DNA of 64,000 nucleotides from contig OY970209.1 of assembly GCA_963713855.1 (NCBI GenBank), positions 1,216,001-1,280,000 on the forward strand, given 5' to 3'. The translations under genes were made by a program, and so were the position numbers. Under the pieces are notes generated by a model. That model was not told the DNA's origin. It worked only from the letters and a program-made list of their open reading frames with translations, and did no database searches. The stretch's first letter is position 1. Every line of letters starts with the position of its first letter. Source of the stretch: an uncultured bacterium (GTDB lineage: Bacteria > Babelota > Babeliae > Babelales > Babelaceae). Shown piece by piece: positions 1-64,000 of the stretch.

Positions 1-2
1 TT

Positions 3-1319
3 TTAAAATCAGTTGAACCTCTTTTAAATGACAAGGACTCTCAACTTCATATGCTTTGCCAAGTTCTACCAAAGTCAGAAATCACGAGAAAGGGCACAGT
101 AACGCCTGTTTTACAAAATACACCGGCTTTATCAAATACGTCTACAGCACTTGTACTCTATGAAGAAAAAAGTGGCAATCAGCTGCCCTCATGCATCATT
201 ATAGAGCATGACTACTCTCAGGCGCATAATAAAACTATACTGCCAGAGCGTTCTTTCACGCTTAGAATCTTAAAGCACGTAAAAACGGCGGAAACAGTCA
301 GTAAGTACGAAGAACGTGTACCTACACTTTTGCTTGAAGCTGGAACAAAAACAGAAAATGCGTCACTGTCCTCTGATGTGGCTTTGATTTTCAATAACAG
401 GATCTTTATAGAGCACGTTTCTGATCAACCGAGTGAAACCTGCCAGAACACTCTTGATGCACCAACAAAAGTGGAACCAGTTGCGCGCGCGCCTCTTATT
501 CCCTATAAAACACTTTCTTTGCCGGAGATACCGGAAGAACTGACGGCACTTATAGCTTTAATTGATGCTGATCCTCTTTCCGCCGACAATAAAACAAGCC
601 CCAAAGAAGGCCTTACGAAATCTAAGAAAAATCCTGTACTTAAGAAAATTCCACAGGACGAAAAACCGCTTACGGAAAGTAAGGATACGGAAAAAATTCC
701 CTCTACAAATAACACATCTCAAACCTCAGAACACAAGTCCGCCCCTCAACAAGGTTTTGGAGGAGTATTCCTGCCACCTAAGATGCAGGCACCCGCTCAA
801 AACGCTACTGGCTCTTCAGGAGGGGGAGTTTCTGGGATGGTTCCACAACACCAAGTTTTTTTTCCAAGTGTTGGGCAGCCATTTATACAGCAAGTTACCG
901 TCCCACAAAGTCAAAACCAAGCTCCATCGTTCGACGCAAAGCCCATCATTTCAAATACCGAATATTTCCCGCCATCAATGAATACATTTAGCACGCCCAA
1001 AGAAGAAAACGTGAAGGTGTCCTTCCTTCCCCAAATCACTCTCCCAGAGCAAAAAAAGGTAGCAAAAAAAGATCCAGCTCCAGAACCCCAAAAGACTACT
1101 CCAATTATTTCGGCACCAAAACGTGAAGAAAGAAAAAGGTACGAAAAAGAGGTTTTAACTCCAAAAAAAAGGCACGTGAAGAAAGACCGGTCGGGCCCAA
1201 TACCAGTCACTGGCAGAAAAAGACGGATAGTCGTGTTTTTAGCAGCTGGCTGCTTTGCGGCTTTTTTTAGCAGAAAACTATGGTCGATGATGAACAAAAA
1301 AACCAGTCGTTCAGGCTAA
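3..1319 (+). CDS. Hypothetical low-complexity (Pro/Thr/Lys-rich) protein with C-terminal membrane anchor; 5'-truncated by window edge
   Basis: Frame has no stop from position 3 to the ATG at 51; C-terminal basic stretch followed by hydrophobic IVVFLAAGCFAAFF. Confidence 0.7.
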   Translation, partial: LKSVEPLLNDKDSQLHMLCQVLPKSEITRKGTVTPVLQNTPALSNTSTALVLYEEKSGNQLPSCIIIEHDYSQAHNKTILPERSFTLRILKHVKTAETVSKYEERVPTLLLEAGTKTENASLSSDVALIFNNRIFIEHVSDQPSETCQNTLDAPTKVEPVARAPLIPYKTLSLPEIPEELTALIALIDADPLSADNKTSPKEGLTKSKKNPVLKKIPQDEKPLTESKDTEKIPSTNNTSQTSEHKSAPQQGFGGVFLPPKMQAPAQNATGSSGGGVSGMVPQHQVFFPSVGQPFIQQVTVPQSQNQAPSFDAKPIISNTEYFPPSMNTFSTPKEENVKVSFLPQITLPEQKKVAKKDPAPEPQKTTPIISAPKREERKRYEKEVLTPKKRHVKKDRSGPIPVTGRKRRIVVFLAAGCFAAFFSRKLWSMMNKKTSRSG

Positions 1320-1452
1320 GTAGCGCAACTAAAATAAAAATATTTTTTCTTACTATTTATAAATAGATGAAAGATTAAGGCCTTAAAAGTCAATTTTATA
1401 ACCAAAAAGGTGTATACTAAAGTACCATGTTACTCTTTCTTAGAGGAATAAA

Positions 1453-2919
1453 ATGGTACATCTATCTTACTTTATCTTGCCTGCAACTCTTATTTTCTGC
1501 ACCGTTGACGCCATGGAGTGTACCTATGCATCACGCGTACAGCGCTCCGAAATCCCAACACTATGCAATTCACTAAGCATCATTTTTGACGAGTTAGCTC
1601 TTGGAAACTCTCCGCAAAGAGCTATTTCATGCTGGTCTGAAGAAATGTTAAAGCTTCTAAAAAAAGGAGCAAACATCAATGACCTAGACGAGGAAGGTAA
1701 AAATATACTACATCATTTTCTTTGCTGGTTGCTAAAAGAAGAAAATCAGGATCTCGATTTTGACGTAGAAAGTATTCTCGATAATCTCTTTTTAGGCCAA
1801 GGTGCTACATTTATTAATTACGAAGGACTCTTACAAGAAATTGTATCATCACGAGCTTTGACTAAATCGCCAGCTTTAAGAAAAGTAATCTTGTGGCTTA
1901 TAACTAATAATTTTCCTGTGCCACCGATGTCGCAAACGGTACTTACACCGTGCTTACGCGTTCATTCGTTGTTGCAGCTTATTACTAATGGGGAAGAAGA
2001 GTTTATTGCTAGTCTTCAGGCAATCCAATTTCTAAGTGACTTATTTTTCCGTGAGCCGCAGACTGGCGTCCTTGCCATGCTATTAGATCAGATAGAAGCT
2101 TCCTACTCTGAAAGAGAACGAGTAATATCTATAGCACTGCCAGTGCATGAAATCATCACGCACAATGAAACTTTGTTTGGAAGATTAACTCCAATAAGCT
2201 TTTTATCTCAACTTTTAGCACCTTCGATGGTACCCTTTTTAAGCGGAGTTCTTGAAATGGCTGCCGGGCGCGGCCATATACGGATTGCAGACTATATAGT
2301 AAATACCCTGGCGCAGGGGCACGAACTATATTGGCTTAACCCTCGAGTGCTTACCAGAGCTATGACAAGAAGCGCGGCTGCTGGACATTTAGACGTTACC
2401 ACATTGCTCATGCAAAGACTTACTAATACACCCCTTAGTTTTGACGAGCCATTTTTGTTAGCTGCAGGTCGGGCACATGTCGATACGCTTATTTATTTTC
2501 TAATGAACCGTGCAGCACTCATAACAGATAACGCTGTCGAAGAAGCACTCTTAATAGCTTCTCGGCAGAACAATCTAACTGTTATACAGGCGATCGTAGG
2601 CTACAGAAGAACTTTTGACACTTGCTTCTGGAAAAGAGTTATAGAAAGCTGTCTGAAGCTTGCTTCCATACGACTCAATAAACATGTCTTTAGTTTTTTG
2701 CTCAAGTTTGATAGAGAAGAAGGTTTCATCATAGATACGCGATCTATCGCCACGATCATGCACGAACTTTCGCAAGATACCAACTTGCCACGAAATATGC
2801 GTATACAATATGCTAATTTTGTAACGCAACTCAATAGACACAAGCCAAATCCGCCTTCAAGCATTGATTTTCTAAGTCGGATTCTTAAATCGATTCAACC
2901 TACTATTGAACACTCTTAG
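1453..2919 (+). CDS. Secreted ankyrin-repeat protein
   Basis: Signal peptide ending VDA|ME; KGANINDLDEEGKNILH and several degenerate ankyrin units (AAGRGH, AAAGHLDV); GAGG RBS upstream. Confidence 0.8.
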   Translation: MVHLSYFILPATLIFCTVDAMECTYASRVQRSEIPTLCNSLSIIFDELALGNSPQRAISCWSEEMLKLLKKGANINDLDEEGKNILHHFLCWLLKEENQDLDFDVESILDNLFLGQGATFINYEGLLQEIVSSRALTKSPALRKVILWLITNNFPVPPMSQTVLTPCLRVHSLLQLITNGEEEFIASLQAIQFLSDLFFREPQTGVLAMLLDQIEASYSERERVISIALPVHEIITHNETLFGRLTPISFLSQLLAPSMVPFLSGVLEMAAGRGHIRIADYIVNTLAQGHELYWLNPRVLTRAMTRSAAAGHLDVTTLLMQRLTNTPLSFDEPFLLAAGRAHVDTLIYFLMNRAALITDNAVEEALLIASRQNNLTVIQAIVGYRRTFDTCFWKRVIESCLKLASIRLNKHVFSFLLKFDREEGFIIDTRSIATIMHELSQDTNLPRNMRIQYANFVTQLNRHKPNPPSSIDFLSRILKSIQPTIEHS

Positions 2920-2969
2920 CAACGTCGTGGTTATCTTTTGCAAAAGCGGACAGATGTATCGTATGCCGG

Positions 2970-4313
2970 TTAAGTCAGACTTAGCATAGCTTGGTACTGC
3001 AGTGCGATATGATCAGGTATAAGGCTATCAAGCATCTTAACTGCATCAAAAATTGCTCTCCAATCGCAAAGTATTGGGTAATGAAGTTGTTTTTTTGAAA
3101 GCCACCTAAAATACTCATCGAGGTTTTCTCCAGCTTCCAATCGGCGCGTCAATGTTTTTTGTAGCGGCAAGAAATATAAAAGAGGAAAAGGATCAAAAAA
3201 TCCGCTGGACCATTGTAACGTATCTAGTAAAGCTTTTGTGCGATTTCGTGCATCTTCTGCGCTAATATCAAATCCATAAGCCTGATGAGGAATACCAGCG
3301 ATCATAAAAGCATTAATAGTGTGTAGGCATTTACCGCAGCGGCAGCAGTTAGCATCGATCAGGTGCTGGCATACTTTGACTCGAGGCCTTTCTAAGCCAT
3401 GCTTAGTGCAGACGTTCTCAATAATAGCCGCCTTTTGTGAACGATTAAGCTCAAAGGCGTCATGTTGCACATGAACCCCTGCGTAAGAAAGCACGTCATC
3501 GACTAACGGTATTCCCGCAAAAGGATACGGCATGTCCGCCGTAATCGTTGATGCTATGCGTACAAGTGGACAGCCATTCGTAACCAGAACAGGAGCTGCT
3601 AATCCTATCCAGCTCATATTTTCAACGGCGTTATAGCGCCACGATCGTATCTCCGGAGAAATAGTTTCAACCTTTGCCGTATTAATAAAAAACCACGGAT
3701 TTGAGCTTATAAAAGCATTTTCATGGCCGTAAGTGCGAGAAAAAGATCGAAAGCGCTCTTTTTCTTCGATCGATGAAAGACTTGATAAATCTGAGGCACC
3801 AGCAACGGATATAAGAAGCTGTTTTTGCGGATAATATCTAAAGCACGTAGATACCGAATCGAGGCCACCAGTAAAAAAGAGCGCTGTGCCAGAAGACCAA
3901 GGGCCAGGCTTAATCGCGTGTTTCACCAACTTTTTGGGAATAAGTTTTCCAGACCAGCAGGTCTTTGGATACATAATCGTAAATATCTCTTTAACTCGTG
4001 CGAGAGCATAATACAAATCCTCATCCATTTCCTCAATACTATAGAGCCGACCAGAGATCCAGATGATAGAAATAACATTTAAAACAAAAGGTATCGTCAC
4101 TATTGAGTAATTGAGCTTTGTAAGATCTATATCTTCATATTCAGCAAAAAAATGGGAATTTAAAAAGTCATTATGAAAAGCTTCTTCTGCTACCACTTGC
4201 AGTTTGTTTTGAGTAATGATGAGTTCTTTAATAAGGTCTGGTACTGTAAAAATGCAAGAATTCTGAAGCAAAAAGCAAAATGCAACTAGCCTATACGACA
4301 TACTAAATTTCAT
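2970..4313 (-). CDS. PP-loop (adenine nucleotide alpha hydrolase-like) protein with C-terminal Cys cluster, function unknown
   Basis: LFFTGGLDS PP-loop motif; NCCRCGKCLHT metal-binding motif as in QueC/MurL-like proteins; hydrophobic N-terminus. Confidence 0.6.
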   Translation of the reverse strand: MKFSMSYRLVAFCFLLQNSCIFTVPDLIKELIITQNKLQVVAEEAFHNDFLNSHFFAEYEDIDLTKLNYSIVTIPFVLNVISIIWISGRLYSIEEMDEDLYYALARVKEIFTIMYPKTCWSGKLIPKKLVKHAIKPGPWSSGTALFFTGGLDSVSTCFRYYPQKQLLISVAGASDLSSLSSIEEKERFRSFSRTYGHENAFISSNPWFFINTAKVETISPEIRSWRYNAVENMSWIGLAAPVLVTNGCPLVRIASTITADMPYPFAGIPLVDDVLSYAGVHVQHDAFELNRSQKAAIIENVCTKHGLERPRVKVCQHLIDANCCRCGKCLHTINAFMIAGIPHQAYGFDISAEDARNRTKALLDTLQWSSGFFDPFPLLYFLPLQKTLTRRLEAGENLDEYFRWLSKKQLHYPILCDWRAIFDAVKMLDSLIPDHIALQYQAMLSLT

Positions 4314-4649
4314 CTACTACTCCCCTATTAGCTTCATTAGCGTCAAAAAAGGTTTCTGAAGACACAGCCCTTCGAGTAGTAACATGCTATAACGCGCCAC
4401 AAATTTGTGCAATTAAAAAGCAAAAGAGGATTGCTCACGTCATTTTATGTAATAAAAATTATAGGCTGATAGCACAAATAATCAAATTTTAGAACATTTT
4501 TCTGGTCTTTTGCCTAAAAATTCTGCCCGGTCCTTCTCGAGGAAAAGGGGTTTAATTATATACTTTTTTGAAACTTCTTGAGGCGTCTCTTGATTCTCCA
4601 GGGCAAAAAAGAGTATTATAATAAAAATATAAAGAAGGAGAAACCGAAA

Positions 4650-4853
4650 ATGGCATATAGCGTTAAATCAAAAAAGAGTGGCAAAACGTATTACTTGCAC
4701 TCCAAGGATGTTGTTTTGCGTAATGGACGCAAGCAAAAGATCTTCTACTTTTCTGGTAGCATTGGCAAAGAAGCTTTGAATGCTGTCCCTGCAGGTTACG
4801 AAGTTATTGAAAGCCCGCTAACAGGTTTACCACTCTTAAGAAGAAAAAAGTAA
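4650..4853 (+). CDS. Small basic protein (67 aa), probable nucleic-acid binding
   Basis: AAGGAG RBS at 4635-4640 before ATG 4650 (MAYSVKSKKSGKTYYL...); own terminator immediately downstream. Confidence 0.8.
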   Translation: MAYSVKSKKSGKTYYLHSKDVVLRNGRKQKIFYFSGSIGKEALNAVPAGYEVIESPLTGLPLLRRKK

Positions 4854-4862
4854 GACTTTTAT

Positions 4863-4894
4863 GAGCGGGGCAGTTCTGCCTCGCTCTTTTTTTG
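4863..4894 (+). terminator. Rho-independent terminator
   Basis: GAGCGGGGCAG-TT-CTGCCTCGCTC stem followed by a T7 tract. Confidence 0.85.
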
Positions 4895-4924
4895 TAAAAT
4901 ACTGTAGCTCCCCTAAGATCGCTA

Positions 4925-5430
4925 ATGGAAGAACACGCAGTATCTTGAAGAAATAAAGCACAAGGACTATGTCCTTCGTCATCGGCCACACAATTACGAC
5001 AGCCTTATGCATTTGATTTTTAAGTCTTGCAACGCATCACCAGTTCTAAAAACCATCAGGAACTTTCGCGGAAAGTTATCCAGAAGGAATTAATAAAACA
5101 GCTGTTTGACAAATTCCCCGGGGACATAATATCATTATCATGCAAAAGATTCCCAGCAGTGAAATTCGACGATGGTACGCGAAAAAAGCTATCGAGAATG
5201 GCTGGAGCCGCAATTTGCTGGCATTATGGATTGAATCAAACTTACATGAGCGGCAGGCAAAGCCCTAATAATTTTAAAGAGACTTTGCCCAAGGCACAAT
5301 CAGACCTTGCAGAGCAAATCCTCAAGGATCCTTATAACTTTGGATTTCTTACTCTAGAAACTGCTTATCGAGAAAAAGAACTGGAGCAAGGCCTTATTGA
5401 TCATATTCAGAAGCTCCTATTACAACGCTC
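4925..5430 (+). pseudogene. Frameshifted, truncated DUF1016/YhcG PDDEXK nuclease family pseudogene
   Basis: One frame reads WYAKKAIENGWSRNLL, another NNFKETLP...LKDPYNFGFL...EKELEQGLIDHIQKLLL; both are YhcG hallmarks; C-terminus absent. Confidence 0.8.
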
Positions 5431-5577
5431 TTCGATGACCTTTGTCGTTTTTTCCGCTCTGTGCCCTTCAGAAAACGTCGGAAGCCTCCATATTATTTTC
5501 TTTCTGGATATTATTGACAAATGAGCCATGATATAGGTAGTTTATTAAGTAAGATAAATTCAAAATTAGGTGATTTT

Positions 5578-6765
5578 ATGAATATTGGACTAAAATATAT
5601 TAGTTGTCTACTTGTGCTTTTTAGTTTTCTGTCAATAAAAGCCGTAAGCGAAGAGGAACAAAAAGCCCTAAATCTTAAGCTAGAAAACGCCATACAGACG
5701 CAAGATACTGAAATAGTGCGAGGGGTACTAGATGAGGGTGCTAACGCTAACGCTCTTTCATCAAATGAGCAGCCTCTTATTATTTTAGCAGCCCAAAGAG
5801 GTTCTTTACCTATAGTTGAGCTTTTATTGCAACATGGTGCAAGCATTAATACCTCCATAATAAATGAGCGCCAAGTCATAACCCCACTTTATGCGAGTTT
5901 GAGAAATCGAGTCCCAGAAAGTGGATCAGCAACAGACGCACTAGAGTGGTACATTGCTCGTGGAGCAAACCCCAATATCCATAATGGCGCTGATCGACTA
6001 ACATCAATTACGCAAGATAGATGGCGGGAACGATATCGCTATCTATTTAGTCATGGTTTAAGACTGAGCGGTAATGATTTACGAGATGCAGTTACGCGAA
6101 ATATGGTGCATTTGATATATCACGATAGGCCCTTATTAGAACACACAATTTTGCAAGAACAAGAGCTTGCTCAGGCAGTTCTAACAGAGCTTCACCACAC
6201 AGCCCTTCATGATGAGTTGACAGAACGTAATCTGGTTGATATCAACGAAGCCCTTTTGCTGTCCATAGCTCAAGACAACCCTGTTGTTTTTAATAACATC
6301 CTTAATATGTTTGGAACCATTGCTTCCTATGAAGCCGAAGGTTTAGTTTTAGATCTAGGCCCAGCTCTTGTTTTAGCGGCTCTTGTTGGCAACGATTACG
6401 CTCTGAGCCAAATAAGCAACTACTTTTTAATCCCTTGGGCGAGTAGGCCACAAGACTTTACAAGCTTGCTCAATGAAAGCCTATTGGTAGCTATTTTGCA
6501 AAAGCATGCAGAAACAGTCGCAAAAATCTTATCGATCGCTGCGAGTAAAGGAATATCTTTGAGGCTCGAGAATGCTCTGCAAATAGTTACTAGTATTCTT
6601 GAAAATTGGGGTTTAACACCTAGTGAACGAGATGGTCTTGAAAATATACGTACGCTTTTAAGAGAAAGGCACGAAACAACTTCTGTTTCGGGAGCTCTTA
6701 GCAACATAGCCCTAGTTTTACCGCTGCTTACAGAAGCTTTAAAAGAAACTACGTTTCAGAAATAG
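5578..6765 (+). CDS. Secreted ankyrin-repeat protein
   Basis: Likely start MNIGLKY (signal peptide); GANAN...LAAQRGSLPIVELLLQHGASIN ankyrin repeats. Confidence 0.8.
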   Translation: MNIGLKYISCLLVLFSFLSIKAVSEEEQKALNLKLENAIQTQDTEIVRGVLDEGANANALSSNEQPLIILAAQRGSLPIVELLLQHGASINTSIINERQVITPLYASLRNRVPESGSATDALEWYIARGANPNIHNGADRLTSITQDRWRERYRYLFSHGLRLSGNDLRDAVTRNMVHLIYHDRPLLEHTILQEQELAQAVLTELHHTALHDELTERNLVDINEALLLSIAQDNPVVFNNILNMFGTIASYEAEGLVLDLGPALVLAALVGNDYALSQISNYFLIPWASRPQDFTSLLNESLLVAILQKHAETVAKILSIAASKGISLRLENALQIVTSILENWGLTPSERDGLENIRTLLRERHETTSVSGALSNIALVLPLLTEALKETTFQK

Positions 6766-6819
6766 CTTCCTAAGCCGTATATCGATTGAGCTTCCTGCCA
6801 TGATTAAAAAAATCATCCA

Positions 6820-8946
6820 TTAAAGAGGTATCTCTTTACTTGTCAAAACTTTGCCAGGTTTTGGGGGTATTCGCTCAAATAATTTCATTACCGAGTTTAT
6901 TAAATCAGTAATATCGAATACCCTATCTTGTTGATACCACCCAGTAAAAGGTCCACGATCTATAGAATATAAGAATGCCTTACCTCTTTTGAGAGCTTCG
7001 ATAGTACTTTGGATTAAGGGCGGAGTTTTTGGATTTTTGAGCCCTAATCTATAAGCTTGTGCTATAGCGTTAAGAGCCTCATTTAAGCTGAGCATGAAAT
7101 GAGCTCGGATACGGAGTGTGTCATTAAAAAGAGTTCTCTGATTCTCGTTCAGCTGGTTAACCAGGACATCACATTGGTTTGCTACTTCTTGGAATTTTAA
7201 CTTCGACGCGAGCGTGCCTTCAATTAATGCATCGATTTGATTTTTGGACAGGTTATCTTTTGGAACAATGTTAAAGGTGCGTCCTTGCACAGATTCTGTT
7301 CCAAGGTCAGTTAGCGGATTTGGATTAAATGCTTTTTTAAAGGATTTTACAAGCTGGCTAATTGCTTTTTGATAACGTAAGTCTTGAAACACATATTGCC
7401 TTTTAAATCCGGGTAAATCAGATTTTTTTTGGCTCCAGAAGGCATCAAAATATTCTTTATATAGGCGTGCGATTGTTTGGGCGCTATCATCACCAAAATA
7501 ACGTCTACAAAAATCGAGTACAAAAATATCGGTGTTGTATTTTTCGAAATTCCACATCATTGCTGCATGGGCTGACAAACTCAGAAGATGCTCTCTTATG
7601 TTGCCAACATTAACGATAGAAAAGTAAACGGGACGAGCAAGCTTTTTCCGGAGATACCTAAAATTATCTTCCATTTTCCATGGTCCTTCTGCCTGTGCAA
7701 GATGCGAGCCGGTAGATGTAAACTGCAGATTCATGTAATATCCAACATTCATATCCAAGCTATTATCTTCAAATTTTTGAAGCTCTTTACCGGGGTAATG
7801 ATCGCGCCGAGCCGCAACGAAGATCAATGTAACATTCGGACCTACTGGAGGCTGTATCATATTTTGATGATAGAGGTCCGCTACTTCATTATAAAGTATG
7901 GTTCGATATTCTTGGGGAACACCCATGATTTCTGCTACAAGCGCTTTTTGTCTAGCTAACATCTTAGTAATAATTTGACCCCGTTCTTTTGCCGAGCGCG
8001 GAGCATCCTTAAAGGTCTGCCAAAAAGGATTGTCTCCAGCACCACGAAATCCGAGTACCCAGACCATAGGAATTCCTGCTTTCTTGATCTGTTCTATTTT
8101 GTAACGCCAGAACTCTTCTATTTGTGCCTGATTTTTTAACAATAGTTCTGGAGGATTCATCTTTCTTACTGTTCTCCAGTAAGCATCCCATTGTTCGAAA
8201 GAACTGCCTAAGGGACTGTGATGGTGAGAAGTATTAACTAGCCCGTATGAATGTATGAGTTTTACCGTGGGAGAGACGCCAAACTCTCCAAAGAAATCAT
8301 ACTTATCTGTATCGAGCCATTCTATAACGTTTAACTTCAGCCTCAGTGCAGTCTCAAGCCATATCTCATTATTTTCCTTCGATAATTTTCGCCAAGGGGC
8401 TATTAAGTCCATATCGTTAAGAAACCAGCCACGATATTTAACTTCTGGGGATGGATAGGTAAGATTGAGATTAAGTGGAATGGTGATTTTTTTTTCAGGT
8501 GCCCACCCTGCAAAAAACCATAAAGGTGGAACACCCAGTACTTTTTCGCTAAAGGTATAAATAGCGTAAATAGTACCGCGAGTATCCGATCCGTGTAAGA
8601 CGATGTGCTCTACGCCATTGAGCGAATGACTGTAGACTCGATGAGCCTCCCAACCTCTCATCGGTTCTAACAAAGTATCTTTTTTTGAATTAAGGATAAT
8701 AATGCCAGGAGAAGTTATTGTACTTAATGGTTTTACTAAAGATTTTTTGCCTAGCACCTTCTTTATATCTCTTTTGAGTGCTTCAATAGCTTTATACTCA
8801 GGGTCCTTAGGTAATAGAGAAGTATACAGTACGATATCACTATCCAGTATGCGATTTTGCCCTAGAACGATAGACGGTAACAGAAAGAGGAAATAAAGTC
8901 CAAAAAGCGAGATGGTACTATTCTTAATCGACTTGAAGTATCCCAT
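6820..8946 (-). CDS. Glycoside hydrolase family 115-like (alpha-glucuronidase-like) protein, secreted
   Basis: GSDTRGTIYAIYTFSEKVLGVPP and VKYRGWFLNDMD match GH115 motifs; N-terminal signal peptide. Confidence 0.75.
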   Translation of the reverse strand: MGYFKSIKNSTISLFGLYFLFLLPSIVLGQNRILDSDIVLYTSLLPKDPEYKAIEALKRDIKKVLGKKSLVKPLSTITSPGIIILNSKKDTLLEPMRGWEAHRVYSHSLNGVEHIVLHGSDTRGTIYAIYTFSEKVLGVPPLWFFAGWAPEKKITIPLNLNLTYPSPEVKYRGWFLNDMDLIAPWRKLSKENNEIWLETALRLKLNVIEWLDTDKYDFFGEFGVSPTVKLIHSYGLVNTSHHHSPLGSSFEQWDAYWRTVRKMNPPELLLKNQAQIEEFWRYKIEQIKKAGIPMVWVLGFRGAGDNPFWQTFKDAPRSAKERGQIITKMLARQKALVAEIMGVPQEYRTILYNEVADLYHQNMIQPPVGPNVTLIFVAARRDHYPGKELQKFEDNSLDMNVGYYMNLQFTSTGSHLAQAEGPWKMEDNFRYLRKKLARPVYFSIVNVGNIREHLLSLSAHAAMMWNFEKYNTDIFVLDFCRRYFGDDSAQTIARLYKEYFDAFWSQKKSDLPGFKRQYVFQDLRYQKAISQLVKSFKKAFNPNPLTDLGTESVQGRTFNIVPKDNLSKNQIDALIEGTLASKLKFQEVANQCDVLVNQLNENQRTLFNDTLRIRAHFMLSLNEALNAIAQAYRLGLKNPKTPPLIQSTIEALKRGKAFLYSIDRGPFTGWYQQDRVFDITDLINSVMKLFERIPPKPGKVLTSKEIPL

Positions 8947-9107
8947 TAATAGCCCTTCGGTTCCATTACTAGAGATAAGCTAACAGCTAAAGCATCTAGA
9001 TATCAATACGTGTAGCTTACCTGCCTTAAAAAGAGAAGGTCGGGCCTGGACTACCCGAACGGGTCTTTTTACGGTACACTTACTAGAAAAAGACTCAAAG
9101 GGACTCT

Positions 9108-10523
9108 ATGAGCCAATTACCGGACATTACGACGCAGTTTTCTGAGTGGTACCTTGACGTTGTGTATAAAGCTGGCCTTGCCGATCACGCACCAGTACGC
9201 GGTTGTATTGTTGTTATGCCTTATGGGTGCGCTTTGTGGGAGCGTATAACCTGTGTGCTAGATGCAAAAATTAAAGCCACAGGCCATCATAACGCACTCT
9301 TTCCCTTACTCATCCCTGAATCTTTTTTAAAAAAAGAAGCGCAGCATGTTGAGGGCTTTGCGCCCGAGCTTGCAGTTGTGACGTATGCGGGAGGTAAGGA
9401 GCTTGAAGAGCCACTCGTTGTTCGGCCTACCTCCGAAACTATTATACATTACATGTTTGCGCGCTGGATTAAGTCATGGCGCGATCTACCCATGAAAGTC
9501 AACCAGTGGTGCAGCGTTGTTCGTTGGGAGATGCGTACACGTCCCTTCTTCCGCACAACTGAGTTCTGGTGGCAGGAAGGGCACACAGCGCACGAGACTG
9601 CAAAAGAAGCCGAAGAAGAAGCCCGATTGATGCTTGAGCAGTACAGAGATCTTATACAAAATTATCTTGCAATACCTGTTGTAGCGGGCCTTAAATCAGA
9701 ATCTGAACGCTTTGCCGGCGCTGATAAAACTTTTACCCTTGAAGGCATGATGCCCGATGGCAAGGCTCTTCAAATGTGCACATCCCATATGATTTCACAA
9801 AACTTTGCTCGTGCTTTTGGCATGGCCTACCAACACAGGCAGGGCGGCGTATCGTACCCATACCTTACAAGCTGGGGCCTTACTACACGTGTGATAGGTG
9901 CTCTCATCATGACACATGGAGACCAAAAAGGGCTTATTATTCCTCCCGCTATAGCACCAATTCAGGTTGTGATTGTGCCAATTTTTAAGCAAGAATCGCG
10001 ACACGCCGTGCTAGAAGCAGCGCAAAAAATTTCTGACGAATTAAGCAAAACATGCCGTGTGTTTGTAGACACTGACGCTGAAGAAACACCCGGTGCTAAG
10101 TTTTATAAATGGGAGCTTAAAGGTGTACCTTTGCGTATAGAGCTTGGTCCACGAGACCTTGCAGAGGGTAAAGCAACACTCATAAGTCGTATCGACACGA
10201 ACGTTAAAAAAACGTATCCTTTATCTTCGTTGACGGAAATTGTTTTACAAAAACTTGCAGACATCCAAAAAGAGCTTCTTGAAAGAGCTACCAACAAAAG
10301 AGACAAGCTGTGGCATAAAGGGGACACTTTAGAAAACATGGTGCCCGCGCTGGAAAAGGGTGGCTTTCAGCAAGTTGCATGGTGTGGCAAGTACGATTGT
10401 GAGCTTAAGCTTAAAGAGCATAAAGCAACTATTCGCTGTAGGCTTTCGGGTAGTACCGCTCCTGTTTGCTTTGCTTGTAGAGCACCTACGACCGGCGATG
10501 TGCTTGTTGCACGAGCTTATTAA
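9108..10523 (+). CDS. proS: Proline--tRNA ligase (archaeal/eukaryote-like type, no insertion domain)
   Basis: RPTSETII, QWCSVVRWE, FWWQEGHTAH, SWGLTTR, C-terminal Cys zinc site, ends ARAY. Confidence 0.97.
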   Translation: MSQLPDITTQFSEWYLDVVYKAGLADHAPVRGCIVVMPYGCALWERITCVLDAKIKATGHHNALFPLLIPESFLKKEAQHVEGFAPELAVVTYAGGKELEEPLVVRPTSETIIHYMFARWIKSWRDLPMKVNQWCSVVRWEMRTRPFFRTTEFWWQEGHTAHETAKEAEEEARLMLEQYRDLIQNYLAIPVVAGLKSESERFAGADKTFTLEGMMPDGKALQMCTSHMISQNFARAFGMAYQHRQGGVSYPYLTSWGLTTRVIGALIMTHGDQKGLIIPPAIAPIQVVIVPIFKQESRHAVLEAAQKISDELSKTCRVFVDTDAEETPGAKFYKWELKGVPLRIELGPRDLAEGKATLISRIDTNVKKTYPLSSLTEIVLQKLADIQKELLERATNKRDKLWHKGDTLENMVPALEKGGFQQVAWCGKYDCELKLKEHKATIRCRLSGSTAPVCFACRAPTTGDVLVARAY

Positions 10524-10554
10524 TGTTGTATACCTTAAATATGTGAGTCTTTTT

Positions 10555-11679
10555 ATGGAAAAACGCTTTGTTATTGACCAAAAACAGTTACTCAACTTGC
10601 TCGCTTCAATGCAACCTATCTGCACAAAGCGAAGCACGGTAGACACAACAAGCATGATCCTTTTTCAAGCGGGCTATAAAGAGCTTGTTTTAAAAAGCAC
10701 CGATCTTGAAATCAGCCTACAAGCAAGCTGCTTACTGAAAGAAAGCTCTCTTACTGAACCGGAACTCTTTCTTGTGCAGGGAAAGCGTATATTTGAAGTA
10801 GTAAAAGAGCTTGAAGGCCCGATTGAATGCTCGCTTATAAATAATCAGCTTGTGCTTGAAGCAAGCTCTGTCACGCTTAGCTTAAATGTGCGCGAGGCGC
10901 ATGAGTTTCCACCATTTCCTGAACGCATTGAAAATCTCATGCACTTGGATGCTGCAGTCTTTCTTAAGGTGCTTGACAGTGTCGCGTTCCTTATCCCACA
11001 AAACAACACAAACGCTGCACTCAATGGACTTCTTCTAGAAATTGCCCCAGATAAGCTCACCATGACAACGACAGACGGCCACTGCTTAGCCCAAGTACGT
11101 TCACCACGTTATACACTGCCTACGCGACGTACATGGCTTTTACCTCGACGGGCCATTTTTGAGCTTAAAAAGATCCTTGAAACATATCAGGATCAAGCTA
11201 TTTTTCTGGGTCTTTGTTCACAACAGCTTGTTTTTTCGGGCGAGGTTTTTAATTTCTTTACAAAGCTTCTGGCAGATCCATTCCCTCAGTATCAGAGCGT
11301 TATGGATAAAACAGCCTTTGTTCCCGCAACAATCGACCGCTCTCGCCTTATAAAAACACTTCGCCGCTCAGCCTGCCTTTTATCAGGACAGTTTCTGGCG
11401 ACCAGGTTCGCATTTACAAAAGATGCATTACGCGTATCTCTTAAAAACAAAGAAGTGGGAACACTTGATGAAGCATTGCCTATCCAAGGAGCTTTACAGG
11501 ATGAGCTTGATATACGCTTTTACGCGCCCTATCTTTTAAGCGGCCTACAAGCCTTTGCGTCAGAACAGCTTACCTTCTATCTACAAAACGGCTCAAAGCC
11601 GATTATTTTTGAAGCAGAGGACGCTGATATGCACCTAACATACCTCGTTATGCCAGTTGCACCGATGGCAGCATCGTAA
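10555..11679 (+). CDS. dnaN: DNA polymerase III beta sliding clamp
   Basis: STDLEISL, TTDGHCLA, FPQYQSV, terminal YLVMPV; ~374 aa from ATG 10555. Confidence 0.95.
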   Translation: MEKRFVIDQKQLLNLLASMQPICTKRSTVDTTSMILFQAGYKELVLKSTDLEISLQASCLLKESSLTEPELFLVQGKRIFEVVKELEGPIECSLINNQLVLEASSVTLSLNVREAHEFPPFPERIENLMHLDAAVFLKVLDSVAFLIPQNNTNAALNGLLLEIAPDKLTMTTTDGHCLAQVRSPRYTLPTRRTWLLPRRAIFELKKILETYQDQAIFLGLCSQQLVFSGEVFNFFTKLLADPFPQYQSVMDKTAFVPATIDRSRLIKTLRRSACLLSGQFLATRFAFTKDALRVSLKNKEVGTLDEALPIQGALQDELDIRFYAPYLLSGLQAFASEQLTFYLQNGSKPIIFEAEDADMHLTYLVMPVAPMAAS

Positions 11680-11681
11680 TT

Positions 11682-12737
11682 ATGTTTATTACGTCGCTCA
11701 AGCTTAAAAACTTTCGCTGTTTTAGCTCGTATGAAGCGCATTTTACAGAGCCGGTCGTTCTTATTTGTGGTCCTAACGGCTCAGGCAAAACTTCGCTTCT
11801 TGAATCGCTCTACTATTCGTGCTATTTAAAATCATTCAAAACAAAAACAACGCGTGAGCTTGTAGGTGATAGTGCTGATGCTTTTTCTATTAAGCTCGAT
11901 GTAGCACCGGTACTAAAAGAGACGAGTACTGCCGTAGCTCTTGGGTATAGCCCTGCTCGACGTATCGTAAAGCTTAATGATACACCACTAAAAGCGCATA
12001 AAGATCTTTTGGGGCTTTACCGGGTTATTGCTATTACGGACGAAGATCTTACGCTTATAAAGGGATATCCGGAGGTACGCCGTTCCTTTGTTGATCAGGC
12101 TGCAAGCTTGATTGATGCAACATACGCAAGCACGCTAAGAAAATATCTGCATATCGTCCAGCAACGTACAGCTCTTCTTGCAAGCCCTGTATTAGATAAA
12201 GAGTCATATGAGATATGGACAGCTCAACTACACGACACCGCGGATCATATACGCAATAAGAGAAGAAGGCTTTTGGCACTACTTGAGATAGAGGTCAATA
12301 AGCTGATTTCATTATTTTTTAATGGGTCACTTCAAAGTGTTAAGTTTTTATATGAGCCAAAAGAGTCCTCATATGACATCTCAAAGCAGGAACGCGCTGC
12401 TAAACGCACCCTTATAGGTGCCCACCTTGACGATTTTCAAATTGTGATACAAGCGGGCAATTCAGCCCGCTCATCACGCGCTTATGCTTCACGCGGCCAA
12501 CAAAAACTACTTGCACTTCTTCTTAAAGTTGCACAGCCAGCAGTTACGCTTCCTCAATCATGCCTTTTTCTTCTGGATGATGTTGCATGCGATCTTGATT
12601 CCACCAAATTCGAACAGTTTGTTGACCTTATCGCATCCCACAATACGCAAATCATCATTACTTCGCCTCTTGTAAGTGCACTAGATAATCCATTATGGAA
12701 GCGCTACACGCCGCAAATAATTACCCTAGGCCTGTAA
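11682..12737 (+). CDS. recF: DNA replication and repair protein RecF
   Basis: LKNFRCF, GPNGSGKT Walker A, G-PEVRRSFVD, ASRGQQK, LLDDVACDLD; directly follows dnaN. Confidence 0.93.
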   Translation: MFITSLKLKNFRCFSSYEAHFTEPVVLICGPNGSGKTSLLESLYYSCYLKSFKTKTTRELVGDSADAFSIKLDVAPVLKETSTAVALGYSPARRIVKLNDTPLKAHKDLLGLYRVIAITDEDLTLIKGYPEVRRSFVDQAASLIDATYASTLRKYLHIVQQRTALLASPVLDKESYEIWTAQLHDTADHIRNKRRRLLALLEIEVNKLISLFFNGSLQSVKFLYEPKESSYDISKQERAAKRTLIGAHLDDFQIVIQAGNSARSSRAYASRGQQKLLALLLKVAQPAVTLPQSCLFLLDDVACDLDSTKFEQFVDLIASHNTQIIITSPLVSALDNPLWKRYTPQIITLGL

Positions 12738-13698
12738 CTTTTTGAACAAATGTTTCCATTGTTGGTGCTTGTATGAACTGATCACATATGTAGTAATAAA
12801 ATGGGCAGCTATATGCAGTGTCCGAATGCTTGTGTGGCGTGATAAAGGCAGCTTTGGAAGTTTTAGTGGCTTTCCAAAGTTTTTCAAAATGGCTAGGCAA
12901 AACCATGCGGTCATCCTGCCCGTAAATAAATAAAATCGGAGTATCTGTCAGATACGGCAAATACTCCTCAATCGATACACGCGGCACGAGAAGTTTTAAA
13001 AGCATAAGAAGCGGTTGCCGGACTAATGCAAAGGCCAAAATCGATTTAATAAGGGCTGGAGCACCTCCATCCTGAGGATTAAATGGCAGCCATGGATCTA
13101 AGCTGATACTTTCTGCCAGAGCATAGAGTGAAAGCCAGCAACTGTCCAAAATAAGCTTATCAAATAAGCGCTTTCCTACCTTTTGAGCATTTACTTGAGC
13201 TTGAACAAAATGAAAATTACTGTAGCAATGTCCAAGGCAAACCTTCTGCTCATAATTCTTACGCTGCTCCAAAAAACGGGCAACAGCGCAGATCTCTTCC
13301 TCTTCTTGATAGATAAAGGTATCAAGCGGGCAAAGCCAAGTAGATCCATTTAATAAAAGAGGTAGCAACGTGTTCCAGCGATAATCAAACGTAATGATAT
13401 CATAGTCAGAAAAAAATCTTGCTAAATGAACCATGGAAAGCTTATCACCAGGAAACCCCTGTCCTAAAATAAGCACTCTTGGGCTTTTTCGATCAAAAAA
13501 ATACGCCTCGAAAGATAGGCCACTTTCAGTTTTTAAAGTAAGCAACTGCGGCTCCAGAATGCCTTGTAGAAGGCTTTGCGTGTATTGAGAAACCACTATG
13601 CTCTGTTTTTGAGTATCCGTCCTCAAAAAGTACCCACTTACGTCGCACTGCGCGCTAAACACACCAAGCAAAAAAATACCAAGCGCCCAAAACATCAA
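12721..13698 (-). CDS. Secreted alpha/beta-hydrolase fold protein
   Basis: GQGFPG, FDYRW, LGHCYS (Cys at nucleophile position), ILDS, PILFIYGQDDRMV, late His (HKHSD). Confidence 0.7.
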   Translation of the reverse strand: MMFWALGIFLLGVFSAQCDVSGYFLRTDTQKQSIVVSQYTQSLLQGILEPQLLTLKTESGLSFEAYFFDRKSPRVLILGQGFPGDKLSMVHLARFFSDYDIITFDYRWNTLLPLLLNGSTWLCPLDTFIYQEEEEICAVARFLEQRKNYEQKVCLGHCYSNFHFVQAQVNAQKVGKRLFDKLILDSCWLSLYALAESISLDPWLPFNPQDGGAPALIKSILAFALVRQPLLMLLKLLVPRVSIEEYLPYLTDTPILFIYGQDDRMVLPSHFEKLWKATKTSKAAFITPHKHSDTAYSCPFYYYICDQFIQAPTMETFVQKVTGLG

Positions 13699-14039
13699 AA
13701 TTCCTTAAATCGATATATTCATAAAAGTACCATAATGATAGGTAACTGTCACAATTGCATTATTTTGCAAAATGTATATTATTATTTAAAAATTAACCAA
13801 TGAAGATACTAAGGGCATTATGTAAAACTTACCCTTCTGTGTGCAGTATTCTCAAAACAAAGACTTTCTATTAGCCCATCCATTCCTTTGCCTCTCGTAT
13901 CAAACGCTTTGAGTATCTCTTGAGCGCCCGTTTCATTATCTGCTAAAATGCTTTGTCAATAAAAATGCCTAGCACCTAAGTCAAATATAAGCCAATTAAA
14001 AAGCCTTTAAGCTATGGCTCTCAGAGAAAAGGAATAACC

Positions 14040-15104
14040 TTGTTTTACAACTACACAAAACATAGTATTGGTATAGTTCTTTTTAGCTTTAGCATTTTAA
14101 GCAACTGCCAGAGTGATTTAGCTTATCCTCAAGCCTATAAAGACATAGCGAAAATTATGAACTGGAAAATCGGCGTGTGTGTAACGGCATACAATCGTCC
14201 AACCTATTTTAGACAAACATTAGCTGCATTCGAGTTAAATCCAGAATCAGAGTCTTTGCCTTTTTTCTTTATACTCGATGGGGGACCAAAGGCAACGCAA
14301 TTTGAGAATAAAGAATTGATCGTTAATTCTAAAATAAAAAGTAAAGAAATTATATACCGAGATCGTAATTATGGCTGCGGAAGAAATATTATCGATGCGC
14401 GCAGATTCATGTTCGATTGGTGTGGCTTTGAAATAGTTTTTTTCTTTGAAGACGATTTAATCGTAAGCTCTTCATACTTCTCAGTACTCAAAAATATCTA
14501 TAACTGGTCGCGGCGCTTTCAAAACATTGGCGTTGTTCAAGGCTGGAATAAATGCTTGTTAACGTATGAAGAAAAAATACCTCTAGCAAAGCATATTAAG
14601 GAGTTACCTGGACCTATTGCAGGAAGTGGAGCAGATTTATGGGGATGGGTCCTTCATAAGGACGCGTGGCGCAGCATCAAGCCCATACTTTATGCTTTTG
14701 AGAAACTGTTCTTAAAAAACATAGATTACTGTGCGCGAGACCATAAAACGATACGGTCTTGGCTTATTTCTACCATTCCTCCTTTGCTGATCGAAAAAAA
14801 ATGTCCTGTACTTCAAGACCCCAATAAACAGTGTCCAAGGATGCATAAAAATATCCCGCGTTATGGTCTGCCCGCTGATCTCTCCATTTTGACATCAAAT
14901 TATTCGAGCCAAGACGCAGTGACTCTTCTTGCTCTCGCCATAACCGGCTACAAACGCTTAGCTACAACCGTTAATCGTGTGATCTACATAGGTGCAGATG
15001 GCGTCCATTTTTTTCCTGCTTTGTGGAAGAGCTTAGGATATGATCAAATGCACCTTGATGAAATGCCGGAAGACGCCTTAATACAAGATTTTGAATTGAC
15101 CTAA
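14040..15104 (+). CDS. Glycosyltransferase, GT-A fold
   Basis: TAYNRPTYF, ILDGG, NYGC, FFEDDL acidic motif, WGW, YIGADGVH. Confidence 0.75.
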   Translation: MFYNYTKHSIGIVLFSFSILSNCQSDLAYPQAYKDIAKIMNWKIGVCVTAYNRPTYFRQTLAAFELNPESESLPFFFILDGGPKATQFENKELIVNSKIKSKEIIYRDRNYGCGRNIIDARRFMFDWCGFEIVFFFEDDLIVSSSYFSVLKNIYNWSRRFQNIGVVQGWNKCLLTYEEKIPLAKHIKELPGPIAGSGADLWGWVLHKDAWRSIKPILYAFEKLFLKNIDYCARDHKTIRSWLISTIPPLLIEKKCPVLQDPNKQCPRMHKNIPRYGLPADLSILTSNYSSQDAVTLLALAITGYKRLATTVNRVIYIGADGVHFFPALWKSLGYDQMHLDEMPEDALIQDFELT

Positions 15105-15388
15105 TGCTGTTTAGGCATGACCGTTTGGTACCATTTTAAAGATCTCCACAAAAGTACCGGTATTCAAGTAGTTTTCTTAGCAAATCCTTAAGATACACGT
15201 TTTCTTGAACGGGGGTAGATATAAACTGCTGCGTATGAAAAAACAGCATTAATGAAAGCCCTAGATACCAATCAAATAGCATCTGTCCAATATAGCCAGA
15301 CATTAAAGACGCTCTCTCAAGAATAGTACAATTTTAAGAACGATTCTCATCTGGACTGATCTGGAAGCATTTTATAAATTTCGTTATG

Positions 15389-15416
15389 TTGACAAATAAA
15401 ATAAAACAAGTAATCT
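15389..15416 (+). promoter_or_regulatory. Sigma70-like promoter
   Basis: TTGACA (15389)-16 bp-TAATCT (15411). Confidence 0.5.
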
Positions 15417-15484
15417 AAGACATGAAAAGATTGAAAAAACTCTCTTTTCAACTTTAATTAGGCTTCATTACTACTCTCCTTTTT

Positions 15485-15521
15485 CCACCATACTGACGCC
15501 AGTCAGTATGGTGGTTTTTTT
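15485..15521 (+). terminator. Rho-independent terminator upstream of the S8 peptidase gene
   Basis: Perfect 13-bp stem CCACCATACTGAC-GCCA-GTCAGTATGGTGG followed by T7. Confidence 0.85.
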
Positions 15522-15571
15522 GTGTCCAAAATGAGTAGACTACAAAAAGACAAAGCTAATAAAGGTTTTTT

Positions 15572-16753
15572 ATGCTGCTCATCGCTCTCCTGTTCCTGCT
15601 CAATACGAGTTATACTGCAGGCCTCGCACTAAAAGCCCTTTCTTCTACTACGGAAGTTTTAAAAGCCTCAGAGGAGCACAAAGACAAGATATGGTGGCAC
15701 TACTGCTTTCCCGTCGCAGGCATATATACTCATCCTCGCTATTTTCCGCCACGTTATACCTTTATACCCCATCAGTATTCACTGGAAATACTTGCCCCTA
15801 AAAAAGGGCTTGGTATTCGAATCGTTATGATCGACGTAAAAAAGCAACCCAACGCTGATGTAACAAAAAATCCCCTTTCGGGACATGCAGCGCACGCTTA
15901 TTCGCTCATAAAGCGAGAATGTAAGAGCGATATCGTGTGCTTATACTTAGAGAAAAACGATAAAGCTTCTCTCCTTAAAGCTCTAGATAGTGCTGCGGCT
16001 TTAAAGCCTGATATACTTCTGCTCAATCTTAAGCTTGACGACAACATAAATCCAGATACGCCTCTGTCACAGCTTCTCAACGCGCGCTTAAAATCATTTT
16101 CATACGTTGTCGCAGCAGCGGGAAACGACGGCAACTCCCAAATTGCCTACCCAGCACGATTTGAAGGAGTAACGTTTTCTGTCGGGGCATTTGGCATCAA
16201 AGAAGAAAGCGAATCATACTTTCCAACACCGTATGTGCCCTCTTTTTCGCAGCGTGAACCTCAAAAGGGGCCTACTTTCTTAGCCCCCGGGGTACACGTA
16301 CTTTCAAAAGCCGACCCTTCAGATTGGTATCTTACTATGAGCGGCACATCAACGGCAGCTTCGATGGTTGCACTGATGCTTGCACTTTTTCTGGGTGAAT
16401 ATAAGGAAGTACTCACCAAAGAAGAAAGCATCCAAGTTCTTACAGCTTCCTGCGTGCTACCAGCACCTACAAAAGAGTGGCTATCGGCCTCGATAAACGG
16501 CATTCTTGACTGTAGAACTGCGCTTTTTATAGGGCTTTGCGCTTCTAAAATGAAAAAAAGATGCAAGCTGCCTTTTACTGAAAGCGTAGAAGAGATTAAA
16601 AAGTATCTTTCTGCGACAAAACCGTGCCCATTTACCGATTTTCTATCCCATGCTCGACAATCTGCCGCTAAAGGACTATGCGCTACTGCCGTCCTGCCGA
16701 CTTCTTTTCATATAAAAACTCTCGTTAGAAAGCGGCAATATCAGAGGTCTTAA
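15572..16753 (+). CDS. Secreted subtilisin-like (S8) serine peptidase, divergent
   Basis: IVMID (Asp), GHAAH (His), VAAAGNDG (oxyanion Asn), YPAR, APG, MSGTSTAA (Ser). Confidence 0.8.
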   Translation: MLLIALLFLLNTSYTAGLALKALSSTTEVLKASEEHKDKIWWHYCFPVAGIYTHPRYFPPRYTFIPHQYSLEILAPKKGLGIRIVMIDVKKQPNADVTKNPLSGHAAHAYSLIKRECKSDIVCLYLEKNDKASLLKALDSAAALKPDILLLNLKLDDNINPDTPLSQLLNARLKSFSYVVAAAGNDGNSQIAYPARFEGVTFSVGAFGIKEESESYFPTPYVPSFSQREPQKGPTFLAPGVHVLSKADPSDWYLTMSGTSTAASMVALMLALFLGEYKEVLTKEESIQVLTASCVLPAPTKEWLSASINGILDCRTALFIGLCASKMKKRCKLPFTESVEEIKKYLSATKPCPFTDFLSHARQSAAKGLCATAVLPTSFHIKTLVRKRQYQRS

Positions 16754-16917
16754 GTTTTTCTTCTTTTACCCAGTCCGTGAACTGTATGTCATACACCTTG
16801 GTAACATTGCGGTGTTTCTCCTTAGCCTTACATCTTGCCATTAGCTCGTGCGCAAGTATCTTGCTATCCGTTTGAGTGGGATAAAAAATTATCGGTTGTA
16901 AACGACAAGATCTTTAA

Positions 16918-16946
16918 TTGACATTTTCTTATCGCTTGACTAGAGT
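16918..16946 (+). promoter_or_regulatory. Sigma70-like promoter for beta-propeller gene A
   Basis: TTGACA-17 bp-TAGAGT. Confidence 0.45.
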
Positions 16947-17056
16947 GACGCCTGGATAAACTTCAAGTTAAAAATTTTTGTAATAAAGATGGAGAGAAAA
17001 GGAAAACATACCCATTATAAATTACATGTTCGACTGTATAAATAAAATGGTGGCTT

Positions 17057-18316
17057 GTGAAAATTACAATTTTACTCTGCACAGTGGCATCTCTTTTAGT
17101 AAATCTACGATCTAATGCTACATGTTCTCTGCAGTCAGGCACTTCGTATGCTTTACCTGCTGGATCTACGGGGCCTAGTGCAATAGCATTTTCGCCTTCA
17201 GGCAGCTATGTGGCTATTGCTAATGACAACTCCAATGATGTGACCGTATTTCAGATATCAGGCGGAGGAACCTTAAATGGAGGCACTTCGTATGCTTTGC
17301 CCGCCGGCTCTACTCATCCCTTCTCAGTAGCATTCTCGCCAAATGGCACATACGTAGCTACTGCTAATTATTTCTCAAGCGATGTCACCGTGTTTACGGT
17401 AGGAGCGGGAGAAACCTTAAGTGGTGGTACTTCATATGCTTTACTTGCTGGTTCTAACAGCCCCTACTCAGTAGCGTTCTCACCAGATGGCACATACGTG
17501 GCCACTGCTAATGGCTCAAATAACGTAATAGTGTTTACGGTGGGGTCAGGTGGAGCTTTAAGCAATGGTACCTCGTATACCTTACCTGCTGGTTCGACGC
17601 CACCCATCTCAATAGCGTTCTCACCTGATGGCACGTACCTCGCTACTGCTAATTCTTTCAGTGGCTCTACTAACGGAAGCGTAACAGTATTTACGGTAGG
17701 AGTAGGAGGAGTATTAAGCAATAGTACCTCGTATGCTTTACCCGCTGGTTCTATAGATCCCGTTTCAGTGGCTTTTTCGCCTTCTGGAGCGTATTTAGCC
17801 ACTGCTAATGGTGCCGCTGGGTCTACTAGTGGGGACGTAACCGTATTTACGGTGGGAGCAGGAGGAGTTTTAAGTAATGGTACCTCGTATGCTTTACCCG
17901 CTGGCTCTAGAGATCCCAATTCAGTAGCGTTCTCACCAGACGGCTCATATCTCGTGACTGCTAACAACTTTACTCCAGGAAGTAGTGTAACCGTATTTAC
18001 GGTAGGAGCTGGAGGAGCCTTGAGCAATGGTACTTCATACGCATTACCAGCTGGTTCTGTAAACCCCGAATCAGTAGCATTCTCGCCTTCTGGCGCGTAC
18101 GTGACTACAGCTAATTACGGCTCTAATGACGTAACAATATTCGACATACTCGGATGTGTTACTACTACAACAACCACGCCCACAACAACAACCACCTTTC
18201 CAATAACAACTACGCCGCGCCCTACAACTATAAGCAGTACTTCGGCTCGGCTTAACAGCGTATCGTCTCGTGTTATTTCTCTTATATACGGCTTTTTAAT
18301 GAGTAAGACAGAGTAA
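17057..18316 (+). CDS. Secreted 7-bladed beta-propeller (lactonase/YVTN-like repeats) with Thr-rich stalk (paralog A)
   Basis: Seven ~46-aa repeats SYALPAGSxxPxSVAFSPxGxYxATANxxSxxVTVF; signal peptide; poly-Thr tail and hydrophobic C-terminus. Confidence 0.85.
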   Translation: MKITILLCTVASLLVNLRSNATCSLQSGTSYALPAGSTGPSAIAFSPSGSYVAIANDNSNDVTVFQISGGGTLNGGTSYALPAGSTHPFSVAFSPNGTYVATANYFSSDVTVFTVGAGETLSGGTSYALLAGSNSPYSVAFSPDGTYVATANGSNNVIVFTVGSGGALSNGTSYTLPAGSTPPISIAFSPDGTYLATANSFSGSTNGSVTVFTVGVGGVLSNSTSYALPAGSIDPVSVAFSPSGAYLATANGAAGSTSGDVTVFTVGAGGVLSNGTSYALPAGSRDPNSVAFSPDGSYLVTANNFTPGSSVTVFTVGAGGALSNGTSYALPAGSVNPESVAFSPSGAYVTTANYGSNDVTIFDILGCVTTTTTTPTTTTTFPITTTPRPTTISSTSARLNSVSSRVISLIYGFLMSKTE

Positions 18317-18409
18317 GAGTTAACCCGTCTACGATTTAGAAACTGTTCAGGCTTATTTGGGAGGGGCGGATAATAATAAATATATCTTGCTCTCCTAAAC
18401 TCCAAGATA

Positions 18410-18470
18410 TCATCGTGTTTACGGTAAGAAGAATCTTAGCGGTAGCACACTAATGATTTTACCTTCAGGC
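18410..18470 (+). pseudogene. Decayed fragment of a beta-propeller blade repeat
   Basis: GTGTTTACGGTAAGAAGAATCTTAGCGGTAGCAC...TTTACCTTCAGGC resembles blade DNA (GTATTTACGGTAGGATCAGGAGGAATCTTAAGTGGTGGTAC...TTTACC) with indels. Confidence 0.5.
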
Positions 18471-18547
18471 CAATAAAAATGATCCTAGTGTGCCTCATGA
18501 GTCTCAGGCCACGTTGGACAAAAGATATTTTTAATTGCTCCAAAAAA

Positions 18548-18580
18548 GACCTTCAAGGACTCTTTCAATCCTTGAAGGTC
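18548..18580. terminator. Hairpin/terminator between convergent propeller genes
   Basis: GACCTTCAAGGA-N9-TCCTTGAAGGTC 12-bp stem, preceded by A6 (U-tract on the minus strand). Confidence 0.75.
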
Positions 18581-18628
18581 TCACGCTAGCGCTGAAGCCA
18601 CAGAGAGGTTATAGATGAGTTAACACTC

Positions 18629-19900
18629 TTACTCTGTCGCCCTTTCTTCGTTTAAGAAGCGCATATAAGAGAAAATACTAGACAATAGACTGCTAGTAAG
18701 AGCCGAAGTACCGCTTATAGTTGTAGGGCGTGGCGTGGTTGTTATTGGAAAGGTGGTTGTTGTTGCGAGCGTGGTTGTACTGGTGGTTGTTGTTGTGGGC
18801 GGTGTGGTTGTTGTCGTGGTCGTGGTTGTTGTAGTAGTGACACATCCGAGTATGTCGAATATTGTTACGTTGGCTGAGCCATAATTAGCTGTAGCCAGGA
18901 ATAAGTTATAAGGTAAGAACGCTGCTGAGAAAGGATTTGTAGATCCAGCTGGTAAAGCATACGAGGTACCACCACTTAAGATTCCTCCTGATCCTACCGT
19001 AAATACGGTGACATCAGTTGATCCATCATTAGCAGTAGCTAAGTACGAACCATCTGGTGAGAACGCTACTGAAAAAGGACTGAGAGAACCACCAGGTAAA
19101 GCATATGAGGTACCACTGCCTAAGCTTCCTCCTACTGTAAACACGGTGACGTCAGCTGAATTGCTATTAGCAGTAGCTAAGTATGCACCAGACGGTGAGA
19201 ATACTACTGATTGAGGGTGGCTAGAACCAGTAGGTAAGGTATACGAAGCACCGTTGCTTAAGGCTCCTCCTGACCCCACCGTAAATACGGTTACGTCATT
19301 GGAAATAAGATTAGCGGTGGCAAGGTATGTGCCATCTGGTGAGAACACTACTGAGTAAGGTTCTCTAGAGCCAACGGGTAAAGCATACGAAGTACCATTG
19401 CTTAAAGTTTCTCCCGCTCCCACCGTAAAGATTGTTACGTTGTTGGTGCTTAAATTAGCACAAGCCAGATACGTGCCACTTGGTGAGAACGCTACTGACT
19501 GGGGACTAGTAGAACCGGCGGGTAAAGCGTATGAAGTGCCACCACTTAAGACTCCCCCGCCTGATATTTTAAATACAGTCACGTCATTGGAGTTGTCATT
19601 AGCAGTAGCCACATAGCTACCTGAAGGCGCGAATGCTATTGCACTTGGCCCCGTAGATCCACCAGGTAAAGCATACGAGGTACCACCACTTAAAACTGTC
19701 CCTGTTCCTACTGCAAAGACGGTAACATCGTTTGAGCCATAATTAACAGTAACTAGGTATGCGCCGGAAGGGTTGAAAACTGCTTGGTAGGGATTCGTAG
19801 AACCTGCAGGTAAAGCATATGAGGTAGCACATGTAGCACTAGATTGTAGATTTACTAAAAGAGATGCTACCGTGCAGAGTAAAATTGTTATATTTTTCAT
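18629..19900 (-). CDS. Secreted 7-bladed beta-propeller with Thr-rich stalk (paralog B)
   Basis: Same repeat as paralog A, seven copies; near-identical signal peptide and DILGCVTTT...PRPTTIS tail; likely start MKNITILL. Confidence 0.85.
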   Translation of the reverse strand: MKNITILLCTVASLLVNLQSSATCATSYALPAGSTNPYQAVFNPSGAYLVTVNYGSNDVTVFAVGTGTVLSGGTSYALPGGSTGPSAIAFAPSGSYVATANDNSNDVTVFKISGGGVLSGGTSYALPAGSTSPQSVAFSPSGTYLACANLSTNNVTIFTVGAGETLSNGTSYALPVGSREPYSVVFSPDGTYLATANLISNDVTVFTVGSGGALSNGASYTLPTGSSHPQSVVFSPSGAYLATANSNSADVTVFTVGGSLGSGTSYALPGGSLSPFSVAFSPDGSYLATANDGSTDVTVFTVGSGGILSGGTSYALPAGSTNPFSAAFLPYNLFLATANYGSANVTIFDILGCVTTTTTTTTTTTTPPTTTTTSTTTLATTTTFPITTTPRPTTISGTSALTSSLLSSIFSYMRFLNEERATE

Positions 19901-20254
19901 AAAGACTCTCATTTTTATAAGTTACAAGCACAAAATTTTAGTACATCGCATTTATGGATTTATTGGACCGCCTTTCCTCTCTCCTTTCTCCTTTGGTAGT
20001 GGTCAAGTTACTAAGTATCTTTTATGTGTGGATTCTTTCTCTTTTCTTCACCATAAGTCGATCTTTGCTAATGATACTCAGGAAGAGCAAAAATCATAAT
20101 TCGCCTTTATTCTTCAAGGAATCATGTTGCTAGATCTATTGGTGTTTGGAACGAGTCTTCCTCAAATACCTTAATCAAATTTTGCCCCTTGGTAAGACTT
20201 AAAGAGGTAAAAAAGTATTATAGACGTAGTTATGTGCGACGATTGCCAGCGAGA

Positions 20255-20307
20255 GTTGACAGTAACAAAATGCTGACCATTGGATAAAATGCTACTGAAT
20301 GGGGATT
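20255..20307 (-). pseudogene. Decayed fragment of a beta-propeller blade repeat
   Basis: Minus strand reads NPHSVAFYP then, after a 1-nt frameshift, NGQHFVTVN, matching the blade consensus xPxSVAFSPNGxYLVTAN. Confidence 0.65.
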
Positions 20308-20593
20308 CTATATTGCACAGCAGTATGCCGAATAGAATTCATCACATCCCCTTTAATGCAAAAAATCGTCCACCCAAAGATATACCATTTTTATAACCAG
20401 TCAAACAAATGTTACAGATTCTTAAAGTCGATTCATGAAAATAGCGACTTTATTATTCTTCTGCTCCACTTTTAACCGCAACCTATGCTTCAAAAGCTGC
20501 AAGCCAACCATGCTAAAAAAGGATTTACTTCTTCTACTATTATCAAAGTATAAGTATACTAATATAATTATCTTGGATACATGGGAATTATAC

Positions 20594-21388
20594 ATGGTAC
20601 AGTACTTAGGCCTCATGCAGTACGTATTAGATCATGGCATTGAGAAAGACGACCGCACAGGTACGGGCATCCGTTCTGTCTTTGGTTATCAAATGCGCTT
20701 TGATCTAAAAACACATTTTCCGCTCGTCACCACAAAAAAAGTACACCTTAAATCCATCATTCACGAACTTCTCTGGTTTTTAAAAGGCGATACAAATGTA
20801 CGCTATTTACAAGAAAACGGCGTCACTATCTGGAATGAATGGGCAGGCCCAAATGGAGAGCTCGGGCCTGTCTACGGTGCTCAATGGAGATGTTGGCAAA
20901 CATCTGGCCAAAAGACAATTGATCAAATAAGCTGGGTTATCAATGAAATAAAAAAGAACCCATCTTCAAGAAGACTTATCGTGAGCGCCTGGAACGTAGC
21001 ACAGCTTGATCAGATGGCTCTCGTACCTTGTCATGCATTTTTTCAATTTTATGTTGCAAATGGGATGCTTTCCTGTCAACTCTATCAACGCTCTGCAGAT
21101 ATTTTCCTCGGCGTTCCCTTTAATATCGCATCATACGCCCTTCTTACACTTATGGTTGCGCAAGTATGCAACCTAAAACCCGGAGAGCTTGTTCACACGA
21201 TAGGCGACGCACACCTTTACCTCAATCACTTAGACCAAGCTCGCCTACAACTTACGCGTTCACCACTACCTCCACCTATCATGAAAATCAATGCTGCAAA
21301 AACATCTATTTTTGATTTTACGTATGACGACTTTACGCTCTGCGATTATCAGTTCCATCCGGCCATTAAAGCACCGGTATCCGTATGA
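20594..21388 (+). CDS. thyA: Thymidylate synthase
   Basis: DRTGTG, ELLWFL, LGPVYG, PCH catalytic motif, [18 protein letters not shown]; 264 aa from ATG 20594. Confidence 0.98.
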
Positions 21389-21873
21389 TAATCTCAATCA
21401 TCGCAGCTATGGACGAAAACCGAGGCATAGGAATCCAAAATAAGCTGCCTTGGCACCTACCCGGAGATCTTAAAAGATTTAAAGAGCTCACTCTAGGGCA
21501 CCACATAATCTTAGGCAGAAAAACATTCGAGTCCATCGGAAAACCTCTGCCAGGAAGAACATCCATCATAGTCACACATCAAAAAGAATATACTTTGCCA
21601 GGTTGCCTAATCACCCATTCTCTAGAAGAAGCTCTTGAAATGGCCCGCTGTGCGGGCCAAAGCGAAGTGTTCATAGCGGGCGGAGCTCAGATATACGCTC
21701 AAGCACTGCCAATAGCACATAAGATCTATCTAACTGTTGTTCACTCAATTGTACAGGCAGATACCTTCTTTCCTCACATCGATGGTTCTTGGAAAGAAGT
21801 AGAATCATCGTTCTATAGAGCAGATGAGAAAAATAAGTATTCTTTCACCTATAAAATTTTTATTAAGGGATAA
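21385..21873 (+). CDS. folA: Dihydrofolate reductase
   Basis: [50 protein letters not shown] overlap with thyA. Confidence 0.98.
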
Positions 21874-22200
21874 GAGAGCATCTTCATCAACCGAGATACC
21901 AACCCGGATAATATCATTCGTTACCGAGTAGAGACTGTCAAGTATTGCAAAACAGAAACTTGATCGAAATCGGAGCGTGTGGTTTTTCAATTATGCTTTG
22001 GTTAGAAATTTAGGAACGCTCCCTAGATAAAAATTATTCTATTTCTGTCTTCGTGCCTATGTAACGAGCTAAGTAAGAAGAAGAGTAGTTTTTGTCATGA
22101 GGCCGGAGGTACGTGGTTTGCCCGACAAACGCACCCACAACTTTAATAAGGGGCCACTGCATGGTATACAAGACTGCTTTGTGTCATTATGGAATTGACT

Positions 22201-24510
22201 TTACAGAGTGCTCGATGACTCTTCTCCGCTAAAATTAACACTGCCTGTAGAGCGATCTCCACGCAAGTACTTATACACCAAAAAACCAACTACGCTTGTT
22301 CCCGCCGCTAAAACAGCAAGACCGACAGGAACACCTATAGTGGTTCCTATAATAACGCCTAAAGGTAGATTGCTACCACCATCTCCTGTGCCTGTACTAC
22401 CGAGTATCGGAAATACTGAAACGTCATTTGATATAAGATTTGCTGTAGCAACGAAAGCACTTCCGTTATTTGCTGGCCAAAAAGCAAGTGCTATACAATC
22501 TGTAGAATTGTCAGGCAAAGAATAAGAAGAATTACCGTGACCTAACGTATTACTGGCAAGAGTAAAGATGGTAATACTATTTGATCCACTATTAGCAGTA
22601 GCAAGATAGGCCCCATTCGGTGAGATTGCCAATCCCTGAGGATTGAGATCCCCCTGCGGTAATGAGTACGAGATTGATCCACTGAATACCCCTGAGCTTA
22701 TAGTAAAGATCGTTATATCGTTTGAACCGCTATTACTCGTAGCAAGAAATAAATCACTATTCAAATTGGGTAAAAAGACGATTGACTGGGGTTGTTTCGA
22801 TCCAGCCGGCAATGGTTCAGATATGCCATTATTTAATACCCCACTTACTATTTGAAAAAGCGTTATGTCATTTGAGCCAGCATTGGCTGTCGCAAGATAA
22901 GTGCCATCTGACGTAAAAGCTACTGCTGTGGGATTTGAAGATGCGCCAGGTAATGCATAAGAAAGAGCCCCGACCAATGAGCCTCCAACAACGTTGAATA
23001 GTGTTACATCGTTTGAGCCTCTATTTGCTACTGCAAGATAAGCACCATTTGGCGAGAACTCTACCGAGGCTGGATTCGTCGAGTTTGCTGGTAATGCATA
23101 TGACTGAGGTCCTGTTAATTGTCCTGCCGTTACTTTAAAGAGCGTAATATCATTTACATTACTATTGGCTGTTGCTAGATACGCTGTATCAAATGAGAAG
23201 GCTACTGAAGATGGGTGTGACGAGTTTGATGGTAATGGGTATGATGTCCCCAAACTAAGCTTAATCAAAGTATTACTGTTATCCACGGTAAAAAGAGTAA
23301 CATCGCTGGATTTATAGTTTGCTGTAGCAAGATACAGTCCATTCGCTGAAAAAGCTACTGAATCTGGTTCAGCAGAGCCAGATGGTAATATATATGAAGT
23401 CCCTGTATTGGAAGATTGAGTGGAGCAGCTAAGCGTAAAAAGCGTCACATTAGCTGAACTATAATTAGCAATAGCACAATATGAACCATTTGGTGAAAAT
23501 GCAACGTCAACGGGTTGTGTGGAACCTGACGGTAATGCATAGGATATACCTCCACTCAGTACCCCTCCTGCCCCAACACTAAATACTGTCACATTAGCTG
23601 AACCCACATTAGTAGTAACAAGGTATTCGCCATTTGGTGAAAATTCTACTGAAGCGGGAGTTGTAGAACCTGACGGTAATGCATACGATATACCTCCACT
23701 GAGTACACCTCCTGCTCCAATGTTAAATACTGTCACATTGTTTGAAGTGTTATTAGCAGTAGCAAGGTATGCACCGTTCGGTGAAAATGCTACTTTTGAA
23801 ACGGGATTTATAGAGCCAGAGGGTAATGCATAGGATATGCCTCCACTGAGTACGCCTCCTGCTCCAACACTAAATACTGTCACATTGTTTGAGGTAGTAT
23901 TAGCAGTAGCAAGGTATGCACCATTTGGTGAAAACGCAACTGAAACGGGTTTAGAACCTAACGGTAATGCATAGGATATGCCTCCACTCAGTACCCCTCC
24001 TGCCCCAACACTAAATACTGTTACATTAGCTGAACTCGCATTAGCAGTAGCAAGGTATGCGCCATTTGGTGAAAATTCTACTGAATAGGGAGCTGTAGAA
24101 CCTGACGGTAACGCATAAGATATACCTCCACTGAGTGCGCCTCCATCCCCAACACTAAATACTGTCACATTATTTGAGGTAGTATTAGCAGAAGCAAGGT
24201 ATGCGCCGTTTGGTGAAAATGCTACTGAATAGGGAACTGTAGAACCTGACGGCAATGCATAGGATACGCCTCCGCTGAGTACGCCTCCTACCCCAACGTT
24301 AAATACTGTCACATTATTTGAATTTTCATTAGGACAAGCAAGGTATGCACCGTTCGGTGAAAATGTTATTGAAAAGGGATTTATAGAACCAGAAGGCAAT
24401 CCGTAAGTAATACCTGATAATGATGGACAAACAGCACGGATCACTGAACTTATAGAAACAAGCGCTAAAATTAAAAAAATAGATGCCGTAGAGTTACGAA
24501 TAAGAATCAT
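22201..24510 (-). CDS. Membrane-anchored double (7+7 blade) beta-propeller protein (paralog C)
   Basis: Signal peptide, 14 repeats of the same blade family, C-terminal TM helix (GVIIGTTIGVPVGLAVLAAG...) and short tail. Confidence 0.85.
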   Translation of the reverse strand: MILIRNSTASIFLILALVSISSVIRAVCPSLSGITYGLPSGSINPFSITFSPNGAYLACPNENSNNVTVFNVGVGGVLSGGVSYALPSGSTVPYSVAFSPNGAYLASANTTSNNVTVFSVGDGGALSGGISYALPSGSTAPYSVEFSPNGAYLATANASSANVTVFSVGAGGVLSGGISYALPLGSKPVSVAFSPNGAYLATANTTSNNVTVFSVGAGGVLSGGISYALPSGSINPVSKVAFSPNGAYLATANNTSNNVTVFNIGAGGVLSGGISYALPSGSTTPASVEFSPNGEYLVTTNVGSANVTVFSVGAGGVLSGGISYALPSGSTQPVDVAFSPNGSYCAIANYSSANVTLFTLSCSTQSSNTGTSYILPSGSAEPDSVAFSANGLYLATANYKSSDVTLFTVDNSNTLIKLSLGTSYPLPSNSSHPSSVAFSFDTAYLATANSNVNDITLFKVTAGQLTGPQSYALPANSTNPASVEFSPNGAYLAVANRGSNDVTLFNVVGGSLVGALSYALPGASSNPTAVAFTSDGTYLATANAGSNDITLFQIVSGVLNNGISEPLPAGSKQPQSIVFLPNLNSDLFLATSNSGSNDITIFTISSGVFSGSISYSLPQGDLNPQGLAISPNGAYLATANSGSNSITIFTLASNTLGHGNSSYSLPDNSTDCIALAFWPANNGSAFVATANLISNDVSVFPILGSTGTGDGGSNLPLGVIIGTTIGVPVGLAVLAAGTSVVGFLVYKYLRGDRSTGSVNFSGEESSSTL
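23430..24410 (-). repeat. Near-identical ~138-bp intragenic tandem repeats (7 copies)
   Basis: Repeated blocks such as AAATACTGTCACATT, GCAAGGTATGC and GGTAATGCATA at ~138-bp period. Confidence 0.9.
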
Positions 24511-24716
24511 AAGTATTCATCTCTAAATTAAAAAACGATCCCTGGTATTTTATTGTTTCAACATACCAATATTTCGGCCCTGTTGATTTCCAACGTATCA
24601 TAGCTTAAAAAACTACTCTTTCAAACTCTTTTTCAAAAGTAGTCTGCGAGAAAACAAGAACCTTCTCAACCGCTTGAGTCCTTTTATCCCGTAATGCTGA
24701 AATTACCGGCACAGCA

Positions 24717-25034
24717 ATGGTTGAAGCGACATTTCAGGGAAATTTCAAACGTGCAAAACTATTACTTGACCATAACGCCGATGTCAATCGAAAGAGCGCA
24801 ACAGGTATAACACCACTTTGGGCGTCAATAATCTTTATTCAACCCGAGATGACTGAACTTTTTTTGTCTCATGGAGCAACAATTACCCATGAAGATATAA
24901 AGAGGGCACATGAGATGGCACTTGATGGCAAAAATAAAAAATCAAAAGAGATCGTAGACATACTTGCTCGATATCCGAAAAATATCGCTGGCTCAGCAAC
25001 TTTCCCTTGGGCCAAACTAACATATTTGCCCTAG
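24717..25034 (+). pseudogene. Ankyrin-repeat fragment (short CDS or 5'-truncated remnant)
   Basis: KLLLDHNADVN...GITPLW...LFLSHGA; lacks the signal peptide of the other ankyrin genes. Confidence 0.55.
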
Positions 25035-25305
25035 GCCTTTTTATTATGTGGCTCGCGCAAAAATGTTTTGCTGCCATTACGCTGTTCTCTAGCCAGCCAA
25101 CAGCAACGGATCAGACACTAAAACATAGGCAATCTGGCTAACGTAAGACGCATTCGTTACTCATCCATCCTCATTATGCGCGCAGCGCACCACAAAAACC
25201 ACACCATCACCAGGACCCTCCACAAAACACCCTCGGTTCGCCAACAAGGTCGAAGAATCGCACCCCATCGGGGAAGATCAAAGACCGCGACAGCGCGAAC
25301 CGCAA

Positions 25306-25785
25306 TCAAGAAATATCCAAAGCAAGAACCGATAAAGATTTCAGAATATTAAAATCATAAAGCCTCTGGCGAAAATGATTAAACCAAGAAGCCTCCAACA
25401 AATCAGAACTACATTCAATCCAAAGAAAATCATAATAAAAAGCATTCAGTAAATAGTCATCAATAGACGAAGAAGAAAAGTCAGTACAAGAAAAAAGCTC
25501 AAAATAAAGAGGCGTAGCTAAAGTAGGTAAAGCAGAACTATCGAGAGCTAAAAACGCAACAGATGAAAACATCGGAAATACAGAAATTAACGATCCAATA
25601 AGCTCCCGAGAACGGCAAATATCAGACGTATACATCGTATGATACCCAGAAGTCAAAAAAATATTCTGAAGAGCAAGAATATCACAATCCGACAAAAACG
25701 AAGAATTTCTAGCTACATGGCGCATTATAAGCTCCCCACAAAGCATACAAACAGCACCATAAGCCAAAAAGAACTTAAAAAGCAA
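25306..25785 (-). CDS. Hypothetical protein downstream of ruvC
   Basis: 159-aa ORF co-oriented with ruvC; Phe/Leu/Ser-rich, consistent with the local T/G bias; start uncertain. Confidence 0.5.
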   Translation of the reverse strand: MLFKFFLAYGAVCMLCGELIMRHVARNSSFLSDCDILALQNIFLTSGYHTMYTSDICRSRELIGSLISVFPMFSSVAFLALDSSALPTLATPLYFELFSCTDFSSSSIDDYLLNAFYYDFLWIECSSDLLEASWFNHFRQRLYDFNILKSLSVLALDIS

Positions 25786-25796
25786 GAATAATAAAT

Positions 25797-26273
25797 TTAG
25801 GATATTCTAGTTTGCCATAAACCGCACAACGCAAGCGAAAGAGCATCACTTACATCCATAGGACCAGTCGCATTAAAACCAGGCAAAAGTCTAGAAACAA
25901 CCCAAGAAAGCTGCTGCTTATCCGCAGCACCATATCCCGTAAGGGCCAATTTAACCTCGCGCGGAGACAATTCATGAAGACGTAAATTATAACGATGAGA
26001 CAACAGATAAAGAATACCTCGAACGTAGCCCAATTTAACAAACGCTTGAGCATTTTTACCCAAAAAAGGAGTCTCCAAAGAAAGATCTGTCACAGAAAAT
26101 TGCTGAATTTTTGTCTCAAAAATTGAAAACAAAAAAGAAATTCTTTCAGGTACAGTCTGCTTAGAACTCATACGCACAGCACCGTAATCCAAAAGAACTA
26201 CCTTACCCAGCTTATTCTCAACAATACCAAACCCACACGTCACTAACCCCGGATCGATCCCTAAACACACCAT
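25797..26273 (-). CDS. ruvC: Crossover junction endodeoxyribonuclease RuvC
   Basis: LGIDPG, LETPF, LGYVRG, VKLALTGYGAADK, DVSDAL. Confidence 0.95.
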   Translation of the reverse strand: MVCLGIDPGLVTCGFGIVENKLGKVVLLDYGAVRMSSKQTVPERISFLFSIFETKIQQFSVTDLSLETPFLGKNAQAFVKLGYVRGILYLLSHRYNLRLHELSPREVKLALTGYGAADKQQLSWVVSRLLPGFNATGPMDVSDALSLALCGLWQTRIS

Positions 26274-26447
26274 AAAAAAACCCTCACCATAACGGCCACA
26301 GTTTAATAAAAAAAAGCCTCAAGGACAAGAAGAAAACAAATTGAGAACCATCTAACATCAGAAGCAAACTGGGTAAAATATTGCAAAATGACAATTACTT
26401 TTGATAAAGTAAGATGAAGGTATTGCATAAAAAGAAGGAAAGCTACT

Positions 26448-26681
26448 ATGAACCGTTATTCTATCTTGTGCATGTCCACACTCCTGTTAGTAAGCTACAG
26501 TGGTGCGGGCGCTAAAGAAGTAAAGCTAACAAAACAACAAGTTATAAACGCAAAATGCCAACAAGAGTGCAAACAAGGCGAAATATGCTGCGTCATACCA
26601 GAATACAATGATGATGATACTGATACGTTCGATACATACTGTGCTAAAACCTGCTACGTAGAGGATCCAGAAATCTCATAA
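26448..26681 (+). CDS. Small secreted six-cysteine peptide
   Basis: AAGGA RBS; signal peptide; mature pattern C-x3-C-x5-CC-x16-C-x3-C. Confidence 0.65.
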   Translation: MNRYSILCMSTLLLVSYSGAGAKEVKLTKQQVINAKCQQECKQGEICCVIPEYNDDDTDTFDTYCAKTCYVEDPEIS

Positions 26682-26687
26682 AAAGAG

Positions 26688-28055
26688 CTAATCTGGCTGC
26701 TCGCAATCTTCAAACAGCGTAAATTCACGCTGATAGTTCATATAAATAGTACCAGTTGGACCATTCCTGTGTTTGCCGAGTATAAGCTCCGCAAGCGCAG
26801 GATTTTCACTGTGGGGATTGTAAACACAATCTCTATAAAGAAACATAATAAGATCCGCGTCCTGCTCAATCGCACCAGACTCACGTAAATCAGACAATAA
26901 AGGCCGCTTGTCAACCCGAGAATCAACAGCACGTGACAATTGAGATAAAGCAATAATCGGAATATGAAGCTCTTTAGAAAGTGCCTTAAGTGAACGCGAA
27001 ATCTCAGACACTTCCTGGTGTCGATTCTCATGCTTTCTATAAGAATGAATAAGCTGTAAATAATCTATGACAAGAAACTGAAGACCATGCTCCTGACGAA
27101 GACGGCGCGCTTTAGCTCGTATGTCCATGATAGATTGCGAAGCCGTATCATCGATAAAAATCTTACGCTCAGCCAAATGAGCAGCAACATGAGTTATAGC
27201 TATCCATTGATCAGAATTAATCATAGCATTACGTATCGCATACTGCGAAACACGAGCTTCACCCGCCAAAAGACGAACAGTCAATTGCTCAGCAGACATC
27301 TCCAGCGAAAAAAAGCCAACACTATGCCCAGCACGTGCTGCATGATTAGCCAAAGAAAGCGCCAAAGCAGTCTTACCCATAGAAGGTCGCGCAGCAAGAA
27401 CAATCAAATCCCCATTCTGAAACCCAGCAACCATCTCATCAAGCTTACGATACCCAGACGAAATGCCAGTAATATCCTTCGCCGACGATTTAATGTCAGT
27501 CAAAGTCTTAAAAGTACGCTTAATCCAAATGTTAAGCTGCACAAAACTTGCACCCGACCTGCGAGCAGAAAGATTAAAAATTGACCGCTCCGCCTCGTCA
27601 AGCACAGCCTCAATCCCTTTATCATTTTGGGCATAGCAGTTAGTAATAATTGCGGTGGCCCCATGAATAAGCTCTCTCAAAATAGACTTTTCTTTGATAA
27701 GCTTTGCATGGTGCTCCAAAAGCCCCATCGCAGGAATATCTTCCTGCAAAGCAATGAGATAAGACATGCCACCGGTAGCCGGTAAGACTCCTTGTTTATC
27801 AAGCCTGTCCTGCAACGTAATAAGGTCCATACGTTTGCGCTCATGCGCCAATTCACCCATAGCTTGGTAAATAAGCCTATGGGCAGGCACATAAAAATCA
27901 TCACAATGCAAAATGCCGATTACCTCATGTAACCGCTCATCATTAAGTAAAAGAGCACCAAGAACCGCGCGTTCAGCCTCCTGATTAAAAGGCAACTGCC
28001 GGCCCAAAACTTTTTGAGAAAGAAGCGGCGCTTCTTCAATAGACTTGTTGTACAT
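26688..28055 (-). CDS. dnaB: Replicative DNA helicase
   Basis: EAERAVLG, LAARPSMGKT, FSLEM, IDYLQL, LSQLSR, DLRESGAIEQDAD, KHRNGPTG. Confidence 0.98.
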   Translation of the reverse strand: MYNKSIEEAPLLSQKVLGRQLPFNQEAERAVLGALLLNDERLHEVIGILHCDDFYVPAHRLIYQAMGELAHERKRMDLITLQDRLDKQGVLPATGGMSYLIALQEDIPAMGLLEHHAKLIKEKSILRELIHGATAIITNCYAQNDKGIEAVLDEAERSIFNLSARRSGASFVQLNIWIKRTFKTLTDIKSSAKDITGISSGYRKLDEMVAGFQNGDLIVLAARPSMGKTALALSLANHAARAGHSVGFFSLEMSAEQLTVRLLAGEARVSQYAIRNAMINSDQWIAITHVAAHLAERKIFIDDTASQSIMDIRAKARRLRQEHGLQFLVIDYLQLIHSYRKHENRHQEVSEISRSLKALSKELHIPIIALSQLSRAVDSRVDKRPLLSDLRESGAIEQDADLIMFLYRDCVYNPHSENPALAELILGKHRNGPTGTIYMNYQREFTLFEDCEQPD

Positions 28056-28069
28056 AAACCCTTAAAAAG

Positions 28070-28519
28070 TTAAGCTTGCTGCGCTACAACTTTAATTTTA
28101 ACAATAGGGCACAAACGCGAAGAAAGCTTGATGGTAATAGGATACACACCCACTCTCTTAATAGATTTATCTAATAAAACTTGATTCTTTGAAACGGATA
28201 TACCTTGAGCAGCAAGAAGGTCAACAATGTCGGTCGCCGAAATAGCAGCATAGAGCTTATCGTCGTCGTGCACCTTCTTCTTTATAGTAAGCGTAATAGA
28301 TTTAAGACGCTCTGCTAAAATAGAAGTCTTAGATTCAATAACTTCTTCACGCTTTTCTATCACGCGAGTACGACGAGCAAAACCCGCCTCATTGGCCGCC
28401 GTTACCTCCACCCCAAGCTGGCGAGGAATGAGAAAATTACGGCCAAAACCCTCAGATACATCAATAATTTCTCCAGATATCCCCACCTTTTCCACGTCTT
28501 TCAACAAAAATATTTTCAT
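28070..28519 (-). CDS. rplI: 50S ribosomal protein L9
   Basis: MKIFLLKDVEKVG...GFGRNFLIP; directly upstream of dnaB. Confidence 0.95.
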   Translation of the reverse strand: MKIFLLKDVEKVGISGEIIDVSEGFGRNFLIPRQLGVEVTAANEAGFARRTRVIEKREEVIESKTSILAERLKSITLTIKKKVHDDDKLYAAISATDIVDLLAAQGISVSKNQVLLDKSIKRVGVYPITIKLSSRLCPIVKIKVVAQQA

Positions 28520-28626
28520 GGCGATTCCCTCATCACAAGCACATGACAGCAATGCACTCGTAAGACCAAAAACAACAAAACTTTCTTTTAAGAATACTAG
28601 GTTTTAAAATTTAACCAAGAAAATCC

Positions 28627-28989
28627 TTACGCTCGAAAAGCGTAAGAAAGAGCCCCGTCAGAACGTAAAAAAATAACCAGAGAAAGCTCGCGCACTACTT
28701 CACCACCGTCAAGCAAAGAAATGGTTAAAAAAGTACGATCATTCTCCTTCTTTTCAACATGAATAATACCCTTAAAACCATCGAGGGACTCATGTTCGTG
28801 CTTACCTGTCGCCATAGTGCCGCAAAAAGCCAGACTATATGCAATAAGCTCATCCTCAAAAAATGCGTACCGCTGATCCCTGCAGTAAAGATGTAACCCT
28901 TCCACAAAAAATGATACTTGCTGGCTCAAATCAACCGCCAATGTACCCATCAAAAGAAACATTCCTAGAAGCATACTCAACAGATACAT
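28627..28989 (-). CDS. Hypothetical N-terminally anchored protein, probable member of the minor pilin cluster
   Basis: Hydrophobic N-terminus; 2 bp after the preceding pilin-like gene. Confidence 0.5.
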   Translation of the reverse strand: MYLLSMLLGMFLLMGTLAVDLSQQVSFFVEGLHLYCRDQRYAFFEDELIAYSLAFCGTMATGKHEHESLDGFKGIIHVEKKENDRTFLTISLLDGGEVVRELSLVIFLRSDGALSYAFRA

Positions 28990-28991
28990 GC

Positions 28992-29453
28992 TTATGCTCG
29001 TAAGCAGGGAAAAAAGACGGTCATATCCCTTCCATAAGCGTTAAAACGCATACGCATTCCGTGAACAAAAAAACCGTCACCAAAAAGCTCAAAAGTGCCA
29101 AAGACTTTTTTAATAAGAACCTTGGAGGTCAACTTTTTGCCGTCACGCACTCGAAAAATAAGCCTATCATCTTTAAACACCAACTTCTTTAAAACATGCC
29201 CCTCACGCCACTGTATCATAAGACCATCTTGAGAAAGTGCCCAAAAATGCCTATCAGAGTGCGCCTTTTTAAGCACGTTTCCAATAAATGATAGGCTGTG
29301 CATGACAGAAAGAAAGCTAAACGAAGAGTTAGTCATCGCATAAAAAGACGAGTTTGCGTAAACCCAAAAAGAACTCATATAATAAAGCATTAGCGCGCCC
29401 ACAAAAAGCGCACACAAAAACTCGAATAACACAAAACCCTTCTTCACCGGCAA
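28992..29453 (-). CDS. Prepilin-type (class III signal) minor pilin/pseudopilin
   Basis: KKG|FVLFE with Glu+5, then a hydrophobic helix. Confidence 0.7.
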   Translation of the reverse strand: MPVKKGFVLFEFLCALFVGALMLYYMSSFWVYANSSFYAMTNSSFSFLSVMHSLSFIGNVLKKAHSDRHFWALSQDGLMIQWREGHVLKKLVFKDDRLIFRVRDGKKLTSKVLIKKVFGTFELFGDGFFVHGMRMRFNAYGRDMTVFFPCLRA

Positions 29454-29800
29454 ATCCCCGTATAGATGGTAAAAGATTCACTCTTACCTTTGACCTCTAA
29501 CGCCACTCTAGAAAACCTTCCTAATTGTTTGTAAGGTCGAACAGTAATCTCAAAACCATTCTCAGTTAAAGTAGTAATGCCTTCAACCATAAAACGTCCC
29601 ATACATGAGCGCGCAGAAAGATACCCCAAAGCTCGCTCCTGAGCTTTACCCATCCTCTCAGTCATCGCCACAAAAAAAACTCCCCACGAACAAAAAGCTA
29701 CACTCAAAAGCATGAGCGCAAAGACTACCTCCACCATCATAAAGCCACACCTCGGCTGTTGACTTTGGCTTGAGAGCATTCTAAAATTAAAAATAGACAA
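29444..29800 (-). CDS. Prepilin-type (class III signal) minor pilin/pseudopilin
   Basis: RCG|FMMVE with Glu+5, then a hydrophobic helix. Confidence 0.7.
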   Translation of the reverse strand: MSIFNFRMLSSQSQQPRCGFMMVEVVFALMLLSVAFCSWGVFFVAMTERMGKAQERALGYLSARSCMGRFMVEGITTLTENGFEITVRPYKQLGRFSRVALEVKGKSESFTIYTGICR

Positions 29801-29836
29801 TAAGAAAACCTTTCAAAATGCTTGAAGGAGTGCTAC

Positions 29837-31834
29837 ATGAAGTATACTACATCTGGAAAAGCTCTTGTACTAGTGCTCACCATGTATGTATTTGCTTGCA
29901 TTGTTCCTGGCAGTTATGGCCAAGCACCTACGCCATCGTTCTCATCGATGCCTGATTTTAAGATCAGTGACTCCGAATTAAACAGCTTAGTCAGCTATCT
30001 TGAAAGTCTCGATGATAAAAAGCTTGAAGAACTCGAGCAATTAACAAAAAAAACGCTCGCTGACATGGGCATCGACTACGAGACATTGGCACCATTGCCG
30101 CAAGTACCAGAAAAACCAATCGAGTTGCCCGTAGAAGAAAAAAAGCCGGAAAGCCCCGCCACAAAATCAGAGATGGCGGCAGTTTCTCCAATGCTTATAA
30201 ATAGAGCCAAAGAGATCATTAAAAACCTTATAGATGCAATAGAAGAGCTTCGTACTAAAGCTGCAACGACTTTAAGCTACGATGCTACGCTTAATAGATG
30301 GTTACCGGACCTTAATAGAATTGCATACTACCTACGCGTTGTTAATAAGGAAGTGCACTATAAACGCTTATCTGATCCAAAATTTGAGTCACTCTTTCAA
30401 GGCTTAGAAAAATTAAACAAGGCTATACGCACCTATAGCCCTACGTTATCTGCACCAATAACAAGGCCAGATAGCTACGAAGATCCTTACGAAATACTGA
30501 GTGTATCGCCATCTGCCACCAACGAAGAAATTGAAAACACCTATCAGGAACTGAGCAATTTTCAAAGTCCTAAGCTTATACAAGAACGCCTTACGCTCCA
30601 AGGTCGTAGCCAAGCAGAAATAGAAAAAGCAGTCCAAGAAGCAAGCATCAGCTTCGATTTCATAACCGATGCGTATGAAAAGCTTAAAGATCCAAAAAGC
30701 AGGAGACTCATAGATAGAGAATTACAAGCATATTATGCTGCAGAACGCACAACTTCTCGCTCACTAGAAAATGCACGGGAAGCGCTAGCCGCAAGCATAG
30801 GAGACGCCGTATTTAAAGATCAGGTGATCAACAAGCTCGAGCAGTTCTTAAAAGAATATGAACCCGCAGAACTTCAACAAAGGCAACAGATGGAAAAAGC
30901 CGAAGCACAAAGAGCTGCTGAGGCAAAAGAGATTGCAATCCACAAGGGCTACGACACGGGAAAAACTCAAATCGTAAAGACTCGCCCGACTCGCTTACCG
31001 TGGGAAGGCCTTGATTTTCTTAATCCCACCCCTCCACCATCAAGCCCAAAAGCACCAGCACAACCAAAAGAAATAACACCAACACCAGAAAAAGGTGCAG
31101 CTTCAGAGGCTAAAAAACCTACTCCTAAAGGAGGGGGAGGTAAAGGTGGAAAGAAAGAGGAAAAAAAGGACAAGGACAAGGGCGAAGACAAAGATAAAGA
31201 CAAAGAAAAAAAAGAGGATAAAGACGAGAAGGGCAAGAAAAAAGACGAAAAAAAGGACAAGGATAAAGATAAAGATAAGAAAAAAGAAGAACTTTTTGAC
31301 GTACTTGCTCTACAGATTCTTGAACTTGACGAATCATTATCGCGCTTTAATCAAAAATTTGACAGAGATTTCTTTCTACAGGCTCAAATTAAACAAACTC
31401 CAATAGAAAAGCTTGCTCCTGACTTACAAACTTTTAGTAAGGCATCCAATCTTGAAGAAATAAATAAAAAGCTAGAATCTCTCCTTAAAAGCTTGGAAAA
31501 AGCAGAAGAACGAAAACTTAAGCAATACAAAACTCTTTGGAAAGAAATAGAAAAGACCGTAAAAGCGTTCAAGGCAAATCTAGCTCTTGCCGATCAGACA
31601 GGCAGGACATACGTAATGCCTGAGGAACTGATGCCTAAAACGGGACCAGTAAAAGATGCTGTTACAGCTATCAAGCTCTTTGGCAAAACAATCGATAATC
31701 TAACAAAGGTCGATACTTTTATTAACGAAGCCAAAGCCAAGGCCCAAAAACAAGATGAGCAAAAAAAAGAGGGCAAAGAGGAAAAAAAGCCTAGCTTTCT
31801 TGATCAAATGAGAGGTATGCAAAAAACCTCATAA
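29837..31834 (+). CDS. Secreted coiled-coil protein with J-like (DnaJ) domain and Lys/Asp/Glu-rich tract
   Basis: AAGGAG RBS; signal peptide; DPYEILSVSPSATNEEI...FDFITDAYEKLKDPKSR; no HPD motif. Confidence 0.7.
   Translation: MKYTTSGKALVLVLTMYVFACIVPGSYGQAPTPSFSSMPDFKISDSELNSLVSYLESLDDKKLEELEQLTKKTLADMGIDYETLAPLPQVPEKPIELPVEEKKPESPATKSEMAAVSPMLINRAKEIIKNLIDAIEELRTKAATTLSYDATLNRWLPDLNRIAYYLRVVNKEVHYKRLSDPKFESLFQGLEKLNKAIRTYSPTLSAPITRPDSYEDPYEILSVSPSATNEEIENTYQELSNFQSPKLIQERLTLQGRSQAEIEKAVQEASISFDFITDAYEKLKDPKSRRLIDRELQAYYAAERTTSRSLENAREALAASIGDAVFKDQVINKLEQFLKEYEPAELQQRQQMEKAEAQRAAEAKEIAIHKGYDTGKTQIVKTRPTRLPWEGLDFLNPTPPPSSPKAPAQPKEITPTPEKGAASEAKKPTPKGGGGKGGKKEEKKDKDKGEDKDKDKEKKEDKDEKGKKKDEKKDKDKDKDKKKEELFDVLALQILELDESLSRFNQKFDRDFFLQAQIKQTPIEKLAPDLQTFSKASNLEEINKKLESLLKSLEKAEERKLKQYKTLWKEIEKTVKAFKANLALADQTGRTYVMPEELMPKTGPVKDAVTAIKLFGKTIDNLTKVDTFINEAKAKAQKQDEQKKEGKEEKKPSFLDQMRGMQKTS
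31140..31290 (+). repeat. Low-complexity purine-rich coding repeat (KKDKDK-type)
   Basis: Repeated AAGGACAAG/AAAGATAAAG units encoding KKEEKKDKDKGEDKDKDKEKK... Confidence 0.8.
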
Positions 31835-31929
31835 GATTGCCAAATTCAACTTGTCCATGCATTGATTGTTGCTCTATAGAGCTCAAAAACGGTACACTAA
31901 CCACCGACAATGGCTGATAGAAAGGATAC

Positions 31930-32841
31930 TTGGTGCGCTTTGGCAAAATCGTTTTAGCTATCATAAGCACGTTCTGTCCATCATTCTCAGGAGGTTTTGT
32001 CGAGCTTTCATGTAAAGATTGGAAATTAGAACGCAGATTGGAAAAAGAATGGAGCTCTTTAGCTTTTCTTAAAAGAAATAATGAAGAACAAGCAATACTA
32101 AAGCAGTTAAAGGGTCACCCGGTACGGTTTATCAGCAACTTAGTAGCCGATGACGTTGGTGCTTTTATCGCGCAATCAGCTCATATACTTAGTAATCGGG
32201 TCTCCATCGTGCCAGATCACCATGCCTGTATGTATAAAACTATGGCACATCAGCCCGCTTCTCTTCACTCGTTTATAGGCGGGCATACACTGGAACAAAA
32301 TCCAGGAAAAATACGTAAGAGTATTGTGCAACTCACATTCATTGGAAACCAACGAATTCATGGACTAACCCGTCATGGCATTAATGCCATGACCGCGCAT
32401 CCGGATCTTCCAAATATTGCGGCTATAGATACCTTCATGGGTAATACTGATAGGCTACCTAAAAACATCATACATAATAAGAGTACAAATCGCTTATATG
32501 CAATCGATTTTACCTTGGCATTTAGCACCAATCTGGCACGTCATACCATAAAACATTTAAGGTCACTTTTACGAAAAAAGGTGCATTTTAATCAATCAGA
32601 GCTCAAAGCTTTAAAAACCTATAAGAGCACACTAAAATATCTCCTTACGATACATACGCCACATTCTTTAGAAACTCGCATACATGAGTCACTCCAGGAA
32701 ACTGGCTTTTTAAGCAATAAACACTACTCAAGTTCCACTAAAAAAGCCGTGACCCAAAAGATCAATCAATATAAGCAAATAACGAGAGAAAGCTTTGTAA
32801 GTTCACAGGAGCTTGTGTCTCTTTTAGATACAGTAAGCTAG
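31930..32841 (+). CDS. HipA-like / PI3-PI4-kinase-like protein with putative signal peptide
   Basis: AILKQ (ATP Lys), DTFMGNTDRLPKNII catalytic loop, YAIDFTLAF Mg-binding motif. Confidence 0.7.
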   Translation: MVRFGKIVLAIISTFCPSFSGGFVELSCKDWKLERRLEKEWSSLAFLKRNNEEQAILKQLKGHPVRFISNLVADDVGAFIAQSAHILSNRVSIVPDHHACMYKTMAHQPASLHSFIGGHTLEQNPGKIRKSIVQLTFIGNQRIHGLTRHGINAMTAHPDLPNIAAIDTFMGNTDRLPKNIIHNKSTNRLYAIDFTLAFSTNLARHTIKHLRSLLRKKVHFNQSELKALKTYKSTLKYLLTIHTPHSLETRIHESLQETGFLSNKHYSSSTKKAVTQKINQYKQITRESFVSSQELVSLLDTVS

Positions 32842-32873
32842 TTTCAGCCCCCAAGTAAAAATGAGAGAAGCAT

Positions 32874-33134
32874 GCGCCTACGCGGCATCATAAGAGTCAT
32901 AGTATTGACTCTTATGAAAGGGCTCATAAGCCTGTACACAGGCTTTATGACCCTTGACCCGCACCCTGCTTAAACTTTTTATGTTTGTTTAATATACCAG
33001 AAAGGATTTCCTTTCTGGTATATGTGCAATGAGATAGACCGGATTTTCCGGTCTATCTCATACACAATAAGTATGTAACATGCATAACAAGCAACAGGTG
33101 CAGGACAATGTCCTGCCGCGCGCCGCGTAGGCGC
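32874..33134. repeat. Palindromic non-coding element with 13-bp terminal inverted repeats and five internal hairpins
   Basis: GCGCCTACGCGGC (32874-32886) / GCCGCGTAGGCGC (33122-33134); stems at 32888-32917, 32918-32955, 32992-33023, 33029-33061, 33100-33116. Confidence 0.85.
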
Positions 33135-33169
33135 CTATTCCTCTTTGGATTACTATTTAGGAGCAGAAT

Positions 33170-36061
33170 CTAATCATTTTTTAAAGGGCTATCGCCCAGT
33201 GCTTTAACGATGGGATAGCAGCGATGGCAAAGCTCAAACGGCCTTTTTCCGGTATCCCAATTCCAACAACGAGGACACTTAACTCCTTCAGCGTGATCTA
33301 TTTGCGCAAAAAGTCCTGCATAGTCCGATTCTGATAGAGATCCTTTATCATGAGTAACTGTTACAAAAGAAACGATAAAAAATTCTCTAAAGAAATCTTC
33401 CAATGTTTGGCCCGTTGCTGCTAAGCTATGCACAAATTGCTCAAAGAGGGCATTGCTCATAAGTTCCTGACCAAAATAAAGCGTTACATGGGCTTCTAAT
33501 GAGTGCTTAATAAGGCCTTTTTCACGTTGCACTTCAATCGCCTTCAGTACAGCAGAGCGAACTTTACGTAAAAGCTCCCACATCTCGATAGTGGTGTTGC
33601 CTCGTGCTAAAAATTCGAATGACTCTGCGATTGGCTCAGTGTTTAGAGGTTCTTCTGAAAGCCATGGTGCAGGGGGGTTAAAAAAGCTCTGCAAATGAAT
33701 TGAGCAATCTTTATCTTTTTGATAAGCATCACTCAAATATTCAGCGGTAAAGGACAAAATAGGAGCCATAATCTTTGTAAGCATGTCAAGAAGGTACCAA
33801 CACACAGTTTGAGCTGAGCGGCGCTTGTGCCCAGCAGCACTTTCAACATAGAGCCTGTCTTTAACGAGGTCCAAGTACCACGAGCTTAGGTACACCGTAG
33901 TAAAATCAGCAAGCGAGTGAAAAACTCCTGTAAAATGGCCAGAGGCATAATGGCTTTGCATAAGCCGATTAAAAAGAACGGCATAATTCAAAATACCTCG
34001 ATCGACAAGCATTAGCGAATCGAATGGCAAAGCATCTTTTTTAACGTCAAAGTCGTAAAGGTTTGAAAGCAAAAATCGAGAAGTGTTTCGAATTTTGCGG
34101 TACACTTCTGCCACGTTCTGTAAAAGATTTTGAGAAATAACAGCATCTCCCTCATGCCCCACGCTTGCTACCCAAAGCCGCAAACCGTCAGTTCCGATTT
34201 GCTTGATAATTTCTTCAGGAGCAATAACATTGCCCAAGGACTTAGACATCTTTTGGCCTTTTCCATCGACGGTAAAACCGTGCGTCATAATAGCCTTCAT
34301 AGGCGCGGTGCCTTCAAGTGCCAAAGCTGTTAACAATGAGCTCTGAAACCAACCACGGTGCTGATCAACACCCTCTAAGTAGAGGTCTGCTGGAAAAGAA
34401 AGTTCCGGGTTATTATAGAGCACTGCATAGTGACTGATACCGGCATCAAACCAAACATCCAATATGTCTTGCTCTTTTTTAAAGCGATTACTACCACAGT
34501 GTGAGCACGTGGTCGGGTTTTCTAAAAGAATCTCCTCAACTGATACACGATCCCAAAACTCTACACCCTCAGCTGCAACGTGATCGGCAGCGTAATTGAC
34601 AAGTGCAGGTGTGCAATAGACTGTATCACACTCAAGACATAATAGTGCGGGAATCGGAACACCCCACACACGCTGGCGTGATAGGCACCATTCCCAGCGG
34701 CTTTCAACAGTGGCTCTTAAAAAATTTCTACCTGCCGGTGGCATAAAAGTAATGCCATCCACAGCTTCCACAGCTCGCTCTTTAACACCATTATGTTGCA
34801 GATTAAAAAACCACTGCTTAGTAGCTCTAAAAATAAGCGGTGTATGGGAACGCCAACAAAAGGGATAGCTATGTACAAGCGTGGTCTTATAAAAAAGCTT
34901 TCCTTCATTAAAAAGAGCTTCCAAGACCCAGTCTTGCCCTTGACTAACCTTCATGCCCTTAAGAGATGCAGGATAAATACCTTCATCATATGCTCCATCG
35001 GGGGTTATCGGTGAATAAATTTCAAGTCCATTTTTCACACCAAGCTCATAATCGATAGGGCCGCAACCCGGAGCAATATGAACACACGCCGTACCTTCAG
35101 AAAGCCCAACAGATTCATCAAAAATGACGGGCACAGTATCTTTGCCAAAGGGTGGCTGCACATGCACTGTCGCAAAAGCTTGAGCGGGCAAGTTATCTAA
35201 AATAGTAGCTTCTTCTTGAACCATCTTTGATAAGCGCGGTAAAGTTTGAGCACCTACAACGACGAGGTTTCCTTTTAAGCGAGCAAGAACATAAGACGCA
35301 TCTGGCCTTAGGCATACTGCACGATTGAGAGGTAAGGTCCAGGGAGTGGTCGTCCAAACAAGAAATGAAACAGTTTCATCGGTCTTTGGAAAGAGCTTTT
35401 GCTTGCTCTTTGCATCAAAGGGAAAAAGAACATATGCCGATGGGTCCTTACGGTCCTTATACTCGATTTCAGCTGCAGCTAAAACAGTTTTGCATTCTAA
35501 GCACCATGGCACCGTTTTGTTTTTTCGCTCAATAAAATTGCGCTCTAGTAAAACCCCAAAAGCCCGCATAGTCTTAGATTCGTAGGATGGATCCATCGTC
35601 AAATAGGGATGCGCCCAGTCCATCAAAATACCTAAACGCTTAAATTCCTCCCTTTGCACGTTGATCCAGTGACTCGCATAAGCACGGCATGCTCTTTTAA
35701 GCTCTAAATCGCTTGCACACTTTTTTTCCTGAAGCACCTTGATTTCAATAGGCAATCCATGACAGTCCCAGCCAGGCTTTAAAGGTGTGTGAAAACCGGA
35801 CATACGACGGCCCTTGGTCATAATGTCTTTCAAGATGCCATTATAAGCATGTCCTAAATGGAGATGTCCATTTGCATAAGGTGGACCATCATGCAGTACA
35901 TAAGACGCCAAACCCTGATGCAACCTATAACTTTTTTCATAGAGATCTTCTTCTTGCCAACGGGCAATAAGCGCAGGATCATCAATAGCAGCATTAGGCC
36001 TCATGGGAAATTCCGTCCGTGGAAGATTAAGAGTGTCCTTAAAGCTAACCTCTTTCGACAT
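33170..36061 (-). CDS. ileS: Isoleucine--tRNA ligase (type 1)
   Basis: FKDTLNLP, HDGPPYANG-HLGH, GWDCHGLPIE, WTTTPWT, KMSKS, C-terminal CPRCW zinc finger; likely start MSKEVSF. Confidence 0.98.
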   Translation of the reverse strand: MSKEVSFKDTLNLPRTEFPMRPNAAIDDPALIARWQEEDLYEKSYRLHQGLASYVLHDGPPYANGHLHLGHAYNGILKDIMTKGRRMSGFHTPLKPGWDCHGLPIEIKVLQEKKCASDLELKRACRAYASHWINVQREEFKRLGILMDWAHPYLTMDPSYESKTMRAFGVLLERNFIERKNKTVPWCLECKTVLAAAEIEYKDRKDPSAYVLFPFDAKSKQKLFPKTDETVSFLVWTTTPWTLPLNRAVCLRPDASYVLARLKGNLVVVGAQTLPRLSKMVQEEATILDNLPAQAFATVHVQPPFGKDTVPVIFDESVGLSEGTACVHIAPGCGPIDYELGVKNGLEIYSPITPDGAYDEGIYPASLKGMKVSQGQDWVLEALFNEGKLFYKTTLVHSYPFCWRSHTPLIFRATKQWFFNLQHNGVKERAVEAVDGITFMPPAGRNFLRATVESRWEWCLSRQRVWGVPIPALLCLECDTVYCTPALVNYAADHVAAEGVEFWDRVSVEEILLENPTTCSHCGSNRFKKEQDILDVWFDAGISHYAVLYNNPELSFPADLYLEGVDQHRGWFQSSLLTALALEGTAPMKAIMTHGFTVDGKGQKMSKSLGNVIAPEEIIKQIGTDGLRLWVASVGHEGDAVISQNLLQNVAEVYRKIRNTSRFLLSNLYDFDVKKDALPFDSLMLVDRGILNYAVLFNRLMQSHYASGHFTGVFHSLADFTTVYLSSWYLDLVKDRLYVESAAGHKRRSAQTVCWYLLDMLTKIMAPILSFTAEYLSDAYQKDKDCSIHLQSFFNPPAPWLSEEPLNTEPIAESFEFLARGNTTIEMWELLRKVRSAVLKAIEVQREKGLIKHSLEAHVTLYFGQELMSNALFEQFVHSLAATGQTLEDFFREFFIVSFVTVTHDKGSLSESDYAGLFAQIDHAEGVKCPRCWNWDTGKRPFELCHRCYPIVKALGDSPLKND

Positions 36062-36267
36062 GATGATCCTTTCTTCAAGTCTTAGATTTCTATTTCTTTT
36101 AGAGTACCGTAAGGCCTCAAAAAGCGCAAATAAGCCACTGACCGCAAAGGTCGTCAAAAATTCAGTTTTTGGCAAAGACCTTCTGCCACTCTTCAAGTCT
36201 TGCTTTTTATGAATAATTTCTGCTATAAATAAATTTAATAACATGAGGGTAAAAAAAGGAGAACTAT

Positions 36268-36702
36268 ATGTATAAGAACATGACAGCAGCATTCTTGCTT
36301 ACTATATGCTGTTTTTCCAGCGCTCTTTTTGCGCAAACTGCTCCGTATATGGGCCAGGGACCTGACGGAGACTATGACCCCGAGCAAGGCGCGTATATGG
36401 ATGCCAACCAGCCCCAGGAAGCAATTGCTGTAGAGGGAGTCGCTTATCCGGGCGCCGTAGGCGTTTACCCAGGCTATGCAAGAACTGCAAGAGGTGCAAG
36501 AGCCGCTAGATATGGTATGCAAGAAAGACGCTCGGATAGAGGGCACGGTCCTCGACGCATGGGCCAAGGCCAAAGAAGGGGTACGCAAAGTCGCCCAACA
36601 CAAATGAATAGAACACGTGGCCAGTGGATGAGACGAGATACGCCTTATGGAAGTTCTTTCAATAGAAGAACACACGCTTATCATAGAGGGTACCGCGGGT
36701 AA
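36268..36702 (+). CDS. Secreted low-complexity Gly/Tyr/Arg-rich protein
   Basis: AGGAG RBS; signal peptide ending LFA; acidic N-half, Arg/Gly-rich C-half. Confidence 0.65.
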   Translation: MYKNMTAAFLLTICCFSSALFAQTAPYMGQGPDGDYDPEQGAYMDANQPQEAIAVEGVAYPGAVGVYPGYARTARGARAARYGMQERRSDRGHGPRRMGQGQRRGTQSRPTQMNRTRGQWMRRDTPYGSSFNRRTHAYHRGYRG

Positions 36703-36713
36703 ATTAATGTTAG

Positions 36714-37322
36714 CTACCAAATCACATCGAGGGGAGGTAGTTTGTCGGCGTCATAACGAGCATATATGACAGTGTTTGCTAAAGCCGCAGATTGCAGCTT
36801 GCGCCTATGCCGCCTCAAAATGCCTTCCTCTACGAATGAAAGCGCCTCAGGAATTCGCCGACTTTTTATATTATCCTCATCGCACTTGATTTCAACGCGT
36901 ACGGCATTAAGCTCTTTTAATGCATAGAGCAGTAAAGCATGAGTAGATTCTATAGCAATGCCTTTACCACTATAAGAAGTACGTACCCAATATCCTATCT
37001 CACATCGTGGCAAAGACCAATCAATCTTGTGAAGGCCAGTTTCCCCGATGTAATTACCAGTTATTCTATCAAAAATACAAAAAGGCAAATCCTCACGTGA
37101 AAGCCAACGTGAGTACATGATTTGCAAATTCTCTTCTGTTTCTTCCAATGTGGGCCTATGATCAGCCCAATCAAGCCATTTTGACAGCCGATCAAACGAC
37201 TCTAAGATCGCCTCATTAACAACAGGGGCATCTTTAACATGCGGTGGTCTTAAAATAAGACGAGGCGTTTTTATGGGAATTGGAAGATCAAGAAAAAGAG
37301 GATTTAAAGCCATAAAATTCAT
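36714..37322 (-). CDS. RimJ/RimL-family GNAT N-acetyltransferase
   Basis: TPRLILRP, EIGYWVR, GKGIA, NIKSRRIPEALSFVEEG. Confidence 0.9.
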   Translation of the reverse strand: MNFMALNPLFLDLPIPIKTPRLILRPPHVKDAPVVNEAILESFDRLSKWLDWADHRPTLEETEENLQIMYSRWLSREDLPFCIFDRITGNYIGETGLHKIDWSLPRCEIGYWVRTSYSGKGIAIESTHALLLYALKELNAVRVEIKCDEDNIKSRRIPEALSFVEEGILRRHRRKLQSAALANTVIYARYDADKLPPLDVIW

Positions 37323-37381
37323 ATACAGTTACCGAATAAAACGTAGTATAGCACGGCACTCATTCTTCCTCCAGTAAACGT

Positions 37382-37436
37382 AATTTATCGATATTCGATA
37401 TAAATTTATTGAATTTCGATAATTTTGTGCTAGACT
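37382..37436 (+). promoter_or_regulatory. Tandem palindromic operators overlapping a promoter
   Basis: AATTTATCG-ATATT-CGATA (37382) and AATTTATTG-AATTT-CGATA (37403), 21 bp apart; TTGAAT...TG-C-TAGACT extended -10. Confidence 0.65.
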
Positions 37437-37472
37437 TATTCATGTAATTTATTTTTTTCTCTTACTTTTAGG

Positions 37473-37991
37473 ATGTGTATGACTTCAATTCAGAAATATG
37501 CGACCGTTTTTAAATGGTTTTTAGTAACGTGTGGAACTCTCATTGCTATACTCTTTACTATCAGCCTTTTTATGGGAATCAGCGGTCATTCGTATACGTT
37601 TTTAGCATCAGGCGATGGTTATTCGTCGGCGACGACGGTGAGCTTACCGCGTCCAATCGAAGGCGTTAACGCACTGGTACATTTTGGATTTTTGGTGATG
37701 GGATTAGTTTACGCGTATTACTTGACCAAAGAACTTCAAAAAGGAAATGCGTTTTCCAGACTCGTAATAAAATTTCTGAAAAAAATAAGCACCTTATTAC
37801 TAGCAGCAGGTCTCTATAATTTGATAATGAGCATCCTTGTATGCATAACTACTTATATAAACTCTGGTTATTCTTCATTCAATCTTGCTCTAAATTTCAA
37901 CCTATTATTTTTGGGATTAGTAGTAAGATTTATTGCAGCTCTCCTGCAAGAAGGCGCAAAGCTCCAAGTAGAACAAGATCTTACAATATAG
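37473..37991 (+). CDS. DUF2975-family membrane protein
   Basis: Four TM segments, GNAFS, terminal EGAKLQVEQDLTI; paired with an HTH gene. Confidence 0.85.
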   Translation: MCMTSIQKYATVFKWFLVTCGTLIAILFTISLFMGISGHSYTFLASGDGYSSATTVSLPRPIEGVNALVHFGFLVMGLVYAYYLTKELQKGNAFSRLVIKFLKKISTLLLAAGLYNLIMSILVCITTYINSGYSSFNLALNFNLLFLGLVVRFIAALLQEGAKLQVEQDLTI

Positions 37992-37998
37992 GGCCGCG

Positions 37999-38205
37999 AT
38001 GAAAATTATTGTAAAGCTTGATGAGATAATGGCACGCAAAAAAATCCGTCTTCATGAACTTGCAAGCGCTATACAGATCACGGAAGCAAATTTATCGATA
38101 CTAAAAACTGGCAAAGCTAAAGCTATCAGATTTTCAACATTACTTTCATTATGCCAGAAATTAGGCTGCCAACCGGGAGATCTACTGTCATACAATGAAG
38201 AATAG
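37999..38205 (+). CDS. YozG-like Cro/C1 (XRE) HTH transcriptional regulator
   Basis: ITEANLSILKTGKAKAIRFSTL...CQPGDLL. Confidence 0.92.
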   Translation: MKIIVKLDEIMARKKIRLHELASAIQITEANLSILKTGKAKAIRFSTLLSLCQKLGCQPGDLLSYNEE

Positions 38206-38470
38206 ATACTAAACGTTCATGATGGGACTGTTAACAGACTTCTAATATATCCTTTAAAAGCCTCTTTTATGTGGCGTACTTCTTAAACTTAGGATTAACA
38301 GAAGATAATAAGGCAAAATGTATGTTAATCCAAAGTTTGACTTTGAAATAGCATGGATAAGTAGAATAGATTTAGGCGTTCCGTTATTTTCATTAGCTTT
38401 TTTCAAAATACTCACAATGATTCTTAAATAGTGTATTCTTGGCTTTTGTGGGGTTTAAAAAAGGTTCGAC

Positions 38471-39820
38471 ATGCTTGATAATAAAAGAGGGGTTTGGGGA
38501 CTCGGCATCGTTGGTCAATCAGCTATTCGTTATTTATATAAGCATGGGCATGAGATCGGTGTGCTTGATAAGAAAATACTTACCAATCAAGAGCATATAT
38601 TTTTAAAAGAGCATGGAGCGAAATACTTTGATAGCTTTCAAGAAAAAGATTTTTTTAAAACATACCACACCATTATTCGAAGCCCAGGCATTGATATACG
38701 GCCATATGAATCACTTTCAAACACTTTCTTAAGTGAATTAGACTTATTCTACGAGGCATTCAAAAAGCCTATTATTGGTATTACTGGTACGATTGGAAAA
38801 ACCTCCGTCACACATCTTTTATCAAGCTTACTCATGCACAAAGGTCTTCGTATAGCTGTGGGAGGCAATATAGGAACTGGCGTGCTTGACCTGATCGAAA
38901 AAAATGCTGACAAAGCAGTTATTGAGCTATCAAGTTTTCAGCTTGAGCAAATTCGCCACTTTGACGCTCAACTTGCGATTATTACAAACCTCTTTCCTAA
39001 CCACTTAGACAGGCATCAAACAGTTGACGCTTATTATAGGGCTAAATACAATCTGCTCTATTACCAAAATAAGCACCATTCAGCACTCGTTTCAGCTTCG
39101 CTTTATGATCGCTTAATGCTCGAGCCTGCTATGACCGAAAAAAGAATAGCTTTTTTTAACACTCAAAAACCGCGCGGTATCTCAAGCGGTAGGCACGTAC
39201 TTTACTATTTTGATGCCTCAGGAAGACTTTGCAAAGAAGAAAATGGAAAAATCTATACGCTGATCGAGTCGTCAAAAATACCACTACTTTCGTTTAAAAC
39301 AAATTGGCTAATTATTGGTGCTGCACTAGACATGCTTGGTTACGAGATCCCCGACTTTAACGCCATTGCTTTAGAAATACCTGCTCATCGATTACAGCAT
39401 GTTGGAACAGTTGATAATATAGCATTCTACAACGATTCAAAATCAACAATACCTGAAGCAACGCTTGCAGCAATTAAAGAGCTTGAAAACAAGCCCATCA
39501 TTCTTTTGGTTGGGGGTATTGGTAAAGGTATCGATAGAGATCCTTTCATAAAAAAGCTTGCAGGTAGAGTTAAAAGCTTACACTGCTTTGGTGTTGAAGC
39601 TGAATCGCTTTTTTCCTACGCACAGAAATATAAACTTACTGCAACCAAACACAGCTCACTTGATGACGCCTTTAAAGCGAGCGTTGAAAACGCTAAAGCC
39701 CATGATCAAATACTCCTTTCACCTTCAGGCTCAAGCTTAGATCTTTTTAAAAACTACGAGGAACGGGGAATTGCTTTTGAAAAACTAGTTAAAGTATACT
39801 CCAACAGAAATCAAATCTAA
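38471..39820 (+). CDS. murD: UDP-N-acetylmuramoyl-L-alanine--D-glutamate ligase
   Basis: SPGID, GITGTIGKTS, GGNIG, ELSSFQL, NHLDRH, YNDSKST, LLSP...FKNYEERG. Confidence 0.95.
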   Translation: MLDNKRGVWGLGIVGQSAIRYLYKHGHEIGVLDKKILTNQEHIFLKEHGAKYFDSFQEKDFFKTYHTIIRSPGIDIRPYESLSNTFLSELDLFYEAFKKPIIGITGTIGKTSVTHLLSSLLMHKGLRIAVGGNIGTGVLDLIEKNADKAVIELSSFQLEQIRHFDAQLAIITNLFPNHLDRHQTVDAYYRAKYNLLYYQNKHHSALVSASLYDRLMLEPAMTEKRIAFFNTQKPRGISSGRHVLYYFDASGRLCKEENGKIYTLIESSKIPLLSFKTNWLIIGAALDMLGYEIPDFNAIALEIPAHRLQHVGTVDNIAFYNDSKSTIPEATLAAIKELENKPIILLVGGIGKGIDRDPFIKKLAGRVKSLHCFGVEAESLFSYAQKYKLTATKHSSLDDAFKASVENAKAHDQILLSPSGSSLDLFKNYEERGIAFEKLVKVYSNRNQI

Positions 39821-39842
39821 AAAGGCAGCTTAGTGAGCACTT

Positions 39843-40964
39843 ATGAAACAGAGTCCAACAACTCTCAGACACGCATTTTCAATGCTCTTATTAAGCACTT
39901 TTTTGCTTATCATCATAGGCTTTATTTTTATTTATTCAGCAAGTGCTTCCTTTGCGCTTGATAAATTTGGCAAAGCGCATTATTACGTGTATAAACACGC
40001 AATAGGACTCCTAATAGGCCTTCTAGGCTTTGCATTTTTTCGCATAGTACCATTTAAGCTCTTACGCGCCATCACACCCCTTATGTTTGGCGCCTGCTTA
40101 GTGCTCACGGCACTTACACTCACACCCGTCGGCATTACTATTCACGGATCATCACGCTGGCTTACGGTTAAGGGATTCATGTTCCAGCCAAGCGAGCTTC
40201 TTAAAATGTCCCTTATTCTTTACCTAGCTTATTTAATTAGCAAAAAACAGTATTGGATCAATTCATTCATTTATGGATACCTACCTTTTTTGTGCATAAC
40301 TGGTATTAGCGCTCTTATTCTTTTAAAGCAGCCCGATTTTGGGCAAGCAGTTACCCTTTGTGTTATGGCTCTTTGTCTTTGGTTTATCGCTCAGGTTAAT
40401 ACTCATTACATTGCAATCACCGCAGGTTCACTCATTCCTCTAGCAGCACTGCTCATTTACTTTAAACCGTATCGCTTTAAACGGATTCTCGTCTTTCTTG
40501 ATCCCTGGAAAGACCCTCAGGGAAGTGGATACCAAATAATACAGTCACTCAGCGCTGTAGCGGCTGGAGGCCTTAAAGGCATCGGACTTACCCATTCAAA
40601 CACCCATGAGCACCAAATGCCAATGCAGCACACCGATTTTATTTTTTCAGTCATAGCGCAAGAAACCGGCTTTATAGGAAGTTGCCTCGTAATTGTACTC
40701 TATGTATTCTTTCTTTATTACGGCTTTAAGGTTGCATCCCTATTGAAAGATCCCTTTTGTACTTACATTGTTATTGGCTTTGTATTGCTCATTACTATTC
40801 AAGCACTCATGAATATCAGTGTAGCCATAAGCCTTTTACCCACTAAAGGTCTGGGGCTGCCGTTTATTAGCTTTGGAAGATCATCTCTTATCTGTGATCT
40901 TTGGACGCTTGGCATTATTGCGAACGCCGTTGAGCATGACAGTAGATTGCAACAGCATACATAG
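39843..40964 (+). CDS. ftsW: SEDS-family peptidoglycan glycosyltransferase FtsW
   Basis: YSAS, GSSRW, FQPSELLK, KQPDFG, GYQIIQS, HTDFIFS, PTKGLGLPFISFG; follows murD. Confidence 0.9.
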   Translation: MKQSPTTLRHAFSMLLLSTFLLIIIGFIFIYSASASFALDKFGKAHYYVYKHAIGLLIGLLGFAFFRIVPFKLLRAITPLMFGACLVLTALTLTPVGITIHGSSRWLTVKGFMFQPSELLKMSLILYLAYLISKKQYWINSFIYGYLPFLCITGISALILLKQPDFGQAVTLCVMALCLWFIAQVNTHYIAITAGSLIPLAALLIYFKPYRFKRILVFLDPWKDPQGSGYQIIQSLSAVAAGGLKGIGLTHSNTHEHQMPMQHTDFIFSVIAQETGFIGSCLVIVLYVFFLYYGFKVASLLKDPFCTYIVIGFVLLITIQALMNISVAISLLPTKGLGLPFISFGRSSLICDLWTLGIIANAVEHDSRLQQHT

Positions 40965-40987
40965 AAAAGAACATAAGCAGGAGCACC

Positions 40988-41506
40988 ATGAACAAGGTAC
41001 TTAGCGCAATTATCGTAAATATACTACTGATGACATCACTATTCTCCATGCATCGTGAAGAGCCGGCACTACATAAAGCCGTGCGAGAAAAAAATTGGCC
41101 AAAGATTCAGGAGCTCCTGGCAAAAGATGATCTTAATATTGAAGAAGAAGATTCCGACGGAAATACTGCTTTGCACATAGCTATACAGTCTTCAGGAAGC
41201 ATTTCGGATGAAGCTACCATTGGCCCAGAAACTATTATTAGAGCACTTTTAGCAAAAGAGGCTTCAACCAAAGCTAGAAATCGTGACCACAAAACGCCGA
41301 TCGATTACGCTACCAATTTGACCATAATGAACCTCTTACTTTTAAACTCTCCCACTTTAAGTAGATCATACAGTGGTGAGCAGCACGAGCAAGGTGAAAC
41401 AACGATACGTGAAAACACAACATTACCCGAGCACCGACCAAGAAGAACATCGTTCATAAAGCGGCTTACATCAGGCGAACTTTTGAGAAAAAGTCAGGAA
41501 AAATAA
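40988..41506 (+). CDS. Secreted ankyrin-repeat protein
   Basis: Signal peptide ending LFS|MH; ALHKAV, DGNTALHIAI, KTPIDYA. Confidence 0.85.
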   Translation: MNKVLSAIIVNILLMTSLFSMHREEPALHKAVREKNWPKIQELLAKDDLNIEEEDSDGNTALHIAIQSSGSISDEATIGPETIIRALLAKEASTKARNRDHKTPIDYATNLTIMNLLLLNSPTLSRSYSGEQHEQGETTIRENTTLPEHRPRRTSFIKRLTSGELLRKSQEK

Positions 41507-41567
41507 AACTAGAATATCCCTCATTAGGATTGGGAACTTTTTATGGAGCGTAGAGCTTTTAAAGCAG

Positions 41568-42362
41568 CTATAGCTCATCTTTCTTAAACAAATAATGGAA
41601 ATAGAGGCTCGGGTTATCTAAAAATTTCTTCGTAATTTTATAGTGTTCTGTTTCGGTATAAGAAATAGGGGTCAAAATACTAGAATCGCAGGAGTAAATT
41701 GTGGCGCCGGGATAGGCGAGTAAGAGCGGAGAGTGTGTAGCTATGATAAATTGTGAGTGAAAGTCTGTACAAAGCTCATGAATGATTGAAAGCAGTACTA
41801 ATTGGCGTTGAGGCGAAAGCGCCGCTTCAGGTTCGTCAAATATAAAAAAACCTTGAGCACCAACTCTGCTTTTAAAAAACGACAAAAAACTTTCGCCGTG
41901 GGATTGTTCATGGAGCGATTCGCCGCCATAGGGGCCATAAGCAAAACCTCCGCATTCGAGCTCCAAATAGTCGACGTAATTAGCAACGTTAAAAAAGCTT
42001 TCTGCTCTAAAAAAATAGCCATTCGTTGGCTTTTGCCGCCAGGAAAGTGTCAAGCAATCAGCAAGCTTTGAGGATGCGTTTTCGGTATTTCCGTGGGAGG
42101 TTTTAAAGTTAATGTTCTTGCTTCCACCCTCTGGACCAAAACCAACTTTGTGCGCAATCGCTTCTAGGATGGTTGATTTTCCTGTTCCATTTTCACCAAC
42201 AAAAAAGGTCACCTGAGTAGGAAATTCAATGCTTTTAAGACTTTTAACTGTATTCAAGCAAAAGGGATAGCTCTCAAGATTAACGGTGGGTAAAAATTGG
42301 ACGCACAATTTATCTAGTAGCGGACCGTCCCGAAAAATATATCTGTTTGACACTTTCTTCAT
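41568..42362 (-). CDS. Stand-alone ABC/SMC-type ATPase (COG3910-like)
   Basis: GENGTGKST, FFRAESF, QSHGESF, FDEPEAALSPQRQ, IIATHSP. Confidence 0.9.
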   Translation of the reverse strand: MKKVSNRYIFRDGPLLDKLCVQFLPTVNLESYPFCLNTVKSLKSIEFPTQVTFFVGENGTGKSTILEAIAHKVGFGPEGGSKNINFKTSHGNTENASSKLADCLTLSWRQKPTNGYFFRAESFFNVANYVDYLELECGGFAYGPYGGESLHEQSHGESFLSFFKSRVGAQGFFIFDEPEAALSPQRQLVLLSIIHELCTDFHSQFIIATHSPLLLAYPGATIYSCDSSILTPISYTETEHYKITKKFLDNPSLYFHYLFKKDEL

Positions 42363-42501
42363 AGAGTTAGCATAAACAGCAATGCACAAAATAGCAATGA
42401 GATTCTCTACCAAAAGCCCTTTCTAGACGCAGCAAGTTGACTTTCATATATTTCTGGGTTAAGTAGCATGGTATGTCTACGCTCAAAAAGGAGAGCTTTC
42501 G

Positions 42502-43332
42502 ATGAAAAAGGTATTTTTAAGCTTTTTACCGTTTTTATTCATCTACACCACTGCCGCCGACGTAAAAAACTACAAAGTTGTTGAGTGCAAACTGAAGGCA
42601 ACTGTGCGAAAGACGAGAGATAGAAAAAATACTGGGCATCCTAAGCATACCCATCCCCATCTTCCTTACAAAGAGGGAACGAGCACTAACTGGTCAGGCT
42701 ATATAGCTGCAACCAATCTGACAAACCCAACGTTGAAATCAGTAAAAAGTGTTTTCGGTTCTTGGACGGTGCCTTCAGTAAGCGCATCAGCTCATAACAC
42801 TTATTGCGCTATCTGGATTGGTATAGATGGCTATACAAACGGATCTGTCGAGCAAATTGGCACTTCGCATGAATGGGTACAAGGGCGTCAAGTCGATTCA
42901 GCATGGTTTGAGATGTACCCAAACTTTTCGTACGAGATTACGGGCTTTCCTCTCAAAAAAGGTGATTTAATTGGCGCATCAGTAGTGTATTTGGGAAATA
43001 ATACCTTTCAACTATCCCTCTTTAATCACACAAGAAAAGTGCAAACAACGGTACCAACCACTCGCACGAAAGCTTCGTATGCTCAGAGAAATAGCGCTGA
43101 ATGGATAGTAGAAGCACCCTATCTTGATGGCATCTTACCGTTGTCACACTTTGGCAATGTTACGTTTTCAAACTGCCTTGCAAACATAGATGGCACGCTT
43201 GGTCCGATAGTGAACAAAAAATGGAAAGATACCACACTTACCATGGTAACAAATACGGGTATTGATAAAGCGACCGTTTCGAAATTGTCAGCAAACGGCA
43301 AAGGCTTTGAAGTTTCTTGGAGACATGAGTGA
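42502..43332 (+). CDS. Secreted G1-family glutamic endopeptidase (eqolisin)
   Basis: STNWSGY, WIGIDG, VEQIGT (catalytic Gln), SAEWIVEAP (catalytic Glu); signal and basic propeptide. Confidence 0.9.
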   Translation: MKKVFLSFLPFLFIYTTAADVKNYKVVECKLKATVRKTRDRKNTGHPKHTHPHLPYKEGTSTNWSGYIAATNLTNPTLKSVKSVFGSWTVPSVSASAHNTYCAIWIGIDGYTNGSVEQIGTSHEWVQGRQVDSAWFEMYPNFSYEITGFPLKKGDLIGASVVYLGNNTFQLSLFNHTRKVQTTVPTTRTKASYAQRNSAEWIVEAPYLDGILPLSHFGNVTFSNCLANIDGTLGPIVNKKWKDTTLTMVTNTGIDKATVSKLSANGKGFEVSWRHE

Positions 43333-43351
43333 AGTGAAAACATCTTCCGGC

Positions 43352-44308
43352 CTAAGTACCTAAACCAAGCTTTTTTCGTAAATGTCCAAGATAGCGAGCA
43401 CCATCAAGGTTGACGATTTTTAAGGAAAATTTGGTAAAGTGGCGAATACTCACCACGTCATCTTGTTCTAATGCGATGCTTTCTTGCCCGTCTAACGACA
43501 AAAATGCGCTCTTTGGGATACGTCTTAATTTGAGCTCGATGTTGCTATCTAATGTAACCACTAAAGGTCGCTGTGTAAGCGTATGTGGAGCTAAAGGTGT
43601 TAAAACAACCGCTTTGACAGCGGGTGCTATAAGAGGCCCTCCTGCTGAAAGAGAGTAAGCGGTTGATCCTGTGGGCGTGCTTACAATAATGCCGTCACCT
43701 AAGGTCGTATAAGCACTTTGACCATTCAGAGAGACATCAACTCCAACCATACGCAACGCCTCACCACGAGATATAACGACATCGTTGACAGCCAACCCTG
43801 CAAAAATCTTTCTTTTACCACGAGTCATTAGAACATGAAGAAAAGGACGCTCAGAAACGTAGAACGAATTTCCTTCAAGAATGTTTTTTAGCATTTCAAC
43901 TGCATGGTAGGGTTCAATCTCTGTCAAAAAACCGAGATGGCCCATATTAATGCCCAAAATAGGTACGCTGTGCTTTTTCATGCGGTGAGCAACATCTAAA
44001 AGAGTTCCATCACCCCCTATTGAGATAATAAGGTCTACAGAGCTTGATAAAAAATCTTTAGAAACGGTGCGTGCATGCTTATATTGTTGAGTTAAGTTGC
44101 TTTCTTTCGTAAAAAAAGGAATACCTCCTTTTTTGCTAATACATTGAGCTAGCTCAAGCGCTAACATTTCTGCTTTAGAGTCGTTCTCTTTAATAGAAAA
44201 ACCGATACGATGGGGTATGCTTTTTACCTCTTTAAGATTGATAAGAGATTGTATACCATACACTTTAATGAAAATAAGGGACAAGAGAAAGAACTTTTTA
44301 CACAACAT
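43352..44308 (-). CDS. nadK: NAD(+) kinase with signal-peptide-like N-terminal extension
   Basis: GGDGT, GINMGHLGFL, ND motif, DGIIVSTPTGSTAYSLSAGGP, LDGQ. Confidence 0.92.
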   Translation of the reverse strand: MLCKKFFLLSLIFIKVYGIQSLINLKEVKSIPHRIGFSIKENDSKAEMLALELAQCISKKGGIPFFTKESNLTQQYKHARTVSKDFLSSSVDLIISIGGDGTLLDVAHRMKKHSVPILGINMGHLGFLTEIEPYHAVEMLKNILEGNSFYVSERPFLHVLMTRGKRKIFAGLAVNDVVISRGEALRMVGVDVSLNGQSAYTTLGDGIIVSTPTGSTAYSLSAGGPLIAPAVKAVVLTPLAPHTLTQRPLVVTLDSNIELKLRRIPKSAFLSLDGQESIALEQDDVVSIRHFTKFSLKIVNLDGARYLGHLRKKLGLGT

Positions 44309-44409
44309 ACCAAAGCTCCAAAAAAACAGAGGCTGACCTCATTATCTTTAGCTTAAGGAAAAATTTTGGATGTTGTACAGTAAAACCGTTAAGCCGGTGC
44401 AATAAATTA

Positions 44410-45000
44410 TTACAATGTCTCTGATATCAATATTCCCCGCTCCAATAGGATATGTACACATTCAATAATCTCTTCAGCTTTGGTAAACGAGGTCTTGTCA
44501 TCAACCTTTGCTATCAAAGATACATAAAGCCCATAAAAATAATAAGCGAGCAAGAACATAATTCCAGCTCCAAACGCAGCGCCCATGGCTTTGAAGCCCG
44601 ATGACCTATTCCAACCGCACAATAGCAGAGTTCCTATAAGAGAAATCGTGACAGAACTGATAGCAAATTCTGAGGCACCTCTTTTTTCTCTCTCCATTCT
44701 TTGTAGCTCTAAGTGAAGAAATCTTTCAACTCGATACCGCAATAGAGGATCCGATACTAAAAGCTCTTCTAATTCAGGTAGTGAAAACTGATTTGAATAG
44801 CAGCGGTTTTCACGTCTAAGCCTAATAATCAATTTTGCAAGAAACGAATCTAAATCGTCCGCACCGATCTTTTCGCCTTTTAAGCCTAAATTTGACCATA
44901 GTGATTGCTCAAAACAGCTATCGTCAGAGTCTTGAGCACAAAGATTTAAATACGAAGAACCGTAAAACAGAACAAGCAAAAGAATGCTTTTGTTCCACAC
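44410..45000 (-). CDS. Tandem-array paralog (type B): signal peptide + bilobed hydrophobic hairpin
   Basis: W-x2-LGL motif, two TM helices, FTKAEEIIEC. Confidence 0.7.
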   Translation of the reverse strand: MWNKSILLLVLFYGSSYLNLCAQDSDDSCFEQSLWSNLGLKGEKIGADDLDSFLAKLIIRLRRENRCYSNQFSLPELEELLVSDPLLRYRVERFLHLELQRMEREKRGASEFAISSVTISLIGTLLLCGWNRSSGFKAMGAAFGAGIMFLLAYYFYGLYVSLIAKVDDKTSFTKAEEIIECVHILLERGILISETL

Positions 45001-45036
45001 GAGGTAACTCCTTAAAAAGGGGTGCTAAAGTTCTAC

Positions 45037-45630
45037 TTAAGCCGCGTGAGAAGTCGCTATAATTTCCAACTCCTCAGCTCCTTTTAAAAGTTTTTCCAAG
45101 CACTGTATCACTTCGGTCTCACTTTTAAAAGGCTCATCATGTGAAAGGAAGAAGGTCACGTGATTGTATAAGTCAGCCGACATCACGAGAGCCCCCGTAA
45201 GTGGTATAGTGCTTATAGCGCCTAGGATAGTACTTATAACACCTGATCTTCTAGATCCCAGATAAAAGAGTGTTGCGAACAAAACATATGCCACAACGGG
45301 AGCTGTACCCATGTAAAAAAAGCTGTTTATTTCCTCATTCTCAGCTTTTTTGCTTTTGCTCATAGCAGACGCAATTGCTTCATCAAGGTGAGGAGAATCC
45401 AACAGGCTTTTTAAAATATCAACGGATAAATTGGACCTACAATCATGAAAAATTTGTTTTTCGAAAAACAGATCCATGAGATGGGCAGCTAGCTCATCGG
45501 CATTCATGTGGTCTGCAAATTGGTAAAATGTGCTCGCTTCTTTTACGCTATGATCGTCAATTTGCGCGTGTGAACTTACAAATGAGCAACTTGCTAAAAT
45601 GATGCTCATGATGAAAGAAATTTTGTACAT
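45037..45630 (-). CDS. Tandem-array paralog (type A)
   Basis: Signal SIILASCSF, two TM helices, PFKSETEVIQC. Confidence 0.7.
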   Translation of the reverse strand: MYKISFIMSIILASCSFVSSHAQIDDHSVKEASTFYQFADHMNADELAAHLMDLFFEKQIFHDCRSNLSVDILKSLLDSPHLDEAIASAMSKSKKAENEEINSFFYMGTAPVVAYVLFATLFYLGSRRSGVISTILGAISTIPLTGALVMSADLYNHVTFFLSHDEPFKSETEVIQCLEKLLKGAEELEIIATSHAA

Positions 45631-45770
45631 ACCCTGACTCCTTCGAGGCGGTGAACAATTAATTATAGGTAATCTTTATCATATTTGACACGCTGCCCAC
45701 TTTTCTAAAAAAACCGTAAAAAGCGACATCTAACTCAGTAATTTGCTTTTTTCATAGTTCATTGGACAAA

Positions 45771-46376
45771 TCATGCATTATCTATTGCTTCAGCATCTTC
45801 ACTTTCTTTTAAAAGCTCTTGAAAGCACTCAATAATCTCTCCAGTCTCACTGAATCGCGTATTTTCATCAATTGTTGGCTTAAATAAAAAGCTCATATAA
45901 AACGCAAGAGCGGCTATACCTGCTGCTCCAGAAAATGATCCACAGGCTGCAGATGCGACACCCGAGCGTTTGGCCGCCAAATAGAAAAATAGCCCACTTA
46001 AAAGCGCCGATGCCAGCGCCGTTGAGCCGATTCCCATTGTGAATACTTTAGCTCTTCCCTTTCTTTTTGCTTCTTCTAAAAGGGCTCTTTCAACTCGATC
46101 CTTCAAGTTATTCGACTTTAGTAGCTTTTTTACGTCATCTTTTTCGAACTGACTTACATAGCAAGATTCAAACCTTTGGATTCTTCTTATCCAATCTTCA
46201 AGTTCCCAATCTAAGGTATCCGCATCGCTATCATTCTTTTGCAAGTTTAAAAATGACCACATAAACTCGCTTAACCTAAAAGGCTTTTTGATTGGCTCTT
46301 CAGTTTCTTTAGCGAGAATATTTACGCACACAAAACTGAGCAAAATAGCAAAAAAAAATGTACTTTTTTTCAACAC
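45771..46376 (-). CDS. Tandem-array paralog (type B)
   Basis: WSFLNLQ, two TM helices, FSETGEIIEC. Confidence 0.7.
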   Translation of the reverse strand: MLKKSTFFFAILLSFVCVNILAKETEEPIKKPFRLSEFMWSFLNLQKNDSDADTLDWELEDWIRRIQRFESCYVSQFEKDDVKKLLKSNNLKDRVERALLEEAKRKGRAKVFTMGIGSTALASALLSGLFFYLAAKRSGVASAACGSFSGAAGIAALAFYMSFLFKPTIDENTRFSETGEIIECFQELLKESEDAEAIDNA

Positions 46377-46463
46377 GATAACTCCTATAAAGCAAAAATA
46401 ACTAAAGACTCAATTTATATAAATATAGCCTAAAAACAAGTTATTTTTTGATTATATAAAAGC

Positions 46464-47045
46464 CTATTTTCGCACTTGCTTAGAGTGTTCTTTATAAAGA
46501 ATATGTACAAGCTCAATGATCTCGTTCTGATTTTCAAAAGAATCTCCACTTAATATAGTAAGAAGTTTTTTACTAAATTCATAAGCTTCCCCATAAGACG
46601 TTAACATAGTAAGCACGCTTATAACGAATAACGAATACCGTTGAAATCCTGTTACTTTAGCCGCAACGATGAGAACATTAGCTGAAAAAAGCATCATCCC
46701 TGTTTGCGCAACCGCATCGCCGAACACGAAGAGCAGTTGCTTAAAGTGCTCTTTTGACTCTTCCCGTAGCGCTCTTTGCACTACTGCCTCAAGATTTTCA
46801 AAATCTACTAAATCTTTTAAATCTTCAGGTAGTATGGCTTCAGCCAGTGGTGCGCCATTTCTTTTCACCCGGATTAAGTCTTCGATGGCCCTTTCTAAAT
46901 AACCTTCGCAATCACTATAATCACGCTGCAAGCCCAGATAGGGCCATGGATCAAAGCTACCTCTATTATTTTTTGCCTTAGAGCACGTACCGGCAAAGAA
47001 AGCCGTCAACAAAATGTATAAAAAGGCAAATCTTCTTATCACCAA
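46464..47045 (-). CDS. Tandem-array paralog (type B, divergent)
   Basis: WPYLGLQ, two TM helices, FENQNEIIEL. Confidence 0.65.
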   Translation of the reverse strand: MVIRRFAFLYILLTAFFAGTCSKAKNNRGSFDPWPYLGLQRDYSDCEGYLERAIEDLIRVKRNGAPLAEAILPEDLKDLVDFENLEAVVQRALREESKEHFKQLLFVFGDAVAQTGMMLFSANVLIVAAKVTGFQRYSLFVISVLTMLTSYGEAYEFSKKLLTILSGDSFENQNEIIELVHILYKEHSKQVRK

Positions 47046-47055
47046 AGAAAATACC

Positions 47056-47673
47056 CTAATTTAAAAATTCACCTTCTGATTGCACTGTCTCGGCTAAATT
47101 TTGAGCTTCTTTTAGAAGTTTCCGGAGACATTCTATTACTTCATCCGAGCTAGAAAAAGGCTTATCGAGTGAAAGCTGATAGTCCACTTGTTCGTACAAA
47201 TTAAAACTTTGGACTAGAGCGATCGCCATGGGTATTACACCGGCTGCTCCTAAGCTAGTACTTGCTAAACCTGCTGTCTTGGATCCTAAAATAAAGCACG
47301 CAGCACCCACTATATATACTCCAAGAATAATGCTTCCAGAAGTAAAAAAGCCCCATATTTTTTCTTTTTCTTCTTTTTCAGCCTCTTTTAACGCTAATGC
47401 GATTCCAAGACCTAGATGATCAGAGTTCAAGACGCGTTTTAGATCTTAACTTTCTAACTCTGAATAACATTCTTTAAAAAGTCGCTTATTTTCAAGTACA
47501 TGCCGAAGATGTAAAACAAGCACATCCAAAGTCCAGCTATCTGTATTCTGATGATTAGAAATGCGGTAAGTTCCTTCTACTTCACCGTCTGTGGAGGTGT
47601 TTGCTTGTAAAGTTAAAAATGAGCAACTTGCTAAAATGATGCTGATATAAAAAAAGATCTTGTAACGTAACAT
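47056..47673 (-). pseudogene. Tandem-array paralog (type A) interrupted by an in-frame TAA
   Basis: ORFs 47446-47694 and 47056-47430 are in the same frame (ELES*DLKRVLNS); joined product aligns with 45037-45630. Confidence 0.75.
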
Positions 47674-48135
47674 GTAACTAACTCCTTTAGGCAATATGAT
47701 TTTGATAATCTTACCGTATTGCCGGGTAAAAACAAGCGCAAAACCGTGAGGCTTATTGCGTAAAAAAATCTATCGGTATTAGATAGCAGTAGTTACAACT
47801 TCTTTATTCAGTAACGCGATTACTTATACTCCAAAAATGGAAATATAACAAAGAAGCCGATCTTTTACGGATTTCACGCGTCAGATCCAACATATCCCTA
47901 AACCCCCCTTCAAAGCATTAACAAAAGACCCGAAATGATGCAAGAAAAATAAAATAGCATTTTAAAGTTCACAATAGTAATAATGAAAGCGGAGATTTTA
48001 AACGAATGCGTTCGAAATTTACTGCTCAAATAAGGCTCTATAATTTTTACGTTACTAGTTGACAAAATTTAAGCATTTTAATAATGTTATTGCAGGTTTT
48101 TTAAATACTCAATTTTACAGCTAAGTTCGATTACT

Positions 48136-49221
48136 ATGACAAAGCATATTCTTTTACTTTTTTTCTTAATGCCTTTTTTTGTATATGGTATGGAAGAACG
48201 AAACACGCCCGGAACTAACTCTCTTCCATCGCCGATAGCATTCTCGCAAGATGGGCGCGCGCTTACTCCAGAAGAACTTCTTACCAATCAGATGCTCGCA
48301 GCAGCTCATGCGAATGCACCAACAGCATTTTTTATGCAGCTTATTCTCCAGGGCGGACCTTTTAGCGATTTAAATAGGGAGCTATTACTGCAAAGCATGT
48401 CTCCCATCGAAAACTTTGGCTCAGGCAACGAAGATATTCACTATGACCCATGCATTTTTCTGTGGTTTCTTTTAAGATGTGATGTATCCAAAAAAAGTAA
48501 ACACAGGCTCGTTTGCAGTCTACGTCGTATGTTTGTCGCGCCCACCGGTGAAAAAACATGCTTCGATGAAAGACTTGGCATTCTGCTAAAAACGCTTATT
48601 TTTGGCGATGCGTCCGTGCGCGAAGAAAGGCTTATGCATTTAAAAGAAAGCTTTGCAAATGGTTTATTATCAGAACTTGAAAAGAGAGAAATTCAAGAAT
48701 CATTTATTTACGCAGTTTCTCACGGCAAAATTAGCATGGCTCTCACTCTTTTATTGGAGTTTCCAGGAATTCTCACACAAGAAATACTTTTGGAGGCGCT
48801 GCAAGCTGCGACTCTTAAAAACGAACCAGAGATTTTTGCAGCTATAATTGAAAGCGGACTTCTTACAGGAGAAAATCTGAGATCAGCTTTAGTCGACAGC
48901 CTCATGCTATCTGGCGCTCTATTACATACGCCCATCTTTAACTCTGTACTACATTTTGAAAGAGCTAACATAGGCAACCTTGTTATTGAGCCTGTCACAA
49001 ATCACATAGGCACGCTTTTAAACAGCGGTTTTTCTGAGGACATAAATACACAGTATGGGCAGCTGATAACGGTCCTTGAACATCATGTCCATGAAAGAAG
49101 TATCCAAGCAAGCGCGGAATTACTGCAATCATTTTTAGCTCAACAAGAACCAGGAATACCGTTAGCAGGAGAGCTCATACTCGTTCAATTGTTTCAAAAC
49201 GCAATTGGCAAAGGAGTTTAG
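48136..49221 (+). CDS. Secreted protein with degenerate ankyrin-like repeats
   Basis: Signal ending VYG|MEE; FIYAVSHGKI and ALQAATLKNE resemble the C-halves of the proteins at 1453 and 5578. Confidence 0.65.
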   Translation: MTKHILLLFFLMPFFVYGMEERNTPGTNSLPSPIAFSQDGRALTPEELLTNQMLAAAHANAPTAFFMQLILQGGPFSDLNRELLLQSMSPIENFGSGNEDIHYDPCIFLWFLLRCDVSKKSKHRLVCSLRRMFVAPTGEKTCFDERLGILLKTLIFGDASVREERLMHLKESFANGLLSELEKREIQESFIYAVSHGKISMALTLLLEFPGILTQEILLEALQAATLKNEPEIFAAIIESGLLTGENLRSALVDSLMLSGALLHTPIFNSVLHFERANIGNLVIEPVTNHIGTLLNSGFSEDINTQYGQLITVLEHHVHERSIQASAELLQSFLAQQEPGIPLAGELILVQLFQNAIGKGV

Positions 49222-49222
49222 C

Positions 49223-49633
49223 TCAGTCACCAAATACTTGCTTATGCCAATATGCTTTTTTACCTTCGTAAAACCATTTTTTGTTATTTTTGGTCATAAA
49301 TCTTTTAAGTTGCTTCATGTCTATTTTGTAACGGTAGAATAAAGCAAGTAGATCCCTCAGATCAGCATCAAGAAGTTCATCTCTCGTTACAATGAGATGT
49401 ATTGCGTCCTTAACGCCTTTAACATTGGCAATATAAGCGCCGTGTCTTAACCACTCGAAAAAAGCGATTTCGTCAACTGGTGAATAGAATATCACCCTCT
49501 TACAAATAAGAGTATTCTTATCGGTCTTTGTTGCATTCTCCTCAGCTTCATTCTGAGGATAGACGTTGTGGTGACGGCCTGAAGGATGAACAACATCCCA
49601 ATGAGGAGTATAGTAATTTTTATTCTTGTTCAT
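49223..49633 (-). CDS. Orphan immunity-like protein fused to a toxin C-terminal relic
   Basis: N-terminal PHWDVVHPSGRHHNVYP resembles the end of Ntox37-type RNase toxins; last gene of the toxin cassette run. Confidence 0.55.
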   Translation of the reverse strand: MNKNKNYYTPHWDVVHPSGRHHNVYPQNEAEENATKTDKNTLICKRVIFYSPVDEIAFFEWLRHGAYIANVKGVKDAIHLIVTRDELLDADLRDLLALFYRYKIDMKQLKRFMTKNNKKWFYEGKKAYWHKQVFGD

Positions 49634-49664
49634 ATGAATGATAGCTCCTGCTCCATAGTTTCAT

Positions 49665-49889
49665 TCACTTTTTACCTTCGATAGCTTTAATGATACTTGC
49701 TACAACTATGTCTTGAGCCGTGGTAAGCTCTATATCTTTATTAGCAATAAGCTCTTCTATTTCTTTTTCAACAATAGGCCAAAGTGGATAGGATTTATAA
49801 TATGCTATACGTTCTTGATAAGTCATGTGCTTATTTTTTGATTTCACTTTTGCTTTCATCGATTTGAAGCTTTTTAGTCGCCATACCAA
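49665..49889 (-). CDS. Small hypothetical protein, probable orphan immunity
   Basis: Co-oriented and overlapping within the cassette; helical YPLWPIVEKEIEELIAN; start uncertain. Confidence 0.45.
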   Translation of the reverse strand: MVWRLKSFKSMKAKVKSKNKHMTYQERIAYYKSYPLWPIVEKEIEELIANKDIELTTAQDIVVASIIKAIEGKK

Positions 49890-50269
49890 AAGCCATGACT
49901 AATAGTGCCACCCATGCCCTTGGCTTTTGCCTTTTGCTCAGGCGATAGACCCAGGAAATATATTCCTTCCCCTCTTTCCAAAGCTTTGCTCATATTTTTT
50001 TGCCAGTCCTTATAGATTTTGCCTTCAGGAATGATTCTTTGAGAAAATTCAAATAAAGCTTCATAAAAATAGGGAAGCGACGAAATTTCTTGTAAAGTAT
50101 CACATACTTCGATGCTTTCAACAGCAACTATTCCAAATTTTGACAAATGTTTTGTAACTATATCGAGAAGTGGCTGCGGATCTACACGATTAAAAATTCG
50201 ACCCCACGTTATGAACCCTACTATGCCAAAGGTCTTGTCCACTATCTTAATGCCAACTAAATCTTCCAT
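49874..50269 (-). CDS. Probable orphan immunity protein
   Basis: Directly downstream of the cognate immunity gene; FITWGRI...PYFYEALF. Confidence 0.55.
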   Translation of the reverse strand: MEDLVGIKIVDKTFGIVGFITWGRIFNRVDPQPLLDIVTKHLSKFGIVAVESIEVCDTLQEISSLPYFYEALFEFSQRIIPEGKIYKDWQKNMSKALERGEGIYFLGLSPEQKAKAKGMGGTISHGFWYGD

Positions 50270-50309
50270 CGATTCTCAATAAATCTTCATTATATCGATA
50301 AAAACGATT

Positions 50310-50780
50310 TTATTCTGCACATAGTAGTCCACTGTTCAAGTCTTCTAATTTTACAACCCATTCAGAAATTTTTCCCTCTTGCCCGAGATGGTATTTTGGC
50401 CCAATAAAGCTATAGCAATCGTCGACGGTAAAAGCACCTGGAGCTATTGTTTCTCTAAGAAGTTCTGAAACTAAGATTTGATTATGGAGGATGATTTTAT
50501 CGTTTTCCCTATACAGGGTCCACCAGTTAATAAAAGGTCTTTCTATCCCCGGCACCATATTAGGATTTTGCACTGTAGTCACTAGGCACGATGTTGGTAA
50601 CTTTTTTATCCTCTCAAGCCCTTCATGCCACTGTCTCTTATAATCTCCCAAGCTCCATTGAGCAACAGACATGACAAACTTTTCTTCAAAGTCGTTAATT
50701 TGTATTCTGCCCCAATAGCTAAGTAAACCATTTATTTTCTTCGGCTTATCGCTAACTACTTGTATTAATAGGCCTTTCAT
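50310..50780 (-). CDS. CdiI-like immunity protein (Enterobacter cloacae CdiI type)
   Basis: IQINDFEE, WSLGDYKRQW, WTLYRE, terminal KISEW match CdiI-ECL; TAATG stop/start overlap with the toxin. Confidence 0.8.
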   Translation of the reverse strand: MKGLLIQVVSDKPKKINGLLSYWGRIQINDFEEKFVMSVAQWSLGDYKRQWHEGLERIKKLPTSCLVTTVQNPNMVPGIERPFINWWTLYRENDKIILHNQILVSELLRETIAPGAFTVDDCYSFIGPKYHLGQEGKISEWVVKLEDLNSGLLCAE

Positions 50781-51640
50781 TAGTCTCCTACCCTGTCTTT
50801 TAAATCATCATCTGAGTAGGTTCCCTCACGGTTTCCATGCTTATCAAAAACTTTCCAACGACCTCCCTTATGACCATCGACATCAGGGGAAACATATCTC
50901 GTACCATCTTTAAACACAGGTTGTCCGTGAGAATCTATCGGAGCATCATTTACTTCTTTCCATCCTTTCTCACCTGCTATTTTACGGGCGTCTTTTCTGG
51001 TCATGTTCTGAATAATATCATCATAATCATAATCTACTCCACCTTTTGCACCCATCTTTCTCATCGCTCTATTAACAGCCCAAGTTGCCGCCAAAGCACC
51101 TACCGTATATACTGTCGCAGCTCCGATAGCATCCCATCCAGCAAATGCAATACCACCTGCGCCCCAGACGATCAGCGGTATAACATTATGTACAAGAATG
51201 TCTTCATGAGATATACAGAAATTTTGAAACTCCTCTACAGCGATATTGTATGCAACATCTTTCAATGCTACTGCTTTTACATGCTCAACAACAACCGGTT
51301 CAAAACAGTTCTTCAAAAGAACATGCCCAGCTTTTAGTTCATCAGCTAGAATCCAATCTTTTTCTGGCGCCAAATAAAACTTATGATCATCTGCCACAGT
51401 TATTGCTTGACCATTAACCGTAACGATAAAAAACCCACCTGCGTGCTTTTGTTGAGTGTGGGTAACTCTTCTTTCAACACATGCGCCTTGCAAATCGAAG
51501 CTGATAACGACATCATCTACTTTAAGTTTCTCGATGGGTGTATAACCTTCTGGCGTTTTGACTAATGTTCCGGCTATAAATCCTTCACCATGAGCAAGGC
51601 TTATTGTTAAAAGGCATAAAAGTATTAACATTCTTTTCAT
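50780..51640 (-). CDS. Polymorphic toxin: signal peptide + Hint domain + hydrophobic segment + Ntox21-like RNase
   Basis: GFIAGTLV...YNIAVEEFQNF...ILVHN Hint motifs; SHGQPVF...YVSPDVDGHKGGRWK...GTY toxin motifs. Confidence 0.85.
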   Translation of the reverse strand: MKRMLILLCLLTISLAHGEGFIAGTLVKTPEGYTPIEKLKVDDVVISFDLQGACVERRVTHTQQKHAGGFFIVTVNGQAITVADDHKFYLAPEKDWILADELKAGHVLLKNCFEPVVVEHVKAVALKDVAYNIAVEEFQNFCISHEDILVHNVIPLIVWGAGGIAFAGWDAIGAATVYTVGALAATWAVNRAMRKMGAKGGVDYDYDDIIQNMTRKDARKIAGEKGWKEVNDAPIDSHGQPVFKDGTRYVSPDVDGHKGGRWKVFDKHGNREGTYSDDDLKDRVGD

Positions 51641-51760
51641 AATATTTTTTAACCTCAGATATTGCTAACGTACAATCAAAATTCGCTTTATTTTAGAACA
51701 AACTATGGTAAAGTCAATGTTTTCTAAGTAATATGAGAAAAACGACAAACTCGAGAAAAC

Positions 51761-52522
51761 ATGAAAAGCACTATTACTCTTTACGAGCTTGAAACGTATT
51801 TAAACTCACTTTTAGACCCAAATAAGATGGAAGATGGCTGCCCAAATGGTGTACAAATTGCAAATGATCAACCTATTGAGCATATTGCAACAGCCGTAAG
51901 CGCTAGCCTTGAAGCTATAGAAAAAGCAGCAACGCTTAACGCTCAAGCATTGATAGTACATCACGGCATATTCAAAAAAAATGATCCCTATCCTATTACC
52001 GGAACTAACTTTCGGAAGATAAAAACGCTTATGGAAAATGGTATCGCGCTTTTGACATATCATTTACCCTTAGACGCTCATCGTACCCTTGGAAATAACT
52101 GGAAAGCCGCGTATGACCTAGGGCTAACCGACTTACAACCATTTGCTGAATATTGCAAGGCGCCCATTGGTGTTATCGGTTCACTAAAGCCCACACCGTT
52201 TAAGACTTTTAAAGAGAAAGTTGAGTCGTATTACAATCGCCCTGCGCAAGCTGTTTGCGTTAAAGATCCTGTCACACGTATAGCAATAGTTTCTGGTGCT
52301 GGAGAAAAGTGTATCGCGGAAGCTCAAAAAGAAGGCGCAGATTGCTTAATTACTGGGAGAGTCGATGAGCCCGTATGGGACAATGCTCACGAAGAGGGTA
52401 TCTCATTCCTCGGATTAGGGCACTACGCAACTGAGGTTATTGGCGTGAAAGCACTCGCTGATCATCTTGAAGAGACGTATCGAATTCCTTGCACATTTAT
52501 TAAGACAAAAAATCCCTTTTAA
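51761..52522 (+). CDS. Nif3/YbgI-like dinuclear metal centre hexameric protein
   Basis: PNGVQI, LIVHHG, YHLPLDAH, GNN, GHYATE, terminal NPF. Confidence 0.93.
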   Translation: MKSTITLYELETYLNSLLDPNKMEDGCPNGVQIANDQPIEHIATAVSASLEAIEKAATLNAQALIVHHGIFKKNDPYPITGTNFRKIKTLMENGIALLTYHLPLDAHRTLGNNWKAAYDLGLTDLQPFAEYCKAPIGVIGSLKPTPFKTFKEKVESYYNRPAQAVCVKDPVTRIAIVSGAGEKCIAEAQKEGADCLITGRVDEPVWDNAHEEGISFLGLGHYATEVIGVKALADHLEETYRIPCTFIKTKNPF

Positions 52523-52526
52523 AAAT

Positions 52527-52550
52527 AGAAAGGGGCATTAACCCCTTTCT
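52527..52550. terminator. Bidirectional terminator between convergent genes
   Basis: AGAAAGGGG-CATTAA-CCCCTTTCT. Confidence 0.7.
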
Positions 52551-52573
52551 CTCTAAAGCGATTAAATTACTTT

Positions 52574-54097
52574 CTAAGAAACTGGCCAGTGCATAATTAA
52601 ATCAATAAAGAGCCTTACGCCGAATCCTGTAGCGCCCCATCGGTAGTAGCTAATATCGGGCACGTTAAATGCTGTACCAGCAATATCCAAATGTGCCCAA
52701 GGAACTTCTTCAACAAAATTATTTAAGAAAAATCCTGCCGTGATGGCCCCTGCACGGTACTTATCTTGACCGATGTTACAAATGTCTGCTATCTCAGAGC
52801 GAATTGACACTTTGTAATCGTCATGGAATGGTAACCTCCAAACACGATCACCGGTCCGATGAGACGCAGCTTCAATTTTTTCAACAAGTGAATCATATTT
52901 GCTTACAAGACCACTGTAAAAAGGCCCTAACGCGGCAGCACAAGCTCCAGTCAACGTAGCCGCATCAATAATTGCATCAAGCTTATAGTGCTTAACGGCG
53001 TACGATAAAGCGTCTGCAAGAATAAGCCGCCCTTCAGCATCAGTATTTTTTACCTCTGCAGTTTTACCGTTATAAAACGTAATAATATCACCGGGACGCA
53101 TCGCACTGCCGCTTGGCATGTTTTCAACAAGCGGTGCTATCGCGATAACGTTTATTCGTGGCTTTAAATGGGCTATTGCTTCAATGGCAGATATGACGAC
53201 CGCAGCTCCAGCCATATCGTCTTTCATGGTCTCCATAGCAACGGCAGGTTTAATGCTTAAGCCTCCCGAATCAAAGGTTACACCTTTACCGACCAAGGCT
53301 ATGGTAGGCGCATTAGGATGTTGGGTACGGTATTCCATAATGACGAGGCGAGGTTCTTCAACAGAACCCTTTGAAACACCAATTATGCCTCCCATTCCCA
53401 TTTTTTCTATGTCCGCTTTTCTAAATACGTTAATATTCAGGCCATGAGTTGCAGCTATGCGCTCCATACGTTCAGCAAATGTGACGGGGTTAATAAAATT
53501 GCCGGGCAAATCGCACCATTGACGGGCTTGATTGACTGCGTACCCGATACGCTCACCCTCGTGCATGCCAACTTTACATTCGGCAAGCATGTAATCTGGG
53601 ACACAGAGCGTAACTTCAAAATCTGGATGCTTTTTACGAGCGGGGTCGGTAATAAATTGATCAAAGTGAAAACAGCTCATATCAATTGTAGCAGCAGTTT
53701 CTTGCGCCAAGCGGTGAGGAGTAATGCCGAATAAACGAGGATCAGGTAGCGAGAGTGCAACCGTCTTAAGGCGTAAATGTTCTACAGATCGTACCATGAG
53801 CCCAAGTGCACGACGATACTGTTCTACTTGGTCCTCAACTGAGAGCTTAGGAAGATTTCCTAGCCCAAAAAGCATCAAGTATACAGCTTGTCCGTCACGT
53901 TGACCGGCAAGAACAAGACTCTGATTAGAGTGTCCTTTAAAAGAACGCTCTTCGATAGCTTTTTTAAGCGGCTGATAAAAAGGTTGAAGTTCGTCAACGA
54001 GAGGGTTTTTAAGCACTTCATTTTCTGGGCAAAAGACTGCAAGGCCTTGCGCTTTTTGTTCGCTAATAGCTTTATTGCTAAGTGTAAACGTGAGCAT
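52574..54097 (-). CDS. pepA: Leucyl aminopeptidase (M17)
   Basis: VGKGVTFDSGG, MKDDMAG, NTDAEGRL, ATLTGA, WAHLDIAG. Confidence 0.97.
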   Translation of the reverse strand: MLTFTLSNKAISEQKAQGLAVFCPENEVLKNPLVDELQPFYQPLKKAIEERSFKGHSNQSLVLAGQRDGQAVYLMLFGLGNLPKLSVEDQVEQYRRALGLMVRSVEHLRLKTVALSLPDPRLFGITPHRLAQETAATIDMSCFHFDQFITDPARKKHPDFEVTLCVPDYMLAECKVGMHEGERIGYAVNQARQWCDLPGNFINPVTFAERMERIAATHGLNINVFRKADIEKMGMGGIIGVSKGSVEEPRLVIMEYRTQHPNAPTIALVGKGVTFDSGGLSIKPAVAMETMKDDMAGAAVVISAIEAIAHLKPRINVIAIAPLVENMPSGSAMRPGDIITFYNGKTAEVKNTDAEGRLILADALSYAVKHYKLDAIIDAATLTGACAAALGPFYSGLVSKYDSLVEKIEAASHRTGDRVWRLPFHDDYKVSIRSEIADICNIGQDKYRAGAITAGFFLNNFVEEVPWAHLDIAGTAFNVPDISYYRWGATGFGVRLFIDLIMHWPVS

Positions 54098-54186
54098 ATT
54101 TGTTCCTGCTTTTTTAGGGTTTATACCTATACCATTAAGTATAGCTCAAAAAAACAACAGAACTAATAGAAAAAGAAGTCTCGTAG

Positions 54187-54396
54187 CTAGCCGGTAGCTA
54201 AAGAGGGGTTATAAGCGATGCTAGAAACATTTGTTTTAAAGATGCTTATATATTCAGGCTTTTGCAAAGCTGATAGTTCCATATGAATTGCTTTCACTTG
54301 CTTTTGTTCCCGAGCAATTTCAGCACGAACAAAGACTATGTAAAGCAAAATATTTAAGAGGATTGGCAATAATAACAATAAATATTTGAGCAACAT
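54187..54396 (-). CDS. Small bitopic membrane protein with short coiled coil (weakly FtsL/DivIC-like)
   Basis: One TM helix, heptad stretch, LQKPEYI. Confidence 0.35.
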   Translation of the reverse strand: MLLKYLLLLLPILLNILLYIVFVRAEIAREQKQVKAIHMELSALQKPEYISIFKTNVSSIAYNPSLATG

Positions 54397-54507
54397 TATG
54401 ATTACTACTTCTTAAAAGTAACCGATATAATTACACTATACTTAGCACAATCAGGTAATTAAAGCAACTTCGCTCATTAAAAGTAATTTTAAAAATTTTT
54501 CAGATGT

Positions 54508-56118
54508 CTACAATTTGTTGAAATATTTCTTGTGTACGCAAGCTGCTTTTATGAGCCCAACAAATAAAGGATGGGGTATGAGAGGCTTGCTCTTAAATTC
54601 AGGATGAAATTGGCACGCTACAAAAAAGGGATGTTCGCGTAGTTCGATTATTTCGGGTAGTCCTTCACGCTCATACATGCCTGACGCTATGAGTCCTTCT
54701 TTTTCAAAATCTTTTACGTATCTTGGATTAAATTCGTAGCGATGGCGGTGGCGTTCATGAATAAGTAAGCTTTTATACAGTGCGTAAGCTTTACTGCCTT
54801 TTACAATAGTGCATGGATATGATCCTACACGCATGGTTCCACCTTTACGTAAAACCGCTGCTTGCTCCTTCATAAGTGCAACAACCGGATGAGTTGTATT
54901 CTTATCAAACTCCGTTGAGTGAGCATCAGCGTATCCTAGAACGTTTCGAGCAAACTCTATAACGGCAACTTGCATACCTAAACAAATACCCAGGTAGGGC
55001 ACTTTACGCTCACGTGCATAGCGCGCTGCCAAAATTTTGCCTTCAACTCCCCGCTCTCCAAAACCGCCCGGAACAAGAATGCATTGTGCATGCTTTAGCC
55101 GCTCATGCACAGTAGAGGGAGTCAAGGTCTCAGCATCAACCCAATCTATTGTAATCTTGGCTTTAGTGGGAGCTTGTGCCGCTATGAGCGCCTCATGTAT
55201 GCTTTTGTACGCGTCGGGAAAATCAACATACTTTCCCACAATCGCTACCGTAATGGCTCCCTCAAGATGTGCTAGAGCATCCAAAAATGCTCGCCAGGAT
55301 TTGAGATTCGGTGAGTGATAGGGTATATTCAAATGCTGAGCTAATGCCTTTCCAAGCCCTTCACCGTCAAAATATAATGGTGCTTCATAAATGCTTTTAA
55401 GGTCTGGCGCAGAAAACACAGAGGACTCAGCAACGTTAGTAAAGAGAGCAATTTTTTTCTTAATATCTGGCGAAAGGGCTTCACAAGCCCGACCTATGAT
55501 ACTATCCGGCTGTATGCCAAGCGAACGTAGCTCTTTAACAGAATGTTGAGTAGGCTTCGTTTTAAGTTCTTTTGCAACTGCGATATAGGGAATATAAGTA
55601 ACGTGTATATGCATAGAAGATGTAGGACCAACTTCTAATCTTAGCTGCCGTATGGCTTCAATGAAAGGCAGACCCTCAATATCACCGACGGTTCCACCAA
55701 CCTCGACAATGAGAATATTGGCATCATCTGATGCATTGCGTATTGCATCTTTGATTTCATTAGTAAAATGGGGAATAGTTTGGACCGTTTGTCCTAAAAA
55801 AGTGCCGAGCCTTTCTTTTTCAAGTAAGCGCGCATAAAGCTGGCCCGCTGTTGCGTTATTACGTTTAGAAAGCGTTACGTTAGTAAAACGCTCGTAGTGG
55901 CCAAGATCTAGGTCGGTCTCCGCACCGTCATCAGTTACAAAAACCTCGCCATGCTCGTATGGGCTCATGGTTCCCGGGTCAACATTTAAATAGGGATCGA
56001 GTTTGAGAAATGAAACTGTGTACCCAATCCCCTCAAGCAAAGTGCCTATAGCCGAAGCTGCAATGCCTTTACCTAAAGATGAAAGCACACCACCAGTAAT
56101 AAAAATATATTTGCGCAT
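54508..56118 (-). CDS. pyrG: CTP synthase
   Basis: KYIFITGGVLSSLGKG, DPYLNVDPGTMSP, KTKPTQHSV, GICLGMQ, QFHPEF. Confidence 0.98.
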   Translation of the reverse strand: MRKYIFITGGVLSSLGKGIAASAIGTLLEGIGYTVSFLKLDPYLNVDPGTMSPYEHGEVFVTDDGAETDLDLGHYERFTNVTLSKRNNATAGQLYARLLEKERLGTFLGQTVQTIPHFTNEIKDAIRNASDDANILIVEVGGTVGDIEGLPFIEAIRQLRLEVGPTSSMHIHVTYIPYIAVAKELKTKPTQHSVKELRSLGIQPDSIIGRACEALSPDIKKKIALFTNVAESSVFSAPDLKSIYEAPLYFDGEGLGKALAQHLNIPYHSPNLKSWRAFLDALAHLEGAITVAIVGKYVDFPDAYKSIHEALIAAQAPTKAKITIDWVDAETLTPSTVHERLKHAQCILVPGGFGERGVEGKILAARYARERKVPYLGICLGMQVAVIEFARNVLGYADAHSTEFDKNTTHPVVALMKEQAAVLRKGGTMRVGSYPCTIVKGSKAYALYKSLLIHERHRHRYEFNPRYVKDFEKEGLIASGMYEREGLPEIIELREHPFFVACQFHPEFKSKPLIPHPLFVGLIKAACVHKKYFNKL

Positions 56119-56317
56119 ACTGAGTTTCCAAAAATATTCTGATGATTTTTTACCGTAATACTCATTAGTGTGCCATACATTTGCAGAAAGTCGAACGGCT
56201 AATACATCCATTTGAGGTAGTACGAGTCCATCGCAATGCATTTGACGGTACCCGCGAGATCTACTACGCTAATCAAACAGATTGGATCCAAAAAATCGTA
56301 TTTGAGCTGCGGAATCG

Positions 56318-56697
56318 ATGATTGTAAAAAGAAAAAAAGAGCTTGAAAGCATTGATTTAAAGAGTTACATAGTGCTTTTAGAAGAGCTAAAGCGGCGTAT
56401 TGAGCAATCTCAATTAAGAGCAGCTAAATGAGTTTATATTTATCTGCTGTTGATGATCAGCTCAAGAATGAAACGGATAATCCAAGCATGGGAATAATCC
56501 TTTGTAAAACAAAAAATGATCTTAAGGTGGAATATACTCTTCGAGATACAAGCAAGCCCATGGGTGTTGCTGAATATGTAGTAAAGACTTTAGAGTCTCT
56601 TCCAAAAAGTCTCAAAGTTAGCCTACCGACCAAAGAGCAACTTGAAGCAGAATTTGCTAAAAAGAGCCTTAAAAAAGCATCAAAAAATAAAATATGA
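56318..56697 (+). pseudogene. Internally deleted DUF1016/YhcG pseudogene
   Basis: N-terminal YIVLLEELKRRIEQSQLRAA joined out of frame to C-terminal KMSLYLSAVDD...DNPSMGIILCK...VEYTL...PMGVAEY. Confidence 0.8.
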
Positions 56698-56705
56698 AAG
56701 CTTCA

Positions 56706-57572
56706 CTATGTTTGTGAGCCCCGACTCATGGTCAGATAGATTGAAAACAATATCATAAGCATGGATAGAGCGTTTCTGATAGGATAATCGGTGATTTCTC
56801 TTAATGCAGCATCACGAAATTGAGCGAATCGGGTGGGAGGTATAAAGCGAGGTGTTTCCAAAACCCTAGCCCATTCAGCATGAACAAATTGCTCAGCAGC
56901 TCCAAGCCTTTCCGCAAGATTTTCATCTCCCAGTTGCTCTTGTTCCCAGTGCACCAAATCTATAAGAAGTTGAAGAGGAGTTTGGGTCACATCAGCAGTT
57001 GTTGCTTCTGGGTCAGCACCGTGAGCAACTAAATATTCCATTAAAAACCAGTCACCTTCAATAGCCGCTATCTGAAAAGGGGTTAAAGCAAGAAAAAAGT
57101 CACTATTCCATATCGGGGCAGGACCGTTAAAAAGGCCCCTCTTATCACCAAGAATAGCTGTTAGACCAATTATTACCAATCCAGGCCTAAAGAGCCAGAG
57201 GACTGGTTCATTAATACCGTGGGTTTGAAAATAAGTATCAAGATACTTTCTTCTTTGCTCAGGATCTTCCGTGCCATGAACGTCCATTCTACCGTACGAC
57301 CTGCCATCGTCTAAAGCACGAACCATCCCTACTGCTGCTGTGTCTTCCGAGAGAAAACTAGGCACATTAGCTATTCTATAACTCCTTCTGCCATGAATAT
57401 TCTCAGTACCCACTACCCGAAATTCCATGGATCCTGAAAAATGCTCTGTAGGAGGAAGATTCTTAGAGGCCTTCCTGCCAACTTCATTTCTGTTTTCATA
57501 CGGACGTTCTGGGTGGTGCATAGCGTGCAATGAGGTAACGCCTAGAAGTGCAAAAAATAAAAATCTCTTCAT
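56706..57572 (-). CDS. Secreted ankyrin-containing protein with C-terminal hydrophobic anchor (paralog 1)
   Basis: Signal LHA|MH; TPFQIAAIEGDWFLMEYLVAHGADP. Confidence 0.75.
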   Translation of the reverse strand: MKRFLFFALLGVTSLHAMHHPERPYENRNEVGRKASKNLPPTEHFSGSMEFRVVGTENIHGRRSYRIANVPSFLSEDTAAVGMVRALDDGRSYGRMDVHGTEDPEQRRKYLDTYFQTHGINEPVLWLFRPGLVIIGLTAILGDKRGLFNGPAPIWNSDFFLALTPFQIAAIEGDWFLMEYLVAHGADPEATTADVTQTPLQLLIDLVHWEQEQLGDENLAERLGAAEQFVHAEWARVLETPRFIPPTRFAQFRDAALREITDYPIRNALSMLMILFSIYLTMSRGSQT

Positions 57573-57709
57573 TGTAATCCTTAACCTGGAAGGTCATAAT
57601 AATTTCAGATGTATAATTATTATAAACAAATAAAGGGCATTTCTCAACCATTTCACTTCAGACGCAGCTTTTCATCTGAATCTTTATTCAATCGCTAGAA
57701 GCTTTATGA

Positions 57710-58516
57710 TTATGCTTGAAAGCCATTTTGTGTAAGATAGAGTGCAACCAAGATACACATGAGCAAAGTTAAATCTCTTATAGGATGAGTGACAAGCTCG
57801 TTAATCGCACCATCACGAAATCTTGTCATTGCGTTATTTGAAGCACGTGGTGCCTGTAAAATTCTAGACCATTCAGCGCGAACAAATTGCTCAGCAGCTT
57901 CTTTTCGTTCATCAAGATCGTCTGTACCTAACATCTCTTGTTCCCATCTTACCAAGTTAATAAGAAGCTCAAGAGGAGTGAAAGCCACTTCCTCGGTTGT
58001 CCCTTCGGGGTTGGCGTCGTGAGCTAGTAAATATTCAATCGCATCCCAATCACCTTCCGCTGCTGCAATTTGAAGATACGTCATCGAAAGGAAAAATTTA
58101 CTCTTCCAAATGGTCTTGTCGCCTTCATAATGAATTACTTGGTTTCTCATAGAAGCCACTAACCCGTCAATCTGTACTTCCCGCCGATAAACATAGGTAT
58201 CTTGGCCATCAATGTCGTGAGTTTTAAAATACTCCTCTAGCTTTCGTCTTCCACCCACACTATTAAGATCCACGCCAAATCTTCTTGCCTGCAAAGGGTT
58301 ATTCGGGTCAAGTGTTCTTAACGAATATGTATGACCTCCTATTACGATATATGCACCAATATGCAGAGTTTCAGATTGCTGCGGATAAGTTCTTTGAGCT
58401 TTCGTACCAACCTCATCTCTGTGTTCGTACGGGCACTCCACTTCCTTTCTTTCTTCCATTGCACGAAGTGAAACAGCAAAAAATAGCAGCAGTAAAGCAT
58501 GCAAGCTCTTTTTCAT
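57710..58516 (-). CDS. Secreted ankyrin-containing protein with C-terminal hydrophobic anchor (paralog 2)
   Basis: Signal LRA|MEE; TYLQIAAAEGDWDAIEYLLAHDANP; C-half closely matches paralog 1. Confidence 0.75.
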   Translation of the reverse strand: MKKSLHALLLLFFAVSLRAMEERKEVECPYEHRDEVGTKAQRTYPQQSETLHIGAYIVIGGHTYSLRTLDPNNPLQARRFGVDLNSVGGRRKLEEYFKTHDIDGQDTYVYRREVQIDGLVASMRNQVIHYEGDKTIWKSKFFLSMTYLQIAAAEGDWDAIEYLLAHDANPEGTTEEVAFTPLELLINLVRWEQEMLGTDDLDERKEAAEQFVRAEWSRILQAPRASNNAMTRFRDGAINELVTHPIRDLTLLMCILVALYLTQNGFQA

Positions 58517-58720
58517 ATATTCCTTTCATGGCTCCTCATTATAAATCTCGATAGCTAGTTTAAAGTACGTATGAAAAAAAGCTAATTTTCATCTGGTACA
58601 CGATGGACTATAAATTCATCAATTTTATTGCGGGTAGAAATTAATAATTGATATGATGATGCAAATATTACACTGACAAAATATCACCCATTCTAGAAAC
58701 GCATAGGAGGAGTAACGAAA

Positions 58721-59677
58721 ATGAAGATGAAATTTATAATTGCGATGCTTGCTGGTATCGCTTATGCTCAAGTATCTGAATGCCAAGGTGATTCAACAAA
58801 AGGCATGATTGGCGTTGAAAGCATGCAAAACTTAGCAGACATGCAAGCACAAGAACCTCGAGAAAACCAAGAACCCTACAGTTTAGTTTCTAAATTTAGT
58901 GACCCTTCAAGATTTAAAAGTGTGTCAGCTCCCCTTAAAGACGCAGTTGATCATGGAACGTTCTGGGGTCGTCAGATATCTGAACACCAGCTCTTCTTGC
59001 ACTTAGGTATAGAAGACGCGGAGTTCAAACAAAAAGCGCTTGATTTGCACAAGGAGTGGGAAACGTACCGCAACATGCTACAAACCCGCCCAAGCTTAGA
59101 TACGCTTAATCAATGGCTGCCCCTATTACAAAAGACAAGGGCATTCCAGATAGATATTCTTAAAGTTCTCTACTCTGGAAAATGGATCGGCTGGATTTTC
59201 CCTCTTTTTGTAAACCACATTACTCTTGAGTTAGATTACCTGGTAGATAAGCTCAATGATATACCTTACACAGCGGATGACGAAATAATGTTCTGGAACC
59301 GTATTAATAGTGAACATGCAGCATTTGCGGCTCACCTTCTGGATCCATCTGAGCGAGATTTATTCTTGAAAGCAGACGCTATGTCAGTCAAGTTACATAA
59401 CTTGCAGCTTCCTGAGAGCGAAAAAGAAATGTGGCTTACCGTCTCGCTTAAAGCTGGAAAAGAGCTCGATCAGCTTAATAAACAAGCTCGTGTAGGAGCA
59501 AAAGCTAACAAAGTTCTCTCAGTAATTCACCCAGTATTATTGGATCACGTTATCCGAGAAGGTGAAAGAGGAATACAAACTCTTGAAAAGATAAAAGCAG
59601 AAGCGCCTGAATCGGCTAAAATGGTAACTCAAACTCAAAATGAGTTACAAAAACAATTCGCTGAATTGAGTAGGTAA
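58721..59677 (+). CDS. DUF2935-domain protein with signal peptide
   Basis: Duplicated FW-x5-EH motif (FWGRQISEH, FWNRINSEH), PLFVNHITLE, PVLLDHVIRE; AGGAGG RBS. Confidence 0.8.
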   Translation: MKMKFIIAMLAGIAYAQVSECQGDSTKGMIGVESMQNLADMQAQEPRENQEPYSLVSKFSDPSRFKSVSAPLKDAVDHGTFWGRQISEHQLFLHLGIEDAEFKQKALDLHKEWETYRNMLQTRPSLDTLNQWLPLLQKTRAFQIDILKVLYSGKWIGWIFPLFVNHITLELDYLVDKLNDIPYTADDEIMFWNRINSEHAAFAAHLLDPSERDLFLKADAMSVKLHNLQLPESEKEMWLTVSLKAGKELDQLNKQARVGAKANKVLSVIHPVLLDHVIREGERGIQTLEKIKAEAPESAKMVTQTQNELQKQFAELSR

Positions 59678-59836
59678 CCTTTTTTGTAGAGTAAAGCGAT
59701 GGCTCAGTAGGTTGACCTACTGAGCCACATTTTTGACCAGACTTTAAAACACGGATTACGCTTGTCTTCTTTGCTGTTCTTTAGTAAGTGGATAAAAGAA
59801 TATATGCAACGAGACGCGCAGATAACTTGCCTAAAT

Positions 59837-60466
59837 CTATTTGGAAGTTGTTGCAGCAAAGCATATATCTCCAAAACATACAGGTTCGCCAGCACTTCCT
59901 GTTTCTTTTCTCAAGGCTTCTTCAAGTTGTTTGAGGTGGGTAAAAGCGCTGCTAAAATTATCATAAGCATTCTTAAGTTCTTTGAAGCTTTTATTGAGTT
60001 GACTTTTCTTTGGAGGCCCAAAACCTTCATAGGCCATCTTTTCTAAAAAGTCTCTACTTTTAAAGAGATCAGTGTAAAGATCCTTTGAGGTCTTAAGAGA
60101 AACCAAATATCTTTTGACTTGTGAAGCGTAAGAGTCGTATTCTAAAGCACGAGACTTAAGCTCTGAAGAAGCAGGGCCCATCTTGAAGCCAGGGAGTCCT
60201 TCCAATTGTTTACTCCTCTTTAAAAATTCTTCACTCTGATATAATAATTGCGGCTGAAGTTCTTCTAAAAACGGGAAAAAGTTGTCCTCTTTTTCTTTAA
60301 GACTTGTATAGCGCTCAGACGCTCTGTCTTCAGCTTTTAAAATTTCGTGCTTCAAGCGCTCAATAGTAGTGATAAGTTTTGATTCGATAGGTTTTTTAGG
60401 CTGGCTTATCAAGGAAAAGCAATTGATAAGCGTTATTGAAGATAAAATAAGTATCGTTTTTTTCAT
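59837..60466 (-). CDS. Secreted helical hypothetical protein
   Basis: MKKTILIL signal peptide; charged, coiled-coil-like composition. Confidence 0.6.
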   Translation of the reverse strand: MKKTILILSSITLINCFSLISQPKKPIESKLITTIERLKHEILKAEDRASERYTSLKEKEDNFFPFLEELQPQLLYQSEEFLKRSKQLEGLPGFKMGPASSELKSRALEYDSYASQVKRYLVSLKTSKDLYTDLFKSRDFLEKMAYEGFGPPKKSQLNKSFKELKNAYDNFSSAFTHLKQLEEALRKETGSAGEPVCFGDICFAATTSK

Positions 60467-60645
60467 GAATATCGCGATCAGTTTTAGGGTTTATAAAATA
60501 TTTCTAATTATTATAATTAAAATTAGCATTAAAATTCAAGAGTTTGTAAATTGACACTGAAATTCGCTTTAACGCTCAGATTGGTGAACTGCTCGACCTC
60601 GCATTTTCACCAAAGCTAGCAATGGGTGCAGGGCAAGCGCCCTGC

Positions 60646-63600
60646 TTATGGTTTAGGTGCGTATAAGAGCGCTGGAGTATCTTTTGTTAAAGTAGCTGAC
60701 GCTGGCACTGTTACACTGTTTGATCTAGGTGACATTTTTGAAGGATCATCGGTTGGTAACGGAAGTGCGATTCCCTGGAGCGTAAAAAGCAGCACGAGCT
60801 GTGGGTAAGTCAGAGCACCACCGGTTGGAATACCTGTAGCGTCGTAAAGCACCCCTGACCGCAAGTCCACGTACGAAGCTTGTGCAGGAGGAGCATATGG
60901 TGCTTGTTGATCTGCGTCAGTAAATTGATAGAGGTAGCGCTTGTTTTCAGCATCGTACAAAAATTGATTCGACTGGAGTATCGAAGCTTGTACGTTTGCA
61001 ACTTGATCTTCAGGCACGTTAAGTACAGCAGCTATAGCTTTTAGGTTTACGACGTTTGGCAATGGTTTAAAAATACCAATGTCCCCGTATGCGGTAAGAC
61101 TTATGTAGCCATTAAGTTGCTTTTGAACATCAAGAAGTGTCTGCGCGTCGGTCGATTGATAATCAGGTACGTAAAAATGTTTACCATTAGCATCAACTAA
61201 ACAAACATAAGAAGCTCCAGTTCGAGGATCAGTCAGATTATCGTAGAATGTGACACTATAATCACTCTTTTGACCACCGGGAAGAACACCTTGGAACACT
61301 TTACCCTGACCTTGCGCTCCTGCAGCTTTGCATTCGATGTAGGCGCCCGCTGGTAGCGTGGCAAGGCGATTATCTTTTGTAAGCGAAGAAACAAATAGGC
61401 TTTCTGCGCCGAGGGCAATAAGGGGCGCATTGGCATAATTTGGATCCCATTGTATTTTTGGTCCTTCAAATACGGTGCTCGGGCCAGTACCTATGTAACT
61501 ATATGAGCGAGCAAATTTTTGATTTGTTTCAGGTCCAAAGGTTACACCTTCAGGATCAAAAGCAATAACAGGTCCACCAGATGGTAACGTTTTCATTTGT
61601 CCCGTCTTAACCACCCAAGAAACTGTCCGACCAAGGTTGGCAGGTTTTACAGCGATGTAGGTATTTGCATTGCCAACAGCTTGAAAACCTTTAAAGACCT
61701 CTTCAGGGTTTTTGGTAGACGTAAAATCTCTATAAAATGCAAGATCAAAATAGTATCCGTCAGGTCCTTGCCCAAAAAAGCGAGGATTTTTAGCAGCATC
61801 AACGCCCCGTGCAAAAACAAGTCTTCCTTTTGATGTTCTTACAGGATATTGAGCTATGCGGGGATTTCCGTCATGCGTAAACTGCGTTCCAGTATAAAAA
61901 TCTACGTAATAAGGAGCTTCTTGGCCGACTGGTTTAAAATCTGCAAGTACACGTAAGCCAGGCATGAGCTTGTTGGTATACTCTAAAAGTGTGTAAGTGC
62001 CGTCAGGCATTGAAGCTGTTAAAGGCGGCGTAAATGCCGAAAGTGTGCTATTTTTGCTAAGATCTAAAACCCCAACAGTGGCTGGAACACTTAATACTTG
62101 AGAGCTACCGGCCATCGCAACCCCTGCCTTAGAACGCATCACATCAAGAAGCGCGCCCTCGTAAAAGGCGGTCGCATACCCCTGGCTATTATAAAGTGCA
62201 CCGACTTGTGCGCCTCTTACCATTGGTCCAGCGTAATCGAAGATGGTTTGCAGCGTTGAACCTTTAGGGTCACCAGGAGCCCCTGTAACAGCATAATATT
62301 TACCGTTATAAAACTTAAGCCATTGATACGGTGCGCTGAGGTAAGGCACAGAAGAACTTAATAACGCTGAAGCTATGCCAGAATCCAAGCTCATCGTAGG
62401 TCCGGTCGGTGTTTTTACAGGGGGTAACGAAGCTTGCTGCTGACCGATAAGAAGATCAATTGCGTTTCTCAGGGCAGTCCTTAAAGTTTTACCCTTGGAA
62501 ACCATTCCTACAAGGTCTTGTGGCTTTAACGAAGAAGGTAGGGACATGTCCGTCGCCCCTTGAGCATTATAAAAAATGCCTGAAATAAGGCTTACAATAT
62601 GCGTCGGATTTGCTTCCAAAGGAATACCGATAGGTTGCTGAATTGCACCATTGACTACGCTAACACCAACAAAAAAATCCGTTATTTGGGATATGCTCGG
62701 CGGAAATGCTGCAACGGAGGTGATATCTTGATAAATATAGGTGCCATTTGCCACGTCCTGCGGATCAATCGTGAGTAAGAAATTAGCAAAACTGTAGCGC
62801 TTCCATAAAGATGGCGGTTTTGTAGACGTTTGAACATCAAGCATTTTTCTGAGTTGAGTATTCTTAAGACCGCTTTGCAATGCTGCGAGGTTTGAAATTT
62901 TGAGCGGCATGCCATTCTTATCAAAAGCATTTACAAGAGCACCCTGATCATTACGCTGATACACAGTACCATTCACTAAACTAATTAAATATGGCTGCGG
63001 GTTTACGGCATTGAAAGGTTCGACCGATGGTACACTATTGTCAGCTTGAAGTACGGAAGCAACTATAAAAAAATCACCTGGTGCTGTAGAAGATTGATAA
63101 ACAAAGTCACCCTGTTGCAAGGCTTCAAGACTCACTGCTTGTATCAGGACGTTTGGAATCTGGTTTGTGGTGAATGAGAAGGGACCAAATTGCTCATATA
63201 ATAGCCACTGCTGTGGCTGTTTTCCCATCAAACCCAGTCTCCACAGAGTATGCGATCTGAGGATACTTATATGTAAAGGCATAAGCCCTGATGATTGCGA
63301 TGTTAAATAGTCTGCTAAAAGTGCTCGGCTCTTTTGATCCTGTCCCTGCACCTGGGGTCCTAGATTCATACCCCTTTGATAGAGATAGAATGGTCCTACA
63401 CCAATAAGCCCAGCCTCAGCAAGCGTAACTTGGTAATTCTGACCTGGATCAATACCCAGAGACGTTGAAAGCCCGTCAAACAGTGTTTGAGCTGCAGGAG
63501 TCAAAGCAGTTTTAAGGCTTGTCGTACCTATATGCTCAAAAGCGCTTGCTATAGCAGGGTTGCTTGTCGCTGAAAGCAGTTTATTAAGGTCATTTGGTGA

Positions 63601-63999
63601 AGCATGAGCAAGATCGGTTGTAATAAGATTTTGCGCTATACCTTTGCTCAATGTGCTTGTTATTGCACCAGCGATAACAGCTCCAACACTCTTTAATGCA
63701 GCTTCCTTATTTGAAGCCCAGAAACCGAGAAGCCCTTGTATTACAGCGGGAGTTAATCCAAGTGCTTGAAGTGACGAAACAACTCGCGAGGCGGCATAGG
63801 TCGCAATACGATCAATCGCATTAGAAGCTTTAGCACTGCTATATACGGCATCGGTTGAGGCTTTAATGTTTTGAGCAATCGAAAACACTATGTTAGGAAG
63901 CACACTCAATACAGGTTGGTTGTATGGGTTGAGGTCATATTCTTGATAAAGTGTTCCGAGCGGGGCGGTTAAATCTTCACAGCCTTTAGTTGTGTACGT
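60646..63999 (-). CDS. Large hypothetical protein, 5'-truncated by window edge
   Basis: Frame stays open upstream of 63909 to the window end; recurring motif (I/V)(S/D)Lx(S/N/T)Gx(V/F/L)Y. Confidence 0.8.
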   Translation of the reverse strand, partial: TYTTKGCEDLTAPLGTLYQEYDLNPYNQPVLSVLPNIVFSIAQNIKASTDAVYSSAKASNAIDRIATYAASRVVSSLQALGLTPAVIQGLLGFWASNKEAALKSVGAVIAGAITSTLSKGIAQNLITTDLAHASPNDLNKLLSATSNPAIASAFEHIGTTSLKTALTPAAQTLFDGLSTSLGIDPGQNYQVTLAEAGLIGVGPFYLYQRGMNLGPQVQGQDQKSRALLADYLTSQSSGLMPLHISILRSHTLWRLGLMGKQPQQWLLYEQFGPFSFTTNQIPNVLIQAVSLEALQQGDFVYQSSTAPGDFFIVASVLQADNSVPSVEPFNAVNPQPYLISLVNGTVYQRNDQGALVNAFDKNGMPLKISNLAALQSGLKNTQLRKMLDVQTSTKPPSLWKRYSFANFLLTIDPQDVANGTYIYQDITSVAAFPPSISQITDFFVGVSVVNGAIQQPIGIPLEANPTHIVSLISGIFYNAQGATDMSLPSSLKPQDLVGMVSKGKTLRTALRNAIDLLIGQQQASLPPVKTPTGPTMSLDSGIASALLSSSVPYLSAPYQWLKFYNGKYYAVTGAPGDPKGSTLQTIFDYAGPMVRGAQVGALYNSQGYATAFYEGALLDVMRSKAGVAMAGSSQVLSVPATVGVLDLSKNSTLSAFTPPLTASMPDGTYTLLEYTNKLMPGLRVLADFKPVGQEAPYYVDFYTGTQFTHDGNPRIAQYPVRTSKGRLVFARGVDAAKNPRFFGQGPDGYYFDLAFYRDFTSTKNPEEVFKGFQAVGNANTYIAVKPANLGRTVSWVVKTGQMKTLPSGGPVIAFDPEGVTFGPETNQKFARSYSYIGTGPSTVFEGPKIQWDPNYANAPLIALGAESLFVSSLTKDNRLATLPAGAYIECKAAGAQGQGKVFQGVLPGGQKSDYSVTFYDNLTDPRTGASYVCLVDANGKHFYVPDYQSTDAQTLLDVQKQLNGYISLTAYGDIGIFKPLPNVVNLKAIAAVLNVPEDQVANVQASILQSNQFLYDAENKRYLYQFTDADQQAPYAPPAQASYVDLRSGVLYDATGIPTGGALTYPQLVLLFTLQGIALPLPTDDPSKMSPRSNSVTVPASATLTKDTPALLYAPKP

Positions 64000-64000
64000 T

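Follow-up and report, generated by a model that had tools for sequence, protein, structure and literature searches.

The gene pair and its neighbourhood

Positions 50310-51640 of the window, the whole stretch of 64,000 nucleotides analysed here, hold two coupled minus-strand genes that, judged by sequence, are a toxin and its immunity partner of the polymorphic-toxin kind. The toxin gene (50780..51640) encodes 286 residues, in which the reading frame and the Pfam and PDB matches delimit a signal-like start, a Hint domain, a hydrophobic stretch and an Ntox21 domain. Its stop codon overlaps the start of the immunity gene (50310..50780; 156 residues) in the sequence TAATG, with AGGAG immediately 5′ of it. 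About 50 nt 5′ of the toxin start lies a promoter-like site (51690..51717, minus strand; TTGACT, 16 nt, TAAAAT); the promoter/terminator scan returned eight such sites in the region where 8.6 were expected, which is not above chance.

The C-terminal domain of the toxin (aa 214-286; 50783..51001, minus strand) was recognized as an Ntox21 RNase by Pfam (aa 224-286, E 8.8e-10, 39.3 bits against a cut-off of 25), and a PDB sequence search matched aa 214-277 to 4ntq_A, the CdiA-CT of Enterobacter cloacae ATCC 13047 (E 5.4e-11), with ∼28 of 64 aligned residues identical. Its PDVDGH...WK motif supplies D253, D255, H257 and K263, which align to D203, D205, H207 and K214 of the E. cloacae protein, so that all four are kept (catalytic residues of CdiA-CT ECL as named in PMC9086364). 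The predicted activity of the domain is a cut in the decoding centre of 16S rRNA.

Likewise, the 156-residue protein matched Pfam CdiI_N (E 6e-18, 65.1 bits against a cut-off of 25) and the CdiI chain of the same crystal, 4ntq_B (E 1.9e-9). A model of the toxin–immunity complex scored 0.76, compared with 0.50 for the best control, and passed a mark that 116 of 157 solved complexes attain, against two of 215 mismatched pairs; as the homologous complex 4NTQ is already solved, this pass may be memory. The runs agreed in at least 88% of contacts, with a partner pLDDT of at least 85. In the crystal, CdiI contacts Asp205 according to PMC9086364, and the modelled interface here includes D255 and H257. 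From this model, the 156-residue protein is predicted to block the toxin by binding over its active site. A Pfam scan of the toxin found no CdiA stalk, Rhs, LXG or T6SS part, and no T6SS sheath gene was found in the genome. A preliminary description of this DNA had anticipated these points, namely the two reading frames with their TAATG coupling, a DxDxH...WK domain like that of Ntox21, a CdiI-like immunity protein and the lack of any such delivery part.

Three further ORFs follow 3′ of the immunity gene on the minus strand, two of which resemble immunity genes that have no intact toxin here. One, of 131 codons (49874..50269), is 44% identical to the ORF directly behind the toxin of a relative (L028), and equally to the ORF in third place behind a different toxin (L029). 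It gave no Pfam match and no usable match in the protein atlas, and adjacency in one relative suggests that it is immunity-like. An Ntox17 search matched no toxin in the genome, with the control of that search silent too. The next ORF (49665..49889; 74 aa), recognized as a reading frame only, found no relatives among the fetched loci. The last (49223..49633) is an in-frame fusion: 49556-49630 encode the final ∼25 residues of an Ntox37-type toxin, joined to an Ntox37-type immunity protein (aa 38-135). The sole Ntox37 toxin of this genome is broken.

Within ∼10 kb on each side, the genes with Pfam matches are housekeeping or unrelated (ankyrin-repeat, AAA-type ATPase, Peptidase_A4), and none of them encodes a transporter or a part of a secretion system. 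Several ORFs nearby are without a Pfam match. The statement in the preliminary description that no transporter is present thus held for the locus and failed for the genome, which encodes two secretins and two T2SS-type ATPases away from the toxin; PMC4776705 reports the like for all TM6 genomes. A search for ShlB-family proteins (transporters of the CdiB/TpsB kind) matched nothing in the genome, nor did its control match anywhere. There is no tRNA gene within 40-60 kb of the window, and therefore no sign of an integrated island.

The Hint domain and the hydrophobic stretch

The toxin starts with MKR, a 12-residue hydrophobic core and A-H-G (aa 1-18; 51587..51640, minus strand), which by eye is compatible with the −3/−1 rule. 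By hydropathy and this rule the N-terminus is signal-peptide-like and a putative secretion signal. The feature is widespread in the family: a hydrophobic 10-mer with a value of at least 2.0 lay just ahead of the Hint in 45 of 53 ORFs.

The Hint domain follows at aa 20-152 (51185..51583, minus strand). Pfam assigned aa 26-152 to PT-HINT (PF07591; E 4.6e-12, 46.8 bits against a cut-off of 27.7), and the PDB sequence search matched the whole domain to 2lwy_A, an A-type bacterial intein-like (BIL) domain of Clostridium thermocellum (E 3.1e-12). The domain was modelled with a pLDDT of > 90, and 2LWY was also its best Foldseek match (target TM 0.92, rmsd 1.3 Å). G20 occupies the Cys1 position of the 2LWY construct, its context being G-F-I-A-G-T where canonical relatives in the protein database have C-F-I-A-G-T; block B reads A-D-D-H in place of T-F-D-H in 2LWY. 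The domain ends in H151-N152 and is followed by V153; it thus shares with A-type BIL domains, 2LWY included, a terminal His-Asn and the lack of a +1 nucleophile. In contrast, the leading Cys of A-type BIL domains forms an N-terminal thioester (PMC4031507), and the Cys or Ser required for this is replaced by Gly20. Intein classes are defined by Cys/Ser1 together with Cys, Ser or Thr at +1, or by a Cys at F:4 in class 3 (PMC4031507), and the splicing nucleophiles of classes 1-3 are all absent here (Gly1, Val at +1, Asn at F:4). Without Cys1, the block-B Thr, a +1 nucleophile and the F:4 Cys, neither splicing nor an N-terminal cut is possible.

The residue pattern of the family was determined on 55 ORFs from 19 genomes. 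Position 1 was Gly in 49 and Cys in one, the block-B His was changed to Gln in 40, and a possible nucleophile at +1 (Thr) occurred in just two of the 51 ORFs that reach this point, all 51 of which had kept the terminal His-Asn. With Gly in place of Cys1 across the family, C-terminal cleavage is the only reaction that remains. According to PMC4031507, A-type BIL domains with His-Asn mainly yield products of cleavage, and Asn can cyclise without a cofactor. From these residues we infer self-cleavage at the N152-V153 bond. In the copy studied here, Gln139 stands where 35 of 55 relatives carry the block-F His, and Asn132 at F:4, a position at which relatives vary (Ser 13, Asp 11), so its cleavage may be slow or lost; PMC4031507 describes support residues of this block-F/F:4 type as dispensable in some inteins.

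In the predicted mature protein the Hint would stand at the very N-terminus, which sets it apart from 2LWY; the fetched relatives with Cys1 carry theirs deep within longer proteins, where it ends in HN-C or HN-L-C. In a FastTree of 79 Hint domains, all 64 Gly-1 sequences fell within a clade of 71 tips, which left out the seven Cys-1 outgroup sequences and took in the Cys-1 family member L049; given a node support of 0.106, we do not claim monophyly of the Gly-1 Hints.

Directly behind the predicted cleavage site lies a Gly/Ala-rich hydrophobic stretch (aa 153-190; 51071..51184, minus strand), with a single charged residue (D170) among 38, a Gly plus Ala content of 42% and a Kyte-Doolittle maximum of 1.49 over 19 residues. 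The structure model leaves it unfolded (pLDDT ∼40). Of 51 family members, 49 have a similar stretch behind His-Asn, with a median length of 40 aa; it comes in exchangeable types and in most members begins exactly at +1. The charge beyond it is inconsistent (18 positive, 11 neutral, 22 negative). The stretch, a 'hairpin' in the preliminary description, may serve membrane entry of the toxin. Other features of the N-terminal half that had been read from the DNA beforehand also stood up: the signal-like start of ∼18 residues fits hydropathy and the −3/−1 rule, the Hint with Gly at Cys1, ADDH and HN-V is confirmed by PT-HINT and 2lwy_A, and the Gly/Ala-rich stretch is confirmed at aa 153-190. Fold and sequence searches found known counterparts of both domains, 2LWY for the Hint (by Foldseek and by sequence) and 4ntq_A for Ntox21 (by sequence).

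The His-Asn pattern also bears on a reading that we think improbable, in which the Hint, whether of this copy alone or of every family member, has lost its cleavage activity. It would then be a folded periplasmic head or a secretion handle, and the intact protein, anchored in the inner membrane, would spread only by vesicles, cell fusion or lysis. Gln139 and Asn132 at two catalytic-support positions of this copy speak for it, as does the expectation that the hydrophobic stretch serves as a stop-transfer anchor; our literature search found no report in which PT-HINT cleavage was tested in toxins as short as these, and PMC6561590 describes vesicles budding from a member of the phylum in culture. 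However, His-Asn is invariant in 51 of 51 ORFs while the residues for N-terminal cleavage have decayed, a selective retention that is hard to explain without Asn cyclisation, and in most members +1 is already the first residue of the stretch.

Spread and polymorphism of the family

The genome carries seven copies of the toxin, three intact and four broken. Among 151 sampled genomes of the phylum, 69 were matched by the family profile, with up to nine matches per genome. A C-terminal toxin family was recognized in 18 of the 60 members scanned: five families scored above the Pfam cut-off (Ntox21, Ntox37, Ntox33, Ntox35 and the colicin-E3-like Cytotoxic domain) and two below it (Ntox17, DUF4258). 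Two paralogues of one genome share 94.5% DNA identity over 853 nt and are unrelated beyond, and identities are discordant along the protein, for example against P0006 (35% in the Hint, 76% in the hydrophobic stretch, 28% in the C-terminus). A coupled downstream ORF stood behind 38 of 47 family toxins. In relatives, arrays of several immunity types follow single toxins, and immunity-like genes without an intact toxin also occur elsewhere in the present genome.

Three hallmarks set out by the Aravind group for polymorphic toxins are found here: a constant N-terminal part with varying C-terminal toxins, which related genomes did indeed show when searched as the preliminary description had proposed; an immunity gene directly downstream (TAATG overlap, CdiI_N match); and orphan immunity genes and toxin tips behind the main pair (49223-50269). 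On these sequence features, the family is a true polymorphic toxin. Small toxin–antidote pairs are common in reduced genomes, and the tight gene overlap would also suit a non-exported toxin–antitoxin addiction module that uses polymorphic-toxin domains by chance. We regard such a module as highly improbable, since the signal-like N-terminus before the Hint is kept in 45 of 53 ORFs, and since secreted polymorphic toxins are typified by constant N-terminal and variable C-terminal parts together with orphan immunity genes.

No accessory gene recurred beside the toxins in the family loci compared. An 'ABC transporter' cluster near five toxin loci was rejected as a partner because it comprised unrelated ABC ATPases of differing architecture, and an ankyrin cluster near toxin loci was rejected as likewise general. 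None of 949 candidates of 502-2000 aa contained aa 19-200 of the toxin, which is weak evidence against longer forms; the genomes of relatives hold family members of 534-910 aa. A pattern search of a species-genome collection confirmed two of 106 matches, both in one metagenome-assembled genome, and says little on distribution because the patterns were narrow. One homologue is named 'polymorphic toxin-type HINT domain-containing protein' at NCBI, and one named homologue comes from Candidatus Babeliaceae. Together with the two-secretin pattern, this homologue suggests that the phylum is Dependentiae.

Delivery, target and relation to known toxins

Collectively, we consider it probable that the locus encodes a Sec-exported, Hint-self-cleaved rRNase toxin with its immunity protein, used in competition with related bacteria. 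The CdiI-type protein would keep the RNase inactive in the cytoplasm of the producer, Sec would export the toxin, and signal peptidase would trim it just before the Hint. Cyclisation of Asn152 would then cut the N152-V153 bond and release a fragment of 134 residues, which would begin with the now exposed hydrophobic stretch and end with the RNase. This fragment would reach another bacterium, perhaps via type II secretion-like machinery or vesicles, the stretch would help it across the target inner membrane, and 16S rRNA would be cut at the decoding centre inside. Export across the outer membrane and entry into the target are steps that we infer. A 38-residue hydrophobic stretch passing through Sec is expected to lodge in the inner membrane of the producer, and exit from there is unexplained. 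We also count against this explanation that four of the seven copies are broken, that no receptor-binding part is visible, that the toxins have no recurrent accessory gene beside them, that the charge behind the stretch is inconsistent and the stretch itself unfolded in the model, that the Gly-1 clade has a support of only 0.106 and that this copy carries Gln139 and Asn132.

Swappable C-termini, coupled immunity genes and orphan immunity genes suggest that related bacteria living in the same host cell compete with one another. The same features weigh on a different target. The toxin could be a host-directed effector that cuts the small-subunit rRNA of the protist cytosol or mitochondria, with the immunity protein merely protecting the ribosomes of the producer before export. 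The decoding-centre target of Ntox21-type toxins is widely conserved, the genome is small (1.52 Mb), and no bacterial receptor-binding part is visible in the toxin. The homologue from Candidatus Babeliaceae belongs to a group that PMC6561590 describes as intracellular protist parasites secreting many signal-peptide proteins. In contrast, the immunity-like genes that lack an intact toxin, both in the window and at other places in this genome, and the multi-type immunity arrays of relatives make sense only against toxins from other cells. Moreover, a gene is coupled downstream of 38 of 47 toxins, and Zhang et al. (2012; PMC3482391) read host-directed endosymbiont toxins as those without immunity genes. 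We therefore consider a host-directed effector unlikely, and the idea of host organellar ribosomes as the target, raised in the preliminary description, is weakened by the toxin-less immunity-like genes.

Returning to a toxin aimed at related bacteria, its closest known counterparts appear in Zhang, de Souza, Anantharaman, Iyer and Aravind (2012; PMC3482391), whose Table 1 names Sec-dependent ('T2SS') polymorphic toxins that use a HINT protease; the paper also lists Ntox21 with HINT proteases. Shared with these are a HINT before a variable toxin, downstream as well as orphan immunity genes and, as a prediction here, the signal peptide. Unlike in these toxins, nothing lies between the putative signal peptide and the Hint here (no Rhs, filament or stalk), Cys1 is Gly family-wide, and behind the predicted cleavage site there is always a hydrophobic stretch of ∼40 residues. 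Polymorphic toxins that depend on Sec and are processed by a Hint were thus already catalogued in 2012, and the 'under-described system' of the preliminary description does not stand outside known categories, given that table and the NCBI name of the homologue. What appears new is that the layout is minimal and apparently limited to cleavage, and that it is widespread in apparent Dependentiae; short architectures of a comparable kind, with signal peptide and HINT, may be listed in Additional File 1 of that 2012 paper. Our literature search found no description of such a toxin family in Dependentiae/Babeliales, and the word 'toxin' is absent from the phylum genome papers PMC6561590 and PMC4776705.

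The toxin differs from the contact-dependent inhibition system of E. cloacae, whose toxin and immunity chains it matches, in that the 286-residue protein has no TPS domain, FHA or other filamentous repeats, VENN motif, receptor-binding or entry domain; as it stands outside the CdiB/CdiA two-partner system, its delivery must differ. The colicin E3 cytotoxic domain shares its fold class and the A1493/G1494 cleavage site with CdiA-CT ECL (PMC9086364), and one member of the family here itself carries the colicin-E3-type Pfam domain. Colicins, however, have receptor-binding and translocation domains of their own and are released by lysis proteins, in which the toxin here differs. For the MafB toxins of Neisseria, too, PMC3482391 finds the route across the outer membrane not obvious.

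MafB proteins are polymorphic toxins with a signal peptide, as predicted here, and like the family here have a constant N-terminal part, variable C-terminal nucleases and downstream immunity. Their constant part is DUF1020/MafB-N rather than a Hint, and they have the lipoprotein MafA as a partner, in contrast to the family here, beside which no partner recurs.

A bolder version of the proposed mechanism is conceivable, and we hold it only tentatively. The Hint would be a self-removing N-terminal pro-domain whose N-terminal cut was taken over by signal peptidase, and Asn cyclisation would act as a timer that unmasks a fusion-peptide-like, Gly/Ala-rich N-terminus. This stretch would carry any attached toxin across the target membrane without a secretion machine, receptor domain or partner, and the three-module kit of Hint, carrier and toxin would be the standard weapon, inside shared hosts, of a whole phylum of protist-dwelling bacteria.

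Protein engineers obtain inteins that perform C-terminal cleavage alone by mutating Cys1. If the proposed mechanism is true, the family would represent a natural Hint reduced to this one reaction and used as a self-removing pro-domain. The hydrophobic stretch would then be a compact carrier module that moves varied toxins across membranes, which would bear on how Sec-dependent polymorphic toxins get to their targets when they have neither a stalk nor an injection machine. Zhang et al. (2012; PMC3482391) called such arsenals rare among endosymbionts; an arsenal present in 69 of 151 genomes would argue that reduced, host-dependent bacteria often fight their relatives inside hosts.

The toxin–immunity gene pair

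The preliminary description had proposed a Hint- and Ntox21-bearing toxin paired with a CdiI-like immunity protein; ORF calls, Pfam and Protein Data Bank matches confirmed the genes and domains, and its domain-level interpretation proved right. The 286-aa toxin ORF (50780–51640, minus strand) is followed by a 156-aa immunity ORF (50310–50780, minus strand), the stop and start codons overlapping as TAATG with AGGAG just 5′ of it. Pfam assigned PT-HINT to aa 26–152 of the toxin (E = 4.6e-12, 46.8 bits versus a cut-off of 27.7), Ntox21 to aa 224–286 (E = 8.8e-10, 39.3 versus 25) and CdiI_N to the 156-aa ORF (E = 6e-18, 65.1 versus 25), all above the curated cut-offs. Protein Data Bank sequence searches matched the Hint to 2LWY, a bacterial intein-like (BIL) domain of Clostridium thermocellum (E = 3.1e-12), and the toxin C-terminus and the 156-aa ORF to chains A and B, respectively, of 4NTQ, the CdiA-CT/CdiI complex of Enterobacter cloacae (E = 5.4e-11 and 1.9e-9). 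An AlphaFold2 model of the toxin, with 34 family members as input, had a mean pLDDT of 80.1 (Hint > 90, C-terminal domain 82–94, aa 157–210 ∼40), and Foldseek placed 2LWY first (target TM 0.92, rmsd 1.3 Å), ahead of other BIL domains and inteins.

Every motif named previously was found in the window protein. Its start, MKR-MLILLCLLTISL-AHG, resembles a signal peptide that can be cleaved, the −3 and −1 residues being A and G. Gly replaces Cys1, G20 aligning to position 1 of the BIL construct; database relatives embedded in long proteins read C-F-I-A-G-T, as opposed to G-F-I-A-G-T here. The block-B Thr is absent (A-D-D-H versus T-F-D-H in 2LWY), and the Hint ends in H151-N152 followed by V153, not by a nucleophile. 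The next stretch (aa 153–190) is 42% Gly+Ala and has a single charged residue (D170) among 38. In the C-terminal domain, P-D253-V-D255-G-H257 and W-K263 align to D203, D205, H207 and K214 of the E. cloacae toxin, which the review PMC9086364 gives as the active site, the target being 16S rRNA between A1493 and G1494.

Modelling of aa 205–286 with the 156-aa protein gave an interaction score of 0.76, versus 0.50 for the best control; the mark applied is one that 116 of 157 solved complexes attain, as do 2 of 215 mismatched pairs. Agreement between runs covered at least 88% of contacts, partner pLDDT was at least 85, and D255 and H257 lay within the modelled interface; Asp205 of the E. cloacae toxin is described as contacted by CdiI in the crystal (PMC9086364). 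The model supports predicted binding of the toxin domain by the immunity protein, but because the homologous complex 4NTQ is already solved, the pass may reflect mere likeness to it.

Residues retained and lost in the family Hint

The family profile matched 22 of 41 relatives' genomes (the window's own included). Applied with an E limit of 1e-10 to genomes sampled evenly across the phylum, it matched 69 of 151, from 47 of 97 genera, with at most nine matches per genome. One homologue is named 'polymorphic toxin-type HINT domain-containing protein [Candidatus Babeliaceae bacterium]' at NCBI. We fetched 40 loci from relatives' genomes (L019–L058) and five more from the window's own, which together held 55 Hint-bearing ORFs from 19 genomes. 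The Hint was N-terminal in every fetched family ORF (median first residue at position 25), and in 45 of 53 the residues ahead of it formed a hydrophobic leader. Position 1 was Gly in 49 ORFs, Ser in two, Ala and Cys in one each, and missing in two; the block-B His position held Gln in 40 and His in eight, and the block-F His was retained in 35 of 55. All 51 ORFs reaching the end of the Hint carried His-Asn. The +1 residue was hydrophobic or small, a candidate nucleophile (Thr) occurring in only two of the 51. His-Asn was followed in 49 by an uncharged stretch rich in Gly and Ala, with a median length of 40 residues. Judged from these sequences, the residues of the N-terminal reaction have decayed and those of Asn cyclisation are fixed, which is our main argument that C-terminal self-cleavage would be the selected function of the family Hint. 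At two sites whose residues help Asn cyclisation in many inteins, the window copy has Gln139 and Asn132, which makes its own rate of self-cleavage uncertain.

The window's genome, one contig of 1.52 Mb, contains seven profile sites. Three copies appear intact: besides the window copy, these are one that has an Ntox33 tail and a DUF4279 ORF behind it, and a third whose tail lacks a family match. Four are broken, by a TAG and a frameshift inside an Ntox37 tail, by loss of the tail, by absence of the end of the Hint, and by a split over two frames.

Exchangeable tails and immunity arrays

Recognisable C-terminal toxin families were present in 18 of 60 scanned members: Ntox21, Ntox37, Ntox33, Ntox35 and a colicin-E3-like Cytotoxic domain above the cut-off, Ntox17 and DUF4258 below it. 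The remaining 42, a few of them truncated, had no such match. The DNA of two paralogues of one genome is 94.5% identical for 853 nt, a segment that begins shortly ahead of the start and runs to about codon 282; beyond it they are unrelated, in the tail and in the next gene. Identities to the window protein were discordant part by part (P0006: Hint 35%, hydrophobic stretch 76%, tail 28%; P0003, another member: 40%, 50% and 59%), and thus the hydrophobic stretch behaves as a separate exchangeable module. Counting toxins of at least 250 aa, and same-strand ORFs starting −40 to +100 nt from the stop, 38 of 47 had a coupled downstream ORF, and two of the other nine lay at a contig end; these ORFs fall into several families, including CdiI_N, CdiI_ImmP, DUF4279 and DUF6980.

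Behind the cognate immunity gene, the window has three further minus-strand ORFs. The 131-aa ORF (49874–50269) is 44% identical to two ORFs of one relative, one directly behind a toxin with an Ntox17-like tail, the other third behind a second toxin, after Ntox37-type immunity and CdiI_N genes. The 74-aa ORF (49665–49889), an ORF call only, had no relatives among the fetched loci. The 136-aa ORF (49223–49633) fuses, in one frame, the C-terminal ∼25 residues of an Ntox37-type toxin (PHWDVVHPSG..NVYP) with an immunity protein of Ntox37 type; as no Met lies near the start point of homologous immunity proteins, the fused form may be the actual product. The sole Ntox37 toxin of this genome is a broken copy, and an Ntox17 search of the genome gave zero matches, its control being silent as well. 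Immunity genes without their toxins are to be expected if toxins come from other cells.

Arrays of several immunity types behind one toxin occur in relatives: the one just described, with Ntox37-type, CdiI_N and then 131-aa family genes, is L029 (G008:C7, 3059–5617), and L030 (G013:C3, 2502–6152) and L020 have Ntox21 toxins flanked by two or three CdiI_N paralogues in tandem. The Ntox17-like tail of L028 (G008:C6, 2990–4096; 23 bits, below the Pfam cut-off) ends in WDVQHPDGS, a motif common to Ntox37 tails; a relationship between these two Pfam families is possible.

Delivery and relation to known systems

As described before, Pfam found no stalk, Rhs or LXG part in the window protein; nor did it find a PAAR part. 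Pfam-matched neighbours within ∼10 kb were housekeeping genes (NIF3, M17 aminopeptidase, CTP synthase, NAD kinase, FtsW/RodA) or otherwise unrelated (an ankyrin-repeat protein, an AAA-type ATPase, a Peptidase_A4 protein), several ORFs there had no Pfam match, and no accessory gene recurred beside the fetched family loci. The Peptidase_A4 (eqolisin) domain (E = 7.2e-32) belongs to a secreted-looking 276-aa protein (42502–43332, plus strand); this peptidase family is mostly fungal. A tandem array (44410–47430, minus strand) comprises five paralogous ORFs of 124–201 aa. All of them begin with a signal-like sequence, contain hydrophobic segments rich in Gly and Ala, and have in common the C-terminal motif E(I/V)I(E/Q)C; Pfam matched none.

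Elsewhere the window's genome encodes two secretins and two T2SS-type ATPases; no T6SS sheath was matched in it, and a TpsB search gave zero matches with its control likewise silent. The two secretin genes (∼1000 aa each) lie at most 6 kb apart (G000:C1:253699–259557). They match the pattern in PMC4776705, which reports two gspD copies in all TM6 genomes. Past the inner membrane, the toxin might travel by type II-like secretion or in vesicles; vesicles were seen in one cultured representative of the phylum (PMC6561590). One would expect a hydrophobic stretch of such length to become lodged in the membrane of the producer. Its earlier label, 'hairpin', is unproven, because no rule governs the charges that come after it in the family and the AlphaFold2 model leaves it unfolded.

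The system is not a category of its own but a variant within a known kind: Zhang et al. 2012 (PMC3482391) catalogue a Sec-dependent class in which polymorphic toxins carry HINT proteases, place Ntox21 among the toxins listed with HINT and propose toxin release by HINT. It is a polymorphic toxin family and a member of Pfam PT-HINT. A-type BIL domains, as characterized in PMC4031507, start with Cys, end in His-Asn, have no +1 nucleophile and yield mostly cleavage products; the family differs from them in Cys1 and from inteins in all splicing features, and is not a CdiA/CdiB system. In the literature searched, we found no paper on the family. Compared with described forms, its Hint directly follows the predicted signal peptide, Cys1 is lost throughout, and the hydrophobic module always follows the predicted cleavage site. 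It is also spread across a phylum of host-dependent bacteria, organisms in which toxin-plus-immunity systems were called rare by Zhang et al. 2012 (PMC3482391).
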